The translations under genes were made by a program, and so were the position numbers. The notes beneath the pieces are model-generated. The model was given only the letters and a program-made list of their open reading frames with translations. It made no database searches and was not told where the DNA came from. Positions 1 through 64,000 of a stretch of DNA of 64,000 nt are shown one piece after another (the first letter of the stretch is position 1; each line of letters begins with the position of its first letter). Source of the stretch: Thermodesulfobacteriota bacterium (lineage in GTDB: Bacteria; Desulfobacterota; Anaeroferrophillalia; Anaeroferrophillales; Tharpellaceae). The DNA is taken from assembly GCA_024763535.1 (NCBI GenBank), contig JANTFH010000005.1, positions 4,612-68,611 of the forward strand, read 5' to 3'.

Positions 1-1080
1 ATAGGTGCAGAGCATTGATCCGACCCGGTTGCAGACATGAGGGATATTGTGCTCGTTCAGGAGCGCATCAATACCGTTGCCGAGATAACTGGAACTCTTC
101 TCCAGCTCCGGGTAGGGGTCTACACTTTTTAAATGCCGCAGGGTTACCAGCCCAGCCGCCATCGCCAGCGGATTTCCGGAGAGGGTTCCCGCCTGATAGA
201 CACTGCCGGTCGGGGCCAGACACTCCATTATCTCGCGTTTTCCGCCGAAGGCGCCAACCGGCAGGCCGCCGCCGACAATCTTTCCGAGACAGGTGAGATC
301 CGGTTTGATATCATACAGGATCTGAGCTCCTCCGTAGGCGACCCGGAAACCGGTCATAACTTCATCAAAAATGAGAACAATACCATGTTCGCTGCAACGT
401 TTGCGCAGACCCTGAAGGAAACCCGGACGCGGAGGGATGGTTCCCATATTGCCGGCCACCGGTTCGACGATTATGGCGGCGATCTCATCGCCGCAACTTT
501 GAATAAGAGTATCAATGGAATCGAGGTCGTTGTAGATGGCGGAAAGGGTGTTACGAGTAAATTCTTCCGGCACTCCGGCGCTGTCGGGAACCCCGAAGGT
601 CATGGCGCCCGATCCGGCTTCAACCAGGAGATAGTCGACATGGCCGTGATAGCAGCCGGCAAATTTGATGATTTTTTTTCGTTTTGTATAGCCGCGTGCC
701 AGACGAATAGCGCTCATCGTGGCTTCGGTACCGGAATTAACCATGCGTACCATCTCAATGCTCGGCAGAGCGGCATTGATCTCTTCCGCCATCTCAATCT
801 CGAGAATCGTCGGGGCTCCGAAGCTGGCGCCGCGGGCGACCCGGTCGCGGACGGCATCGACGACTTCCGGATGGGTATGACCCAGGATCATCGGGCCCCA
901 GGAACCGACGTAATCGATATATTCATTGCCGTCGACATCATACACTTTACTCCCCCGGCCGCGGATGATAAAGGGAGGGTCGAGGTTGACCGAACCGTAC
1001 GCGCGAACCGGGCTGTTGACCCCGCCGGGGATGACTTTACGGGCCCTGTCGAAAAGTTTTTTAGAGGTTGTTCGTACCAT
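1..1080 (-). CDS. hemL: Glutamate-1-semialdehyde 2,1-aminomutase, 3'-truncated by the window edge. The N-terminus is at 1080 and the C-terminus lies beyond position 1.
   Basis: The reverse-strand translation from ATG at 1080..1078 reads [28 protein letters not shown]...[10 protein letters not shown]...[10 protein letters not shown]...[15 protein letters not shown], a typical HemL sequence. A GGAG ribosome-binding site sits 8 nt upstream. The reading frame is open to the window edge, and the ORF track omits it because no stop lies in the window. Confidence 0.9.
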
Positions 1081-1206
1081 TTTCTGCTCCTTTTATTTAA
1101 GCGGTCATCCAGGCGTTGCCGGAGTTGTTTCCGAGCGAGCGCTATACAACAGGAGATGTTTGATGTCAATCAGTTTAATTGTTGTAACAGCGTCGTTTGA
1201 ACAGCC

Positions 1207-3252
1207 CTATTTTATCTCGCTAATTCTTCTGCTTGAAATAAGTTTGAGGCTGCGATTTTGGGCTGTCTCGGTATAGATTCTAAGATCTTTAGCCTGGCGG
1301 CTGATTGCCGCCATACGCTGTAGAACGGTTTCTCTTAAAGTATCATAGCCCGGGCGGTGCCTGATATATTCGACAGTATCCTGCAGATCCGGCAGGGCCT
1401 CAACACTTTGAAATCGTCTGTCTTGATTGATGATTGAGACCAGCAGATCACTTATTGTTTGGCGTAAATAACCGCTGTATCTGCGGCTGCGATGTACGAC
1501 CGTGGCCAAGGCACAGCTGCCGTCTACTTCCGTCTGGCGCAGCCGGTTTAAGATATGCAGAAGCGGGAGCCGGTTGCGGAGATCGGCTTCGGTAAAATCG
1601 TCCTGATCCAGAAAAAGTTTCTGCAACTCCTCCGCTTCTTCAGCAAAATCCGCCTGCAATTTATCTTCCGCCGGCAACCGGCCTTCAATCAGTTCTGCAA
1701 TGAAGCGGTTGATGATGGTGGTTGCGGTTTCCTGATTTCGATTAAGAAACTCAGCCAGGGCCGTACTGAAATTTGGGAGATCATCGCCTTTGCTGAGGCG
1801 CTCTTTGATGGTCAGCTCGCGGCTGTTTTCATAGCTTGCCAGCCGGGAGAGCAGGATTTTAAACTCTTTAGCGGTAAAGTACGGTTTAAGCCGGTTGAGC
1901 AGTTTGAATGAAAAACACCAGTCAACATCGTCCAGCAGGTCAATCAGGGTTCTGCGGACTGCATAGCGGTCGGCAAAACGGGTCAGAAAGAGGGCCACCT
2001 GCTGCTGGTGATGGTGGAGCAGCGGGGCCCTGTAAGTTCGTATGATACTCTCCCACTCTTTTCCGTAACCAAAGATTGACAAAGCTTCAAGCAGTTCAGG
2101 GTAGAGCTCTTCCTGATCGTGCCACCGGCTCAGCCGGTTGGCGTTGGCCTGATCCGGTTCAGCCCGTGGATGGCGGGCCAGTAGAGACAGCAGGAGGCGG
2201 CGTTCGGGGCTGGTTTCAGTTGTCATGAGATCATCGAAGAGCACTTTCAACGCTTGAGGATGACAATTTGTAGACAGTGCGGCCCAGGCCAGATGCCGTT
2301 CATGGCGATCGCCTCTGCTAGCTCTTTTCTGCAGTAGTTCTACGGCCTCAGGGGTGGGGATGAAAGCAATTCCGGGGATTGCCGCCAGCCGGTGTTTACG
2401 GCGCCAGGAATTACCGGCTGCAAGTAGTTCCGTCTGCTGTTTCGTATCACCCATCCGGGCGCTAAGGGTACATAAAATGTAGTTGTTATCGGTAAATTTA
2501 TTTAGCCGATCCCGGCATTTTGTCAGTTTTAGCCGGCCGATTGCGGCGGCGATGGATGGCTCCAGTGTTACTTTTCGGGTGAGTAGCTCCAGAGTTCTGA
2601 TATTGCATTGTTCGGCCTCCTCAGAACTTAAAGGCGGCCTGATGAAGACTATGAGTTCGGGCACTTGTTTTAAGAGGGCGAAATTGTCGGCAAAGATCAA
2701 GTCGTTTAAACGCTGTTCAGGCCAGGTTTCATGCAGAAGCCGCAGGCTGGTTGAACGCAGTTCCGGATCGACAATACCGATTATCAGACGGAGAGCTTTT
2801 TCCGGCGAAAAGAGCCTGATGGCAAGGGTCGCGGCAATCGCCGTGGTTCTTTCAACTCCGTGGGCAGCTCCGGTAAGTGAGTGAAAGTAGTCAAAAAAAC
2901 TGCATCCTCCTTCACCGTGAATGATTTTGCGTTTTATCGACTTCAGTTCCGGGTAGAATTCACGGCTGTCATCAATTTCAAAATGGTTAAAGAGACGAAA
3001 AATTGAGCTGTTGCCGCCGAGAAAGTAGGCCGCAGTCATTATAAGTTCCAGGTTCCGGTCGTGAGGGCCGTTAAGGGTCGCGTGGAGTTTTTTTTCAAGT
3101 TGTGAGAACTGCCGGTGTTCTTTTGAAGCGGGAGTATGATGACGGAGACTGAGCTGTATCCTATAAAATAACTCAAGCACCTGCCAGCGCAGTTCCCAGT
3201 TTTCGGTCAGGAGATCACTTATAATTTCTGGTCCGGGAATGAGTATCTTCAT
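1207..3252 (-). CDS. Hypothetical alpha-helical repeat protein (HEAT/PBS-lyase-like repeats possible), 681 aa
   Basis: Long ORF with consistent codon usage and a Leu/Ala-rich repetitive helical composition. No catalytic motif recognised. Confidence 0.55.
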   Translation of the reverse strand: MKILIPGPEIISDLLTENWELRWQVLELFYRIQLSLRHHTPASKEHRQFSQLEKKLHATLNGPHDRNLELIMTAAYFLGGNSSIFRLFNHFEIDDSREFYPELKSIKRKIIHGEGGCSFFDYFHSLTGAAHGVERTTAIAATLAIRLFSPEKALRLIIGIVDPELRSTSLRLLHETWPEQRLNDLIFADNFALLKQVPELIVFIRPPLSSEEAEQCNIRTLELLTRKVTLEPSIAAAIGRLKLTKCRDRLNKFTDNNYILCTLSARMGDTKQQTELLAAGNSWRRKHRLAAIPGIAFIPTPEAVELLQKRASRGDRHERHLAWAALSTNCHPQALKVLFDDLMTTETSPERRLLLSLLARHPRAEPDQANANRLSRWHDQEELYPELLEALSIFGYGKEWESIIRTYRAPLLHHHQQQVALFLTRFADRYAVRRTLIDLLDDVDWCFSFKLLNRLKPYFTAKEFKILLSRLASYENSRELTIKERLSKGDDLPNFSTALAEFLNRNQETATTIINRFIAELIEGRLPAEDKLQADFAEEAEELQKLFLDQDDFTEADLRNRLPLLHILNRLRQTEVDGSCALATVVHRSRRYSGYLRQTISDLLVSIINQDRRFQSVEALPDLQDTVEYIRHRPGYDTLRETVLQRMAAISRQAKDLRIYTETAQNRSLKLISSRRISEIK

Positions 3253-3293
3253 AAAGTATTGAAAAGTAAGAGTTTATTGTGGGTGCTAATTGC

Positions 3294-3322
3294 TTGACAT
3301 GGTTTACTTATGCTTGTATGTA
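3294..3322 (+). promoter_or_regulatory. Candidate sigma70 promoter (TTGACA, 17-nt spacer, TATGTA) upstream of the cytochrome gene at 3509
   Basis: TTGACA at 3294-3299 and TATGTA at 3317-3322, separated by exactly 17 nt. Confidence 0.35.
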
Positions 3323-3508
3323 GAGTTGTAAAGGTTGATTTTTATTTCTGGCCATCCTTTAAGGATAACCACGGGAAAAGTCAATCTTTGAATTGAGATA
3401 ATCGTCCCTGTCCGGGAGCGGGTTCTGTCGGCAAGCCCCCTTTGCCCTACTGGATCGATCCGTTGCCTGGGGTCAACAATGTCTGATTTTGAAAAACTGG
3501 AGATATTA

Positions 3509-4975
3509 ATGAAAAAAGTGATCACAGGAGTAATCTTTTTAATCTTTTTCAGCAGTGGATTATTGCTGGCCTGGTTCCCCGAAATAGCGTTGTCCGCGGT
3601 TTCCGGCAAATCCTTTTCAATCATCTACTCCTCGGATGAGAGAGGGGCGATCGCCCCGTGCGGCTGACATAAAAATCCGCGTGGCGGTCTGGCCAAGCGT
3701 GCGACTTATCTTGAAGAAATCGGTAAGAGTAAAACCCCTTATCTGGTGCTTAATGGAGGGAACCTGTTATTCAATCGGGAGTCTCTGAAGCCGGAAAAGG
3801 TCATTGCCGGCAAATTGCTGGCGGATCTGATCGTCTCCTCCTACAACAAGATGGGCTGTGATGCTTTGAACATCGGTGCCTACGACCTCTCTTTAGGGGT
3901 AGATTTTCTCCGGAAAAAAGAGAAGGCTGCCAAATTTCCCTTTCTCTCCGCAAATATAATGGATAAACACGGGAAACCGGTCTTTACTCCCTCTATAGTT
4001 AAAAAGATTAACGGAGTCAAAGTCGGTATTTTCGGAATCTGCAGCGACAAGCTGAAACTCAACAAGATACCCGGCGGCAATAAACTTAAGATTGCCAATG
4101 CTCTGGCCAAAGCTGAAGAGACAGCGCTACAGCTGCAACAGCAGGGGGCGGATTATATTATTCTTCTGACTACGCTCAATATCCGCCAGTGCCGCCGTCT
4201 GGGGCAGCGTGATATGCCGATTGATTTGATTGTCGGCAGCAGTAAGAGAAATCGTATATCCTTGCCAATTCTGGTTGATGATACCTATATAGTTCATGTT
4301 GAAAGAGGGGGCAAAAGTGTCGGTCGTCTCGATGTCAGCTTCCTCGGGCCGGCCGGAGTTCAGGCTTTGTCTCCGGCTGTTCGCTATAAGGGTAAAGCTG
4401 TTGGCGACAACCTGTTTTTATTGAATCATTTCCATCCGCTCAAGCTTGATATCCCGGATCATCCGGAGATTGCACCGATGGTAAAGAAGGTTGAGATCAG
4501 TCTGAGTCGTCTGCGGCAGGTAAAAGCGACGCAATCAATGACTATCGCCGGTGGTGGGGAAAAGGTGAAAATGGCCCCCGGCAATAGTTATGTATTTGCT
4601 GAAGCCTGTAATAAGTGTCACTCTCTACAGTTTCAACGCTGGCAGAAGACGGCGCATGCGAAAGCCTACACTTCCCTGATCAAGAACGATAAACATTTTG
4701 ATGAGGAGTGTATCTCCTGTCACGCTTTAGGTTACTCTCAGGCCGGAGGCTTTACGGATCTTCATCAGGTCGGTGAATTTGCCAATGTTCAATGCGAGTC
4801 CTGTCATGGTCCCGGCCGTCTGCATGTCAAATCCGAGGGTAAAACCAAGCTCAACCGGGATTTAGCTAACGGGAAGATGTGCCTTAAGTGTCATATCGAG
4901 GAGCGTAGCCCTGATTTTGACCTGGAAACCTATTTTCATAATGTCTGCGGGGCCGCTGCTATGCCGAAAAAATAG
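3509..4975 (+). CDS. Exported protein with a degenerate metallophosphoesterase (5'-nucleotidase/SoxB-like) domain and a C-terminal tetraheme c domain (4 CxxCH). It contains an in-frame TGA at 3665-3667 and is a putative selenoprotein (motif ...APCG-U-HK...).
   Basis: ORFs 3479..3667 and 3746..4975 share a frame and no other stop lies between them. The N-terminal piece carries the signal peptide (MKKVITGVIFLIFFSSGLLLAWF) and the C-terminal piece carries the heme motifs (CNKCH, CISCH, CESCH, CLKCH), which need export. The metallophosphatase ligand motifs are substituted (DxH to DE, GD to GN, GNHE to GAYD). A GGAG ribosome-binding site precedes ATG 3509. Confidence 0.5.
3678..3699 (+). ncRNA. 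SECIS-like hairpin 13 nt downstream of the in-frame UGA at 3665
   Basis: Stem cgcgtggc/gccaagcg (7 of 8 base pairs) with loop ggtctg, G-containing, at +21..+26 from the UGA. Confidence 0.4.
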
Positions 4976-5050
4976 TTCATGGATACCTGTATGTAAGCTG
5001 ATGTTGGTTTTCCGAAGGTTAACTTATGGGGTAACGGTGCTGATCTGTTT

Positions 5051-5584
5051 TTATGGTTGCGGCGGTAGACTTTTTTCGTTTTTGAGCAGGTCATTTTTGA
5101 GTTTGTCGAAGTCATCCCGGCTGATGAGACCGCGGTCGTAGAGGTCTGAGAGACGCAGGAGCTCGTTGCTGGGTGACGAGTTTAGTGGCGGGTATTCCGG
5201 AAGCGCATTGAGGGGGGTTATCTGGTTTTCGAGCATCACCTGCGGTTGTTGGTCCCGGTTCTGGCTTTTGATCGAGATTGAGGCCAGGCCGCCGAGCAGG
5301 CTTACCTCAATATTCTGTCCCGGAAACGGAGGGTTATGCAGGGTGTTTAATATCTGCTTGCCGTTCTGTTTCAGCAGGTAGTAGAAAAAAGCCCCGGAGG
5401 CAATTATCAGGATAACTCCGCCCCCCAGGATATACTCTATATATTCTGAAAGAGCCTGAATAAAGACCACCGCTGTTGCCAGAATAATAACCAGCAAAAG
5501 ATGAATCAGGAGGATCAGATATCCTGCCATTACTCCGCTTAAAAGCGGATTTTTTTTGCCTTCGCTTATCTTGTCTTCATTCAT
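5051..5584 (-). CDS. Membrane protein with a C-terminal SHOCT domain
   Basis: Two transmembrane helices followed by the C-terminal sequence LRLSDLYDRGLISRDDFDKLKNDLL, typical of SHOCT. Confidence 0.6.
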   Translation of the reverse strand: MNEDKISEGKKNPLLSGVMAGYLILLIHLLLVIILATAVVFIQALSEYIEYILGGGVILIIASGAFFYYLLKQNGKQILNTLHNPPFPGQNIEVSLLGGLASISIKSQNRDQQPQVMLENQITPLNALPEYPPLNSSPSNELLRLSDLYDRGLISRDDFDKLKNDLLKNEKSLPPQP

Positions 5585-5820
5585 TGATTAATTCGGGCCA
5601 TCTATCCGTTTATGAGTATAAAGTTCTCATGGCAACTCTAAAGAACCTGTTCCGGATACTACTTTTTTATGATTTAATCAATGAATTACTGTCGCACTTA
5701 TTCTTTCCCGTTTTGAAAAAGCTACCCCAGTCAAAGTATTTTTTCGTGGTTGTTCCGCTTAAACCGGAATAAAAGCCTGGTAACGGGATAACGGGCATAG
5801 ATCCATCTGCGTTCAAAATA

Positions 5821-5862
5821 AAAGGGGTGCGGCGTTTAATCTGCCGCACCCCTTTTATTTTT
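5821..5862. terminator. Bidirectional intrinsic terminator downstream of the multiheme cytochrome gene
   Basis: Perfect 10-bp stem ggggtgcggc/gccgcacccc with a 9-nt loop, flanked by an A-run upstream and a T-run downstream. Confidence 0.65.
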
Positions 5863-5886
5863 GAAGAGTTGAATCTTCAGGAGACT

Positions 5887-8100
5887 TTAATATTTGTACT
5901 CTTTGTCTCCCAGAGTTTTAATCGTACTGTGTCTCTGGAGTTGAGCCCTGGCCCGATCAAGCAGATCCGTGACCTTTTTAGTCAGTTCCTTGGCAAACTC
6001 AAGGTTGTGAATCGGGTTTCCGTCCAGAAGTTTAAGGTTCTTCTCGGCGTTGTTGAGCAGATCCTGAGCCTCATACGTGTAATCTCCATTCTGGATGGCC
6101 AGCAGGACCGATCGCTGAGTTTGCTCAAGCTGTTCTTTAAGGCTGTCGATATTCAGGGCTTTAACCTCCTGACGCCACTCATCAACCATCTTGCCGTAGG
6201 CGGAGTCGTCATCGTGACACTCGATGCAGGCCTGTTTGAGGGCGGCATCGGTCATATCCTTCTCTTCGCTTACTTCAACATGGCAGTCGATACAGTTGAC
6301 CTCGGCCGCCATTGAACTGGGAGTTCCTTTGATGTCGCAACTTATTTCGTTGCAGGCATTCTGCCCGTGGATAAGATTGTAGGTGGCACTGTGACAATCT
6401 GCACACTCAACGGCACCGTTGCCGGAACCGTGGTGACAGTCTTTACAGTTTTTCAGGATCGTCCGGCCATGATGATCGCGGGAGCTGTGACAGTCGAGGC
6501 AGGCAAGGCCTTCGTCGACGACATGGACGTCATGCGGGAACTGAACATCACCGAAAGGTACGGGTTTGGTTTCAATACACTCAACACAGCTATGGCAGAG
6601 TTCGGTACAGCCGGTGGGTGAGGTAACCGCCTTAGCTTTGTAGGATGAATCGGCAATAGCTTTTGCTTTTTCACAACGTTCGCGACTGTCTGCGAGCAGA
6701 TTCAAAGCGTAATCGATGTTGTGGATTCCGTGGCTGTTCTTGACAAAGAGATAATTTTTCTGAGCTACCTCATAGAGTTTTGAGCCTTCTGGTGATTTTG
6801 TTTCGGTTAAAATCTGGTTGGTTTCGCGTAGGGTATTCGAGGTCTCGGCCAGCTCTTTTTTCAGAACCTCTTTCCAGTGCTTGGCCATATCGTCGTAACC
6901 GGCACCATGACACTCGGCACAGGATTTGATTAACTCATCAAAACCGGTACGTTTGAGTTTCCGGGTTTCACCATCGACATCATATACGGTCAGGTGACAG
7001 CTGGCACAGTCGAGGTGAGCCTTGTACATGCCGCTCGGCATCTCTTTAACATCCAGTCCGCCAACTCCGGCATACATGCTATGGACATTCTGGTGTTGAT
7101 CAAAGGTATGGCACTTGGCACAGTTGTGGTCATAGTGAAGCCCACTGTTGATTACCGCCGTTTTTATGATTCTCTGACGCTCCAGATACTTCGTCGATTT
7201 TTCGCGCGCGATATAGTGGTTGATATTGGCGTGGCAACGGAAACACTCAACCTTATGGGCAGTAACATGGTTGAAATGCATCTTTTCGCTGCTGTAACTG
7301 CCTTCCAGCAGATGAGGTTCGGAGTGACACTGGACGCAGACATTATCCATGACGTGGCCGTCACCGTAAATGATGCCGAAGTGACACTGCTCACAGTTAA
7401 CCCCGCGTTCGATGTAATCCTTGTGGACAAAAGGCTGATCCACATCCGCATCAACATATATCTTGGTTCGGTTTGAAGTATGGCAGGTCTGGCAGTCGGA
7501 AATCTCAAGATGGTTCTCTTTGTCGTAGAAGTGACACATGAAACAGGTGGTTTCCGTGACGGTGAGATGCTCACCCTGAACGATCTGGGAGTGGCAGCTG
7601 ACGCATTTCAGCTTTTTGCCGCGGCGCAGGTTGTCTAGATGGGTTTCATGGCTGAATTCGACCCCTTTGAAATTTACGGTGTTCTCTTTTAATTCGGTCA
7701 TCCCGTGACACCCATCTCGCAGACAGCTGGAATCGCTGATCTCGGTATGCGGCCGGGGGGGAGCCGTGCCGGTAATTTTCATAACTACATGTGTCTGAGC
7801 TTTCCATTTACCTTTGAGTTCGCCCCAGACGCCGGGCTCGAAATGACACTCAAGGCAACTGACTTCTTTATGGGAAGACTGTTTCCATGATTCGATATAG
7901 GAGTCCATGTTATGACACATACCACAGAATTTGTAGCTGGCGGTGGCCTTAAGGAGCAGGACGATCATTAGGATAAAGATACAGAAAGAAACAGCAAAGA
8001 ACACCAGCAGTCCTTTCCAGTGTTCGCGGGTACCGCGAGCCGCTTCGTGGCTGAAGTCACGGATAAAATCAATTAATAAATTCCACATTCTTCGAATCAT
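5887..8100 (-). CDS. Membrane-anchored multiheme c-type cytochrome, 737 aa. It has a NapC/NirT/NrfH-type N-terminus and about 15 canonical CxxCH sites plus 2-3 variant CxnCH sites.
   Basis: N-terminal cytoplasmic stretch and a transmembrane helix, then KFCGMCHNM...SCLECHFEPG (NrfH-like), followed by many CxxCH motifs and a C-terminal coiled-coil. AAGGAG ribosome-binding site 9 nt upstream. Confidence 0.85.
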   Translation of the reverse strand: MIRRMWNLLIDFIRDFSHEAARGTREHWKGLLVFFAVSFCIFILMIVLLLKATASYKFCGMCHNMDSYIESWKQSSHKEVSCLECHFEPGVWGELKGKWKAQTHVVMKITGTAPPRPHTEISDSSCLRDGCHGMTELKENTVNFKGVEFSHETHLDNLRRGKKLKCVSCHSQIVQGEHLTVTETTCFMCHFYDKENHLEISDCQTCHTSNRTKIYVDADVDQPFVHKDYIERGVNCEQCHFGIIYGDGHVMDNVCVQCHSEPHLLEGSYSSEKMHFNHVTAHKVECFRCHANINHYIAREKSTKYLERQRIIKTAVINSGLHYDHNCAKCHTFDQHQNVHSMYAGVGGLDVKEMPSGMYKAHLDCASCHLTVYDVDGETRKLKRTGFDELIKSCAECHGAGYDDMAKHWKEVLKKELAETSNTLRETNQILTETKSPEGSKLYEVAQKNYLFVKNSHGIHNIDYALNLLADSRERCEKAKAIADSSYKAKAVTSPTGCTELCHSCVECIETKPVPFGDVQFPHDVHVVDEGLACLDCHSSRDHHGRTILKNCKDCHHGSGNGAVECADCHSATYNLIHGQNACNEISCDIKGTPSSMAAEVNCIDCHVEVSEEKDMTDAALKQACIECHDDDSAYGKMVDEWRQEVKALNIDSLKEQLEQTQRSVLLAIQNGDYTYEAQDLLNNAEKNLKLLDGNPIHNLEFAKELTKKVTDLLDRARAQLQRHSTIKTLGDKEYKY

Positions 8101-8533
8101 CTTGTTAAGCTCCTTAAAAAAAACTTATCTAAACATTTTGGCAATTAATAATCTGGAATCTCAGTCTAATTAACCCAAACCTAATCTTTGTCGGATGACG
8201 TTAAAATTATAGTTTGTTAAATTTGAGACAATGTTTCCGTATCCTTTTGCCCCTACCATAGTTTGAAATTTAAAATCAAGTAAATATCAATAAATAGAAA
8301 GAGTTATAAATAATATAGAATACGGTGTACAGTATTATATATAACTTATTTCGAGATATCAGTCTTTTACATATATTAATACAAAAGTTAAACTCTATAA
8401 CTGTGTCTGATGAATGAGCCTGATCAGGGTGCAGAAATTTTGGCTTGGTGAAGTGATTAAGTGGCACTTTTAAGGTTAATTTTATGCGGGTTGAAGAATT
8501 GTGAATTGTATTTCATGCGTAAGGATTTTTTTC

Positions 8534-8562
8534 TTGACATAGGGGGGAGGGGTCGGTATATA
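8534..8562 (+). promoter_or_regulatory. Candidate strong sigma70 promoter for the nuo operon (TTGACA, 17 nt, TATATA)
   Basis: TTGACA at 8534-8539 and TATATA at 8557-8562 with a G-rich 17-nt spacer, about 120 nt upstream of nuoA. Confidence 0.45.
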
Positions 8563-8684
8563 AGCCGCGCTCAAATAAAAAGCTTCACATAGTAATTATC
8601 GTGAACTAATGCCTTGAAACCCGGCTCTAATTATCTCGGGTGAGGCTGTGAATAAGCTAATTATAGAGGGGTGAAACATATAAT

Positions 8685-9041
8685 ATGTCGCATGATTATA
8701 TTCCCGTTCTGGTAATGATGATTGTCGGTGTTGGTTTCGGTGTTGTGGCCGTGGTCTTATCTCGATTGCTTGGGCCGAACCGGAAATCAAGAGTCAAAAA
8801 AGAGACCTATGAATGTGGTATGACGACGATCGGTGCCTCCTATGTGCAGACGCCGATCAAATATTATGTTGTGGCTCTGTTATTTCTCGTATTTGATCTT
8901 GAATGTGTTTTTCTCTACCCCTGGGCTGTACATTATAAGAGTCTGGGGTTTTTTGGTTTCGTCGAGATGGTCCTCTTTATGGTGGTCCTCTTCGTCTGTT
9001 ATGTTTATGTCTGGAAAAAGGGAGCCTTGGAATGGGAATAG
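8685..9041 (+). CDS. nuoA: NADH-quinone oxidoreductase subunit A
   Basis: 118 aa with 3 transmembrane segments. It contains ECGM and FDLE...LYPWA motifs typical of NuoA. Confidence 0.95.
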
Positions 9042-9562
9042 AGAGTGCATTAAAGGGCGACGGATTCCTGGTCACCAACCTTGAGAGTTTAGTTAACTGG
9101 GGACGTAAGAATTCGATCTGGCCTTGTACCTTCGGTCTGGCCTGATGCGCTTTGGAGATGATGGCTACCAGTTTGGCTAGCTACGATATCGCCCGCTTCG
9201 GTTCCGAAGTTTTTCGGCCGTCGCCGCGTCAGTCCGATCTGATGATTGTTGCCGGTACCCTGACAAAAAAGATGTCGGTAATGGTGCAGAGAATTTATGA
9301 GCAGATGGCGGAGCCCCGCTGGGTTATCGCGATGGGTGCCTGTGCTTCCTGCGGCGGGGTTTTTCAGAGTTATTCCGTGGTTCAGGGGGTCGATCAGGTT
9401 ATTCCGGTTGATGTCTATGTTCCCGGTTGTCCGCCGCGGCCGGAAGCGCTGCTGGCCAGCGTGATGAAACTTCAGGACAAGATTATGAAAGATAAATTCA
9501 GTGATCGTCCTGATTATGAAGAGCCTTCAAGCAGCAAATCCGACATTGTCAGTTTGTGTTAG
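9032..9562 (+). CDS. nuoB: NADH-quinone oxidoreductase subunit B with an in-frame TGA (9143-9145) at the position of the first Cys of the conserved GLACCA N2-cluster ligand motif. Putative Sec-containing NuoB.
   Basis: ATG 9032 overlaps the nuoA stop. The translation reads [47 protein letters not shown]...MGACASCGG...PGCPPRPE. The TGA is in frame with the downstream ORF 9152..9562. Confidence 0.7.
9162..9183 (+). ncRNA. SECIS-like hairpin 16 nt downstream of the nuoB UGA
   Basis: Stem tggctacc/ggctagct, 8 base pairs with one bulged C, and an apical loop aguuu at +27..+31. Confidence 0.3.
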
Positions 9563-9598
9563 CATAGTATATTTTCAAAATTATAGAGTGCAGAAGAT

Positions 9599-10096
9599 AT
9601 GGAAAATGCGAAAGTAGTAGAGCAGATTAAAGGTAAATTTGCTGATGCGATCATCGAGGATATCGAGTTTCGCGGCGATTTGACCATCGTGGTCAGTCTT
9701 GAGAAGCTGCATGAGATTATGCTCTATATCCATGATGATGAGTCTTTGCATTACGACCTGTTGTCGGATGTGATCGGGATTGACAGACTGCCCCGTGAGC
9801 CCCGCTTTGAGATTGTCTATGTTCTCCACTCAATGGATGACTTCAGGCGCCTGATGGTCAAGGTTATGGTTGATGTCGATATCGCTGTTCCGACCGTAAC
9901 CGACATCTGGAAATCGGCAGACTGGCCGGAGCGTGAGGTCTATGACCTTCTGGGCGTGAGTTTCAGTGATCACCCGGATCTACGCCGGATCCTGATGTGG
10001 GATGATTTTGATGGCCACCCTTTGCGCAAGGACTTTCCTCTGAAAGGTAAGGACTTCGATAAAAAATGGGACCCATCAACCATTAAGGTTATGTAA
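9599..10096 (+). CDS. nuoC: NADH-quinone oxidoreductase subunit C
   Basis: Contains the NuoC 30-kDa family motifs (DLTIVV...LLSDVIGID...EREVYDLLGV). Confidence 0.9.
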   Translation: MENAKVVEQIKGKFADAIIEDIEFRGDLTIVVSLEKLHEIMLYIHDDESLHYDLLSDVIGIDRLPREPRFEIVYVLHSMDDFRRLMVKVMVDVDIAVPTVTDIWKSADWPEREVYDLLGVSFSDHPDLRRILMWDDFDGHPLRKDFPLKGKDFDKKWDPSTIKVM

Positions 10097-10232
10097 GTTT
10101 AAGGTTTGTGAATTAGAATCTGGTGCCTGCGGATTCCCTTTGATTATGAAAACCGGGGAATATCTTGATGACGGCACTTACTTGCGGGCAACACCCGCGT
10201 TAGTGATAACTATATCATAGAGGTTGGTAGCG

Positions 10233-11405
10233 ATGGCAGAAGGTAAAATATTGACCATCAACATGGGTCCGCATCATCCGGCGACTCACGGGGTCTTGCG
10301 CCTGGTTCTGGAGCTTGATGGCGAGACGATCGTCAAGGTCACGCCCCATATCGGGCATTTGCACCGGGGGATAGAGAAGCTTGCGGAAAACATGAATTAC
10401 CAGCAGGTTATTCCGCTTACTGACCGTTTTGACTACACTGCGGCATCACTCAACAATCTTGGTTACTGTACTGCGGTAGAGAAACTTCTGGGAATTGAAG
10501 TTCCGAAACGGGCTCAGTATATTCGCGTCATCATGTCCGAGCTGGCTCGGATCATGGGTCATCATCTCTGGATCGGCAGCCATGCTCTCGACATCGGGGC
10601 GATGACCGTAGTTTTCTACGCCTTCCGTGATCGTGAAATGATCATGAATATGGTTGAAGAGGTTTCCGGTTATCGTTTAACCCCTTCTTATATGCGGGTC
10701 GGTGGCTTGGCCCGGGATATCACCCCGGAATTCATTCGCTGTCTGCGCGAATTTATCAAATGGTTCCCGACCGCCGTGGCCGGCTACAATACATTGCTGA
10801 CCGATAATATCATCTGGCGCAAAAGAACCCAGGATATTGGGGTTATTTCAGCTGAAGATGCCATTAACTATGGTTTGACCGGGCCTTCGTTGCGGGGCTC
10901 CGGAGTCGCTTATGATCTACGTAAGGTGAAACCTTACAGCAGTTATGATGACTTCGATTTTCAGGTTCCGGTTGGTGACAAGGGTGATGTTTACGACCGT
11001 TATCTGGTGCGCATGGAAGAGTTTATTCAGTCGCTTAATATTATTGAACAGGCGCTTGAAAACTTGCCGGAAGGGCCGGTAAACGTTGATAACCCGCTGA
11101 TCTTCAACCCTCAGATTGAGGATGTGCAGGAAGATATCAGTGCCCTGATCCGTCGTTTTAAGATTCAGTGCCAGGGGCCTGAGATTCCTGAAGGTGAAAT
11201 CTATCATGCGGTTGAAGGGTCCAAGGGTGAACTCGGATTCTATCTGGTTGGTGACGGTACTGAACATCCCTACCGGATGAAGGTTCGCTCCCCCTGTTTT
11301 ATCCTGGTCAGCGCCTTGGAAAAATTGATGCTTGGTCACATGATCGCCGACGCGATTGCGATTATCGGCAGCATCGATATCGTTTTGGGTGAGATTGACC
11401 GCTAG
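10233..11405 (+). CDS. nuoD: NADH-quinone oxidoreductase subunit D
   Basis: NuoD/49-kDa family sequence (ILTINMGPHHPATHGVLRLVLELDGE...IGHLHRG...RVRSPCF). Start taken at ATG 10233, which has a GAGG ribosome-binding site. Confidence 0.95.
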   Translation: MAEGKILTINMGPHHPATHGVLRLVLELDGETIVKVTPHIGHLHRGIEKLAENMNYQQVIPLTDRFDYTAASLNNLGYCTAVEKLLGIEVPKRAQYIRVIMSELARIMGHHLWIGSHALDIGAMTVVFYAFRDREMIMNMVEEVSGYRLTPSYMRVGGLARDITPEFIRCLREFIKWFPTAVAGYNTLLTDNIIWRKRTQDIGVISAEDAINYGLTGPSLRGSGVAYDLRKVKPYSSYDDFDFQVPVGDKGDVYDRYLVRMEEFIQSLNIIEQALENLPEGPVNVDNPLIFNPQIEDVQEDISALIRRFKIQCQGPEIPEGEIYHAVEGSKGELGFYLVGDGTEHPYRMKVRSPCFILVSALEKLMLGHMIADAIAIIGSIDIVLGEIDR

Positions 11406-11493
11406 TTAGGGAAAGTGTAAATTTTTTAAGTTAGTTCGTAAGTTAGTTTGAGTTGCGGAGTCTGTTTTCGCATTAGTGAATGGGAGTCGGTTG

Positions 11494-13446
11494 ATGGCTG
11501 AGATTTTATTTAGTTCCTGGGGTGGCGAGGTAGTTGATAACCGCCAAAAAGATGGCCAGGACTTTGAGCCGGTTAATACAGTTGATTTACCGGAATATTT
11601 CAGACAGGATGAAGCGGTTAAGGCTCTTATGGGCTGGTACGGCATCGTTATTCGTGACCCGGAAACCGATATCGTCGATTTGAGTCGGGTCTATATCCAG
11701 GAAGTTCAGAATAAATCCTGTGGTAAATGTTTTCTCTGTCGGATCGGCACCCGGGTTATGGCTGAGACTCTGACACGAATCTGTAATGGACAGGGCAAAT
11801 CTGAAGATCTTGAAATCTTAAAACGCCTGGCTGATTCAATTCGTGAATCCTCGAAATGTAATATCGGCCAATCCGGGCCCTTGCCGATTCTCGACGCTTT
11901 AGAGCATTTCGCCGCTGATTTCGAAGCTGCAATCAGCGCACAAAAGAGTGTTGCTGCCGGTACCTACCACTCAAAACTGACCGCACCCTGTATGGATGCC
12001 TGCCCGATCCATTTAGATATTCCCAATTATGTAGAGTGTATAAAAGAGGGACGTTTTGCCGAATCGCTTGATATTATTCGGGAAAAACTGCCGTTGCCGG
12101 GAGTTGTCGGCCGCGTCTGTGTGCGCCCCTGCGAAGAGCACTGCCGGCGTATGAATCTTGATGCTCCGATTTCGATCAAATTTCTCAAGCGTTTTGTTGC
12201 CGATTATGAACTGAGCAAAGGCAAAGAGCCTGAATTTGCAATTGAACCTTCAGAAAAAACCGGGAAGGTTGCGATTGTCGGCGCCGGCCCCAGCGGTGCA
12301 ACCTGTGCTTTCCATCTTGCAAAGATGGGCCATGATGTTACCGTTTATGAGCGTTTCGATGAACCCGGCGGCATGTCGGCCATGGGGATTCCTGATTATC
12401 GCCTGCCGCGCCCTATTCTTAGAGAAGAGGTTGACCGCATTGAGCGTATGGGGGCGACCTTTAATTACGAAACCACGGTCGGTAAAGATATTAAACTCTC
12501 CCAGCTTGAAGCCGATAACGATGCCGTGTTTATCGCTATCGGGGCCCAGATGGGTACGACGATGGGGGTTGAAGGTGAAGAAGAGAACTATGCCGGTTAT
12601 ATCTCCGGGGTGCAGTACCTGTTGGATATCAACCAGGGTCGGGATCCTTATCCTGAAGGTAAAAAAGTAGCAGTCATCGGCGGCGGCAACGTGGCGATCG
12701 ACTGTGTGCGCTGCTCCTTCCGGGTGGGCAAGGACGATGTCAATCTTATCTATCGCCGGACCAAAAATGAAATGCCGGCTGATGATGTTGAAATCCATGA
12801 CGCGGAAGAGGAAAAAGTCAATTTTCACTATCTTACGCATCCGGTTAAAATTCTGGCGGAAAACGGTAAAGTTGTTGGTCTGCGCTGTGTTAAAATGGAG
12901 TTAGGCGAGCCCGACGAGAGTGGTCGCCGGCGGCCGCAGCCGATTGAAGGTTCGGAATTTGTTATAGAGTGCGACATTGTGGTCCCGGCGATTGGCCAGA
13001 CGATGGATTTGTCTCTGCTTGAAGGACGTGAAGACGTTAAAACCACCCGCTGGAAAACGATTGTCGTTGACGAAGTAACTAAACAGAGCGACCAGCCGAA
13101 AATCTTCTCCGGCGGTGACTGTGAAACCGGTCCCGGGGCTTTGATTACTGCTTGTGCCGGAGGGCGGACGGCCGCTTTTAATATCGATAAGCTGATCAAT
13201 GGTGAACCGCTGGATTATACCGAAGATGACTATTTTGATAAATTTTTCAGTAAGGTTAAGGTCTTTGACCCGGCTGAAGATATTGGATTCTTAGGCGGTC
13301 GCGAGCGGAAAGAGCTGGAGATGCTTGATCCCGACACCCGCAAATTCACCAACGCTGAAGTGGAACAGGGCTTTTCGATTAACGATGCCATGGCTGAGGC
13401 CGATCGCTGTCTGCGCTGTTATCGGGTGGCAACTGTAAGAGTATAA
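11494..13446 (+). CDS. Fusion iron-sulfur flavoprotein: NuoF C-terminal 4Fe-4S domain joined to a GltD/NfnB-like 2x[4Fe-4S] FAD/NAD(P)H oxidoreductase. It lacks the NuoF FMN/NADH-binding domain.
   Basis: N-terminus SCGKCFLCRIGT...SKCNIGQSGP matches the NuoF 51-kDa C-terminal cluster. It continues with CMDACP...GRVCVRPCEEHC, VAIVGAGPSGATCAF (FAD-binding) and KKVAVIGGGNVAIDC (NAD(P)H-binding), as in the glutamate synthase beta chain family. Confidence 0.8.
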   Translation: MAEILFSSWGGEVVDNRQKDGQDFEPVNTVDLPEYFRQDEAVKALMGWYGIVIRDPETDIVDLSRVYIQEVQNKSCGKCFLCRIGTRVMAETLTRICNGQGKSEDLEILKRLADSIRESSKCNIGQSGPLPILDALEHFAADFEAAISAQKSVAAGTYHSKLTAPCMDACPIHLDIPNYVECIKEGRFAESLDIIREKLPLPGVVGRVCVRPCEEHCRRMNLDAPISIKFLKRFVADYELSKGKEPEFAIEPSEKTGKVAIVGAGPSGATCAFHLAKMGHDVTVYERFDEPGGMSAMGIPDYRLPRPILREEVDRIERMGATFNYETTVGKDIKLSQLEADNDAVFIAIGAQMGTTMGVEGEEENYAGYISGVQYLLDINQGRDPYPEGKKVAVIGGGNVAIDCVRCSFRVGKDDVNLIYRRTKNEMPADDVEIHDAEEEKVNFHYLTHPVKILAENGKVVGLRCVKMELGEPDESGRRRPQPIEGSEFVIECDIVVPAIGQTMDLSLLEGREDVKTTRWKTIVVDEVTKQSDQPKIFSGGDCETGPGALITACAGGRTAAFNIDKLINGEPLDYTEDDYFDKFFSKVKVFDPAEDIGFLGGRERKELEMLDPDTRKFTNAEVEQGFSINDAMAEADRCLRCYRVATVRV

Positions 13447-13532
13447 TGCGGTCCTAAATCCGTGTTGAAGTATAGTTTTGCAAATAGAGTTTTGATTTTT
13501 TTAAGTAAAATTTTTACGCAGGGAAAATTAGC

Positions 13533-16208
13533 ATGGTCACGTTGACGATTGACGGCAAAGAAGTCACCGTCCCCCAGGGAACGACCATCCTTGAGGCGGC
13601 CCGGAGTGTCGATATCAGAATTCCGACACTCTGTTACCACGATCGTTTGAACCCTATCGGTTCATGTCGGATGTGTGTAGTTGAGATCGAAGGTTATACG
13701 CACCCGATGGCAGCCTGTACAACTCCGGTTGATGATGGGATTGAGGTTGTAACTAAATCTGATCGTCTGACTAGGATTCGTCAGGATTCGTTGAAACTGA
13801 TTCTGGTTAATCATCCGCTTGACTGTCCGGTTTGTGATAAGGGCGGCGAGTGCCTGTTGCAGGATTTGACCTACGAATTCGGGATTGATCAGGTTGAGTA
13901 TAAAGCGGCAAAAGTCGAGCGTGAATCACAGTATGCGACTCCGCTGATTCGTTACTGGCCCGACCGCTGTATCATGTGCCTGCGCTGCGTTACCGCCTGT
14001 CAGGAGATTAAGGGAATCGGCGCCATCAGTATTCAGGGAGACGGTTACGGAGCCCAGGTAGTGGCCGTAGATGCCGAGAAGTGTCAATCCTGCGGTGAGT
14101 GTCTGCAGGTCTGTCCGACCGGGGCCCTGACTGAGGATTTGAGCCGTTATAAAGGTCGCACCTGGCTGGTTGACAGAGTGCCGACCACCTGTACCTACTG
14201 CGGTTGCGGTTGTCAGCTTGAACTTAATGTTCAAAATGACCGGGTTATCGCCGTAACCACCCGGGAGGGGGTTGGCGTTAATCATGGCAGTCTCTGTGTC
14301 AAGGGCCGTTTCGGTTACGAATTTATCAACAGTGATGAACGGTTGACCAAACCGCTGATCAAGAAAAACGGCAAATTTGAAGAGGCGAGCTGGGATGAAG
14401 CTCTGGACCTGGTAGCCAGTAAGTTCTCTGCGATCAAAGAGGAACACGGCCCCGGTGCCCTGGCCGGCTTGACCTCGGCCCGTTGTACCAATGAAGAGAA
14501 CTACCTTTTCCAAAAATTTATGCGCGCGGCGGTCGGGACCAATAATGTCGATCACTGCGCCAGGCTCTGACACTCCTCAACTGTGGCCGGACTGGCCGCA
14601 ACGTTTGGCAGTGGAGCAATGACCAACCCGATTGCCGATGTCCTGAAATCAGAGACCGTATTGGTAACCGGAACTAATACCACGGAAAATCATCCGATTT
14701 TCGCCAATTACCTGAAAGAGGCCGTGCTTAAACACGGCACCAAGATTCTGGTGATCGATCCGCGGCGCATCGATCTGGTCGATTACGCCGAGCTCTACCT
14801 CCAGCCGAAACCGGGTACCGATATTGCCTGGATTAACGGTTTGATGCATATTATCATCAAGGAGGGCTGGGCGGCCCAGGATTATATCGACGAACGTTGT
14901 GAAGGTTTCGATGAATTTAAAAGCAATCTCGAAAAATTCACACCTGAATATGTTTCTGGAATTACCGGTCTGACCGAAGATGAGCTCTATGCCGCGGCCA
15001 AACTCTATGGCCAGGCGGCTCCGGCCTCAATCCTTTACGCCATGGGTATCACCCAGCATACCAGCGGTACCGATAATGTTAAATCATTAGGTAACCTGGC
15101 GATGCTTTGTGGTAACATGGGAGTTGCCGGCGGCGGCGTCAATCCGCTGCGGGGCCAGAACAATGTGCAGGGTGCCTGCGATATGGGTGGTCTGCCGAAT
15201 GTCTACACCGGTTATCAGAAGGTCGATGTTGATGAAGTGCGGGAGAAATTCGCCAAGGCCTGGGGGCTTGCGGCGGAGGCTATGGATTCAGCACCCGGTC
15301 TGAAACTGACCGAAATGTTTCCGGCAGCGGCCGAGGGTAAAGTCAAGGCTCTCTATATTATGGGTGAGAACCCGCTGGTCAGTGATCCCGATTTAACTCA
15401 TATTGAACACTGTATCGAAGCCCTTGATTTCTTCGTTGTGCAGGATATCTTTCTAACCGAAACGGCTAAGAAAGCCGATGTCGTGCTGCCCGGAGTCTCC
15501 TTTGCTGAAAAAGATGGAACCTTCGTCAATTCCGAGCGGGTTGTACAGCGGGTTCGTAAAGCATTAACGATTCCCGGCGAAGCTCGTGAAGACAGTGCTA
15601 TTATTGCCGATATCTCAACCCGTATGGGATATGAGATGAAATATGAAAGTGCCGCCGATATCATGAAAGAGATCAACGCTGTGACCCCGAGTTACGGCGG
15701 CATCACTTATGAACGTTTGGAAAACGGCGGCCTGGCCTGGCCCTGCCCCGACAGTGAACATCCCGGGACACCAATTCTGCATGTTGATAAATTTGCCCGC
15801 GGTAAAGGTCTCTTTTTCGCGATAGATCATCAGCCGCCGGCTGAACTCTGCGATAATGAGTATCCGTTTGTACTGTCGACCGGCCGTGTTCTCTCTCATT
15901 TCCATACCGGAACCATGACCCGCAAGGGTTCCGGCCTGAATAAGGTTCATCCTGAAGTCAAGGCTGAGATCAACCCTGAAGATGCCGCGCGTCTGGGGAT
16001 TGAAGCGGATGATCGTCTTAAGATTACCTCCCGCCGGGGTTCGATCGAGGTTAAAGCCATGCTCAGTGACCGTCCGGCAGCCGGGGTGGTATTTGTACCC
16101 TTTCACTTTCATGAAGTTGCAGTTAACCGTCTGACCAACGCGGCTCTCGATCCGGTTGCCAAAATTCCGGAATATAAGGTCTGCGCGATTAAGGTTGAAA
16201 AGGCTTAG
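13533..16208 (+). CDS. fdhA: NuoG/FdhA-like molybdopterin oxidoreductase catalytic subunit (formate dehydrogenase alpha-like) with selenocysteine encoded by in-frame TGA at 14568-14570
   Basis: ORFs 13533..14570 and 14583..16208 are in the same frame. The translation reads 2Fe-2S (CYHD...CRMC), HxxxCxxC, CIMCLRCVTAC, CQSCGECLQVCP, CTYCGCGCQ, then [29 protein letters not shown], the textbook Sec/Cys active-site motif of FdhA/FdhF. Confidence 0.85.
14582..14600 (+). ncRNA. SECIS-like hairpin 11 nt downstream of the fdhA UGA
   Basis: 7-bp stem tgtggcc/ggccgca with loop ggacu at +21..+25. Confidence 0.55.
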
Positions 16209-16265
16209 CCGGCAAAACGAGTCTAAATTATCGAAGTACTTTTACAGTTTGAAGAGGTATAACGG

Positions 16266-17252
16266 ATGCTGGAATTTATGACCATATTGATAATCAAAAC
16301 GTTGGTGGCATTCACCGTCAGCCTGCTGATTGTGGCCTATTCGACCTGGATCGAGCGTAAAGTTTTGGGTCATGTGCAGCTGCGACACGGGCCGCGTCGA
16401 GTCGGTTTCCATGGTCTTCTGCAGCCTATAGCCGATGGTATCAAAGGTTTTTTCAAAGAGGAGCTGATTCCTGATAACGCCGATAAACCGCTCTTTCTGC
16501 TGGCACCGATTATCAGTATCGGAGCGGCGGTTACATTAATTGTAATTGTTCCTTTCGGGGATAAGATTACCATTATGGGGCACGAAATAACCCTTTATCT
16601 GACTGATCTTGATGTCGGTATTCTCTTCGTTCTCGGAATTTCGACCATCGGCTCCTACGGTGGTATCCTCGGGGGCTGGTCCTCCGGTAATAAATACGGG
16701 GTCATCGGCGGTCTGCGTGGATCGGCCCAGATGATCAGTTATGAACTCTCCCTGGCATTGGCGGTAATTGCTGTAGTTATGGTCAGCGGTTCGTTGAGCC
16801 TGATCGATATCGTTAACTCTCAAACCGGACTCTGGAACATCGTCAAACAGCCGTTTGCCTTTGTCCTTTTTATTATCTGCGGCCTGGCCGAACTCAACCG
16901 GACGCCGTTTGATATGCCCGAAGCCGAGGCCGAACTGGCCTGTGGTTTCAATGTTGAGTACAGTTCCATGAAGTTCGCCCTTTTCTTTATGGCGGAATAC
17001 TGTCATATGTTTGTCTTTGCCGCGCTGGTGACGACCCTCTTCCTGGGTGGTTGGCATGGTCCCTTTATCGACGGGCCGCACTGGTTTTTCCTCAAGTGTT
17101 TTGTGATTATCTTTTTCTGCGTCTGGGAACGTTCGACCTTTCCGCGTTTGCGTTATGACCAGGTTATGAGCTTCGGCTGGAAAATTTTGCTGCCCTTCGG
17201 TCTTCTGAATATTCTTCTGACCGGGCTCTGGATGCTGATTTTCAACATGTAG
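16266..17252 (+). CDS. nuoH: NADH-quinone oxidoreductase subunit H
   Basis: Polytopic membrane protein, 328 aa, with a NuoH/ND1-like sequence (WIERKVLGHVQLRHGP...). Confidence 0.95.
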   Translation: MLEFMTILIIKTLVAFTVSLLIVAYSTWIERKVLGHVQLRHGPRRVGFHGLLQPIADGIKGFFKEELIPDNADKPLFLLAPIISIGAAVTLIVIVPFGDKITIMGHEITLYLTDLDVGILFVLGISTIGSYGGILGGWSSGNKYGVIGGLRGSAQMISYELSLALAVIAVVMVSGSLSLIDIVNSQTGLWNIVKQPFAFVLFIICGLAELNRTPFDMPEAEAELACGFNVEYSSMKFALFFMAEYCHMFVFAALVTTLFLGGWHGPFIDGPHWFFLKCFVIIFFCVWERSTFPRLRYDQVMSFGWKILLPFGLLNILLTGLWMLIFNM

Positions 17253-17306
17253 GATTAACCCAAACTGAGATAGTATTAGATTTAAGAATATAAATTTGAG
17301 GATAAT

Positions 17307-17783
17307 ATGGCTGACAAGGATTACATACTCAATATCAGTGACCGGCGCCCGACGGGTAAATATATCACGCCGATTCTGAAAGGCCTGGGTTACACGCTGA
17401 AGAATTTCTTCAGTAAGCCGATTACGATAAAATATCCGACCGAGCGCCGTGAAGTCAGCGACCGCTGGCGGGGCCTGCATCGTTTGAAAGTGGATGATCG
17501 GGGGGCTTTGAAATGTGTCGCCTGCGGCCTTTGCGCAAAGATCTGTCCGCCTAAGGCGATCACCATTGTGCCCTACGAAGAGGCCGGCGAAACCCGTTAT
17601 CCGAAAGAGTTTGTGATTGACGAGCTGCGTTGTATCTTCTGCGGCTTCTGTCAGGAAGCCTGTCCTAAAGATGCGATTGAGCTGACGAAAGTTTACGATT
17701 TTGTGGATTATAAACGCGAAGACTTTATCTTCGATATCGAAAAACTGAAAACCCCGGAAAAATATATCTTCAACGGCAAATAG
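17307..17783 (+). CDS. nuoI: NADH-quinone oxidoreductase subunit I (2x[4Fe-4S])
   Basis: Two ferredoxin-type motifs, CVACGLCAKICP and CIFCGFCQEACP. Confidence 0.95.
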   Translation: MADKDYILNISDRRPTGKYITPILKGLGYTLKNFFSKPITIKYPTERREVSDRWRGLHRLKVDDRGALKCVACGLCAKICPPKAITIVPYEEAGETRYPKEFVIDELRCIFCGFCQEACPKDAIELTKVYDFVDYKREDFIFDIEKLKTPEKYIFNGK

Positions 17784-17796
17784 TGGGAGTAGATTG

Positions 17797-18306
17797 ATGG
17801 AACTGGTATTTTTGTTGATATGCGGTGGAGTTGCGGTAATCGCCTCGCTGCTGGTTATCTTTGCTCGCTCCACCCTGCACAGTGCCCTGTGGATGGTTCT
17901 CTCCTTTTTTATGGTAGCGATAATCTACGTTCTGCTGCACGCTCAGTTTCTGGCTATGCTTCAGGTTATTGTCTACGCCGGAGCGATTATGATGTTTATT
18001 GTCTACGCCATCATGATGCTGAATCTGCGTCAGGAAGCCAAATCCAAGGTCGCAACCCGAATCTCCAAGGTAGTTGGAGTCGGGGCTCTGATTGTGCTTT
18101 TTCTCGAACTTACTCTGATCGGCGTAAGTCACAATATGGCCACAATACAGGGTCCGGTAACGGATAAGCTTGTGGCCACCTACGGCCGGGTAGCGGTAAT
18201 CTCAAATTTTCTTTTTTCCGACTATCTGCTGCCGTTCGAGGTCGCATCCATTCTCCTGACTGCGGGTGTTGTCGGGGCCGTAGTTCTGGCTAAACGTGAA
18301 AAATAG
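17797..18306 (+). CDS. nuoJ: NADH-quinone oxidoreductase subunit J
   Basis: Hydrophobic NuoJ-like protein in nuo gene order. GGGAG ribosome-binding site before ATG 17797. Confidence 0.9.
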   Translation: MELVFLLICGGVAVIASLLVIFARSTLHSALWMVLSFFMVAIIYVLLHAQFLAMLQVIVYAGAIMMFIVYAIMMLNLRQEAKSKVATRISKVVGVGALIVLFLELTLIGVSHNMATIQGPVTDKLVATYGRVAVISNFLFSDYLLPFEVASILLTAGVVGAVVLAKREK

Positions 18307-18317
18307 AGGGAAAGGTA

Positions 18318-18623
18318 ATGGTTGATAATCAAAGTATATATCTGACGTTTGCGGTTATTCTGTTTGTCATCGGCGCGGCCGGTGCCATCTGCCGCCGTAA
18401 TGCGATTGTTGTCTTTATGTGTATTGAAATTATGCTGGCCGGAGTCAGTATTGCATTTGTAACCTTCAGTCGTGCCAATCACTCTCTGGACGGTATCTTT
18501 ATGGTTCTGTTTGTTATGGCGGTTGCTGCCGCAGAAGCAGCGGTCGGTCTGGCGATTTTTCTTTTGATGTATCGCAAACAGGGCTCGATCGATCTGGATA
18601 AGTTTAATCTGTTGAAGTGGTAG
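18318..18623 (+). CDS. nuoK: NADH-quinone oxidoreductase subunit K
   Basis: 101 aa with 3 transmembrane segments, NuoK/ND4L-like. Confidence 0.9.
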   Translation: MVDNQSIYLTFAVILFVIGAAGAICRRNAIVVFMCIEIMLAGVSIAFVTFSRANHSLDGIFMVLFVMAVAAAEAAVGLAIFLLMYRKQGSIDLDKFNLLKW

Positions 18624-18724
18624 ATCTGTTTAGCTGAAGCTCGATCTTATTGTGTAAATTTAGAATCTCGTAAACTGAGTGTTTTGAGATAACGTTTTAA
18701 GATATTTTTTAAGGAGATAGAGGT

Positions 18725-20815
18725 ATGTTCGATTATATCTGGTTGGTACCGGTCTTCCCGGCCATCGGAGTTTTGATCAACGGTCTGCTTGGACGTCGTC
18801 TAGAGGCGATTAACAAGAGTTTGATCCATTGGATCGCCTGCGGTGCGATCGCCCTCTCCTATATCGTTACCTGTACTATTTTCTACCAGCTCCTGCAGCT
18901 CCCTGAAGCTGAACGATTTTATCAGGTGACCTGTTTTTCCTGGATCAACAGCGGGGTCTTACAGACTTATATTGCTTATCAGATTGATCCCCTGTCAATG
19001 ATGATGGCGATGTTTGTTATCGGGGTCGGCTTTCTCATCCATGTCTATTCGATTGGCTATATGGATGGCGATCCGGGTCGTTACTACCGCTTCTTTGTTT
19101 ATTTGAATCTTTTTATGTTCTCGATGATCAATCTGATTCTCGCCAACAACTATCTTTTGATGTTCTTAGGCTGGGAAGGGGTTGGGTTGTGTTCCTATCT
19201 TTTGATCGGCTTCTGGTTTGATGACGAGGCCAATGCAATTGCCGGCAAAAAAGCTTTTATTACCAACCGGGTGGGTGATTTCGCTTTTTTGATCGGGATG
19301 TTTCTGCTCTTTACCGGACTGGGTGAACATGGTGTCTGGAGCCTGCAGTTTAACGAAGTGTTCAGTAACGTTCACTACCTTTCAACCAGTCAGGCAACCG
19401 CCATCTGTCTCCTCTTTTTTATCGGTTGTACGGCCAAGTCAGCTCAGATTCCACTCTATGTCTGGCTGCCCGATGCCATGGCCGGCCCGACTCCGGTCTC
19501 TGCCCTGATCCATGCCGCTACTATGGTGACCTCGGGTGTCTATATGATCACCCGCTCCAATATCCTATATTCTATGTCACCTCTGGCGATGGGGGTTGTG
19601 GCGACGGTTGGAGCTTTGACGGCGCTGTTTGCCGCGTCGATCGGCCTGGTGCAGAATGATATCAAAAAAGTTCTGGCCTATTCAACTGTGAGTCAGCTCG
19701 GTTATATGTTCCTAGGGCTCGGTGTCGGTGCCTTCGCCGCCGGTATGTTTCATGTTTTAACCCATGCATTCTTTAAGGCTCTTATGTTTTTGGGATCTGG
19801 TGCGGTTATTCACTCTATGCATCATGCTTATCATAAAGTGCATTCCCATGATGATGCTCAGGATATGCGAAATATGGGCGGATTGAAGAGTAAGACCCCC
19901 ATAACTTATTGGACCTTTCTGGTTGGCGCATTGGCAATTGCCGGGGTTCCGGGACTTTCCGGCTTCTTCAGTAAGGATGAAATTCTCTGGCAGGCATACA
20001 GCAGTCCACAGGGCCACTGGTTGCTCTGGCTTATAGGTGCAATGGCTGCGGGAATGACTGCATTTTATATCTTCCGATTAATTTTTATGACATTCTTTAA
20101 CGATTGCCGGGCAGGAGACGCGGCTGAGCATATCCATGAATCGCCTCTGACCATGACGATACCGCTGATGGTTCTGGCCGTGCTGGCAGCTTTTGGTGGT
20201 TATCTAGGCGTTCCGCATGCTTTGGGTGGCAGCAATCTTTTTGAGCACTTCCTGGAGCCGGTAATGGGAATGGGTGATGGGAAACTGTTGCAGGATGCCA
20301 CGACTGCGGTTGCCCACGGTGCCCATCATGCCGTGCATGCAGCTGCCGGTCACATTACTGAGGCCGCACACGCTGTTGCCGGGCATGCCGAGGGTGGTGC
20401 CCATCATGTTGGACATGAACCGCTCTGGGTTGAGTATTTATTGATGGCCGTTTCCGTTGCTTTAGCTTTCGGTGGCATCTTTGTCGCCTATATGTTTTAC
20501 ATTGTTAAACGTGAACTGCCGGTGGCTCTGGCGGAGAAATTTTCCTTTATTCACCGTCTGTTGCTGAATAAATGGTATATTGACGAACTCTACGATGTGG
20601 TTATTATTTCACCCCTGCGTGGTTTCAGTTATTTTCTCTGGAAAGGGATTGATGTCGGAGTGGTTGATTACATCGTCAACGGAGTTGCCCGGATAGTTGG
20701 CTGGGGAAGCAGTGCCGTGCGCTACATACAGTCCGGTTATGTGCAGAGTTACGCGGTTTCAGTCGTATTCGGTACGGTGGTGCTGCTGGCCTACTACTTC
20801 TTGAAGGCACTCTAG
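18725..20815 (+). CDS. nuoL: NADH-quinone oxidoreductase subunit L (antiporter-like), with a His-rich insertion
   Basis: 696 aa with NuoL/ND5 motifs (WLPDAMAGPTPVSALIHAATMVTSGVY). His-rich insertion at about 20246..20422. Confidence 0.95.
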   Translation: MFDYIWLVPVFPAIGVLINGLLGRRLEAINKSLIHWIACGAIALSYIVTCTIFYQLLQLPEAERFYQVTCFSWINSGVLQTYIAYQIDPLSMMMAMFVIGVGFLIHVYSIGYMDGDPGRYYRFFVYLNLFMFSMINLILANNYLLMFLGWEGVGLCSYLLIGFWFDDEANAIAGKKAFITNRVGDFAFLIGMFLLFTGLGEHGVWSLQFNEVFSNVHYLSTSQATAICLLFFIGCTAKSAQIPLYVWLPDAMAGPTPVSALIHAATMVTSGVYMITRSNILYSMSPLAMGVVATVGALTALFAASIGLVQNDIKKVLAYSTVSQLGYMFLGLGVGAFAAGMFHVLTHAFFKALMFLGSGAVIHSMHHAYHKVHSHDDAQDMRNMGGLKSKTPITYWTFLVGALAIAGVPGLSGFFSKDEILWQAYSSPQGHWLLWLIGAMAAGMTAFYIFRLIFMTFFNDCRAGDAAEHIHESPLTMTIPLMVLAVLAAFGGYLGVPHALGGSNLFEHFLEPVMGMGDGKLLQDATTAVAHGAHHAVHAAAGHITEAAHAVAGHAEGGAHHVGHEPLWVEYLLMAVSVALAFGGIFVAYMFYIVKRELPVALAEKFSFIHRLLLNKWYIDELYDVVIISPLRGFSYFLWKGIDVGVVDYIVNGVARIVGWGSSAVRYIQSGYVQSYAVSVVFGTVVLLAYYFLKAL

Positions 20816-20895
20816 AAACAGCTCTAAATTTAACGAAATTTTTTAATACAATTTATATCCCAAAGTTTAAATAGATTCCGCAGGGAGAGAGATAG

Positions 20896-22479
20896 ATGAA
20901 TGAACTAGGTTTTCCGATAATCAGCCTTGTGACCTTTTTTCCGATCTTCGGGGCGTTGATCCTGATGTTTATCGATAAAGAGGCCAAAGATACGCTCCGG
21001 GGCACTGCCATGGTTTTTGCCATGATTGAGTTCTTTATCTCTCTGCCGATCATCTTCGCATTTCAAAGCGGTACTGCAGATATGCAGTTCGTGGAGCGCT
21101 ACACCTGGATTAAGAGTGCCGGTTTAAGTTATTATATCGGTCTGGACGGTATCAGTCTCTGGATCTTTATGCTGACCACCTTCTTAACTCCGATCTGTGT
21201 TTTGTGTTCCTGGAACTATATTCAGAAACGGGTCAAAGAGTTCATGATCTGCCTCCTGTTACTGGAGACGGCCATGCTGGGGGCTCTGGTCTCCCTGGAC
21301 CTGATCCTTTTCTATATCTTCTGGGAACTGATGCTGATTCCGATGTATTTCCTGATCGGAGTCTGGGGTGGAGACAATCGGATCTATGCCGCAGTTAAGT
21401 TTTTTATCTATACCGCCGCCGGTTCGGTCTTCATGCTGCTCTCGATATTCTTTCTCTACTATTACAACCATAAGGTCACCGGCGTCTATACCTTTGATCT
21501 GCTGGAACTTTACAAACTTAATATTCCGGTATCGACCCAGTTCTGGCTCTGTCTGACCTTTTTTGTCTCGTTCGCCATTAAGGTACCGATGTTTCCGCTC
21601 CACACCTGGCTGCCGGATGCTCATGTCCAGGCTCCGACGGCCGGTAGTGTAATTTTGGCAGGTGTTCTCTTGAAAATGGGAACTTACGGTTTCATGCGCT
21701 TTGCGATTCCGCTCTTTCCCTACGCCAGTCATCAGTTTACACCGGTTATTGCGACATTAGCGGTAATCGGCATCATCTACGGGGCTCTGGTAGCCCTGAT
21801 CCAGCCTGATATGAAGAAACTGGTTGCCTATTCCAGTGTCAGTCACTTGGGTTATGTCATGCTCGGTATCTTTGCTTTCAATATGCAGGGGGTTGAGGGT
21901 GGTCTCTATCAGATGCTCAACCATGGTATCAGTACCGGCGCTCTCTTCCTGATCGTCGGTATGCTTTATGAGCGTCGTCATACCCGGATGATCAAGGATT
22001 TCGGTGGTATCGCCAAGGTGATGCCGGTCTATGCCACCTTTTTCATGATTATGACCCTGTCATCAATTGCGGTTCCCGGAACCAACGGTTTCGTCGGCGA
22101 GTTTATGATCCTGGTCGGAGCTTTCCGCTCAATTCCGATGCATGCTGTTTTTGCCACTTCCGGGGCCATCCTCGGGGCGCTTTATATGCTCTGGATGTAT
22201 CAGCGGGTGATGTTTCAGCCCCTCGATAAAGAGGAAAACAAGGTCTTGAAAGATCTCAATGCCCGGGAAATTGTGACTCTGCTGCCGCTGGCGATACTGG
22301 TTTTCGTTATGGGTTTCTTTCCTGGTTATTTCATCAATAAGATGGACGCTTCATGTCAGCACTTCCTGAAAAACTATAATCAGCAGGTGGCCATGTATGA
22401 ACAGCAGGTTGAAGATGGCAGTGCCGCCAAACTGGCCGCGGTGATGAGTGACAATAATTTAGAGAAGAAGATCGACTGA
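20896..22479 (+). CDS. nuoM: NADH-quinone oxidoreductase subunit M
   Basis: 527 aa, NuoM/ND4 family (WLPDAHVQAPTAGSVILAGVLLKMGTYG). Ends in a TGA stop. Confidence 0.95.
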   Translation: MNELGFPIISLVTFFPIFGALILMFIDKEAKDTLRGTAMVFAMIEFFISLPIIFAFQSGTADMQFVERYTWIKSAGLSYYIGLDGISLWIFMLTTFLTPICVLCSWNYIQKRVKEFMICLLLLETAMLGALVSLDLILFYIFWELMLIPMYFLIGVWGGDNRIYAAVKFFIYTAAGSVFMLLSIFFLYYYNHKVTGVYTFDLLELYKLNIPVSTQFWLCLTFFVSFAIKVPMFPLHTWLPDAHVQAPTAGSVILAGVLLKMGTYGFMRFAIPLFPYASHQFTPVIATLAVIGIIYGALVALIQPDMKKLVAYSSVSHLGYVMLGIFAFNMQGVEGGLYQMLNHGISTGALFLIVGMLYERRHTRMIKDFGGIAKVMPVYATFFMIMTLSSIAVPGTNGFVGEFMILVGAFRSIPMHAVFATSGAILGALYMLWMYQRVMFQPLDKEENKVLKDLNAREIVTLLPLAILVFVMGFFPGYFINKMDASCQHFLKNYNQQVAMYEQQVEDGSAAKLAAVMSDNNLEKKID

Positions 22480-22622
22480 TTTAATCTTTATTTAAGGTGG
22501 AACCCGGCCCGAACTGTTTATATTAAGTTTCCGGAAATCCGGGATACATGCCGGCTGGCTTATCCCAGACTGTGCAATATACAAATTATTATATTTTTTA
22601 AGATAAATTTTGGAGGAGAGTG

Positions 22623-24092
22623 ATGGAAATGCTGGATTTTGTTGTCCCGGCACTCAATCTTAAGGCAATTCTGCCGCAGTTGATCCTGGCCTTGACGGCA
22701 TTGACCGTACTATTGGTCGATGTCTTTGCCAAAGGCAAGGGTAAAACCTCCCTGGGAGCCTTGTCACTGGCGGGGGTGGTTGCCGCTTTAATTACTCTCA
22801 TGCTGTCTCGCGGCAGTCATGAATCGGCCTATGCCGGTATGCTGATGGCGGATGGCTTCGGTTTTTTCATCACCCTGATTGTCTGTATCGTTACCTTTTT
22901 GACGATTCTTGCTTCGATCAATTATGAACGTATCTGTCCTGATATCAAGGCCGGTGAGTTTTATTGCCTGATGCTGTTTGCCGCTTTCGGGATGTCCTTT
23001 ATGGGGAATGCCGGCAACCTGATTATGATCTTCGTGGCTCTGGAAACCATGTCTATCTCGATCTATGTTCTGGCCGGCTTCAAGACCTCTGATGCGAAAT
23101 CGATCGAGTCGGCATTGAAATATTTTCTCCTGGGAGCCTTTGCCTCGGGATTTCTGCTCTTCGGATTTGCCCTGGTTTACGGTGCCGCCGGAACCCTGGA
23201 TATCGTCAAACTCGGTGCCTTCTTCACTGCTAACCCCGACTCACTGCATCATCCTATGGTTTTAGGCGGTATGGCATTGATGACGGTGGGCTTCGGCTTT
23301 AAGGTTGCCATGTTCCCGTTTCACATGTGGACTCCGGATGTCTATGAAGGGGCTCCGACCGTGGTTACCGGATTTATGGCCACCGGGGTCAAGGCCGCAG
23401 CCTTTGCCGCGTTGGTAAGGGTATTTTTCGTTGGTTTTGCGCCGCTGCAGGCCGACTGGACGACGATCATGTGGGTAGCGGCGTTGCTGACGATGACCAT
23501 CGGCAACCTGGTTGCGATCTCACAGACCAATATCAAACGGATGCTGGCCTATTCCAGTATCGCTCATGCCGGTTACCTTCTGGTCGGCTTTGTGGTCGGT
23601 ACCGAACTGGCCCGTTCCGGTATGCTCTTTTATCTTTTAGCCTACGCCTTTGCCAATATCGGAGCTTTTGCGGTAATCTCCGCCATGGGTAAAGATGGAG
23701 AAGAGTATACCGAGCTTAATGATTTCTCCGGGGCCGGTTTTAAATATCCCTTCCTGGGTCTGATGATGAGCATCTTTATCTTCTCCATGGCCGGGATTCC
23801 TCCGGCGGCGGGTTTTATGGGTAAATTCTTCATCTTCTCGGAAGCGATTAAATCCGGATATATCTGGCTGGCGATCTTCGGAGTCATCAACAGCGTAATC
23901 TCGCTTTACTACTATCTTGGGGTTATCGTGCGCATGTACTTCAAGGAGCCCGAGCGCGAAATCACAATCATGGCTCCGGCCGGAACCATGATTGCCGCTC
24001 TCTCGATTGCCGCTTTCGCGGTTCTGCAGATGGGAATCTTTCCCTCCTATATCTGGGATCTGGCAAGAGAGTCGGTGAAGATGATTATGTAG
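22623..24092 (+). CDS. nuoN: NADH-quinone oxidoreductase subunit N
   Basis: 490 aa, NuoN/ND2 family. GGAGGAGAG ribosome-binding site before ATG 22623. Confidence 0.95.
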   Translation: MEMLDFVVPALNLKAILPQLILALTALTVLLVDVFAKGKGKTSLGALSLAGVVAALITLMLSRGSHESAYAGMLMADGFGFFITLIVCIVTFLTILASINYERICPDIKAGEFYCLMLFAAFGMSFMGNAGNLIMIFVALETMSISIYVLAGFKTSDAKSIESALKYFLLGAFASGFLLFGFALVYGAAGTLDIVKLGAFFTANPDSLHHPMVLGGMALMTVGFGFKVAMFPFHMWTPDVYEGAPTVVTGFMATGVKAAAFAALVRVFFVGFAPLQADWTTIMWVAALLTMTIGNLVAISQTNIKRMLAYSSIAHAGYLLVGFVVGTELARSGMLFYLLAYAFANIGAFAVISAMGKDGEEYTELNDFSGAGFKYPFLGLMMSIFIFSMAGIPPAAGFMGKFFIFSEAIKSGYIWLAIFGVINSVISLYYYLGVIVRMYFKEPEREITIMAPAGTMIAALSIAAFAVLQMGIFPSYIWDLARESVKMIM

Positions 24093-24127
24093 TTTATGTT
24101 GAGCAGAGTTATCATTAATGTAAAAAA

Positions 24128-24156
24128 GGGTATGGAATTTTCCATACCCTTTTTTT
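24128..24156. terminator. Intrinsic terminator after nuoN. It is bidirectional and shared with the convergent livF.
   Basis: 10-bp stem gggtatggaa/ttccataccc, then a 7-nt T-run, with an A-run upstream. Confidence 0.7.
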
Positions 24157-24195
24157 ATAAAACAGTCTTAATCTGGCTACTAAAAGCTGACTTGT

Positions 24196-24939
24196 TTATC
24201 CCAGGTAGGCTTTATGGATCTCCGGGTTTTGCAGAAGTTGCGCGGCATCGCCGGAGAGGATGATCTCGCCGGTTTCGAGGAGATAGCCGCGATGGGCAAA
24301 ATCGAGGGCGAGTTTGGCATTCTGTTCAATCAGGAGAATGGTCATGCCGTCCTCATTTAGTCTTTTCAGGGCCCTGAACATATCATACATCAAGAGCGGC
24401 GCCAGGCCCATGGAGGGCTCGTCCAGCATCAGGAATGTGCAGCCCGACATAAGGGCCCGGCCGACCGCCAGCATCTGCTGTTCGCCACCGCTTAAGGATT
24501 CGCTGCGTTGATTACGGCGTTCCGCAAGGCGGGGGAAAAGTTCAAAAACATGGTCGTAATCATGGTTTAAATCATCCGTTTTGGGGCGTGAAAAAGTGGC
24601 CAGGGTGAGGTTTTCCGTAACCGTTAGATTGCCGAATATATGGCGGCCTTCCGGGGCCAGAGCGCAATGGAGATTGCGGACAACGTCATGGGCTGCGGTT
24701 TTCAGGATTGATTGGCCGTTGATCAGAATATCGCCGGCGGAGACCTTGGGTGCTTCCGGCGGAGGCAGCCGGGTGATACTGTGCAGGGTAGTAGTTTTAC
24801 CGGCTCCGTTGGCACCGATAAGCGTGACGATTTCGCCTTTTTCAACGACAAAGCTGATGCCGTGCAGAGCCGTAATATTGCCGTATTTAACTTCCAGATT
24901 ACGGACTTCGAGAAAAGGGGTTTTACCGGAACTGTTCAT
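24196..24939 (-). CDS. livF: Branched-chain amino acid ABC transporter ATP-binding protein (LivF-type)
   Basis: Walker A motif GANGAGKTT, ABC signature LSGGEQQML, Walker B motif LMLDEP. Confidence 0.9.
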   Translation of the reverse strand: MNSSGKTPFLEVRNLEVKYGNITALHGISFVVEKGEIVTLIGANGAGKTTTLHSITRLPPPEAPKVSAGDILINGQSILKTAAHDVVRNLHCALAPEGRHIFGNLTVTENLTLATFSRPKTDDLNHDYDHVFELFPRLAERRNQRSESLSGGEQQMLAVGRALMSGCTFLMLDEPSMGLAPLLMYDMFRALKRLNEDGMTILLIEQNAKLALDFAHRGYLLETGEIILSGDAAQLLQNPEIHKAYLG

Positions 24940-24948
24940 AAATTTCTC

Positions 24949-25716
24949 TTATATTTGGTCATCGCCCAGGTAAGCCTTGATGACTTCATGATTCTGCTGA
25001 ATCTCTTCCGGCGTACCGGTGGCGATCAGGCGTCCAAAATCGATTACCGAGATTCGTGAACAGAGGCTCATAACTACCTTCATCTGATGCTCAATCATCC
25101 AGATAGTAAGATCAAACTGTTCGAAAACCCAGCGAATAAGTTCAATCAGCTCACTTACATCCGTGGCCTGGAGTCCGGCTGCCGGTTCATCTAAGAGCAG
25201 CAGTTTAGGGTCAGCGGAGAGAGCCCGGACAATCTCAACCTTGCGCTGCATACCGTAAGGCAGGTTGGAGGGTTTCTCTTCCGCGTATTTATCGATTTTG
25301 AAAATTTCCAGCAGCTCCATGGCGTGATGGCGTATATCTTTCTCTCGTTTAAGATAGCGAGGCGTTCTAAAGAAGAGGCCACCCAGTCCGTAGCCCAGAT
25401 TATAGTGCTGAGCCACGAGAATATTGTCTAAAACCGACATCTCTTTCCAGAGGCGGATATTCTGAAAGGTTCGGGATATGCCTAAAGCTGAAACCTTGTG
25501 CGGTTTTAAGCCGGCCAGACTCTGACCCTGGAACCGGATATCTCCCTGACTCGGCTGATAATAGCCGCTGACGATGTTGAATACCGTGGTTTTCCCGGCT
25601 CCGTTCGGGCCGATCAGGCCGACCAGTTCCCGCTCGTCAAGAGACAGATTTAGTTCGGAAACGGCGCAGAGGCCACTGAACAGCTGGGTCAGATCTTTTA
25701 TTTCGAGTAAGGACAT
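24949..25716 (-). CDS. livG: Branched-chain amino acid ABC transporter ATP-binding protein (LivG-type)
   Basis: Walker A motif GPNGAGKTT, LLLDEP, ABC signature. Confidence 0.9.
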   Translation of the reverse strand: MSLLEIKDLTQLFSGLCAVSELNLSLDERELVGLIGPNGAGKTTVFNIVSGYYQPSQGDIRFQGQSLAGLKPHKVSALGISRTFQNIRLWKEMSVLDNILVAQHYNLGYGLGGLFFRTPRYLKREKDIRHHAMELLEIFKIDKYAEEKPSNLPYGMQRKVEIVRALSADPKLLLLDEPAAGLQATDVSELIELIRWVFEQFDLTIWMIEHQMKVVMSLCSRISVIDFGRLIATGTPEEIQQNHEVIKAYLGDDQI

Positions 25717-25730
25717 ACTTAAATCGTCAG

Positions 25731-26744
25731 CTACTTAAATTTGTAGAACTTTTTCAGTTTAGGGAAGATATCACTCAATTCGCGATGGCCCATGATGCCC
25801 TCCGGGCGGAACTGCATGATAATTATTAAAAGTAGGGGAATGGCTACCCATTTAATGATCTGCAGTGGTCGTAACAATTCCAGTAACAGGGTGAAAATGA
25901 CCGCCGAGAGGATGGATCCGGTGATTGAACCCATGCCTCCGAGATAGACCATAACCAGGGCTTCAGTAGATTTCAGAATATCAAATGATTTTGGATTTAC
26001 GTAACCGACGGCATGGGCGTAGAGTCCCCCGGCAATCCCGGCCAGGCCGGATGAGATCATAAAGGTCACCAGCTTGATGCGGTTGGTGTTGACACTCATA
26101 ATCTCGGCTGCGACTTCGTCCTGGCGGATCGCCTCTACCCCTTTGCCGTAGGTTGAGGTCATATAGCGCCGGATAATGATGACGGTAAGTACCGTAAAGA
26201 CAAAGACCCAGAGTACCATCCAGGGAATCTCGGCACACTCTTCCATTGCGAAGATAACCCGTTTCATACCCATGAATCCACGAGCCCCGCCGATTTTGTC
26301 GATATTAATAATAGCTGTGATAATAATGTAATTGGCGGCAATGGTGATAATTGCCAGATAGTCATCCCGGGTGCGGAAAGAGGGGATCGCGATTAAGAGA
26401 CCGGTAAGGGCTGACGCAATCCCGCCGCAGATCAGGACAAATGGAAAGCCGTAGGCCGCCAGTTCCGGCGGCAGCAGCGGTGCCCCGAAGATTTTACTTT
26501 TAGTAAAAAGAGCCACCGAGAGTACGGAGGAGACGTAGGCTCCCACCGCAATGAATCCGGCATGACCGCAGGAAAATTCTCCCATGTTTCCGTTGACCAG
26601 ATTAAGGCTGGTTGAGGTGATGATATTGATGCCCATGAACAGGATGATCGTCTGGATGTAGAGATCGATAACCTCGAAGTAGGCCAACCCCATCAACAGG
26701 GACAGCAGGAGAAAAAGCAGTATGGGGACGCAGAGACGTTTCAT
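25731..26744 (-). CDS. livM: Branched-chain amino acid ABC transporter permease (LivM-type)
   Basis: Polytopic permease. Its start overlaps the livH stop. Confidence 0.85.
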   Translation of the reverse strand: MKRLCVPILLFLLLSLLMGLAYFEVIDLYIQTIILFMGINIITSTSLNLVNGNMGEFSCGHAGFIAVGAYVSSVLSVALFTKSKIFGAPLLPPELAAYGFPFVLICGGIASALTGLLIAIPSFRTRDDYLAIITIAANYIIITAIINIDKIGGARGFMGMKRVIFAMEECAEIPWMVLWVFVFTVLTVIIIRRYMTSTYGKGVEAIRQDEVAAEIMSVNTNRIKLVTFMISSGLAGIAGGLYAHAVGYVNPKSFDILKSTEALVMVYLGGMGSITGSILSAVIFTLLLELLRPLQIIKWVAIPLLLIIIMQFRPEGIMGHRELSDIFPKLKKFYKFK

Positions 26745-27667
26745 CAGATTTTTGTGGTATGGGGGACGCCGAAGAGCCCGGTGGGTTTGAGAGTGAGAAT
26801 GACAAGAAGGATCGAAAAGGCGATCAGGTCACGGTAGGATGAGGGGAAAACCGCAACCACCGAGATCTCGATGATGCCGAGGATGAAGCCGCCGACAAAA
26901 GCCCCGCGAATATCGCCGATACCACCGACAACGGCAGCGATAAAAGCTTTCCAGCCGATTGACATACCCATATAGGGATCCAGAATCGGGTAGGAGAGGG
27001 CAAACAGAATTCCCGCCAGCCCGGCCATGGCTGAGCCAAGCACAAACGTAAACACAATGACGACGTCCACCGGAATACCCATCAGGGGGATGGCGAATTT
27101 ATCATAGGAGATGGCCCGCATGGCCATGCCTACTTTGGTTCTGGTGATGATGAAGTGGAGGACGATAAAACTTAAAATAGAGGTTAAGATAACTCCGACT
27201 TTCAGGTTGGTAACATAGATAGCGCCGAATTTATAGACGACCTTGTCGATCATCTCGGGGAATTTTTTACGGCTCGCACCGAGCAGTAGTAAATTCCCGT
27301 TTTCCAGAACCAGCCCGGCCATTAAAGCCGTAATCACAACATAGAGACGATGGGCTCCCTTACGTCGCAGGGGACGGTAGGCAATACGTTCGATCGTGAC
27401 CCCGACCAGTGAAGTGAGCACCATGGTCAGGGGAATGGTTAAAGCCAGAACCGCCCATCCCGGCATGACCTGGGGCATGCCGTATTTACCGAGCAGGGCA
27501 CTGGAGATAAAAAAGGCGATATAGGCCCCGACCATGACAATATCGCCGTGAGCGAAGTTGATCAGTCTTAAAACCCCGTAAACCAGGGTGTAACCTAAAG
27601 CAATCAGGGAGTAAAAACTTCCCCACTGCATGGCATTGAGCAGATTTTGTAAAAAGGTATCAAGCAC
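26744..27667 (-). CDS. livH: Branched-chain amino acid ABC transporter permease (LivH-type). The start is uncertain: GTG at 27667 or TTG at 27748.
   Basis: Contains LDTFLQNLLNAMQWGSFYSLIALGYTLVYGVLRLINFAHG, which matches the conserved LivH N-terminus. No clear Shine-Dalgarno sequence at either candidate start. Confidence 0.8.
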   Translation of the reverse strand: MLDTFLQNLLNAMQWGSFYSLIALGYTLVYGVLRLINFAHGDIVMVGAYIAFFISSALLGKYGMPQVMPGWAVLALTIPLTMVLTSLVGVTIERIAYRPLRRKGAHRLYVVITALMAGLVLENGNLLLLGASRKKFPEMIDKVVYKFGAIYVTNLKVGVILTSILSFIVLHFIITRTKVGMAMRAISYDKFAIPLMGIPVDVVIVFTFVLGSAMAGLAGILFALSYPILDPYMGMSIGWKAFIAAVVGGIGDIRGAFVGGFILGIIEISVVAVFPSSYRDLIAFSILLVILTLKPTGLFGVPHTTKI

Positions 27668-27748
27668 GACTTTGTAATGATCTAATAAGCAGTTGAAAAG
27701 TTGGCATGGATTGGTCGGCAACCGGTTAAGCGTGGTTTTAAAAAGCAA

Positions 27749-27796
27749 GGGGGCACAGAGGCCGGCAGAAAACTTTTCTGTGAGCTCTGTGCTCCC
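27749..27796 (-). promoter_or_regulatory. Long imperfect hairpin in the livK-livH intergenic region (a candidate partial terminator or mRNA-stability element)
   Basis: gggggcacagag (27749-27760) pairs with ctctgtgctccc (27785-27796) in 11 of 12 positions. A nested 7-bp hairpin cagaaaa/ttttctg lies inside. Confidence 0.4.
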
Positions 27797-27821
27797 TGCT
27801 TATGTTGCTGAATAGATGTGG

Positions 27822-28988
27822 TTAGGGACATACCGACTTGGTGAAAACAAATTCCCCTTTTTCATTGATTCGGACGACCACGGCACATTTGATCGGGTCA
27901 CCTTGATCATCAAATCTCATGTTGCCGGTGATGCCGGCAAAGCTCTTAATATTGGCCATTGACTCCCGCAGAGCTTTGCGGTCTTTACGTAATTTACCGC
28001 TCAATTTGCCGCCTTCCTGAAGCGCCTGAAGAACCAGCCGGGTAGCATCCCAGGTCAAGGCCGCAACATCATCCGGGATATAACCATACTTTTTATTGTA
28101 GCGGTCGATAAATTTTTTGGTTGCGCCTTTAGCTCCGGCTGCGGCGTAGTGAGTTGAGAAATATTGGCCGATGCAGTCATCGCCGCAGAGATTCATAAGT
28201 TCAGCTGAACCCCAGGCGTCAGAGCCCATAAACGGCCCCTTCCAGCCCAGATCATGGGCCTGTTTGACCGTCAGAGCGACTTCATTATAGTTGTTGGGGA
28301 GAAAGATAAAATCCGGTTTAGAAGCAATAATTTTGGTCAGCTGAGCGCTGAAATCCTGATCTTTGTCGCCGTAGCTTTCAAAAGCGACTACCGAACCTTT
28401 ACCGTTCTTCTTTTCAAAGTCGGCTTTGAAAATCTCAGCCAGACCTTTGCTGTAATCGTTTGCCAGGGCATAAAGGACAGCTGCTTTTTTGGCCTTGAAC
28501 TGTTCCATAGCGAAATCTACGGCCACCGGCCCCTGGAAGGGGTCAAGAAAAGCGGCGCGGAAGACGTAAGGGCGATCTAAAGTAGTATCGGGGTTGGTGG
28601 ACCAGGGTGAGACCATAACGGTCTGGTTTAAGTCAGCAATTTCGCCGGCCGGAACCGCCTGTTTGCTGGAGTTCGGACCGATAATTGCCAGAACCTTGTT
28701 ACGGTCGATCAGTTTCTGGGCTACGGCTACCGCAGATTCGGCTTTCGATTCATTATCTTCATAGATGAATTCCAGTTTATATTTCTTGTCACCGACCTTT
28801 AATCCTCCCTGACCGTTAATATCGGCTTTCAGCATTTCGGCGGCAAATTTTGAGGACTCACCGACCTTTGGGATCTCGCCGGTCAAGGGGATGTTGAAAC
28901 CGATTTTGATGGTGTCGGCGGCCAGGCCATTACCGAACATCATGCAGGATAGAAACAGGGCTAGAACCAAAGTTGAAACTTTTTTCAT
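27822..28988 (-). CDS. livK: Branched-chain amino acid ABC transporter substrate-binding protein (LivK/LivJ-type)
   Basis: Signal peptide followed by a periplasmic-binding-protein type I sequence. The ATG at 28988 (MKKVSTL) has a GGAGGA ribosome-binding site. Confidence 0.85.
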   Translation of the reverse strand: MKKVSTLVLALFLSCMMFGNGLAADTIKIGFNIPLTGEIPKVGESSKFAAEMLKADINGQGGLKVGDKKYKLEFIYEDNESKAESAVAVAQKLIDRNKVLAIIGPNSSKQAVPAGEIADLNQTVMVSPWSTNPDTTLDRPYVFRAAFLDPFQGPVAVDFAMEQFKAKKAAVLYALANDYSKGLAEIFKADFEKKNGKGSVVAFESYGDKDQDFSAQLTKIIASKPDFIFLPNNYNEVALTVKQAHDLGWKGPFMGSDAWGSAELMNLCGDDCIGQYFSTHYAAAGAKGATKKFIDRYNKKYGYIPDDVAALTWDATRLVLQALQEGGKLSGKLRKDRKALRESMANIKSFAGITGNMRFDDQGDPIKCAVVVRINEKGEFVFTKSVCP

Positions 28989-29187
28989 GACGGTCTCCTC
29001 CAAGAGTAGTTAAATGTTTATTTTTTTAAGGCCATTCGCCTTAACAGGTTGGGGCCCGATTCGTCAAGTTTTTAATCAATTTACGGCAAATTTTTTGCCC
29101 ATAAAACGCTTGCTCTTTTTTTCACGGTCTGTTAGTTGCTGATTTTAGGGGCAGTTGAAAAAATAGAAATCCGGATGAGGTATCATT

Positions 29188-30810
29188 ATGACAAAATTCA
29201 AGGTTCTGGTAACCGATAATATCGCTTCAGAAGGGATCGATATTCTTACAGCAGACAGCTCAGTTACAGTTGAAATAAAGGTTGGAATAGATGTGCTTGA
29301 GCTGAAGCAGATCATCGGTAATTACGATGCCATCATTACCCGCAGCGGCACCACAGTGACCGCTGATTTGATTGAAAATCCCGGTAGATTAAAAATAATC
29401 GGCCGGGCCGGGGTCGGTCTTGATAATGTAGATATTGAAGCTGCCAGTATCAAGGGGATTATTGTTATGAATGCCCCGACCGGAAACACGATTGCGGCGA
29501 CCGAGTTAACTATCGGCATGATGCTTTCGGCCTGCCGCAAGATTCCGGCGGCCAATATCTCGCTGAAAAACCGGGAGTGGAATCGTAAGAAATATATGGG
29601 TATCCAGCTTTACGGTAAGACCCTGGGGATAGTGGGTCTGGGTCGGATCGGTGGTAATGTGGCGATCCGGGCCAAAGGTTTCGGTATGCAGGTCGTCGCT
29701 TATGATCCTTACGTTAAAAAGGCCAAAGCTGAGGCTCATGGTGTAACCCTGTGTCAAACTTTGGATGAATTGCTGACAGCCAGTGATATTATTACGTTCC
29801 ACACGCCTTTAACCGATGAAACCAAGAATATGGTAGAGGCGTCCGAGATTGCCAAAATGAAAGACGGCGTGGTGCTTGTTAATTGCGCCCGGGGCGGGAT
29901 TATCAATGAAAATGATCTTTATGAGGCGGTGAAAAGCGGTAAGGTTTTTGCCGCCGGCGTCGATGTTTTTAGTCGCGAGCCCCTGGGTGAACATCCTCTT
30001 TTAGAACTTGATAATGTTTTTGTGACCCCGCATTTAGGGGCGAATACGGCCGAAGGTCAGAAAGGGGTGGCCGTGATTATCGCCGAACAGGTGGTTAACG
30101 CCTTAAATGACCGCTCTTATGAAAACGCGGTTAATATTCCCTATATGCGGGCTCAACTGCCGGGTGATATGCGGCACTACTTTGATCTGGCCGAGGCGAT
30201 GGGCCGGTTGGCTGCACAGGTGGTTAACGGCCGGGCCGAGCAGATCGAGATGATTATGGTGGGGAGTAAATTTATTGAAGATTTCGGTGAACGGGTTTTC
30301 GATTCGCCTTTCAATTTTCAGCCTTTCAGCAGTGCGGCCCTGAAAGGGTTCATGGAGCGCAGTGTTCCTGAGACGGTTTCGTTTATCAATGCTCCCTATC
30401 TTGCCCGGGAGCGAAATCTGGCAGTTTATGAGTCAAAAAAGAGCAGCTTTGCCAATATGAACGACCTTTTTGTCGTCAAAGTTAAAACTGATATTGAAGA
30501 GATGATGGTTGCCGGTACCGTATTCGGTGATGATCAGGGGCGAATCCTGATGCTTGACCAGTTTCGTCTGGAGATGGTTTCCGCCGGAACCTATCTCTAC
30601 TTCAAAAATGTCGACAAGCCGGGAATTGTCGGCGGGGTCGGGACGGTACTCGGTAACTATGGGGTAAATATCGCCGGTTTCAATCTCTCCCGGATTAAAG
30701 GCGGCAAAGCCGTTTCATTTGTTTCAGTTGATAACCAGATCACTCAGGAAGTTCTTAATGCCCTGCTTGAAATTGATGGACTGCTCGAAGCCAAGGTAGT
30801 GAGTTTGTAA
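29188..30810 (+). CDS. serA: D-3-phosphoglycerate dehydrogenase
   Basis: 540 aa. D-2-hydroxyacid dehydrogenase core (GIVGLGRIGGNVA), substrate-binding domain and a C-terminal ACT domain. Confidence 0.9.
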   Translation: MTKFKVLVTDNIASEGIDILTADSSVTVEIKVGIDVLELKQIIGNYDAIITRSGTTVTADLIENPGRLKIIGRAGVGLDNVDIEAASIKGIIVMNAPTGNTIAATELTIGMMLSACRKIPAANISLKNREWNRKKYMGIQLYGKTLGIVGLGRIGGNVAIRAKGFGMQVVAYDPYVKKAKAEAHGVTLCQTLDELLTASDIITFHTPLTDETKNMVEASEIAKMKDGVVLVNCARGGIINENDLYEAVKSGKVFAAGVDVFSREPLGEHPLLELDNVFVTPHLGANTAEGQKGVAVIIAEQVVNALNDRSYENAVNIPYMRAQLPGDMRHYFDLAEAMGRLAAQVVNGRAEQIEMIMVGSKFIEDFGERVFDSPFNFQPFSSAALKGFMERSVPETVSFINAPYLARERNLAVYESKKSSFANMNDLFVVKVKTDIEEMMVAGTVFGDDQGRILMLDQFRLEMVSAGTYLYFKNVDKPGIVGGVGTVLGNYGVNIAGFNLSRIKGGKAVSFVSVDNQITQEVLNALLEIDGLLEAKVVSL

Positions 30811-30950
30811 CTGCCCGGTTCAAGGGTTTGTGACGGGGAAATAACTTGACAATTTGAAAGGGCATTTGCTAGAAGTCCGACGACGGTTTCTTCTGACTGC
30901 AGGCGACTTTTAGAATCCTGTTTTTTCAAAGGAGCTCGCAGTAATTCGGG

Positions 30951-31715
30951 ATGGAGGTTTTATTCAAGGTGCGCAAAATTGCCTGTCAGAATTTTAAGGG
31001 CGGTACCGGTAAGACAACAACCGTTATCTCTCTGGCCCATTGCCTGGCGGTTGCCGGCAGGAAGGTGCTGGTCGTCGATCTTGATGCTCAGGGGAATATT
31101 GCCGAGAGTTTCGGCCTGGAGAACGATAATTCCCTTTACGACCTTCTGGTCGACGGTAAGCCTCTGGCTGATTGCCTGGTTGAGGTGCGTGAGAATCTTT
31201 ACTGTCTGCCTTCGGATCGGACGGTTGCGGCCTGTGAGACCGTTCTCGTAACCCGGCCGCGTCGGGAAGAGGCCTTAAAAAGAGCTCTGGCTGACATTGA
31301 TCAGGTGATTCCCGACATCAGTGTGGTTCTGCTCGACTGCTCCCCCTCACTTTCGATCCTGAGCCAGAATGCCCTGGTGTTTGTCGATGAACTGCTTTTG
31401 CCGGTGAGTATGGACTATCTGGCCATGGTCGGGGCCGGTCAGGTTTTTGAAAATTTGCAGATGATTGAAGAGTATTTTGAGAAAGAGGTTAAGGTCTGCG
31501 GTATTCTGCCTACCTTTTTTGATAAGCGGGTTAATGTCAGCAAAGATGTTTTGGCGGCCCTTAATGAGCGTTATGGTGATCTGGTGCTGCCGCCGGTACG
31601 AATTGATACCAAGATCCAGCAGGCATCCAGCCGCCAACAGACTATAGTTGAGTTCGGAGGTAAATCCCGGGCTCGTGAAGATTATCAGAATGTTTATAAG
31701 GAGTTGTTTGGATGA
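30951..31715 (+). CDS. ParA/MinD-family P-loop ATPase. The start could instead be GTG at 30969.
   Basis: Deviant Walker A motif KGGTGKTT, then VVDLDAQGN. The stop overlaps the next gene (ATGA). Confidence 0.8.
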   Translation: MEVLFKVRKIACQNFKGGTGKTTTVISLAHCLAVAGRKVLVVDLDAQGNIAESFGLENDNSLYDLLVDGKPLADCLVEVRENLYCLPSDRTVAACETVLVTRPRREEALKRALADIDQVIPDISVVLLDCSPSLSILSQNALVFVDELLLPVSMDYLAMVGAGQVFENLQMIEEYFEKEVKVCGILPTFFDKRVNVSKDVLAALNERYGDLVLPPVRIDTKIQQASSRQQTIVEFGGKSRAREDYQNVYKELFG

Positions 31716-32707
31716 CAACTAAAAAAGAGAAAAAGGGTGTAAAAAAGGCCAAATCAGCAAAAAGTGGCAGCCGGCCGACCAAAACGGTAAAACCGTCAGG
31801 TACCGGGGCTGTACGCGAGAAGATGGTTGCCAAAACTGCAAAAGTGAGTGAAGTCGATAAGGAGAAAATGGCCGCTTTTTTCAGTGCCGCAGGGTTGAAG
31901 GATGTGAACCCTGAAGTGAAACCGGATGCGGGAACTCCAGCCCGGACAGCCGCTCCGCTGCCGGACGCCAAAGTTGTGGCGGAAACGAAACCGGAAACCC
32001 CGGTTCAGGAAACCGAAAAGCCGGTTGTCAAGACCCCGGAGCCCGAGGTCGCAGTAGCAAAACCGCAGCCGGAGAAAGATATCTTGGAACCCGAAACCGA
32101 AAACCTGAAGGCAGAAAAAGGCGAAATTGAAATGACCCCCAATAAAACCGTAAGCAGCAATACAAAAGAGTCTAAATCAGGCAGTTTCAGCACGTTGCCT
32201 ATGTTTGTTATCCTCCTCTGCCTGGCGGCCTTCTGGTTCTATTATATCTCGGCTGCTCCACAGCCGGAAACGGCTGCCGTCCAGGTTAAAAAGAGCCAGA
32301 CAAAAATTCAGTCGCTGGAGGCTCAAGTCAAAGTTTTACAGGCAAAAGTGGCGGCCCTGCAGGCGAGTCTGGCGGCTCTGCAGAAACCGGCAGCTGAGGT
32401 TAAAGTTAAAGAATCCGCCGCTAAGCCTGCGGTGAAGGATTCATCCTTTGATAAAGCTCCGATTCCCTTCTGGCGGACGATGCATCGCAACCACACTGAA
32501 CAGTTGCAGAAAGCGTCGCCGAAACCGGTGCTTAAAGCGGCCCCGGTGAAATCCGAGAAGGTCGATTCCTTCAGTAAAGCTCCGGTTCCGTTCTGGCGTA
32601 AAGCCCCGGCTGATAAAAATGGAGTTAAAGTTGAGAAGGACTTGGCCGCAGACAAGAACCATGACTCCTCATTTGACAAGGCTCCGATTCCATTTTGGGA
32701 AAAATAG
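31712..32707 (+). CDS. ParA-coupled membrane protein. It has a Lys-rich N-terminal tail, a Pro/Glu-rich linker, one transmembrane helix, a coiled-coil and three C-terminal [SD]SF[DS]KAP[IV]PFW repeats.
   Basis: Translationally coupled to parA. Repeats: SSFDKAPIPFWR, DSFSKAPVPFWR, SSFDKAPIPFWEK. Transmembrane segment FSTLPMFVILLCLAAFWFYYI. Coiled-coil IQSLEAQVKVLQAKVAALQASLAALQ. Confidence 0.6.
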   Translation: MTTKKEKKGVKKAKSAKSGSRPTKTVKPSGTGAVREKMVAKTAKVSEVDKEKMAAFFSAAGLKDVNPEVKPDAGTPARTAAPLPDAKVVAETKPETPVQETEKPVVKTPEPEVAVAKPQPEKDILEPETENLKAEKGEIEMTPNKTVSSNTKESKSGSFSTLPMFVILLCLAAFWFYYISAAPQPETAAVQVKKSQTKIQSLEAQVKVLQAKVAALQASLAALQKPAAEVKVKESAAKPAVKDSSFDKAPIPFWRTMHRNHTEQLQKASPKPVLKAAPVKSEKVDSFSKAPVPFWRKAPADKNGVKVEKDLAADKNHDSSFDKAPIPFWEK

Positions 32708-32740
32708 AAAAGAGAACTGTTGCAGGGTAAAAACAAAAAA

Positions 32741-32772
32741 GCAACGGCTGCAATCGGCCGTTGCTTTTTTTA
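32741..32772 (+). terminator. Intrinsic terminator after the parA-partner operon
   Basis: Stem gcaacggc/gccgttgc with an 8-nt loop and an 8-nt T-run. An A-run precedes it. Confidence 0.7.
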
Positions 32773-33040
32773 TGGGTAATTTATAAGTGCTACCAGGTTA
32801 TAGCATTGCCTGCCCTAAAACTAGAGATTAAGGGTTGTTTTCTGTAACGTCTCGCGTAATTTCGTTGTTTTTCCCAGCGAATGGAGCGGCGGAAATTGCG
32901 ATTGTTTGAGTGAGGCACGAACGAGTTTAGCGATTTCAGCGTAATAAGCGCTGGAAAAACAGAAATGGAGCGTAAGAAGTGAAAGGAAATAACTCTTAAG
33001 CTCGGGTCGCAGGCTCTCTAAACCGGACGCCATTGATAAT

Positions 33041-33880
33041 TTATTGAAAAAAAGTGAGCAGTTTATGGCGCAGGGGTAAGCTTTTTTCGAGGTTGAAGTT
33101 TATCTGATTAATCCCGGCGAGGGGTGCCAGGCGCATCAGCGAACTGGTGAGAAAGGCTCCGTCGCACAGTTTCAGGTCGTTTACGAAAAGCGGGGTCTCC
33201 TGACACGTGATTCCAGCCTGTTGGGCCCTTTGGAGAATCAGGGCCCGGGTGGTTCCGGGCAGAATGCCGGCGTCAAGAGGCGGGGTCTGCAGATCATTGC
33301 CGCGGATGAGAAAGATATTGGAAAAGGTTCCTTCGCAGAGTTCTTCATTCTGATTAAGAAAAATTCCTTCATCAAAACCCGCGCTTCTGGCATCATTGAG
33401 CCCGTAGCGATTTTCCAGATAATTTAGACTTTTTATTTTGAGCAGGGGGTTTGCGCGGTTTCGTCGCCAGGGTAAAATCAGGGCCTGCATTCCCCGCTGC
33501 CGTTTTTCGATCTCATCAAGCTTGAGCGCAGTGGTTCTGATGATCAGAGACGTCGATGTCATGGCTGAAATCGCTCGGCCGGGGTCGGTCGGACTGCAGA
33601 TCAATTTTATGACGGCACTTTTGTCTAAAAGCTGATTGTTGTGTAAAAGATCCGCTATGATCGTTGTGATTCGGTCGAACTCGTCAGGGATTTTCAGATT
33701 AAGTTGTCTGAGGCCGGAGCGCATCCGTTCAAGGTGCTCCGGCAGCCCGAAGGGTGAGCCGTTATCCGCCCGGATGGTTTCAAACAGGCCTTCGCCGAAG
33801 AGAAACCCAGAATTAAAGGGCGAGATTACGGCCTCGTTTTCGGGGATGAGCGCTCCGTTTATGTAGATCACTGATCTCAT
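33041..33880 (-). CDS. Class IV aminotransferase (PabC-like aminodeoxychorismate lyase / branched-chain amino acid aminotransferase family)
   Basis: N-terminus VIYINGALIPENEAVISPFNSGFLFGEGLFETIRA is characteristic of fold-type IV PLP enzymes. The ATG at 33880 has a GGAGG ribosome-binding site and overlaps the recQ stop. Confidence 0.75.
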   Translation of the reverse strand: MRSVIYINGALIPENEAVISPFNSGFLFGEGLFETIRADNGSPFGLPEHLERMRSGLRQLNLKIPDEFDRITTIIADLLHNNQLLDKSAVIKLICSPTDPGRAISAMTSTSLIIRTTALKLDEIEKRQRGMQALILPWRRNRANPLLKIKSLNYLENRYGLNDARSAGFDEGIFLNQNEELCEGTFSNIFLIRGNDLQTPPLDAGILPGTTRALILQRAQQAGITCQETPLFVNDLKLCDGAFLTSSLMRLAPLAGINQINFNLEKSLPLRHKLLTFFQ

Positions 33881-35781
33881 CTTTGGCCTGCCTCCTTCCG
33901 GCGGCTGTTGGTATTTACGGCTGCGGTTGTTGCGGAGATCGCACAATTTTCATTAAGCTGATGTTCCTTACAGAACTGTTTGATCCGGCGGGTAAAGATC
34001 TCGCCGAAATCCTTAAGTTTCATCTCCCCGACTCCTTTGACCAGGCTGAAGGTTTCGGGGTCTGTCGGTCTCCGGCGGGCCATATCATTAAGTGCCGCAT
34101 CACTGAAGATCAGATAGGGCGGGACTTTGCGGGCGCCGGCCAGTTCATAGCGCAATTTTCGCAGATCTGAAAACAGGGCCGACTCCGCTTCGTTTAAGTT
34201 GTCTTCTCCCTGAGCCGGGGTCTTGATTTGTAAATCAGACTTGATGCGGGTCAGGGTCGGGGTCATTTTACCCTGTAAAAGTCTGCGCCCGTCCGGAGTG
34301 AGTTGCAGAATCTGGTATTCTGCGGTCCGGGTCAGAAAATCCTGACTGATAAGCTGCTCGAGCCAGGTTTTGATCTGGGTAAGACTATCTTTTTTCAGGA
34401 TTCCCCAGGTTGAGAGGCGGTCGTGCTGGTTGGCAAGTATCCGTTGATCTTTTGAACCTTTAAGCACCTGGGCGCTGTAGTTGAGCCCGAAATTTTCACC
34501 CTGCCGCAGAATGCTGGAGAGAATCTTCTGTCCGCAGATTAAGGGATCCTCCACGGCAACCATCTCATTCAGGCAGATATCGCAGTGGTTACAGGGGCCG
34601 TCATCCAGTCTCTGCCCGAAGTAGCTGACCAGGGTCTTATGGCGGCAATTTATGCCGTGGGCATAGCTGGTCATGGCTTTCAGGGAACGGGCCGCCCCGG
34701 TAAAACCTTCCGGGTGAGTTCCGTTCTGGTTCTCATTCAGGGTCTGGTACCAGCGTTTGAGATCGGCATTGTTGTGATAGAGCAGGCATTCGGCAGGTAG
34801 CCCGTCACGTCCGGCCCGACCGCTCTCCTGCTGGTAGTTTTCCAGAGCCTTGGGCATACCGCTATGGATAACGAAACGGATATTCGATTTATCGACGCCC
34901 ATGCCGAAAGCGACGGTGGCAACCATGATTCCGGATTCATGATTGATGAAGGCCTCCTGACTCTTTTTGCGTTCAGCATCGGCCATGCCGGCATGATAGG
35001 GCCAGACAGCCAGCCCCTTTTCCCGCAGACGGTCCGTGATCCTCTCCACCTCGCGGCGGCTTTGACAGTAGATGATGCCCGATTCCTGCTGGTGGTGTTC
35101 TAAAGCCTCCGTAATCTGATCAAAATGACGGGCGCTCTTGCGCTTGACCTTATAAATTAAATTGGGGCGGTCGAAAGAGCCGACCAGAAAGGCCGGATCT
35201 TTAAGCCCCAGCTGGATGGCAATATCCTGCTGGACTTCAGGGGTTGCCGTAGCTGTGTAGGCGTGAATTGAGACCTTGGGAAAGTGGCGGTGCAGATCTT
35301 TCAACTGGCGGTAATCCGGGCGGAAATCGTGCCCCCATTGACTGATGCAGTGAGCCTCATCAATGGCTATAAAACTTATATCCAGGGATTTCAGGAATCT
35401 TAAACTGCTCTCCTGAGCCAGTTTCTCCGGGGAGAGATAGAGCAGGTTCAGGCGCTTTTCTCTGAGTTGTTTTGTAACCTGGAGTTTTTCCTCGGTCGTC
35501 ATGGAGCTGTTGATAGTGGCCGCAGTCACCCCGTTTAAGTTGAGACTGTCGACCTGATCTTTCATCAGCGCGATCAGAGGTGAGACCACCAGGGCCAGGC
35601 GCTTGTGGACCAGGGCGGGGATTTGAAAGCAGGCCGATTTGCCGCCGCCGGTGGGCAGTACCAGCAGTGAATCCCGGCCCTCAAGAACCAGACCAATTGC
35701 CTCTTTCTGCAAAGGGAGGAAATTACTGTGCCCCCAGTACTGTTTCAGGACCGTTGCCGGGGTTGGGTGCGGGTTTGTCAT
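33877..35781 (-). CDS. recQ: ATP-dependent DNA helicase RecQ
   Basis: Q-motif and helicase motifs (LVLPTGGGKSACFQIPAL, DEAHCISQWGHDFRP), a zinc-binding RQC region and a C-terminal HRDC-like region. Confidence 0.9.
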   Translation of the reverse strand: MTNPHPTPATVLKQYWGHSNFLPLQKEAIGLVLEGRDSLLVLPTGGGKSACFQIPALVHKRLALVVSPLIALMKDQVDSLNLNGVTAATINSSMTTEEKLQVTKQLREKRLNLLYLSPEKLAQESSLRFLKSLDISFIAIDEAHCISQWGHDFRPDYRQLKDLHRHFPKVSIHAYTATATPEVQQDIAIQLGLKDPAFLVGSFDRPNLIYKVKRKSARHFDQITEALEHHQQESGIIYCQSRREVERITDRLREKGLAVWPYHAGMADAERKKSQEAFINHESGIMVATVAFGMGVDKSNIRFVIHSGMPKALENYQQESGRAGRDGLPAECLLYHNNADLKRWYQTLNENQNGTHPEGFTGAARSLKAMTSYAHGINCRHKTLVSYFGQRLDDGPCNHCDICLNEMVAVEDPLICGQKILSSILRQGENFGLNYSAQVLKGSKDQRILANQHDRLSTWGILKKDSLTQIKTWLEQLISQDFLTRTAEYQILQLTPDGRRLLQGKMTPTLTRIKSDLQIKTPAQGEDNLNEAESALFSDLRKLRYELAGARKVPPYLIFSDAALNDMARRRPTDPETFSLVKGVGEMKLKDFGEIFTRRIKQFCKEHQLNENCAISATTAAVNTNSRRKEAGQR

Positions 35782-35795
35782 GGTTTGAGGCCGGG

Positions 35796-38093
35796 CTAAG
35801 TCATGGGCAGAAAAATTGAGAAGGTCGAGCCCTGATTGATAACGCTTTGGACTTCGATGCTGCCGTTGTTGGCATCTATCAGCGTATGCACGATCGAAAG
35901 CCCTAAACCGCTGCCTTTATTCGGACCCCGGGTGGTAAAGAAGGGGTCGAAAATGGTTGGTAGATGTTCCGGACTTATGCCGCAGCCGCTATCTTTTATA
36001 TCAATTTTTATCCGCTTCTGTTCCGTTATGGAGGTGGCATTGATCGTGATTATGCCGCCTTCCGGCATGGCCATCTGAGCGTTGATCAGGAGGTTGACGA
36101 ATATCTGATCAAGTTGTTGCGGGTCTACCAAAAGGTTTGGGAGATTCTCCGGAATGTTGAGGTTGAAAGTGATGTTGGCAAAACCCTGACGGTGGTTGAC
36201 GGCCTCAACCGATTGTTCCACCACACTTTGCAGAGTGACCGATTTTGTCTGGGCTTTCTGCGGCCGGCCGTAAGCCAGCAGGTCTCTGGTGATACGGGAA
36301 ATTTTGTCGACTTTGCCGAGCATGCTGTTGTAACGTTTCAGATTGGTCTCGTCGGTCTTACCGTTCCTTTCCGCTTTGGCTCTTAAAATCTGCAGTTGAC
36401 CGGAGATTACAGTCAGGGGATTGTTGATCTCATGGGCGGCTCCGGCGGCCAGACGGCCGACCGTTGCCAGGCGATGGGAGAGCAGCAGGTCGTGATACAT
36501 CGCTTCACTCTGCCGGTTCAGCTCGGTGATCGATTCAGCCTGGCCCGAGAGCTGTTCGCTCATCTGGTAGCGTTCGATCAGTTCACTTATGCCGTCGGCA
36601 AAACGGGCCAGAGCTTCCAGCAGGATAGTTCTGCCGACACCGCAGCGCTCCAGCTGCTGGCAATCGATAAAAAGCTGTCCGTGAATTACCGGGTTGATGG
36701 TCAGCTGTTTACCGCCGATGGGAACGATAAGAATGGAAGGATACTCCTTTAAGGGAGTAATCCGGCTGTTACGCAGCAAAGCCTCAGGTTTTTTCAGGAG
36801 CAGGCGTTTCAGTACAGTTAAGACTCCGGCCCGGCTGGGAATGGTGTCGGCTTTTCCCAGGAGCGGTAGATCCTGCAGTAGATCCTGGTCGGAAAAGGTT
36901 TTCCCTACGAAACGTCCCAGCCAGCAGGCTGAACCGGTTTCGGTCGGCCCCAGGCCGCAGCAGGCAAAACCCATCCGGCTCCGGCTCAGTTCCAGAGTCT
37001 GGGTGATGATCTCATTGATCAGATTACTTCTTTTGGGTCGGGTTGCGATTCTCTGATTTAAGGCGGCCAGACCCTCCAGCAGACGGTTTTTCAGTTCCAG
37101 TTCGGCCAGCGTCTTCTCCCGCTCGAGATTGAGCCGCCCCAGTTCCCGATTGGCTTTGTGAATCGCCGCAAAATAGAGCTCATTGTCGACCGTGTGCAGG
37201 CAGTTGCCGAATTCATGGAGACGATTGTCAACGGTGTGGTAGATGTCGACCAGATCGTCAGGATCAATGCGGAAAAAAATTCTTAATGATTCAACCGTAC
37301 GGGCATACGGGGTTGAAGTTGAGTAGTCAAGTTCATGGTTGACAAAATAGCTCGAACCCAGATTGTAAAGGTTGCAGATGGCATCGGCCAGGCGAATCAG
37401 GAGCGGCAGGGAGGGAACTTCCTGCCGGGGTTCCACCGGGGGTTGATGGTGGAGCCAGACCGCCTCGATTATCGGTTCGGGGAAATTCCAGGCTTCGGTT
37501 ACCCATTTACCGATCAGATGGTGCGGCGCTCCGAGAATCTCTTTCTCCAGTTCCAGCTGCGGCCACTGGGGCTGATCGTCGGGATTGAAACCTTTAAGCC
37601 GGGAGATAAATTGCTTGTATTCCTTTTCCAGGCGGTGATAAGCTATGAGTTTACCGACATCATGCAACAGACCGGCGACGAAGGCCTCTTCCGGCTTCGG
37701 ATAGTTCAGCTTGCGGGCCAGGGCTTCGCTGGTGTAGGCACAGGCGACGCAGTGCTGCCAGAAAGCGGCCATCTCCTGTTCCCGTTTTTTTCCGGCATGG
37801 GTGAAGGTGTCAAAGATGGTTACACTTAGAGCCAGGTTGCGAACCTGATTTTTCCCCAGCAGGGAGATGGCGTGGCTGAGATCCTTGACTTCGGTGCTCA
37901 GGGCAAAGGTCGGGGAGTTGATCAGGGTCAGTATACGGGCCGAGAGCACCGGATCCTGCCTGATGAGATCGGCCATTTGGTGGAAGTCGGCGAGATCGTC
38001 AAAACAGGTATTGATAACTTGACTGGCAAGTGATGGTAACGGAGGAATGTCTTCAAGGTTGCCGAGTCGTTCGATAATATCGTCGTTCTGCAA
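35796..38093 (-). CDS. Sensor histidine kinase with an N-terminal HDOD domain
   Basis: HDOD-like N-terminus (IPPLPSLASQVINTCFDD...ISLLGKNQVRNLALS), HisKA H-box AHEINNPLTVISGQLQIL, and a C-terminal HATPase G-box GSGLGLS. Confidence 0.85.
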   Translation of the reverse strand: MQNDDIIERLGNLEDIPPLPSLASQVINTCFDDLADFHQMADLIRQDPVLSARILTLINSPTFALSTEVKDLSHAISLLGKNQVRNLALSVTIFDTFTHAGKKREQEMAAFWQHCVACAYTSEALARKLNYPKPEEAFVAGLLHDVGKLIAYHRLEKEYKQFISRLKGFNPDDQPQWPQLELEKEILGAPHHLIGKWVTEAWNFPEPIIEAVWLHHQPPVEPRQEVPSLPLLIRLADAICNLYNLGSSYFVNHELDYSTSTPYARTVESLRIFFRIDPDDLVDIYHTVDNRLHEFGNCLHTVDNELYFAAIHKANRELGRLNLEREKTLAELELKNRLLEGLAALNQRIATRPKRSNLINEIITQTLELSRSRMGFACCGLGPTETGSACWLGRFVGKTFSDQDLLQDLPLLGKADTIPSRAGVLTVLKRLLLKKPEALLRNSRITPLKEYPSILIVPIGGKQLTINPVIHGQLFIDCQQLERCGVGRTILLEALARFADGISELIERYQMSEQLSGQAESITELNRQSEAMYHDLLLSHRLATVGRLAAGAAHEINNPLTVISGQLQILRAKAERNGKTDETNLKRYNSMLGKVDKISRITRDLLAYGRPQKAQTKSVTLQSVVEQSVEAVNHRQGFANITFNLNIPENLPNLLVDPQQLDQIFVNLLINAQMAMPEGGIITINATSITEQKRIKIDIKDSGCGISPEHLPTIFDPFFTTRGPNKGSGLGLSIVHTLIDANNGSIEVQSVINQGSTFSIFLPMT

Positions 38094-38369
38094 GGTCTGA
38101 AAAATCTCTCAAAATAGTGGTTTGCGGCGCTGTCGGAATTCTTAAAACTGCCTCATTAAACGCTGTTATAGCAATTTAATTGAATAATATCAAGCTTATT
38201 GTAGTATGCTACTTCCGGTTGAGTCGCGGCCAGCCTGCGAGCTAGGCCAAAACTCATTTCTGCAAGGCAACGGAAGCCACTCGGTTTGCCCCTTGATAGA
38301 TTGTGCCAGAGTGTGTTAATAGAGCTGAATGTATTGGCAGTACTCAGTTTAACTGAGCTGGATTAGGTT

Positions 38370-39488
38370 TTGAGAAAGAGCTTGCAGATAATGAAAGATT
38401 GTAACGATGAAATGATTGCCGATCTCGGACAGCGTCTGCTGACGGCATTAAACGGTAGCTCCCGTTTGGTGATCCTGACCCATAACAATCCGGATCCGGA
38501 CGCTTTTGCTTCCGCCTGCGGCCTGGCGGCGGTGATCGGTTTGCTTGATCCTGAGTGTCGGGTTCAGATTGCCTACGGTGGGATTGTCGGCCGTTCCGAG
38601 AATCGGACGATGATGCGTTTTCTGCCCTATAAGGCAGTGCCGTTTGGCCGAATTCGCGGCCGGGACGGGGTTGTCTATGCTCTGGTAGATACGCAGCCTA
38701 ATGCCGGCAATAATGTGTTGCCCAAGGATAAAATCCCGGCAATTGTTATCGATCATCATCCCCGCAAGCGTACTACCCGTACTCTTCTGCACGAGACTCC
38801 TTTTGTCGATATTCGCACCGGCTATGGTTCCTGTACCACCATCGTAACTGAGTACATGCAGTGTCTCAAGGTGCCGATTTCATCGTCTCTGGCGACCGCT
38901 CTGGTTTATGGTATCATCTCAGAAACCCAGCATCTGGGCCGGGATGCAAGCCTTCAGGATCGTAAGGTTTATAATGAGCTGGTGCCTCTGGTTAATATGC
39001 GGCGGCTCTCTCAGATTGAATTCAGCCGCCGGCCCCGGGAGCATTTCATTCATACCCGGGCAGCTGTGGATAATGCTTTTTACTATCGCCAGATAATCGG
39101 GTCACGTCTTGGACCGATTAAGAACCCCGATGTTGTGGCCGAGGTTGCAGATTTCCTGTTGCTGCACGAACGTATGAGCTGGTCGATAGTTACGGCTTTT
39201 TACAAGGGGAAACTGATTATCTCACTCAGGGCAGCCGGTCATCGGGCCCGGGCTGGAAATGTGGTGCGGGAGTTGTTGGAGAGAAATGGCGGCACGGCCG
39301 GCGGCCACAACCAGGTGGCCGGCGGTCAGCTTGACTGCCAGGGTATGAGTGTTAAGGAGATCGCCAAGCTTGATTTAAGTCTGATTATCGATTTCATTCG
39401 TCAGGTGACCGGAGTTGAGAACGTGAAAATGATTAAACCACTGGTTTCAGACAAGCTTAAGGATCCCTGGGTTGACAATGGCGAGTGA
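38370..39488 (+). CDS. nrnA: DHH/DHHA1 phosphoesterase (NrnA-like oligoribonuclease/pAp phosphatase)
   Basis: DHH motif IVIDHHP, DHHA1 motif GGHNQVAGG, and N-terminal NNPDPDAFASA. Confidence 0.8.
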   Translation: MRKSLQIMKDCNDEMIADLGQRLLTALNGSSRLVILTHNNPDPDAFASACGLAAVIGLLDPECRVQIAYGGIVGRSENRTMMRFLPYKAVPFGRIRGRDGVVYALVDTQPNAGNNVLPKDKIPAIVIDHHPRKRTTRTLLHETPFVDIRTGYGSCTTIVTEYMQCLKVPISSSLATALVYGIISETQHLGRDASLQDRKVYNELVPLVNMRRLSQIEFSRRPREHFIHTRAAVDNAFYYRQIIGSRLGPIKNPDVVAEVADFLLLHERMSWSIVTAFYKGKLIISLRAAGHRARAGNVVRELLERNGGTAGGHNQVAGGQLDCQGMSVKEIAKLDLSLIIDFIRQVTGVENVKMIKPLVSDKLKDPWVDNGE

Positions 39489-40347
39489 ATTTCCGTCGGC
39501 AGAGGGTCTGGCGGTTACAAGCTTTATTCTGGAGGGGCAGTCCTGCTCCGTCTTTACTTCTGAACAAGATATAAATTCTACCGGAGGCCGGTTTCTCTGG
39601 CCTGAAATAGTGGCCGATTTGCGGCTTGGCAGGGGACTTGACCAACGCTCGGCGGAAGCGGGTCGGGGTGGGATTTTCTGTTTCTCCGACTATCGCTCAT
39701 CTAAGCCGATAGTGGTGCGCCAATATCGGCACGGCGGCTGGTGGCGTTTCTTCACCGGGGCCCGATTTTTCACACCGGCTCGTTTCCTGGCGGAACTGAA
39801 GATTCACAATCATGTCGCGCGGCTGGGTGTGCCGGTGCCGGAAGCGGTGGCCGTGATTGTTGTCGGAAAAGAGAAAAAAACGATTTTTGTCGGTGGTTAT
39901 TTTGTGACGTTGAAACTGCCGGACAGTTTGACTCTGCCGGAATTCCTGGAGTCGGCCGACAGCCTTACTCGTCTGCGGCTTTTTTTCAAGATTGGTTCTT
40001 ATCTGAAAAAACTGCATGAACACGGTATCTTCTATACCGATATGCACGTTAAAAATATCCTGGTCAGTGCCGCCGGTGAACCCTGGTTTATCGATTTTGA
40101 CAAAGCCGGAGAGTTTGCGGCACCGCTTACGTTTCGTTCCCGACTGGCGAATCTCAAGCGTTTCCGGCGTTCACTGGAAAAGTATTCTCATAGGGGCGGT
40201 CGTCTGACTGAATCCGACTGGAGTGCCTTTCTTATGGCCTATGCTCCAGAGACCCGAATGTACGCTGCTCTTTACCGGAAACTTGGTCGCGGCCGCATCC
40301 GGCGTAGGTTTTTTTATCGTCTGGGTTGGCTGATCAACCGAAGTTAA
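39478..40347 (+). CDS. Lipopolysaccharide kinase family protein (Kdo/WaaP/InaA-like)
   Basis: HGIFYTDMHVKNILVSAAGEPWFIDFDKAG is the Kdo kinase catalytic loop. Sits in an LPS-core gene neighbourhood. Confidence 0.7.
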   Translation: MASEFPSAEGLAVTSFILEGQSCSVFTSEQDINSTGGRFLWPEIVADLRLGRGLDQRSAEAGRGGIFCFSDYRSSKPIVVRQYRHGGWWRFFTGARFFTPARFLAELKIHNHVARLGVPVPEAVAVIVVGKEKKTIFVGGYFVTLKLPDSLTLPEFLESADSLTRLRLFFKIGSYLKKLHEHGIFYTDMHVKNILVSAAGEPWFIDFDKAGEFAAPLTFRSRLANLKRFRRSLEKYSHRGGRLTESDWSAFLMAYAPETRMYAALYRKLGRGRIRRRFFYRLGWLINRS

Positions 40348-41267
40348 GCGGTTTTCTCCGGAGGCTTTATCTTCCGCCAGCGGTTATGCGGCCAGAACCA
40401 CTGGGAGGGGTTGCTTAAGATCTGTTCTTCTATGATGTGGTTCAGGTGTGCGGTATATTCTGCCACCACTTCACGGTTGTCGCCGGTTTTCGGGACAAAT
40501 ATCGGTTTTTTTATCGTAAAACGGTGATGCAGTGGTCGGATTCTGTTGACAAAAACCGGAATTATCGGACAGCCGCTCAGTCGCGCCAGAACTGCCGGTG
40601 AGGGGATGGTGGCAACCTGATGCCCGAAAAACGGGGCCCAGATACGGTAATCCCGCCTTACCCGCTGATCGATCAGCAACGCAACAATCCCGCCTTTTCT
40701 CAATCTGCGGGCCAGGGCTCCGGCGCTCCCTTTTTTATCCAGTATCGTAAATCCCATATCTTCCCGGGTTTTTTTGATGGCGGCATAGAGTCGCGGTTTC
40801 TTTTTCAGGGGTTTCGCCACGCCGGCAATCGGTTTATTGATTACTTCTGAGAAGAGACCCGACAACTCCCAGTTGCCTAAGTGGGCGGAGACCAGAACAG
40901 CCCCGGAGTTGTCTGTTTTAAGAGAATGCAGGTGCTCAAGTCCGGTTACCTCAAGATTTTGCAGCAGAAGCCGGCGATAGCCGGGGCTCCTGAGCAGGAA
41001 GAGTTCACACAGGTTATATCCCAGCTGCTGCGTGATTTTTGCTTGAAGATCTAACGATTCCCGGCTGCCGGGTTTGAGGTTAAGCGCAATTTCCAGATTT
41101 TTTTCGATTACCCGTCGATGCCGCCGATCAAAAATCAGCCAGAGACGTACCAGTTGATGACCCAGTTTGTGGGCCTCCGTCAGAGGCAGCAGGTTGAACA
41201 GGATGCCGGCGCAGTTGAAAGCACCTAAACTCATTCGGTCACTTAAATCAGCTAAAAAATTTTGCAA
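40344..41267 (-). CDS. lpxL: Lipid A biosynthesis (Kdo)2-lipid IVA acyltransferase family protein (LpxL/HtrB-like)
   Basis: Lysophospholipid acyltransferase sequence with HLGNWE in the catalytic region. Adjacent to gmhB and lpxK. Confidence 0.75.
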   Translation of the reverse strand: MQNFLADLSDRMSLGAFNCAGILFNLLPLTEAHKLGHQLVRLWLIFDRRHRRVIEKNLEIALNLKPGSRESLDLQAKITQQLGYNLCELFLLRSPGYRRLLLQNLEVTGLEHLHSLKTDNSGAVLVSAHLGNWELSGLFSEVINKPIAGVAKPLKKKPRLYAAIKKTREDMGFTILDKKGSAGALARRLRKGGIVALLIDQRVRRDYRIWAPFFGHQVATIPSPAVLARLSGCPIIPVFVNRIRPLHHRFTIKKPIFVPKTGDNREVVAEYTAHLNHIIEEQILSNPSQWFWPHNRWRKIKPPEKTA

Positions 41268-41268
41268 C

Positions 41269-41886
41269 TTAAAATCTCTCCTTCCTGATATTGAGAACCC
41301 AGTCTATCGCCTCATTTAGATCACGGCAGATCATTTCCGGGTTGATTCCGGAAGTCTCGATTAGTTTTGATTCTTGATCCCCGTAGCCGGTCTTGACCAG
41401 AATTCCCCGGGCCTTGACCTTATGCGCCAGAGCCACATCAATTAATTTATCCCCGATCACGAAAGATTTTTCAAGTTTGAGATGGTAGCGGGATGATGCC
41501 TGAAAAAGCAGGCCCGGAGCCGGTTTGCGGCAGTTGCAGGTTTTCCTGTAGGGGGCCCGGCCGACATCAGGATGGTGCGGGCAGTAAAAAAAATCGTCGA
41601 TGTGAGCCCCTTTTTGGGCCAGTAACCGGTTCAAGAGCAGATGCGACCTATTGACAAATTCTTCGGAGATCTTGCCGCGGGCGACACCGGACTGGTTGGT
41701 TATCAGGATAACCGGTATCTGCCGCCGGTTGAGTTTCAGTATCGCTTCCGCGGCTCCGGGCAGGATCTCTATCTCCTCTAGCCGGCTCAAATAGTCAACC
41801 TCTCGGATAATTGTACCGTCCCGATCCAGGAAGACAGCTCCATTATCGGTAGCGGTCTGGGGTGTGGTTTCAGACATAGGTTTCAA
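41269..41886 (-). CDS. gmhB: D,D-heptose 1,7-bisphosphate phosphatase (HAD family)
   Basis: VFLDRDGTI and ITNQSGVARG HAD motifs, and the CxHxxxxxC...CxC zinc motif typical of GmhB. Confidence 0.85.
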   Translation of the reverse strand: MKPMSETTPQTATDNGAVFLDRDGTIIREVDYLSRLEEIEILPGAAEAILKLNRRQIPVILITNQSGVARGKISEEFVNRSHLLLNRLLAQKGAHIDDFFYCPHHPDVGRAPYRKTCNCRKPAPGLLFQASSRYHLKLEKSFVIGDKLIDVALAHKVKARGILVKTGYGDQESKLIETSGINPEMICRDLNEAIDWVLNIRKERF

Positions 41887-41908
41887 GCACAGCTTTTATT
41901 GGTCAGGG

Positions 41909-42985
41909 TTATTTCCTGCGGATAACATCCGTGTCGCGTATCAACTTGAGAAAACGATTCTTATCTTCAAGTTTAAGTTCAACTTCGGCAATCCAGATTT
42001 TCCGCCGTAATTTATCATCTTTTTTAATGACGGACTTAAGTTTGTCCGCGTCTTTAGCTGTGGTAAGCAGGTGAGAATCCCGGCAGAGGTCTTTGATTTC
42101 ACTAATATCGCGGTCGCTGTAGACATGGTGATCCCTGAATGAGAGGGAATTTTTGAGCTTAAATCCCGTGGCCTTGAGCTGTTTGAGAAAATAGTCATTA
42201 TTGGCCAGTCCCGAAACTGCAGAGAAGGGGTTCAGCTTATGCATTTCGGCTGGAGACAGACTCTGTTCACCGGAAAGTGCCGTGAATCTTCGGTAGTGAT
42301 AAACAGATATGAAGACTCTTTGCGGGCTGATGTAGTTGAGAACCCCGGCTGCCAGTGCGTAAAATTCCGGGTGACACTGATCGAATTTATTAAAGATGAC
42401 CGCATCCGCCCGGCAGAGTCCATTCAACGGCTCCCGCAAGGGGCCGGCCGGTAACAGCCATTGGTTGCCGAAAACCTGCTGACTGTCGATCATTACGATA
42501 TTGAAATCCCGCCGCAGACGCCGGTGCTGGAAACCGTCATCGAGAACAATTATATCGGCCAGGTTCCTCCGGCTGATGGCTTCAGCCCCGCGCACCCGGT
42601 TTTTATCCAGAACCAGGGCAATATCCGGCAACTGTCTATGGAGCATTAAAGCCTCATCTCCGATTTTATCCGGTCTCAATTCGTGGAGATCGGAATTGGC
42701 CGTAATAATTACCTGACTATTTTTGTCTGTTCGTCCATAACCGCGCGAAAGAACTGCGACCCTGAGTCCCAGGCTTTGAAAATAGCCGGCCAGAAAAGCA
42801 ACCATCGGGGTCTTCCCGGTGCCGCCGGAGGTAAGATTCCCGACACAGATTGTCGGACGATCAATCTCGTGACTCAAGCCCGGAACCAGATCATACACCA
42901 GGTTGCGGATGCTCATAATTAGCGTGTATAGCAGGGATGGGATTTTTAAGAGGGATAAAGCAGTGGTTTTCAGCAGGTCGGGCAT
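41909..42985 (-). CDS. lpxK: Tetraacyldisaccharide 4'-kinase
   Basis: Contains GNLTSGGTGKTP and SRGYGR motifs. Confidence 0.85.
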   Translation of the reverse strand: MPDLLKTTALSLLKIPSLLYTLIMSIRNLVYDLVPGLSHEIDRPTICVGNLTSGGTGKTPMVAFLAGYFQSLGLRVAVLSRGYGRTDKNSQVIITANSDLHELRPDKIGDEALMLHRQLPDIALVLDKNRVRGAEAISRRNLADIIVLDDGFQHRRLRRDFNIVMIDSQQVFGNQWLLPAGPLREPLNGLCRADAVIFNKFDQCHPEFYALAAGVLNYISPQRVFISVYHYRRFTALSGEQSLSPAEMHKLNPFSAVSGLANNDYFLKQLKATGFKLKNSLSFRDHHVYSDRDISEIKDLCRDSHLLTTAKDADKLKSVIKKDDKLRRKIWIAEVELKLEDKNRFLKLIRDTDVIRRK

Positions 42986-42997
42986 TAACGAGTTCCC

Positions 42998-44116
42998 TTA
43001 TCCTGTTTGTTTGAGGTAGCCTTCAACACAGATGTCATTATCGAATCTGCGGATTGTTACATCGGTGATTTTGGCTGCCATATCAATAGTGTTGGCCCCT
43101 TTTCCGCTGATCATCCCGAGACTGCCGCGGCCGCCGACCAGGATCGGAGCGTAGAAGAAACATACCTTGTCGATAATACGGTTGTCAAGAGCGGAGCCGT
43201 TGATCTCCGAGCCCCCCTCGATCAGGACTGAAACAATCCCTCTTTGTGCCAGAACTCTCATCAGCTCTTTCAGATCAAGCTGACCCAGATTATTGCTGGG
43301 CAGAATCAGGATATCACGAACCAGTTCTCGGTAGGGAGCAAGTTTTTCCGGCTCGTGCTGTTTGGTTGCCAGGAGCACCTTGGCATTGCCGTCGGGGCCG
43401 AAAATTTTAAAGTCCAGAGGGGTGCGGAGCATTGAATCAACAATGATTCGATACGGATTACGCGGGGTTTCGCCGGGCAGCCGGGCCGTCAGGCGGGGGT
43501 TGTCTTTGAGCAGGGTGCCGATGCCGATCAGAATGGCGTCATGGGAGGCCCTGAGCTGGTGGACATAGTGGCGTGATTTTTCATTGGTGATCCATTGTGA
43601 ATGGCCGCTGTAGGTGGCAATCCGCCCATCCAGACTGGCGGCGGCTTTAAGGGTGACAAAGGGGCGTTTCGTCGTGATGAACTTATTCCAGAATTCATTC
43701 ATTTTCCGGCATTTTTCTTCCAGAAGCCCGATCTCAACCTTAATCCCGGAGGCCTGTAGAAATGCGGCTCCTGAGCCGGCTACTTCAGGATTGGGATCTT
43801 TCGTTCCAATAACTACCCGGCGGATACCGGCTTCGATTATGGCGGCGGTACAGGGCGGCGTCCGACCCTGATGGTTGCAGGGCTCCAGAGTAACATAGAG
43901 ATCAGCTCCCCGGGCCCGGTCTCCGGCCTCACGCAGGGCGAAAATCTCAGCATGCGGCTCTCCGGCCCGTGGGTGAAAGCCGGAGCCGACAATTTTACCT
44001 TCGCTCACGATTACACAGCCGACCAGTGGATTGGGCGAGGTCAGCCCTGCGGCTTTATGGGCGAGTTTTAAGGCCTTCTGCATGAAGGCATGATCACTGT
44101 CGGTGAAAGCCGGCAT
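42998..44116 (-). CDS. ribD: Bifunctional riboflavin biosynthesis deaminase/reductase
   Basis: Deaminase motifs HAEIFAL...PCNHQGRTPPC, then a reductase domain. Confidence 0.9.
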   Translation of the reverse strand: MPAFTDSDHAFMQKALKLAHKAAGLTSPNPLVGCVIVSEGKIVGSGFHPRAGEPHAEIFALREAGDRARGADLYVTLEPCNHQGRTPPCTAAIIEAGIRRVVIGTKDPNPEVAGSGAAFLQASGIKVEIGLLEEKCRKMNEFWNKFITTKRPFVTLKAAASLDGRIATYSGHSQWITNEKSRHYVHQLRASHDAILIGIGTLLKDNPRLTARLPGETPRNPYRIIVDSMLRTPLDFKIFGPDGNAKVLLATKQHEPEKLAPYRELVRDILILPSNNLGQLDLKELMRVLAQRGIVSVLIEGGSEINGSALDNRIIDKVCFFYAPILVGGRGSLGMISGKGANTIDMAAKITDVTIRRFDNDICVEGYLKQTG

Positions 44117-44128
44117 GATACTGTTTAC

Positions 44129-44593
44129 CTATTTACTCGAATTTTGTTTGAGCAGGCCCTGTAACTCCTGCATGAATTCGCTGATATCCTTGAATTGCCG
44201 GTAAACCGAGGCAAAACGGATATAGGCCACTTCGTCCAGATTTTTCAGGGCCGCCATTACATGTTCGCCGATGAGCGCCACCGGAACCTCCTTTTCACCG
44301 GTCTCAAGCAGCACCTGCTCAAGCTCATTGAGGAGTTCTTCGATCTGTTCTTGACTGACAGCCCTTTTCTCGCAGGCCTTGAGGATCCCTTTTTCAACCT
44401 TATGGCGATCATAAGCGGCCCGGCTGGCGTCACGTTTGATGACCATCGGCAGGTTTATTTCAACCCGTTCAATCGTGCTGAAACGTTTGTTGCAGGAGAG
44501 GCATTCACGGCGCCGGCGGATAATGCTTGAATCTTTGGCAGTGCGTGAATCGATTACTTTATCTTCAGTGAAATTACAGAAGGGGCATCTCAT
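44129..44593 (-). CDS. nrdR: Transcriptional repressor NrdR
   Basis: MRCPFCNFTEDKVIDSR...CLSCNKRF zinc ribbon followed by an ATP-cone. Confidence 0.95.
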   Translation of the reverse strand: MRCPFCNFTEDKVIDSRTAKDSSIIRRRRECLSCNKRFSTIERVEINLPMVIKRDASRAAYDRHKVEKGILKACEKRAVSQEQIEELLNELEQVLLETGEKEVPVALIGEHVMAALKNLDEVAYIRFASVYRQFKDISEFMQELQGLLKQNSSK

Positions 44594-44594
44594 C

Positions 44595-45068
44595 TCAGGG
44601 ATTTTCCTGGTTGTTCATAATAACCACCTTGAGACCGGCTTCATTCAACATCTCGGCTGCCAGATCGTCCGGGTAGGTGCCGCCGATTATAATCTTCTTC
44701 AGACCGGCGTTGATAATCATTTTCGCACAGATGATACAGGGTTGATTGGTGCAGTAGATATCGCCAGATTCAATTGAGATACCGTGGTAGGAGGCCTGGA
44801 CTATGGCATTTTGCTCGGCATGCATGCCGCGGCAGAGTTCATGGCGCTGACCCGAGGGGATGCCTAATTCGTCCCGCAGGCAGCCCCTTTCGAGACAGTG
44901 CCGGATGCCGGTCGGAGTTCCGTTATAGCCGGTAGTCAGGATACGGTTGTCTTTGACGATTAAAGCCCCGACTTTACGCCGGAGACAAGTTGAACGAGTG
45001 GCGACAAGTTCGGCAATTTCCATGAAATAGGTCTGCCAGTCGGGCCGTTTTGCGGTCAGCGTATTCAT
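44595..45068 (-). CDS. Deoxycytidylate (dCMP)/cytidine deaminase family protein
   Basis: Contains HAEQNAI and PCIICAKMI zinc-binding motifs. Confidence 0.85.
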
Positions 45069-45116
45069 TCTCGTATCCTTGTTCGTTTGTTGATATCCCG
45101 GCGGAGAGTAAAAGGC

Positions 45117-46829
45117 TTAAAGTCGGTAGCTGTAGACCGGAAACCGGGAGCAGAGATCACGGACGGTTGCCCGAGTTTCTGTAATTACCGAGTTGTCTTC
45201 CGGGTGCTTTAAGACACTGGAAATACAATCGGCGACGATCTCCATCTCCGCCTCCCGCATGCCCCGGGTTGAGGCGATCGGGGTGCCGATGCGAATGCCG
45301 CTGGGGTCGGTCGGGGTTCGGGGGTCAAAAGGGATGCCGTTTTTATTGATTGTAATGCCGGCTCGATCCAGGGCGGCTTCGGCACTCTGGCCCTTGACCG
45401 GAAGATCACTCAAATCTATCAGAAATAGATGATTGTCCGTACCCCCGGAGACGATGCGAAAACCTTTTTTCTGCAGGCATGAGGCCAGAAATGCGGCATT
45501 GGTCACGGTCTGTTTCTGGGTGGCGATGAATTCCGGAGTCGTAGCCTCCTTAAAAGCTACCGCTTTACCGGCAATCGTGTGCATCAGGGGGCCGCCCTGG
45601 AGACCGGGAAAGATAGCTTTGTCAATGCGGGCGGCGTATTGCTTGCGGCATAAAATCATGCCCCCACGGGGCCCGCGCATGGTTTTATGAGTGGTCGTAG
45701 TAACAAAATCCGCATAGGGCACCGGGGAGGGGTGGGCTCCGGCCACCACCAGCCCGGCGATGTGGGCAATGTCTACCATGACCATGGCTCCGATTTTGTC
45801 GGCAATGGCCCGGAAGCGGGGAAAGTCCAGAGTTCTGGAGTAGGAGCTGGCCCCGGCGACGATCAGTTTCGGTTTTTCCCGCAGAGCAATTTCTTCAATT
45901 ACATCATAATCTAAGGTTTCACTCTTTTGGTCAACTCCATAGTAGCATGACTGATAATGTGTTCCGGAAAAACTTACGAAGGCGCCATGGGTCAGGTGGC
46001 CGCCGTGAGCCAGATTCATTCCCAGGATTTTATCTCCCGGATTAAGAACGCTGAAATAGACGGCCATATTGGCACTTGAACCGGAGAGCGGCTGGACGTT
46101 GGCATGTTCAGCCCCGAAAAGAGCACAGGCACGATCTATCGCCAGCTGCTCCACCTGATCAACAAACTGGCAGCCGCCGTAGTAGCGTTTCCCCGGATAA
46201 CCTTCAGCGTATTTATTGGTCAGCGCGCTGCCCTGAGCTTCGAGTACTGCCTGACTGACACAGTTTTCGGAAGCAATCATAATCAGCTTGCTCTCTTCCC
46301 GTTCAGTCTCCTGCCGGATGAGCCGGCTGATTTCAGGGTCAACCCGGTCAATCGGGGCGCTGACGTCCCTGGTGGAGTTGAGATTGCGGTTTTCGATCTT
46401 CTCCAGCCGGCGTTGATGGCGGCCGTTCTCGTATTCAGAATCGAGCCAGATCTGCACCAGTTCCAAGGCCTCGGCCGGTTCCAGCACACGTCCGCCGAGA
46501 ACGATAATGTTGGCGTTATTGTGCTCTTTCGCCATTCGCGCCGTAAATTGGTCGTGGACCAGAGCCGCCCGGATATTCCGGTGGCGGTTCGCGGTAATCG
46601 ACATGCCGATACCGGTGCCGCAGATCAAGATTCCTGAAGCCTCAGGGAGGCCTGCAACCTGGCCGGCCAGCAGATGAGCAAAATCAGGATAATCGACCGA
46701 GTCTTCGGAGTTGGTACCCAGATCTTTAAGCTGGATTCTTCCCTTGAGATTCTCTTTGATGTATTCTTTGAGTGCGAAACCACCATGGTCGCTGGCGATA
46801 AACAGGGTTTTGGGGTTGTTGTCAGGCAT
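45117..46829 (-). CDS. glyA: Fusion protein: ribose-5-phosphate isomerase B (N-terminus) joined to serine hydroxymethyltransferase (C-terminus)
   Basis: The N-terminal ~150 aa have the RpiB motifs ([36 protein letters not shown]). A short linker follows, then GlyA ([11 protein letters not shown]...[20 protein letters not shown]...[16 protein letters not shown]...THKT). One uninterrupted frame. Confidence 0.85.
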
Positions 46830-46896
46830 CAGGTTTCTCTTGTCGTCAGGTGATTTTAGATGATAGTAAAGTTTATCACTGTGAGCGTTTTAAGGG

Positions 46897-48132
46897 TTAA
46901 TAGGCGGAGAAGGCCAAAGTCGCATTGGTGCCGCCGAAACCAAATGAGTTGCTGATCGCTTTTTTGACCGGAGCTTTCACCGCTTTATGGGGGACATAAT
47001 TCAGGTCGCATTCGGGGTCGGGATTGTCTAGGTTGATGGTCGGGGGGACGATGCCGTCCCGGATAGCAAGAATTGAGTAAATTGCTTCAACCGCTCCGGT
47101 ACCGCCCAACATATGGCCGGTCATCGATTTACTGGAGCTGATGAGTAGTCTGTCGGCAGATTCCCCGAAAGCCTTTTTGATTGCCTGGGTTTCGTAAAGG
47201 TCGTTGAAGTAGGTTGAGGTGCCGTGCGCATTAATGTAGTCAACCTCTTCCGGCCTGAATCCGGCATCGTTTAAAGCCAGTTCCATTGAGGCCGCCGCCC
47301 CGACACCGGCGGGAGCTGGAGAGGCGATGTGAAAGGCGTCACAGGAAGAGCCGTAACCGGCCACTTCAGCGATAATCGGGGCACCCCGTTTCAGGGCAAA
47401 TTCGAGCTCTTCAAGAATGAGCACGCCCGCACCCTCGCCCGGGACAAAGCCATCTCGATCCCGGTCAAATGGACGGCTGGCTTTAGTGGGTTCGTCATTG
47501 TTGGTTGAAAGGGCTTTCATGGCGTTGAAACCGGCAACTCCCAGAGGAGTTATCGCCGCTTCCGTACCACCGCATATCATCACATCACTGTCATTGCGCT
47601 GAATTATCTTCATGCCTTCCCCGATCGAATGAGTTCCGGTAGCGCAGGCGGTTACGGTTGCGATGTTGGGGCCTTTAGCCTGATGGCGAATTGCAATATT
47701 GCCGGCGGCGAGATTGCCGATTATCATCGGGATAAAGAAAGGTGATACACGCCGGGGACCCTTCTCAAGCATAATCTTGTGGTACTGTTCAATACAAGGG
47801 AGGCCTCCCAGGCCGGCCCCGACCGAGACTCCGAGACGGGGGCTCAAATCGGGTGTCACTTCAAGCTTCGCCATGGCCATCGCCATATCGGCGGAGGCAA
47901 AAGCAAACTGGATAAATGAGTCCATCTTTTTGGTCTCTTTGGCATCCATGAAATCGGTTGCCTCAAAATCAGTTACCTGGCCGGCAATCTTGGTGGCAAA
48001 TTTCTCCGTATCGAATAGAGTTATCGGGCCAATTCCCGACTCTCCCGCCAGCAGGCGCTGCCAGTTCTTTTCTACCCCGGTTCCCAGGGGGGTGACCATG
48101 CCGACTCCGGTTACGACGACTCTACGTTTCAC
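46897..48132 (-). CDS. fabF: 3-oxoacyl-ACP synthase II
   Basis: 411 aa with a KAS II-like sequence and active-site motifs. Confidence 0.95.
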   Translation of the reverse strand: MKRRVVVTGVGMVTPLGTGVEKNWQRLLAGESGIGPITLFDTEKFATKIAGQVTDFEATDFMDAKETKKMDSFIQFAFASADMAMAMAKLEVTPDLSPRLGVSVGAGLGGLPCIEQYHKIMLEKGPRRVSPFFIPMIIGNLAAGNIAIRHQAKGPNIATVTACATGTHSIGEGMKIIQRNDSDVMICGGTEAAITPLGVAGFNAMKALSTNNDEPTKASRPFDRDRDGFVPGEGAGVLILEELEFALKRGAPIIAEVAGYGSSCDAFHIASPAPAGVGAAASMELALNDAGFRPEEVDYINAHGTSTYFNDLYETQAIKKAFGESADRLLISSSKSMTGHMLGGTGAVEAIYSILAIRDGIVPPTINLDNPDPECDLNYVPHKAVKAPVKKAISNSFGFGGTNATLAFSAY

Positions 48133-48246
48133 GTGTACACCTCTCCATTACATACTCATTTGCGATTGTTTTGTCTGCCAGAAGGGCGTCTGTTTATATA
48201 GATTTGAAAACTATGGCTTTCTATCGATAATAGCAGCAATTGTAAA

Positions 48247-48281
48247 GAAAAAAAACGCCTCTTTCCCGAAGGCAGAGGCGT
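48247..48281 (-). terminator. Intrinsic terminator/attenuator between acpP and fabF
   Basis: 8-bp stem acgcctct/agaggcgt with an inner cc/gg extension and a cgaa tetraloop. On the minus strand it is followed by an 8-nt U-run. Confidence 0.6.
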
Positions 48282-48342
48282 CTTTTATTCTTGACTGTAA
48301 TTGTTTGGGCTGGATTTTGAAGGCTAAACCTCCGGGAAAGCT

Positions 48343-48579
48343 TTATTCTGTGTGTTGTTTAACGAAATCAATCGCTTTCTGTACGGTGGTGATCTTCTCG
48401 GCTTCCTCATCGGAAATCTCAATGCCGTACTCCTCTTCAAAGGCCATGACCAGTTCAACCGTATCCAGAGAGTCAGCTCCCAGGTCATCGATAAAAGATG
48501 CTTCGTTGTTGATCTCACCGGCATCGTTAAGACCCAATTTTTCTGCAATAATTTCTTTGATTTTTACTTCGATCGACAT
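48343..48579 (-). CDS. acpP: Acyl carrier protein
   Basis: 78 aa. DSLD phosphopantetheine-attachment motif ([18 protein letters not shown]). Confidence 0.95.
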
Positions 48580-48659
48580 TCTGTTCTCCTTGACTTAAGT
48601 CTGAAATTTTAATCGGCAGTTACGGGATAACCGATCTCTCTGCCTGGTGTTAATTGTTA

Positions 48660-49427
48660 TTACGCTATTAACATGCCCCCATCAACCTGCAGTACCTGAC
48701 CGGTGATATAGTCGGCCATAGGCGAGAGCAGAAAGAGGACGGCATTACTTACATCGTTAACCGTGCCCAGACGGTTTACCGGAATGAGCTCTTTGATTTT
48801 GTCCTGGGCTTTTTCATCCATAGCCTCGGTCATCTCCGTCTGGATATAGCCCGGGGCAATCATATTGCTGGTGATGTTTCTTGAGGCCACTTCCCGGGCC
48901 AGGCTGCGGCCGAAACCGATAATTCCAGCTTTGGCGGCAGCGTAGTTGGCCTGGCCGCTGTTACCCATCAGTCCGATAACCGATGAGAGCGAGACGATGC
49001 GACCGTAGCGTTTTTTGATCATGCCGCGAATAACGGCTTTGCTGCAGTTGAAACAACCTTTCAGATTCACCGCCATAACCTCATCCCAGTCACTCTCTTT
49101 CAGACGCATCAGGAGGTTGTCACGGGTGATACCGGCATTATTAATTAGGAAATCGATCTGGCCGGCCGCTGCCAGAATATCATTCACCATCGCGCCGCAG
49201 GCATTAAAATCCGCGACATCAACCTGATAAAATGAGGTTTTGGCAGAGTTTTGAGGAAGTTCCGCGTTAATCTCTTCAGCAACTTTATTGCCTAAATTCT
49301 GATTAGTGCCGCAGAAAAAAACCCGGGTTCCATGACGGGCCAGAGTCTCAGTCAGTTTCCTGCCGATACCACGGGTGCCGCCGGTGACCAGAGCAACCTT
49401 GCCGGTAAAATCAAAAGGGTCAGTCAT
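48660..49427 (-). CDS. fabG: 3-oxoacyl-ACP reductase
   Basis: SDR family (TGGTRGIG, NAG, YxxxK). Confidence 0.95.
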   Translation of the reverse strand: MTDPFDFTGKVALVTGGTRGIGRKLTETLARHGTRVFFCGTNQNLGNKVAEEINAELPQNSAKTSFYQVDVADFNACGAMVNDILAAAGQIDFLINNAGITRDNLLMRLKESDWDEVMAVNLKGCFNCSKAVIRGMIKKRYGRIVSLSSVIGLMGNSGQANYAAAKAGIIGFGRSLAREVASRNITSNMIAPGYIQTEMTEAMDEKAQDKIKELIPVNRLGTVNDVSNAVLFLLSPMADYITGQVLQVDGGMLIA

Positions 49428-50383
49428 TATGTATAACTCTCGGCTATCTTTTCAAGATCACCGGGGGTGGCGATATTAAAGGTTTTAATCCGGCGGTTAA
49501 TCCGCCGCATGAGTCCGGCCAGAACCCGTCCCGGGCCGATTTCAATAACCTGGGTAACACCCTGGTCAATGGCCAGAAGCATCGACTCTTCCCAGCGAAC
49601 CGCACTGCTGACTTGTCGGGTCAGCAGCTGGCGGACATTGGCCGCGCAGTAATTGGTTTCGGCGTCAACGTTGGAGATAACCGGTATTTGCGGTTCCCTG
49701 ACCTCGACTTCACTGAAATGATCCGCAAGTTTCTCAGCTGCGGGCTGCATCAGGGAGCAGTGGAACGGCGCGCTTACCGGCAGTTTTACGACCCGGCTGG
49801 CTCCCGCTTCCTGAGCTTTTTCGGCCGCGTCCATAATTGCCGGGGTATGTCCGGAGATAACGATCTGGCCGGGGCAGTTGTAATTGGCCGGTTCCACAAT
49901 CTTCTCTCCGTCATGATCGGAAGATTCAGTGCAGATATCCCTGATTTCAGGTGGCGTCATGCCCATGACCGCGGCCATAGTTCCCAATCCTGCCGGAACG
50001 GCGGTCTGCATAAATATTCCCCGGGCTCTGACGACCCGGACGGCGTCAAAAAACGAGACCGTCTCCGCGGCCACCAGGGCTGAATATTCGCCCAGGCTGT
50101 GGCCGGCGGTGAGAACCGGATCTATGTCGAATCGGGCCCGTAAAACCCGATAGGCGGCAATACTGGCCGTGAGAATAGCCGGTTGCGTGTTAGCCGTCTG
50201 GTTGAGTTCTTCCGGCGGGCTGTTAAAACATATCTCGGTTATATCCTCGCCCAGAGATTCACTGGCCTCGGCAAAGGTTTCACGGGCTTCGGAAAAATTA
50301 TCGTAAAGCTCCTTACCCATGCCTATATGCTGCGATCCCTGTCCGGGAAAGATGAATGCAGTTTTCCTGTCGTTGCTGTCCAA
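49427..50383 (-). CDS. fabD: Malonyl CoA-ACP transacylase
   Basis: GHSLGEYSAL active-site motif. Sits in the fab operon. Confidence 0.9.
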   Translation of the reverse strand: MDSNDRKTAFIFPGQGSQHIGMGKELYDNFSEARETFAEASESLGEDITEICFNSPPEELNQTANTQPAILTASIAAYRVLRARFDIDPVLTAGHSLGEYSALVAAETVSFFDAVRVVRARGIFMQTAVPAGLGTMAAVMGMTPPEIRDICTESSDHDGEKIVEPANYNCPGQIVISGHTPAIMDAAEKAQEAGASRVVKLPVSAPFHCSLMQPAAEKLADHFSEVEVREPQIPVISNVDAETNYCAANVRQLLTRQVSSAVRWEESMLLAIDQGVTQVIEIGPGRVLAGLMRRINRRIKTFNIATPGDLEKIAESYT

Positions 50384-50498
50384 TTTGGTCTCCCTTTATC
50401 AGATTAGCAAGGCTTCTTATGTCTGCCTGGAGCCTGACATTTTATGCAAACAAACTACATTATAAAGGTTTTGTGGGGTAAATGTCAATAAAAACCGA

Positions 50499-51623
50499 CT
50501 AAACCACATTTTCCTGATCATCATCGGTTTCGGAATCCTTGGTGATGATTCGCTCTTTAATCTGGTTCCAGATCTTCTTTTTAGGTAGAAGTTTCTGGAT
50601 CTCGTGGTTCTTCTCAAGTTCATTAAGCATATGCGAATTAACCTGTTTTTCTGCAAATTCAGCACAGAGCCGGATGCCGTTTTTTATCGATTTCCGACAG
50701 GATGAGCCGTGGGCGATAAAACAGTTGCCGTTGAGTCCCAAAAGCGGCGCCCCACCGACTTCGGTATAGTCAAGACGCTGTTTAATGCTCATAAGACCGT
50801 TTTTACAGAACCAGGCTCCAAGCTTGCGGGCGGTACTGGAGGTTAACTCCTCACGCATGATCTCTATCATGGCCATCCCCAGGCTTTCGGAGGTTTTTAA
50901 GACAATATTGCCGACGAAGCCGTCGCAGACAACTACATCCAGTTCGCCGGGGTAAATATCCCGACCTTCAACCGGGCCCACATAGTTCAGAGGGCTGTGT
51001 TTTAAGAGGTCATTGGTGGCCCGGGTTAATTCGTTGCCTTTGCTCTCTTCTTCACCGTTACTCAGGAGTCCAACCTTGGGAAGCTTGCGGTTCATGACCC
51101 ATTGCGCGTAGACGCTGCCCATAATTGCAAATTGGGCCAGATGCAGCGGGGCACAGTCAACATTACCCCCGACGTCAAGGACGGTTACAGGTTTTTTCAG
51201 GGTCGGCAGGCAGGTGGCGATAGCGGGTCGGTCAATACCTTTGAGTTTTTTCAGGGTGACCATGGCGATTGCCATGGTCGCTCCGGAATTCCCGGCGGAG
51301 ATGAATCCCTGCGCCCGCCCGTCCCGGACCAGTCGCAGACCAACGGCAATGGATGAGTCACGTTTGCGGCGCATCGCTTTGCCGGGTGAATCATCCATAG
51401 TTACGATTTCAGTTGCTGGTTGGACAAAAATCGGCAGATTTTTGATGTCATGTTTGGCCAGTTCATTCTCAATACGATCTTGAATTCCGACCAGAATGAT
51501 CTGAAGGTTGAGTTCCCGGGATGCCGCCACAGCTCCGGCGATAATCTCCTGCGGGGCCTGATCGCCGCCCATGGCATCTACGGCAATCTTCATGGCCGAC
51601 CTTGCTTCAGTGAAGGTTGACAA
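50499..51623 (-). CDS. plsX: Phosphate acyltransferase PlsX, with an acidic C-terminal extension
   Basis: MKIAVDAMGGDQAP N-terminus. Adjacent to rpmF. Confidence 0.9.
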   Translation of the reverse strand: MSTFTEARSAMKIAVDAMGGDQAPQEIIAGAVAASRELNLQIILVGIQDRIENELAKHDIKNLPIFVQPATEIVTMDDSPGKAMRRKRDSSIAVGLRLVRDGRAQGFISAGNSGATMAIAMVTLKKLKGIDRPAIATCLPTLKKPVTVLDVGGNVDCAPLHLAQFAIMGSVYAQWVMNRKLPKVGLLSNGEEESKGNELTRATNDLLKHSPLNYVGPVEGRDIYPGELDVVVCDGFVGNIVLKTSESLGMAMIEIMREELTSSTARKLGAWFCKNGLMSIKQRLDYTEVGGAPLLGLNGNCFIAHGSSCRKSIKNGIRLCAEFAEKQVNSHMLNELEKNHEIQKLLPKKKIWNQIKERIITKDSETDDDQENVV

Positions 51624-51717
51624 ATTATGAACTTTTTTTCACATAACTGTAAACGGGAAAAGAGGTAGATTACCGTGCAACCCGTGCAACCTTCGAGGCG
51701 GGGAACCATGGATAGCT

Positions 51718-51894
51718 TAGTCTACTTCAATAAAGGTTTCACCCTTATAGGTGCCACAGGATGCACAGACCCGGTGGGGAACAGTTATCGCCTGGCAGTT
51801 GGGGCAGGTGTTGGTCTGCGGGGCAGTGATCGCCAGATGAGAACGGCGTTGTCTTTTTCTTGCTTTGGATGTTCTTCTTTTTGGTACAGCCATT
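51718..51894 (-). CDS. rpmF: 50S ribosomal protein L32
   Basis: Manually translated as MAVPKRRTSKARKRQRRSHLAITAPQTNTCPNCQAITVPHRVCASCGTYKGETFIEVD. Missing from the ORF track because of its small size. Confidence 0.9.
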
Positions 51895-52069
51895 ATCTTT
51901 CTCCGATAATAAAAAAGGGTTGTTCTTTATTGAGTATCTGCAGGCTGAGCCTGCATCGGGCGGTTTATCTGGTTTTGCACCGCACCTTAAGATATAAGGA
52001 TAGTTTAAAACAAAAAAGCGCCGTATATTATATTGATCCGCTTTTCTTGTCAAGCCTTAAAACTAAGCT

Positions 52070-53785
52070 TCAGTCATCCAGCACCTGCTGGTGATGCTTG
52101 ATGATATTAAAGTCATCCGCGAAGATGTAGTCCAGAGTCGATTTAACTCGAAACTGGGCTTTGGTTATAAATATTTCTGCAATATTAACCTTACGTTCGG
52201 AGTTGAGACCATCTCGACAAAGCAGATAGGCGTAGATAACATCACAGGTCATATTGACCAGACGGTTTGTGTGGTATTCCTGGAAAACCGAATCACCTTT
52301 ATCTTTGATAAAAGAGATTGCCATCTCCAGATTTGTCCGCATCTTCTGAGCCGTTTTGAAAATTTCCCCGAGTTGGGAGAGATCGTAATTGTCTTCATAC
52401 TCGCTTAGTCTTTCGGAGACCACCCCGGCAACAATTCCGCCCACGGCGGCAATCGCCTGGAGCTGGGTGGTACCTTCATAAATATTGGTGATGCGGGCAT
52501 CGCGGTAGTGACGTTCGACATCAAACTCCTTGGTGAAACCGACTCCGGCATGAATCTGGATGGCATCGTAGGTGACCTTGTTGGCCATTTCGGCGGCTGA
52601 ACTTTTTGCCAGCGGGGTAAAGAGCGAGGCAAACCGGGTATAGCGCTTGAAATCAGCTTTAATATCAGCGGCCCGGTCGGGATGGCTTTCGATGCGCTCT
52701 TCGATCCCCTCTTTGATGTCGACAATCTTGGAGGTTTCATAGACCAGAGAGCGGGCCGCTTCGATTGCGACCTTCATATCGGTAAGCATCTCATAGATGA
52801 CAGCAAAGTTTCTAATCGGTTGCTTAAACTGAGCCCGGTCATTGGCATAGGCATAAGCTTTACGGTAGGCGGCTTCAGCGATGCCGACCGACTGGGCGGC
52901 AACTGCGAGGCGGGCACCGTTCATCAGATAGATGGTATATTTGATCAGTCCGAGTTTGCGTTTCCCTAGGAGTTCGGCCCTGGCATTGTTAAACTGAAGC
53001 TCGCAGGTCGGGGAGCCGGTGATCCCGAGCTTGTGCTCGATCCTTCGTACTCTCATATCCTGATCGCGTTCGTAAATAAAGAGTGAGAGTCCGCGGCCGC
53101 TGGTTGATCCCTCTTCCGTACGAGCCATAACTAGAGATATGTCGCCGCAGCCGTTGGTGATAAAACGTTTGACTCCGTTAAGGCGCCAAGTACCGTTTTC
53201 ATCCTGATGGGCTCGCATGGCGACCGACTGAAGATCAGACCCGGAATCAGGTTCGGTCAGAGCCATTGAGCCCATGACTTCGCCGCTGGCGAATTTAGGC
53301 AGGTATTTCTGTTTCTGTTCCTCGGAACCGAATTTACAGATGGTATCACTTAACCCCTGCAGGCCGAAAACCAGCATCAGGGAGGCATCGGCCCGGGAGA
53401 TCATCTCAATGGCGGCGGAGAAGATCGTAATCGGCATGTTTATACCCCCATATTTACGGGGCATGGTAAATCCGGCCAGATCAGCCTGGTTGATCCGTTC
53501 AATCGATTCGCGGATACCTTTCGGGTAGGTTACCTCGCCATCGGCATACCGGGCTTCCTCTTCATCCACCTCCCGGGCCCGGGGTTCGGCAAATTCTCCG
53601 GCGATCTCACCGACAATCTCCAGCACCCGGTCGTAGTTATCCATGGCGTCGGCCTGATCAACCGGGGCGTAGGGAAACTCATCCTTTTCTTTGAAACCGT
53701 CTTCTTTTAAGTCGATTACCCGGCTTAAATCGAGGTTTTCCATGTGAAAGAGTATATCTGCATTATCTCGATAATAGTTTACCAT
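52070..53785 (-). CDS. Acyl-CoA dehydrogenase (long form, about 570 aa)
   Basis: ACAD N-terminal, middle and C-terminal domain sequences. Adjacent to etfAB. Confidence 0.85.
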   Translation of the reverse strand: MVNYYRDNADILFHMENLDLSRVIDLKEDGFKEKDEFPYAPVDQADAMDNYDRVLEIVGEIAGEFAEPRAREVDEEEARYADGEVTYPKGIRESIERINQADLAGFTMPRKYGGINMPITIFSAAIEMISRADASLMLVFGLQGLSDTICKFGSEEQKQKYLPKFASGEVMGSMALTEPDSGSDLQSVAMRAHQDENGTWRLNGVKRFITNGCGDISLVMARTEEGSTSGRGLSLFIYERDQDMRVRRIEHKLGITGSPTCELQFNNARAELLGKRKLGLIKYTIYLMNGARLAVAAQSVGIAEAAYRKAYAYANDRAQFKQPIRNFAVIYEMLTDMKVAIEAARSLVYETSKIVDIKEGIEERIESHPDRAADIKADFKRYTRFASLFTPLAKSSAAEMANKVTYDAIQIHAGVGFTKEFDVERHYRDARITNIYEGTTQLQAIAAVGGIVAGVVSERLSEYEDNYDLSQLGEIFKTAQKMRTNLEMAISFIKDKGDSVFQEYHTNRLVNMTCDVIYAYLLCRDGLNSERKVNIAEIFITKAQFRVKSTLDYIFADDFNIIKHHQQVLDD

Positions 53786-53895
53786 TTTAAACTCACTCCT
53801 TAATGCACTCGTAAAAGATCACGGAAAGGCAAAATAAAAAATTCGATACTCAATAACGCAGAAGATCGAAACTTTTTTACTTAGCCATAAGCTCC

Positions 53896-54906
53896 TTAGG
53901 CTTTTCTGTAGGCCTTAATCATCTTATTCAGGACATCCTTGACATCGCCGACGATGCCGTAGTGGGCGATAGCGAAAATCGGGGCATGGGGGTCTTTGTT
54001 TATAGCGATGATCCGTTTAGCCTCGGACATTCCGGCCCGGTGCTGGATCTGTCCGGAAATGCCGCAGGCTATGTAAAGATTGGGCCGTACCGTAATTCCG
54101 GTCTGGCCGACCTGGTGATCCTTGTCGAGGATACCCGAATCAACTACCGGCCGGGAGCAGCCTAATTCACCGCAGAGCGCGTGCGCCAGTTCCCGGGCCA
54201 GTTCTATCGCCTCGGGGTCGGAAGCCCCCATGCCGGCGGAGACGATAATCTGGGCGGCCTTCAGGTTAACGGCTTTCTCTTCACTTATAACTTCAAGTAC
54301 TTCAGTGAGAAAATCATCGTCACTGAGTTGGCAGGCCTGATTGACAACCTCAACCGTCAAGCCGGGGTTCGGAGCTGCCATCTTCATAACCCCCTCACGA
54401 ACAGTCGCCATGCTCGGCATACTTTCCGGAGAGACAATGGTCGCAATAATATTGCCGCCGAAAGCGGGGCGAATCTGGAGCAGAATATTTTTGTAGATTT
54501 TATCCTTGATCTTGTGTTCACCGATCTGCAAATCGGTGCAGTCTGCAGTCAGACCGCATTTCAAGGCGGATGCGACTCTGGGAGCGACATCCCGGCCCAT
54601 GGTTGTGGCCCCGAAGAGGACAATTCCGGGATTGTGGGCCTTGATGGTGTTGATAACCGTTTTGGCATACGGGATGGAGGTGAAGTGGGCCAGTCGCGCG
54701 TCATCCGTATAGTAGACCCTTTGACAGCCGTGATGACCTAAAACGGCAAGTTCATCGGTGAGGTTGTGGCCGACGGCTACGGCTTCAACCTGAACCCCGA
54801 GTTGTTCGGCGAGATCTGTGGCGGCCCCGAGTAGCTCCAGGCTGACTTCGGCAATTTTACCGGCTCGTGACTCGATGAAGACCATTACGTTTTTTTGTTT
54901 ACTCAT
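53896..54906 (-). CDS. etfA: Electron transfer flavoprotein alpha subunit
   Basis: EtfA FAD-binding C-terminal domain sequence. Confidence 0.9.
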   Translation of the reverse strand: MSKQKNVMVFIESRAGKIAEVSLELLGAATDLAEQLGVQVEAVAVGHNLTDELAVLGHHGCQRVYYTDDARLAHFTSIPYAKTVINTIKAHNPGIVLFGATTMGRDVAPRVASALKCGLTADCTDLQIGEHKIKDKIYKNILLQIRPAFGGNIIATIVSPESMPSMATVREGVMKMAAPNPGLTVEVVNQACQLSDDDFLTEVLEVISEEKAVNLKAAQIIVSAGMGASDPEAIELARELAHALCGELGCSRPVVDSGILDKDHQVGQTGITVRPNLYIACGISGQIQHRAGMSEAKRIIAINKDPHAPIFAIAHYGIVGDVKDVLNKMIKAYRKA

Positions 54907-54973
54907 ATTTTTTATTTCTCCTGCTGTCTTTAGGAACTTACAGGTTGTTATTTTCTATTTTCGTCGTGGGTTG

Positions 54974-55843
54974 TCATCCGATGATATTTTCACTGACCAG
55001 TTCATTCATGAGAGCGTTGATCTCCGATTCGCTGTTGGCTATCTGGCGGCTTTCACAGCCGCTCAGAACCACACTCTGAATCTTTTTAACCTTGGTCGGT
55101 GAACCGGAAAGACCGCATTGAACCGGGTCGGCTTTAATCGATTCTACGTTCCACTCTTTTATATGACTTAAAATACTGCAGTTCTCTGTTGCCAGATAAC
55201 TTTCGCCATAGGACGAATTGCAGATCTCTTTACCGATATTTTTGTAGGTCATTACCTTCTTGGCATTGGCCGAACGGGGTTCGTTGGCACTGGCGGTAAT
55301 CGTCAAAAGTACCGGGAAGCCGCTTTTGACAATCTCGTAACCATCTTCGACCGAGCGTTTCGCGGTGATTGATTCATCATTAATTTCAGTTACGGAGGAT
55401 ATGCAGGTGAGCTGGTTGATCTCAAGTTTTTCCGCAATCTGCGGTCCGACCTGAGCCGTATCACCGTCAATTGCCTGGCGGCCGCAGAGGATAAGGTCAT
55501 AGTCACCAGTCTGTTCAATGGCACACTTTAACGCGTATGAGGTTGCCAGGGTGTCGGCTCCGGCAAAGCGCCGGTCGGAGACCAGAATGGCGTCATCAGC
55601 TCCCCGATAGAGGCACTCTTTCAAAACCTCGACCGCATTCGGCGGCCCCATAGAGATGCAGGTAACGTGACCGCCGGCTCTCTCCTTGATTTTTAACGCC
55701 TCTTCCAGGGCATTGAGGTCTTCAGGGTTGAAAATTGTCGGTAGAGCGGCTCGATTTACAGTCCCATCTTCCTTCATGGCCTCCCCGGTAACGTTGTGTG
55801 TATCGGGAACCTGCTTGACGGTTACAATCATCCGTAAACCCAT
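54974..55843 (-). CDS. etfB: Electron transfer flavoprotein beta subunit. The start could instead be M5 at 55831.
   Basis: The MIVTVKQVPD N-terminus is typical of EtfB. Confidence 0.9.
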   Translation of the reverse strand: MGLRMIVTVKQVPDTHNVTGEAMKEDGTVNRAALPTIFNPEDLNALEEALKIKERAGGHVTCISMGPPNAVEVLKECLYRGADDAILVSDRRFAGADTLATSYALKCAIEQTGDYDLILCGRQAIDGDTAQVGPQIAEKLEINQLTCISSVTEINDESITAKRSVEDGYEIVKSGFPVLLTITASANEPRSANAKKVMTYKNIGKEICNSSYGESYLATENCSILSHIKEWNVESIKADPVQCGLSGSPTKVKKIQSVVLSGCESRQIANSESEINALMNELVSENIIG

Positions 55844-56430
55844 GAATGATACCTCGCTTTATTCTTAATGGTTGAAAGTTAACTGTATGGCCTTTGTTAC
55901 AATTATAAATCAAGGGCGGCTAATTAGCAAACTAATCAGGAAAAGACAAGGAAAACTATATTTGCTGCTGGTGTAAAAATTATATCACATGCAAACACCG
56001 ATTTTCGGGGTTTCGAGGAACCAGGATTTGGGGCCGTCAGGTGCCGCTGGGAAGGGGGTAAGTCGCGCCATTAAACAAGATATATTTATATCCAATAATT
56101 CGCCTTTTTGAATATATAAATATCTGAATTTAATAATAATTTTTTTTTCACAAAAAATTAAGAATAAGTTAATTTAGCTATTGACAGGAGCAATAATATC
56201 AACTAGAGCTAACTTTATAGAGTGGTCTGTAACGAAGATCAGTTTAACTCGCAAATAGAGATTAATGTTGACAAAGGGGGTGGGTTTTAGGCGCAACATG
56301 ATTTGCAGTTTAATTGATTGTTTCTGGTTGTGAGGGATAGCATCTTGCAAGCCCGCTTATTATGCAAACTTATGTAGAATGTATAAGCGGAAAATAAAGA
56401 TCTATTTTAACTTAGGGAGAAGAGAGGGGT

Positions 56431-57441
56431 ATGAAAATGAAGAAAAATTGGCTTTTGCTGGGTGCAGGGTTGCTGATGGTGCTGGCGATGACCATCACGG
56501 CCTGTACGACTTTGAGTGATCAAAGAGCCAGCGTTCTCAAGTTGCCGGTTCCCGTTCAGGGGGCTCAGTTTGCCGGGAGTGAGGCTTGTGCCGACTGCCA
56601 CGAAGAACTGGTGGCAACTTTCAGCGGCTCGATTCATGATCGGATCCTGGCCAAAGAGACAGCGATCGGCATGAAAGGCTGTGAGACCTGCCATGGTCCC
56701 GCCAGCCTGCATATGGATTCTGAGGATCCGGAACAGATTATCGCTTTTGAAAATCTGGATGCCGGAACTTCATCCGCGGTCTGTCTGCGTTGTCATAGTG
56801 ACGGTGAACATTTCGACTGGGCCGGTACCTCGCATCCGATGAATGATGTCGGTTGCTTGAGCTGTCATAAAATCCATAATCCACCGGTGGCGAAAAATTC
56901 GCTGGAAAAGGCCGAGCCGGAACTCTGTTATGAGTGTCATGCGCTGGAGCGGGCGAAGATGTACTATCCTTCGCATCATCCGGTTAAAGAGGGCAAGATG
57001 GTCTGCAGTGACTGTCACGCCAATCACGGTTCAATGGTTAATAACCTGAAAACCGATGAACGTCTTAACGATCTCTGTTTAAATTGTCATGCCCGTTATC
57101 AGGGCCCGTTCGTTTTCGAACATTCACCGGTTTCCGATGATTGTATGATCTGTCACGATCCGCACGGTACGGTTTCTAATAATCTCAAAAAAGCGAATGA
57201 ACCTTACCTCTGCCTGCAGTGTCACGAGCCGCATTTCCACGCCGGCCGGACTTCAACCCCGACGGGTGTAATGAAGGATCCGTATGGTAATTTGGTTCCA
57301 GAGAAAGATTATAACAGCGGTAATAAAAATGTTTGGGCTCAGGCTTACGCTACCAAATGTACTCAGTGTCATGCCCAGATTCACGGCAGCGATCTGCCCT
57401 CCCAGACGGTTCCCGGACAGGGCGGGGGTTTAACCAGATAA
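56431..57441 (+). CDS. Periplasmic decaheme c-type cytochrome (MtrA/PioA/MtoA-like size and heme count)
   Basis: Signal peptide with a possible lipobox (ITAC) and 10 CxxCH motifs in 336 aa. A beta-barrel gene follows 15 nt downstream. Confidence 0.85.
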   Translation: MKMKKNWLLLGAGLLMVLAMTITACTTLSDQRASVLKLPVPVQGAQFAGSEACADCHEELVATFSGSIHDRILAKETAIGMKGCETCHGPASLHMDSEDPEQIIAFENLDAGTSSAVCLRCHSDGEHFDWAGTSHPMNDVGCLSCHKIHNPPVAKNSLEKAEPELCYECHALERAKMYYPSHHPVKEGKMVCSDCHANHGSMVNNLKTDERLNDLCLNCHARYQGPFVFEHSPVSDDCMICHDPHGTVSNNLKKANEPYLCLQCHEPHFHAGRTSTPTGVMKDPYGNLVPEKDYNSGNKNVWAQAYATKCTQCHAQIHGSDLPSQTVPGQGGGLTR

Positions 57442-57455
57442 TTTAAGGAGAGATT

Positions 57456-59780
57456 ATGAAACGTATTGCACAATACACGATTCTGGCCCTCTGCCTGGTG
57501 CTGGTACCGGTTCTTGCGTGGGCGGGACAAACCACGGGCAGTGTCGGGATTGGTATTCAGGGAGTCGATATTAACGACTCACGCGAGGGTGCGGCTGAGT
57601 ATCTTACTGCCGAACAGGGCGGCCGGCCGACATTTGACATGACGGTCAACGGCGAACAAAACGGCGTCAAATATGATTTCGGGATGAATTTTCTCAATGA
57701 AGATGATCTTGGTGGCAATCTTGATTTAGACCTGAAGCGTTATTTTAGGACTAAAAACAGTTACCAGAAATTTAACCACTGGTTGGAAAATGATGACCTC
57801 GTTAACCATAATGAGGATCCTGATTTTAGGTTTCCAACCGGAATGACAGAAACAAACCCTTACTACATTGCGGCCGCCAGTAAGGCAGTTTTTAATAAAC
57901 CGCAAGTAATGGGACCCAATATTGCGGTAGCCCGGAATACTTCCTGGGGCGATGATCTTTATGTTGTCCGTGATGAATTTGTTTCCGAGAATGAATTTCT
58001 GCTTCCCGGAGCCGAGTTCATTAAAATTCATGCAAAATATCGGATGGAACAGCGTGAAGGTTACGAACAGACCAAGACTTTGAGTAAATGCGGCGGCTGT
58101 CATCTGGCGGCGGATAAACACAAAATCGATGAAGAGACCCAGGATTTTCAGATCGGGGCGACCGCTCATTTAGGTCTGGTAACTCTGGATTACACCTTCC
58201 TGCGACGCACTTTTGATGAGAATTCAAACGCGCCGACACATACTTATATGTCAGCCGGGTCATTGCAGAAAAAGATGGCGATTGACGGATCTGATGGTGA
58301 AGTGATCTATGCCGCGACCCCGGATTCCGAGAAGGATTCTCATATTATCAAAGCTCAGGTGGCGTTGCCGATGAATACGGCGGTTTTCGGTAGCTACGTT
58401 CATACCGAAATCGATAATAATGACGCCAAGAGCAATAATGTGGGTGATGTAACTATCAGCAGCGATCCGGGTTTTGATTATGATGCCTACGCGATGCGGG
58501 TTACCTCTTCACCGCTTCACTTTATGACGATGTCATTCAAGTATCGTCATGAAGATCTCGACGCTGATGATGTTACAATTCTGTTTGATGACTCAGCTTA
58601 TGACCCGCTGGGGCGTGATTCCCAAGTACTGGATCCGACAAACTACGGTCTCCATGGCTACTCGGAAGAGCATGACGGCTGGCCGCGTGAACGGCAGTCG
58701 ACCCTGTCTCGCAATATCGACACTTACGGGGCCGAGTTCAAATTCAAGGTTTTCAAACGTACCAACCTGCTGGTTGGCTGGGAGCGGGAAGAGGAAGATA
58801 TCGATGTTGAGTGGGAGACCACCACGGATATCTATTCGGTTGCTTTAAACAGTCGTCTGATTAAAAATTTGAGTCTGCGTCTGCAGTATGATTACGAGGA
58901 TATTGACGATCCTTTCGCTAATGAGCACGCGGCTTATACTGATCCGGCAGCTATGCTTACCTGGCTTAAGGCGACGGTCGATCCCACCTGTGGTCTGCCG
59001 GCCTGTAGTATTAAAGGTATGGCCAGTCCCGGCAGCCCCAAAGCGGCCGAGTATACGGTGATGTATAACAGTCGTCAGCTTGATCTGACTTCCGAGCCCG
59101 AAAGTGCGCATCATTTCAAAGCGCATGCCTCTTATAACATTACACCGCGCATTGTTGCCAGTGGTCATTTCCAGTATGATCTGGAAGAGGTCAAAATTGA
59201 TGCGCCGGGACATGGCAACACCTTCGACAAGGAGATGTATGCTGTGGGGGCCGATCTTTTTCTCGCACCGCTGGATAATCTGACGTTTACGTTGGCTTAT
59301 AACTACCTCGATATGGAGGATCAGGCTTTTCTCTCCGCGGTTGCCTATGGCGGCTGAGCCGGCTCTTTTTTGTCCCCAAGTTATGGGGTCACATTGTCGG
59401 ATATGGAGAACAACACCGAAGTTCACACCCTGCTTGTAAGTGCTGATCTTGCAGCGACTGAGAAACTTAAATTCAACGGTGGTATAATCTTTAACTGGAG
59501 CAAATCCGAGATGGATAATCTCAGTGCCTCCTATTATGAAGGTAAGCAGCCGGCCGCATTTGGTTACGACCATGCGATCGCTTTCAGTACCTGGGAAGAT
59601 AATACCGATCAGGATATTCAGGAGGTTGAGTACTACCTGGGTTGTTCGTATGATGTCAATGATATGATGTCAGTTAATATTAATGCCTCATATACCGACT
59701 ATACCGATGACGAGCCCTATCTTTATGATACTGATGGCGATCTCCTCCTGGTTAATGCCGGTCTGACTTTCAGATTCTAA
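57456..59780 (+). CDS. Outer-membrane beta-barrel protein (MtrB/PioB-like porin partner of the decaheme cytochrome). It contains an in-frame TGA at 59355-59357 and one CGGCH motif.
   Basis: Signal peptide and amphipathic beta-strand pattern. ORFs 57456..59357 and 59370..59780 share a frame with no intervening stops. Only the downstream piece ends in the typical outer-membrane-protein C-terminal signature ...GLTFRF. Confidence 0.55.
59374..59388 (+). ncRNA. SECIS-like hairpin 16 nt downstream of the UGA at 59355
   Basis: Stem cccca/ugggg with loop aguua at +24..+28 from the UGA. Confidence 0.3.
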
Positions 59781-59822
59781 GCTGAAATTTAGTTGTTGAA
59801 AATGAGGGCTTAACCAACACAA

Positions 59823-59859
59823 AAAGGCCCCGACTTTATTAAAGTCGGGGCCTTTTTTT
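59823..59859 (+). terminator. Intrinsic terminator after the cytochrome-porin operon
   Basis: Hairpin aaaggccccgacttt/aaagtcggggccttt followed by a 7-nt T-run. Confidence 0.75.
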
Positions 59860-59880
59860 ATAAAAATATCGGCTCGTTTC

Positions 59881-59909
59881 TTGACAATGGCGATATCTGT
59901 CGTTATCTT
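59881..59909 (+). promoter_or_regulatory. Candidate sigma70 promoter (TTGACA, 17 nt, TATCTT) driving a short leader or small-RNA transcript
   Basis: TTGACA at 59881-59886 and TATCTT at 59904-59909 with a 17-nt spacer. Confidence 0.35.
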
Positions 59910-60020
59910 ATGTAAAAGTTCAAGTGTTTCTGGTGTTTGTTGCGGCCACTACCAAAGGAGTTGCCCTTGCCGGTTGTGATTTGCAGATTTAAACAAACTT
60001 TGACGATGAAATAATTTTCA

Positions 60021-60052
60021 GCCGTCGGCTTAGCCGACGGCTCTTGTTTTTT
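60021..60052 (+). terminator. Intrinsic terminator/attenuator 20 nt upstream of the 60072 gene
   Basis: Perfect 9-bp stem gccgtcggc/gccgacggc with loop tta, followed by tcttgtttttt. Confidence 0.6.
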
Positions 60053-60071
60053 CTACGGACTTTTAAACTGT

Positions 60072-60956
60072 ATGGATTTCAGCGATAAAACGGTTGCGAT
60101 TCTGGGCTCAGGCAGGGTTGGTTCAGCTCTGGCAATTTTACTGAGCCGTAATAGGTTTCGTGAAGTACGGGCTTATGACCGCAACCTGGAAAAACAGCAG
60201 ACATTACGGGAATGGCCTGGAGTCACGATTGTTCTCTCCTCTACCCTGTCGGAGGCAGTAACTGGGGCCGACCTGATTTTTCTGGCGGTTCAGGATCGCT
60301 ATATCTCTGAGTTGGCCCGGGAACTTGCGGCCGTTTCGGGCGAGGCCGGCTGGCAGGGTAAGTTCGTGGCCCATTTAAGCGGCTCCTTAACCTCTGCGGT
60401 TTTACAGCCGCTGGCTTCTGCCGGAGCCTTGACCTGTTCTCTGCATCCGCTGCAGAGTCTGGCCGGGGTCGCGGGGGCGGTTGAAGGGCTGGCGGGTTCC
60501 TGTTTCTCCTTTGAAGGTGATTCCGGGGCCCTGGCGCCGGCGGAATTTGTGGTTTCCGTTCTGGACGGGCATTTAGTGCCTCTTAAGGCTGACGACAAGG
60601 TTCTTTATCATGCCGCCGCAGTCGTTGCCTCAAACTTTTTTATTGTGCTTGAGGATATGGCGATTACCCTGATGAGTGGTATCGGGGTTGACCGGGATAC
60701 CGCCCGGCGGATGCTTTTGCCTTTGATTCGCGGCAGTTTTGAGAATCTCGAACGGGTTGATCCGGTTGAGGCCTTGACCGGCCCGATTGTCCGCGGAGAT
60801 GACCGGACTGTAGCCGCCCACCTGGAGACTCTGGCGGATAAATTCCCCGATTATCTTAAAGCCTATCGTCTGCTTGCGGGCTTGAATATTGAGCTTGCCG
60901 GTCAGAAAAGCGGGGTCGGTTACGCTGACTTCCCATCTTTAAGCGGCAACTCATGA
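60072..60956 (+). CDS. Rossmann-fold NAD(P)-binding protein (DUF2520 / F420-dependent NADP oxidoreductase-like)
   Basis: N-terminal VAILGSGRVGSALA dinucleotide-binding motif, then a ProC/KPR-like architecture. Confidence 0.7.
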   Translation: MDFSDKTVAILGSGRVGSALAILLSRNRFREVRAYDRNLEKQQTLREWPGVTIVLSSTLSEAVTGADLIFLAVQDRYISELARELAAVSGEAGWQGKFVAHLSGSLTSAVLQPLASAGALTCSLHPLQSLAGVAGAVEGLAGSCFSFEGDSGALAPAEFVVSVLDGHLVPLKADDKVLYHAAAVVASNFFIVLEDMAITLMSGIGVDRDTARRMLLPLIRGSFENLERVDPVEALTGPIVRGDDRTVAAHLETLADKFPDYLKAYRLLAGLNIELAGQKSGVGYADFPSLSGNS

Positions 60957-60975
60957 ACCCGGACCCTATGATAAT

Positions 60976-62802
60976 ATGACTTCCTACTCCTTTCCCCCGG
61001 AATTTATTGCTGATTTGCGATCTCGAGTTGATATCGTCGGGCTTGTCAGCGACTACGTGGCATTGACTAAAGCCGGGGCCAATTATAAAGGTCTGTGTCC
61101 GTTTCATGGTGAAAAGACGCCCTCATTTACGGTACACGAGGGCAAGGGAATTTTTCACTGTTTCGGTTGCGGGGTTGGGGGAGATGCGATCAGTTTTTTG
61201 AAGCGGATAGAAAATTTATCCTATCCTGAAACTCTGGTACGTCTGGCAACCCGCACCGGTATCGATATTTCACCCTATGAACGGCGCCGGGGCAGTCTTG
61301 CGGCCCAGGAGAAGGCCCGTAGCGAGCGTGAGGGTTTGACTCAGGCCGTCGCCTGCGCCCAGGATTTTTTTGTCCGCCAGCTGCAGGCTAATCTTCAGGG
61401 TAAGGTGGGGGGTTATCTTAAAAAACGCGGCATCAGCCCGGAGGCCGCCCGGAAATTCGGTCTCGGTTTTGCTCCGGATGCCTGGTCCGCTTTGAAAGAT
61501 GAATTTCGCCGGCGGCGGGTTGATGAAAAGATGGCGGTGGCTGCCGGGCTACTGGTGCAGAAAGAGGGCAGCAACCGCCGCTATGACCGTTTTCGTGAGC
61601 GTCTGATATTTCCGATTCGCGATGTTGCCGGTACGGTTGTCGGTTTCGGCGGACGTTCTCTGGGTGATGGTGAACCCAAATATCTGAATAGTCCGGAATC
61701 CCTGATTTTTAACAAACGGCGGCTTTTGTATGATCTGCATCATGCCCGCCCCGCGATTGCTAAAAGCGGTTCGGCTTTTCTGGTTGAGGGCTATATGGAT
61801 GCGCTCTCACTCTATCTGCGCGGGATCGACAATGTGGTCGCGACTTTAGGCACGGCGCTCTCCGAAGAGAATGTGGCCGCGGTTAAACGTTACACCCGTA
61901 AGGTGGCGGTTTTTTTTGATAATGACAGGGCCGGCCGGGCCGCGGCTTTTCGCTCGCTGCCGCTGTTTATGGCTCAGGGTATTATGCCCGACATCGTCCT
62001 CCTGCCGGAGGGGGTGAAAGATCCGGATCAGCTGGCATCGGGTCTCGATGATAGCGGTCTGGAGCAGGCTCTGACCCGGCAGATGCCGCTTTTTGACCTT
62101 TTTCTCAGCGAAAAAGGGATAGGGCTTACCGCTTACAGTGATCGTCTCCAGTTTCTGCGTGAGGTAATTGAGATGATCATCCGGCTGCCGGATGAACCTC
62201 TGCGCGGAATGGCTTTAAGGGCGACGGCTGAGAGCCTGCACCTGGCGGAAGAGATTGTTCTGGATGAGTACCGCCGGCTGCGCCGATCCCGGCATAAACA
62301 GACGGGGCGGCGGGGAAATTCTTCACCGAGTGAAACAACGGCCCGTCCCGATTTGCAGGGTGAATGCCGGCTGACCGGAGGCTCCGGGTCGCCGCTTCCG
62401 GATGAGATTGTACTGGCTACATTTCTGCTTTTTCCCATGCTTTTGGAAGAGTTTGCCGGTGACTATCGGGAGAATGTTGAAAATTCGGAATGTCGGCGGT
62501 TGTTTCAGGAATTCGAAGCTTGTGTCGCAGAGGATGGTGACCTTTCACAGAGGCTTTTTGTTAGAGGCGAGGATGACTCTTTAAGTTCTCTTTATGCCCG
62601 GCTGCTTAATCTGCCGGCTCCGGCGGAGGATCTGATTACGGCCCGCAAGGTGGTTGCGGACTGCCTGTTGAGTCTGCGGCAGCGTAAAACCAGCCGGGCA
62701 TCCCGTGAACTTGACCGGGAATTGACCGGCTGTAGTGATGATGAGCAGATGTTCGAGCTGCTGCGGCGGAAGATGGAGCTTAAAAAGAGGCTGATGGCAT
62801 AA
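60976..62802 (+). CDS. dnaG: DNA primase
   Basis: Zinc-binding CPFHGEKTPSFTVH...FHCFGCG and a TOPRIM domain (EGYMD...FDNDRAG). Confidence 0.9.
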   Translation: MTSYSFPPEFIADLRSRVDIVGLVSDYVALTKAGANYKGLCPFHGEKTPSFTVHEGKGIFHCFGCGVGGDAISFLKRIENLSYPETLVRLATRTGIDISPYERRRGSLAAQEKARSEREGLTQAVACAQDFFVRQLQANLQGKVGGYLKKRGISPEAARKFGLGFAPDAWSALKDEFRRRRVDEKMAVAAGLLVQKEGSNRRYDRFRERLIFPIRDVAGTVVGFGGRSLGDGEPKYLNSPESLIFNKRRLLYDLHHARPAIAKSGSAFLVEGYMDALSLYLRGIDNVVATLGTALSEENVAAVKRYTRKVAVFFDNDRAGRAAAFRSLPLFMAQGIMPDIVLLPEGVKDPDQLASGLDDSGLEQALTRQMPLFDLFLSEKGIGLTAYSDRLQFLREVIEMIIRLPDEPLRGMALRATAESLHLAEEIVLDEYRRLRRSRHKQTGRRGNSSPSETTARPDLQGECRLTGGSGSPLPDEIVLATFLLFPMLLEEFAGDYRENVENSECRRLFQEFEACVAEDGDLSQRLFVRGEDDSLSSLYARLLNLPAPAEDLITARKVVADCLLSLRQRKTSRASRELDRELTGCSDDEQMFELLRRKMELKKRLMA

Positions 62803-62935
62803 TGGCTACTCGTTTCGGCGACTTATAAGTTACCGGTTTGCGGGGAAACAGATTAACTTTTGGCTGCGGGATTTAAGTCCGTACCGGAAAATTTTTTATT
62901 ATTTAAGATAAATCAGCGTTGAGAATGAGGTGAAA

Positions 62936-64000
62936 ATGTCGGCGACATCAAGTGGTGCAGCTCAGGTGGCAAAAAATGCGAAAGGCAGCGAGACGATCAT
63001 TAATTCTGATGATATCAAGGCTTTGATCCTGCAGGGCAAGGAAAATGGTTTAATCTCTTATGCTCAGATAAATGATGTTCTGCCGGCGGAAGCTGTTTCT
63101 CCTGAGAAGATTGATGAAATGTTGGTACTCTTTGCCGAGATGGGTATCGAGGTGGTTGATGCTGATAAGCAGGCCAAGATTGTGGCTGCCGGTGAAATCG
63201 ATAAGGCGGCCGAGGCCACCCAGACCGTGACGACGGAAAGTTCTTCCGAGCGGCATCACGACCCGGTCAGGATGTATCTCTGGGAGATGGGCTCGGTACC
63301 GCTTTTAACCCGTGAGGGTGAAGTAGAAATTGCCAAAAAAATCGATGAGGGCGAGCGTGAAGTTATCAAAGCCATGCTTAAATCAGCCTTGACGGTTAAA
63401 GCTTTAAATACTATCGGAGGTCTGCTCTCCTCTGAGGAGATTCCGGTTAAAGCGGTCAGCCGGGATATTGAGGAGGAGGTCGAAATTGACGAGGATATCG
63501 ACTCCGGCCTGGTTTCCCTGGAGGAGGATGACGAGGTCGATGTCGATGTCGAGGCCGCAACTCCCGAAGACGGTGCTGAGCTTGAGGAACAGAAAGAGGT
63601 TGCCGAGCTGATCGCTTCCGAGAGTGAGATTGTGCAGGATGATGAAACTCTGGTTGAGAGAATTATCAACTCGATTGAGACCATCAATACTCTTTTTTAT
63701 GAAAACCGTAAACTTCGCAACCGTTTGAAACGGCCCGACCCGGAGTTGCGTTCATCCGTTAAAAGAAGTGCTTTAAGGGGGCTTATTAAAGCCAATGAGC
63801 GTGAAATTATGCTCCAGTTTCACGCGCTTAAATTAAAGCCGGAAGTAATTGAAGATATCATCAGCAGTTTGAAAAGTTATGTGGATATGGGGCGCAATCT
63901 GGAGAAGATGGTGGCCCGTCTCGAGGCTCGTTACCAGATGCGGCTTAGAAATCTGCGCATGACCTGTAAGGAGTGTCTTAAGAAAGAGAAGAAACGGCAG
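62936..64000 (+). CDS. rpoD: RNA polymerase sigma-70 factor RpoD, 3'-truncated by the window edge
   Basis: Manual translation from ATG 62936 (GAGGTGA ribosome-binding site) reads MSATSSGAAQ...LILQGKENGLISYAQINDVLP (region 1.1), HDPVRMYLWEMGSVPLLTREGEVEIAKKI (region 1.2) and the acidic spacer. Not in the ORF track because no stop lies in the window. Confidence 0.9.
   Translation, partial: MSATSSGAAQVAKNAKGSETIINSDDIKALILQGKENGLISYAQINDVLPAEAVSPEKIDEMLVLFAEMGIEVVDADKQAKIVAAGEIDKAAEATQTVTTESSSERHHDPVRMYLWEMGSVPLLTREGEVEIAKKIDEGEREVIKAMLKSALTVKALNTIGGLLSSEEIPVKAVSRDIEEEVEIDEDIDSGLVSLEEDDEVDVDVEAATPEDGAELEEQKEVAELIASESEIVQDDETLVERIINSIETINTLFYENRKLRNRLKRPDPELRSSVKRSALRGLIKANEREIMLQFHALKLKPEVIEDIISSLKSYVDMGRNLEKMVARLEARYQMRLRNLRMTCKECLKKEKKRQ

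What the first reader, a model, noticed from the sequence alone, without database searches (positions are those of the whole stretch)
57456..59780. Outer-membrane beta-barrel partner of a decaheme cytochrome carries an in-frame TGA and a CxxCH motif
The barrel ORF stops at TGA 59355-59357, but the same frame continues without stops for 136 more codons and ends with ...GLTFRF, the canonical C-terminal aromatic signature required for BAM-dependent insertion. The upstream piece ends ...AVAYGG and lacks that signature. A 5-bp hairpin with loop AGUUA lies at +24..+28, similar to the fdhA SECIS spacing. Either this is a Sec-containing outer-membrane protein, which would be unusual since Sec proteins are mostly cytoplasmic or periplasmic redox enzymes, or a recent pseudogenisation of the conduit. 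The barrel also has a CGGCH heme motif, unusual for porins.
Basis: partly seen in the sequence, partly recalled or inferred. Interest (0 to 1): 0.6.

Follow-up and report, generated by a model that had tools for sequence, protein, structure and literature searches.

The report
Selenocysteine-containing haem-motif outer-membrane conduit barrel
The in-frame TGA is a genuine selenocysteine codon in a 774-residue MtrB-like outer-membrane barrel that also carries a conserved haem-binding motif and partners a ten-haem cytochrome; the family is already catalogued (NCBIfam GSU2204/"OmcL") but nobody has tested what the selenium and the haem do.

Summary
In detail: ORF 57456-59357 stops at TGA 59355-59357. 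The same frame runs 140 more codons to TAA 59778-59780 and ends GLTFRF. CGGCH sits at residues 212-216, and a 5-bp hairpin with loop AGUUA lies at 59374-59388.

It is not a pseudogene. In 20 of 20 loci examined (89% down to 23% protein identity) the aligned codon is TGA. Wherever the contig continues, a conserved 137-161 codon extension follows and ends in an aromatic residue. Distant full-length relatives carry Cys at that column. The post-TGA hairpin keeps its position and its A-G-(G/U)-U loop while the stem changes by paired substitutions. The same window has a canonical FdhA Sec site, and TGA also serves as an ordinary stop.

NCBIfam NF041027, "GSU2204 family CXXCH-containing (seleno)protein", matches at 503 bits and ends exactly before the TGA. 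Two selenoproteome reviews list the family. The upstream gene is a GSU2203/OmcK-family decahaem cytochrome.

An AlphaFold model of a Cys-form homologue (pLDDT 90.6) is a 26-strand MtrB-like barrel. By strand parity, the CXXCH and the Sec position each sit at the tip of a long hairpin on the outer face.

The parts
56431..57441 (+). Partner decahaem c-type cytochrome (GSU2203/OmcK family, MtrA/DmsE-like), 10 CXXCH, with a lipoprotein signal (…MTITAC)
   Evidence: NF041028 430 bits (cutoff 325) and TIGR03508 DmsE family 248 bits (cutoff 192). The lipobox is conserved in all complete orthologues, and the stop lies 14 nt before the barrel's start codon.
57456..59780 (+). Full-length read-through gene for the 774-residue barrel (633 aa + Sec634 + 140 aa; stop TAA 59778-59780)
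   Evidence: NF041027 503 bits (cutoff 350) ends at residue 633. Pfam MtrB_PioB 42 bits. The same architecture is present in 20 loci.
57456..57524 (+). Probable Sec-type signal peptide (MKRIAQYTILALCLVLVPVLAWA|GQ)
   Evidence: Read from the sequence. The cleavage site is inferred and was not predicted with a tool.
57777..57779 (+). His108, near-invariant histidine at the outer end of strand 5; candidate second haem ligand
   Evidence: His in 118 of 123 aligned family members. Maps to P0092 H115, at the outer end of strand 5.
58089..58103 (+). CGGCH haem c attachment motif (Cys212, Cys215, His216)
   Evidence: Invariant in A1. C/C/H in 116 of about 121-123 members. Maps to the tip of the hairpin formed by strands 7/8.
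59355..59357 (+). UGA selenocysteine codon (Sec634)
   Evidence: TGA at the aligned codon in 20/20 loci, always followed by G. Cys at this column in P0092, P0098 and P0142. Maps to the tip of the hairpin formed by strands 21/22.
59371..59391 (+). Bacterial SECIS-like hairpin (core CCCCA-AGUUA-UGGGG at 59374-59388, extended by UG/CA)
   Evidence: 92% of cells paired, 4 of 6 pairs with changes on both sides, slid controls 19-47%.
59358..59777 (+). C-terminal extension encoding the last five barrel strands
   Evidence: The extension is conserved in all loci with downstream DNA. Five strands follow the Sec-equivalent Cys in the model.
59748..59777 (+). C-terminal beta-signal (…LLLVNAGLTFRF, terminal Phe)
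   Evidence: Every extension in the 19 loci with downstream DNA ends in an aromatic residue, here Phe. Its role as a BAM signal is established knowledge and was not tested here.
59821..59857 (.). Strong intrinsic-terminator hairpin (17 pairs) flanked by A/T runs, downstream of the true stop
   Evidence: sequence.

Best explanation
The TGA at 59355 is decoded as selenocysteine with the help of a SECIS hairpin that starts 16 nt after it. The product is one 774-residue outer-membrane protein of the GSU2204 ('OmcL') family. It is a 26-strand MtrB-like barrel that is made and exported with a signal peptide, receives a c-type haem at its conserved CXXCH, and is inserted through its C-terminal ...TFRF signal. 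It pairs with the lipoprotein decahaem cytochrome encoded 14 nt upstream (GSU2203/OmcK family) to form a two-gene porin-cytochrome conduit that carries electrons across the outer membrane. The CXXCH (loop 4) and the Sec (loop 11) each sit at the tip of one of the two longest hairpins, on the outer side of the barrel. Most other family-invariant residues, including His108, cluster on that side too. I infer that the barrel carries its own haem/selenol redox site at the outer mouth, which takes the place of a separate MtrC-type surface cytochrome. Stopping at the UGA would remove the last five strands and the insertion signal, so making the conduit should depend on selenium. Shown here: conservation of the UGA, the Cys homologues, the SECIS covariation, family membership, the barrel fold of a homologue, and the side of the membrane inferred from strand parity. 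Inferred: haem attachment, Se incorporation, the proximity of Sec to the haem, and the function.
For: Sec decoding:
- TGA is conserved in 20/20 loci at 89-23% identity. Extensions of 137-161 codons end in an aromatic residue in all 19 loci with downstream DNA.
- 122 of 160 family sequences of at least 400 aa stop at that column.
- Cys occupies the column in P0092, P0098 and P0142. NCBI names P0092 and P0142 as GSU2204-family (seleno)proteins.
- The hairpin is at the same offset in 17 distinct sequences and in about the top 1% of in-gene windows. Formal pair count: 91.7% paired against 69% in shuffles (0/500), and 4 of 6 pairs changed on both sides.
- The window has a canonical FdhA Sec site. 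TGA is an ordinary stop for 9 of 40 long ORFs.

Family:
- NF041027 scores 503 bits and ends at residue 633. NF041028 matches the partner.
- Reviews PMC13188914 and PMC9312934 list the family as a selenoprotein.

Fold and topology:
- The AF2 model of P0092 has pLDDT 90.6 and 26 strands. The best PDB match is MtrB, 6r2q_B, E 2e-23, TM 0.66/0.73.
- CXXCH follows 7 strands and the Sec position precedes 5 strands, so both lie on the outer side.
- Invariant residues cluster on that side.

Conduit role:
- The decahaem gene is always immediately upstream.
- GSU2203 and GSU2204 are 2.4-2.7-fold up with hematite (PMC4070692).
- The OmcKL pair is reported 4-fold more highly expressed than OetABI in the HotSeep-1 partner of ANME consortia (PMC10553843).
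Against: - No selA, selB, selC or selD was found in the parts of the window I examined, and no tRNA was found at all.
- Rfam has no matching SECIS model.
- The window's hairpin on its own is not significant against shuffles (z -0.69).
The loop bearing the Sec position has low confidence (pLDDT below 50 at residues 580-587).
- I had no coordinates, so the Sec-haem distance is unknown.
- The two hairpins are 14 strands apart, roughly opposite each other on the barrel.
- More distant full-length relatives keep the CXXCH but have Gly, Ser, Lys, Leu and other residues at the Sec column. The haem site therefore does not strictly need Sec or Cys.
- I know of no precedent for a haem on an extracellular loop of a barrel.
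- The orientation rests on the general rule that both barrel termini are periplasmic.
Confidence: 0.9

Rival explanations
1. Recent pseudogenisation or a sequencing/assembly error: a nonsense mutation broke the barrel gene, and the downstream frame is a decaying remnant.
For: Gene callers and public records split the gene into a 633-aa and a 125-aa ORF.
Against: The same TGA occurs in 20/20 independent assemblies spanning 89-23% identity. The peptide is conserved on both sides and the extension is intact in every locus with downstream DNA. Cys homologues exist, and the RNA hairpin covaries.
Confidence: 0.01
2. UGA is a true stop, and two proteins are made: a 633-residue barrel fragment and a separate small protein of about 125-136 residues that complements it, or does something else.
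For: A weak terminator-like hairpin plus a T-run straddles the TGA in the window (59352-59364). An ATG lies 48 nt downstream, and databases annotate a 125-aa ORF from it.
Against: - The 15 codons between the TGA and that ATG are conserved as protein (AG[ST][FY]L.PS[FY]G.TL).
- The T-run is not conserved in orthologues.
- I saw no good ribosome-binding site before the internal ATG (sequence).
- Cys-form homologues are single continuous chains whose last five strands close the barrel.
- The upstream piece ends in Gly-Gly, not in an aromatic insertion signal.
Confidence: 0.02
3. Sec is incorporated, but the CXXCH is not a haem site. It would be a redox disulfide or metal site, like the N-terminal CXXC of Shewanella MtrB (recalled from memory), and Sec would act as a thiol-like redox or metal-binding residue without haem.
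For: No experiment shows haem on any family member. I know of no haem-bearing barrel loop. Carrying a covalently attached haem across the membrane during BAM insertion is unproven.
Against: The His of CXXCH is as conserved as the two Cys (116 of 123), which is the signature of haem c attachment rather than of a CXXC disulfide. A second near-invariant His (H108) lies on the same face. NCBI curators named the family after the CXXCH. The Geobacter member has long been annotated as 'cytochrome c family protein, putative'.
Confidence: 0.12
4. The organism, or the whole set of relatives, uses a reassigned genetic code in which UGA is a sense codon (Trp or Gly).
For: UGA reassignment exists in some uncultured bacterial lineages (general knowledge).
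Against: Only three in-frame TGAs in the 64-kb window have at least 100 codons on each side. One is the FdhA Sec site, one is this site, and one lies antisense to a cytochrome gene. Nine of 40 long ORFs end in TGA.
Confidence: 0.005

Closest known systems
NCBIfam NF041027 'GSU2204 family CXXCH-containing (seleno)protein' (Geobacter sulfurreducens GSU2204, called OmcL in PMC10553843) with its partner NF041028 GSU2203/OmcK decahaem cytochrome
   Same: The match is above the curated cutoff and the model ends exactly at the residue before the UGA. The protein has the CXXCH, a Sec at the site where other members have Cys, and a decahaem gene immediately upstream. It is a member.
   Different: Nothing defining differs. 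The window belongs to a marine-sediment/vent clade (relatives in Thermodesulfobacteriota and Candidatus Tharpella MAGs) that is only about 25% identical to the more divergent members. It has Ser rather than Cys at position -7 from the Sec.
MtrB of the Shewanella MtrCAB complex (PDB 6R2Q chain B); Pfam PF11854 MtrB_PioB
   Same: Both have a large 26-strand barrel fold (TM 0.66/0.73 for the homologue model), a Pfam match, a partner decahaem of the MtrA/DmsE family, and a presumed role as the sheath of a transmembrane haem wire.
   Different: MtrB has neither CXXCH nor Sec. No MtrC-type surface decahaem is encoded next to the pair here. The partner decahaem has a conserved lipobox, which MtrA, to my knowledge, lacks. 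Sequence identity to 6r2q_B is about 10%.
PioAB / MtoAB two-component conduits of iron-oxidising bacteria
   Same: These are also two-gene modules, an MtrA-like decahaem plus an MtrB/PioB barrel with no MtrC-like gene (from general knowledge of these systems).
   Different: Their barrels are not known to carry a haem motif or Sec. The direction of electron flow here is unknown.
Other predicted extracytoplasmic selenoproteins of Geobacter-type conduits (ExtKL multihaem cytochrome selenoprotein, NF040886)
   Same: It is listed in the same table of review PMC13188914 as a Sec-containing component of an extracellular electron transfer gene cluster, with no assigned Sec motif.
   Different: ExtKL is a soluble or lipoprotein multihaem cytochrome, not a barrel. 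I did not test any relationship.
Canonical bacterial SECIS of formate dehydrogenase (fdhF/fdhA)
   Same: Both are hairpins inside the coding sequence just after the UGA, with an apical loop containing G-U about 21-28 nt from the U. The window's own fdhA provides a direct comparison.
   Different: The stem is shorter (5 bp plus 2 after a mismatch). The loop is A-G-U-U-A rather than G-G-A-C-U. No bulged U was identified.

Membership tests
NCBIfam NF041027 GSU2204 family CXXCH-containing (seleno)protein | HMM score at or above the curated cutoff (350 bits), full-length match to the model | tested here: met
   503.2 bits; protein residues 10-633 match model positions 1-580 of 580.
NCBIfam NF041027 GSU2204 family CXXCH-containing (seleno)protein | Conserved CXXCH motif | tested here: met
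   CGGCH at 212-216. Invariant in A1 and present in 116 of about 121-123 members.
NCBIfam NF041027 GSU2204 family CXXCH-containing (seleno)protein | UGA (Sec) or Cys directly after the end of the 'part 1' model, followed by a C-terminal extension | tested here: met
   TGA immediately after residue 633, then a 140-codon extension. Cys in P0092 and P0142, which NCBI names as family members.
NCBIfam NF041027 GSU2204 family CXXCH-containing (seleno)protein | Adjacent GSU2203-family decahaem cytochrome | tested here: met
   NF041028 430 bits against a cutoff of 325. A decahaem gene lies upstream in every locus examined.
Bacterial selenoprotein (SelB/SECIS-dependent UGA decoding) | In-frame UGA conserved in orthologues with conserved coding sequence on both sides | tested here: met
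   20/20 loci.
Bacterial selenoprotein (SelB/SECIS-dependent UGA decoding) | Cys-containing homologues aligned to the UGA | tested here: met
   P0092, P0098 and P0142 have Cys at the column.
Bacterial selenoprotein (SelB/SECIS-dependent UGA decoding) | Stem-loop shortly downstream of the UGA with G in the apical loop, supported by covariation | tested here: met
   No Rfam family covers it.
Bacterial selenoprotein (SelB/SECIS-dependent UGA decoding) | Sec machinery (selA, selB, selC, selD) in the genome | tested here: inconclusive
   None was seen in the parts of the 64-kb window I examined, and no tRNA was found. However, a canonical FdhA Sec site in the same window implies the machinery exists.
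Bacterial selenoprotein (SelB/SECIS-dependent UGA decoding) | Selenium demonstrated in the protein | not testable with these tools
   Needs 75Se labelling or mass spectrometry.
MtrB/PioB outer-membrane barrel (PF11854; structure 6R2Q_B) | Pfam match above the gathering score | tested here: met
   42.4 bits against 23.
MtrB/PioB outer-membrane barrel (PF11854; structure 6R2Q_B) | 26-strand barrel fold | tested here: met
   Tested on the Cys-form homologue P0092, not on the window protein itself. The model has 26 strands and its best PDB match is 6r2q_B at TM 0.66/0.73.
MtrB/PioB outer-membrane barrel (PF11854; structure 6R2Q_B) | Partner MtrA/DmsE-family decahaem | tested here: met
   TIGR03508 247.9 bits against 192.2.
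MtrCAB three-component complex | Adjacent MtrC/OmcA-type surface decahaem lipoprotein gene | tested here: not met
   The neighbours are ETF/acyl-CoA dehydrogenase genes on the opposite strand upstream and unrelated genes downstream. The module has two genes in all loci.
c-type cytochrome (covalent haem) | CXXCH in an exported polypeptide | tested here: met
   The motif is conserved. An N-terminal signal-like sequence is visible (judged by eye).
c-type cytochrome (covalent haem) | Haem shown to be attached | not testable with these tools
   Needs haem staining, spectroscopy or mass spectrometry.

The most novel reading that the evidence does not exclude
The barrel's single c-type haem (loop 4) and the selenocysteine (loop 11, on the roughly opposite hairpin) meet over the outer mouth of the barrel. 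They would form a surface-exposed haem/selenolate site, possibly a His/Sec-ligated haem analogous to the His/Cys haems of sulfur-oxidising enzymes. That site would be the terminal electron exit or entry point of the OmcK-OmcL conduit, and would make conduit assembly selenium-dependent in Geobacter relatives and in the sulfate-reducing partners of methane-oxidising archaea.
Probability: 0.2. Interest if true: 0.8.

Novelty: already known. Interest (0 to 1): 0.4.

Why it matters
Two literatures describe the same protein without referring to each other. Selenoproteome surveys and NCBI's curated models list the GSU2204 family as a selenoprotein of unknown function. Work on extracellular electron transfer and methane-oxidising consortia treats 'OmcKL' as an ordinary porin-cytochrome conduit and does not mention selenium or a haem in the porin (0 occurrences of 'selenocysteine' in PMC10553843).

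If the barrel carries its own haem and a selenol at its outer mouth, it would be the first outer-membrane barrel acting as a redox protein rather than an insulating sheath. It would also be a rare cell-surface selenoprotein. Selenium supply would then limit a conduit that is reported as highly expressed in syntrophic consortia.

For annotation, the practical point is that most public records of this gene are split into a truncated 'MtrB/PioB' protein and a 125-residue hypothetical protein.

Tried and rejected
- Rfam at gathering threshold on the whole window, and at E up to 10 on 59300-59480: no SECIS family matched, only two noise hits. I know of no general bacterial SECIS family in Rfam.
- ARAGORN found no tRNA, so no tRNA-Sec, in the window.
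- Submitting the read-through protein failed.
- The 16-sequence alignment A1 was too diverse for the metagenome scan. The narrower A2 returned only 7 loci, all from the close clade.
- The DNA for the Cys form P0098 was unavailable, so I did not confirm a TGC/TGT codon at DNA level.
- Reference 61 of the 2026 review is the GOS paper PMC2398784, which does not mention this protein in its main text. I could not trace the original report. Haft & Tolstoy 2025 (PMC12013261) is not held.
- The literature search for 'OmcL' mostly hit the OMCL clustering algorithm.
- The small terminator-like hairpin over the TGA was considered as evidence for true termination and rejected, because its T-run is not conserved in the orthologues.
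- A fixed-column structure on the 17-sequence alignment A3 was abandoned because the hairpin register shifts by 1-3 nt between clades. I used a register-aware script and a 6-sequence same-register alignment instead.
Full report
**1. What is in the sequence**

- ORF 57456..59357 (633 aa) ends ...AVAYGG followed by TGA at 59355-59357.
- The same frame continues for 140 codons to TAA at 59778-59780 and ends ...LLLVNAGLTFRF.
- The protein starts with a signal-like sequence (MKRIAQYTILALCLVLVPVLAWA|GQ, judged by eye) and has CGGCH at residues 212-216 (58089-58103).
- Sixteen nucleotides after the TGA lies CCCCA-AGUUA-UGGGG (59374-59388). RNAfold extends it by two pairs after a mismatch.
- A strong 17-pair terminator hairpin follows the TAA at 59821-59857.
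- Fourteen nucleotides upstream of the start codon ends a 336-aa protein with ten CXXCH motifs (56431..57441).

**2. Family**

- The 633-aa piece matches NCBIfam NF041027, 'GSU2204 family CXXCH-containing (seleno)protein' (model name GSU2204_Se_pt_1), at 503 bits against a cutoff of 350. The match covers the whole model, and the model ends at residue 633, the last residue before the TGA.
- The upstream protein matches NF041028 (GSU2203 family decahaem cytochrome, 430 bits) and the DmsE/MtrA family TIGR03508 (248 bits).
- Pfam gives MtrB_PioB for the barrel (42 bits).
- The 140-aa extension matches no library model.
- Two reviews of prokaryotic selenoproteomes list this family as a predicted selenoprotein with no assigned Sec motif (PMC13188914; PMC9312934).
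- In G. sulfurreducens, GSU2203 is OmcK and GSU2204 is annotated as a 'cytochrome c family protein, putative'. Both rise 2.4-2.7-fold with hematite (PMC4070692).
- A study of sulfate-reducing partners of ANME archaea calls the pair the OmcKL porin:cytochrome conduit and reports it 4-fold more expressed than OetABI in HotSeep-1. It does not mention selenocysteine (PMC10553843).

**3. Is the UGA a Sec codon?**

(a) Conservation of the codon.
- I collected DNA for 19 related loci from genome and metagenome collections: L001-L004, L005, L006-L012 and L013-L019. They span 89% down to 23% protein identity.
- All of them have TGA at the aligned codon, always followed by G. The preceding Gly is invariant.
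- Wherever the contig continues, an in-frame extension of 137-161 codons follows and ends in an aromatic residue.
- All 35 close database homologues of the upstream piece are 625-656 aa. All 32 homologues of the downstream piece are separately called ORFs of about 125 aa. Gene callers therefore split this gene everywhere.
- In an exhaustive HMMER search (218 representatives), 122 of 160 sequences of at least 400 aa end at this column. I confirmed TGA by DNA only for the 20 loci; for the rest it is inferred.

(b) Cys homologues.
- Full-length relatives P0092, P0098 and P0142 have Cys exactly at the column.
- NCBI names P0092 (Acidobacteriota MAG) and P0142 (Desulfuromonas thiophila) as GSU2204-family (seleno)proteins.
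- More distant full-length forms have Gly, Ser, Lys, His, Leu or Val there.

(c) SECIS.
- Seventeen distinct sequences all have a hairpin starting about 17-20 nt after the TGA, with an A-G-(G/U)-U loop.
- Its folding energy is in about the top 1% (median 0.011, worst 0.15) of all 26-nt windows of the same gene.
- The stems differ between clades: CCCC/GGGG, CGACCC/GGGUCG, CGGACC/GGUCCG, CGAGCC/GGCUCG, GCUCCC/GGGAGC.
- On six divergent sequences in one register, 91.7% of cells pair against 69% in shuffles (0 of 500 reach it). Four of six pairs carry changes on both sides. Sliding the 3' arm by 1-3 columns drops pairing to 19-47%.
- Caveats: there are only six sequences, the region also encodes a conserved peptide, and the window's hairpin alone is not significant against shuffles (z -0.69).

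(d) The organism decodes Sec.
- The window contains a NuoG-type FdhA gene interrupted by TGA at 14568 inside the motif NVDHCARL-U-HSSTVAGL. The Pfam Molybdopterin domain is split across the codon.
- A hairpin follows with its apical loop at +22..+26.
- TGA also ends 9 of 40 long ORFs, and only three in-frame TGAs with long flanks exist in the window. The genetic code is therefore standard.

Together these points exclude a pseudogene, an assembly error, two independent genes and a reassigned code.

**4. Structure and topology**

- The read-through protein could not be submitted, and a single-sequence model of P0098 failed.
- With a 133-row family alignment that includes both window pieces, the Cys-form P0092 (723 aa, 22-24% identical to the window pieces) gave a confident model: mean pLDDT 90.6 and pTM 0.86.
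- I count 26 long strands in it.
- Foldseek against the PDB puts MtrB of the Mtr complex first (6r2q_B, E 2e-23, TM 0.66/0.73). The 22-strand TonB-dependent transporters score TM below 0.5.
- Mapped through the alignment, the CXXCH (P0092 C190-H194 = window C212-H216) lies at the tip of the hairpin made by strands 7 (21 residues) and 8 (26 residues).
- The Sec-equivalent Cys580 (window U634) lies at the tip of the hairpin made by strands 21 (22 residues) and 22 (23 residues). That loop has low confidence (residues 580-587).
- Seven strands precede the first site and five follow the second. Given the general rule that both barrel termini are periplasmic, both sites are on the outer side. The long-loop/short-turn alternation in the model fits this rule throughout.
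- P0092 has only four Cys (56, 190, 193, 580), and the window protein has no Cys conserved near the Sec. A fixed selenenyl-sulfide partner is therefore unlikely.
- Many of the family-invariant residues lie on the outer side: His108 at the outer end of strand 5 (His in 118 of 123), K211-C-x-x-C-H216, P289/K293, P486/Y537/R540/P548, and Y631/G633.
- I had no coordinates, so I cannot say whether loops 4 and 11, which are 14 strands apart and thus roughly opposite, touch.

**5. Partner cytochrome**

The decahaem has a lipoprotein signal (…MTITAC). This signal is conserved in every complete orthologue as ITAC, LAAC, VAAC, LAGC, LFAC, LGAC or IGC. By sequence it belongs to the MtrA/DmsE family, but it is probably lipid-anchored. 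Whether it enters the barrel from the periplasm or from the cell surface is open. No MtrC-type gene lies next to the pair in any locus.

**6. Mechanism, with what is shown and what is inferred**

- Shown: a conserved UGA with a SECIS-like hairpin, Cys homologues, family membership, an MtrB-like fold for a homologue, and the outer-side position of both special sites by strand parity.
- Inferred from established knowledge: SelB/SECIS decoding, Sec-pathway export, Ccm haem attachment at CXXCH, and BAM insertion through the C-terminal aromatic signal.
- It follows that termination at the UGA would yield a product lacking five strands and the insertion signal, so conduit assembly should need selenium.
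- More speculative: the barrel's own haem, with His108 or Sec634 as the second ligand or with Sec as a nearby redox residue, forms the outermost redox station of a two-gene conduit that lacks a surface cytochrome.
- Against a strict haem-Sec coupling, the CXXCH persists in relatives with non-Cys residues at the Sec column.

**7. Novelty and score**

The finding re-discovers a family that NCBI curators already model and name as a selenoprotein and that two reviews list. The label is therefore 'already known'.

What remains unknown is experimental: no study in the searched library addresses the Sec, the haem or the topology. The electron-transfer literature appears unaware of either feature.

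The new elements here are computational. They are the 20/20 UGA conservation with SECIS covariation, the predominance of Sec over Cys forms, the placement of both the CXXCH and the Sec at the tips of long outer-face hairpins of a 26-strand barrel, and the conserved lipobox on the partner.

Interest is 0.4. The feature is real and biologically intriguing, but it is not a new discovery.

Noticed in passing
window 13533-16208 (+), TGA at 14568-14570: A second selenoprotein gene: a NuoG-type formate dehydrogenase alpha subunit with the canonical motif NVDHCARL-U-HSSTVAGL. The Pfam Molybdopterin domain is split across the TGA, and a SECIS hairpin follows with apical loop GGACU at +22..+26. The ORF just upstream (11476-13446) is a glutamate-synthase-small-subunit-like NAD(P)-binding protein.
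   Followed up: partly
window 56431-57441 (+) and the upstream genes in L001-L018: The MtrA/DmsE-family decahaem partner carries a lipoprotein signal (…ITAC, Cys25). It is conserved in all complete orthologues (LAAC, VAAC, LAGC, LFAC, LGAC, IGC). This raises the question of which face of the outer membrane it sits on.
   Followed up: partly
L005, L013, L014, L016-L019 around their TGA (positions listed): Seven of the eight divergent Sec-form loci (all but L015) have a Cys seven residues before the Sec (C-x6-U). Four of them (L005, L015, L016, L017) have another Cys 13 residues after it. The window clade has Ser at -7 and no nearby Cys.
   Followed up: no
window 59352-59364 (+): A weak terminator-like hairpin (5 pairs, two of them G-U) whose loop includes the TGA, followed by CTTTTTTG. 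The T-run is specific to this window and absent from orthologues, so it is probably chance.
   Followed up: yes
window 45117-46829 (-): A single 570-aa ORF that fuses ribose-5-phosphate isomerase B (residues 8-147) to serine hydroxymethyltransferase (residues 164-566).
   Followed up: no
window 5887-8100 (-): A 737-aa ORF whose N-terminus resembles the NrfH quinol-dehydrogenase cytochrome (residues 33-173). It may be an inner-membrane electron input for the periplasmic/outer-membrane haem chain. The in-frame TGA found at 6313 on the + strand lies antisense to this gene and is probably spurious.
   Followed up: no
L005 8485-9087 (+): A TusA-domain (sulfur-carrier) gene lies shortly downstream of the conduit in the 27%-identity relative. 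It is not seen at the other loci.
   Followed up: no
public records of the homologues: In the public records seen here, the Sec forms of this gene appear as two ORFs: a 625-656-aa 'MtrB/PioB family' protein and a ~125-aa hypothetical protein (also named 'predicted porin' or 'opacity protein-like surface antigen'). This is a systematic mis-annotation.
   Followed up: yes
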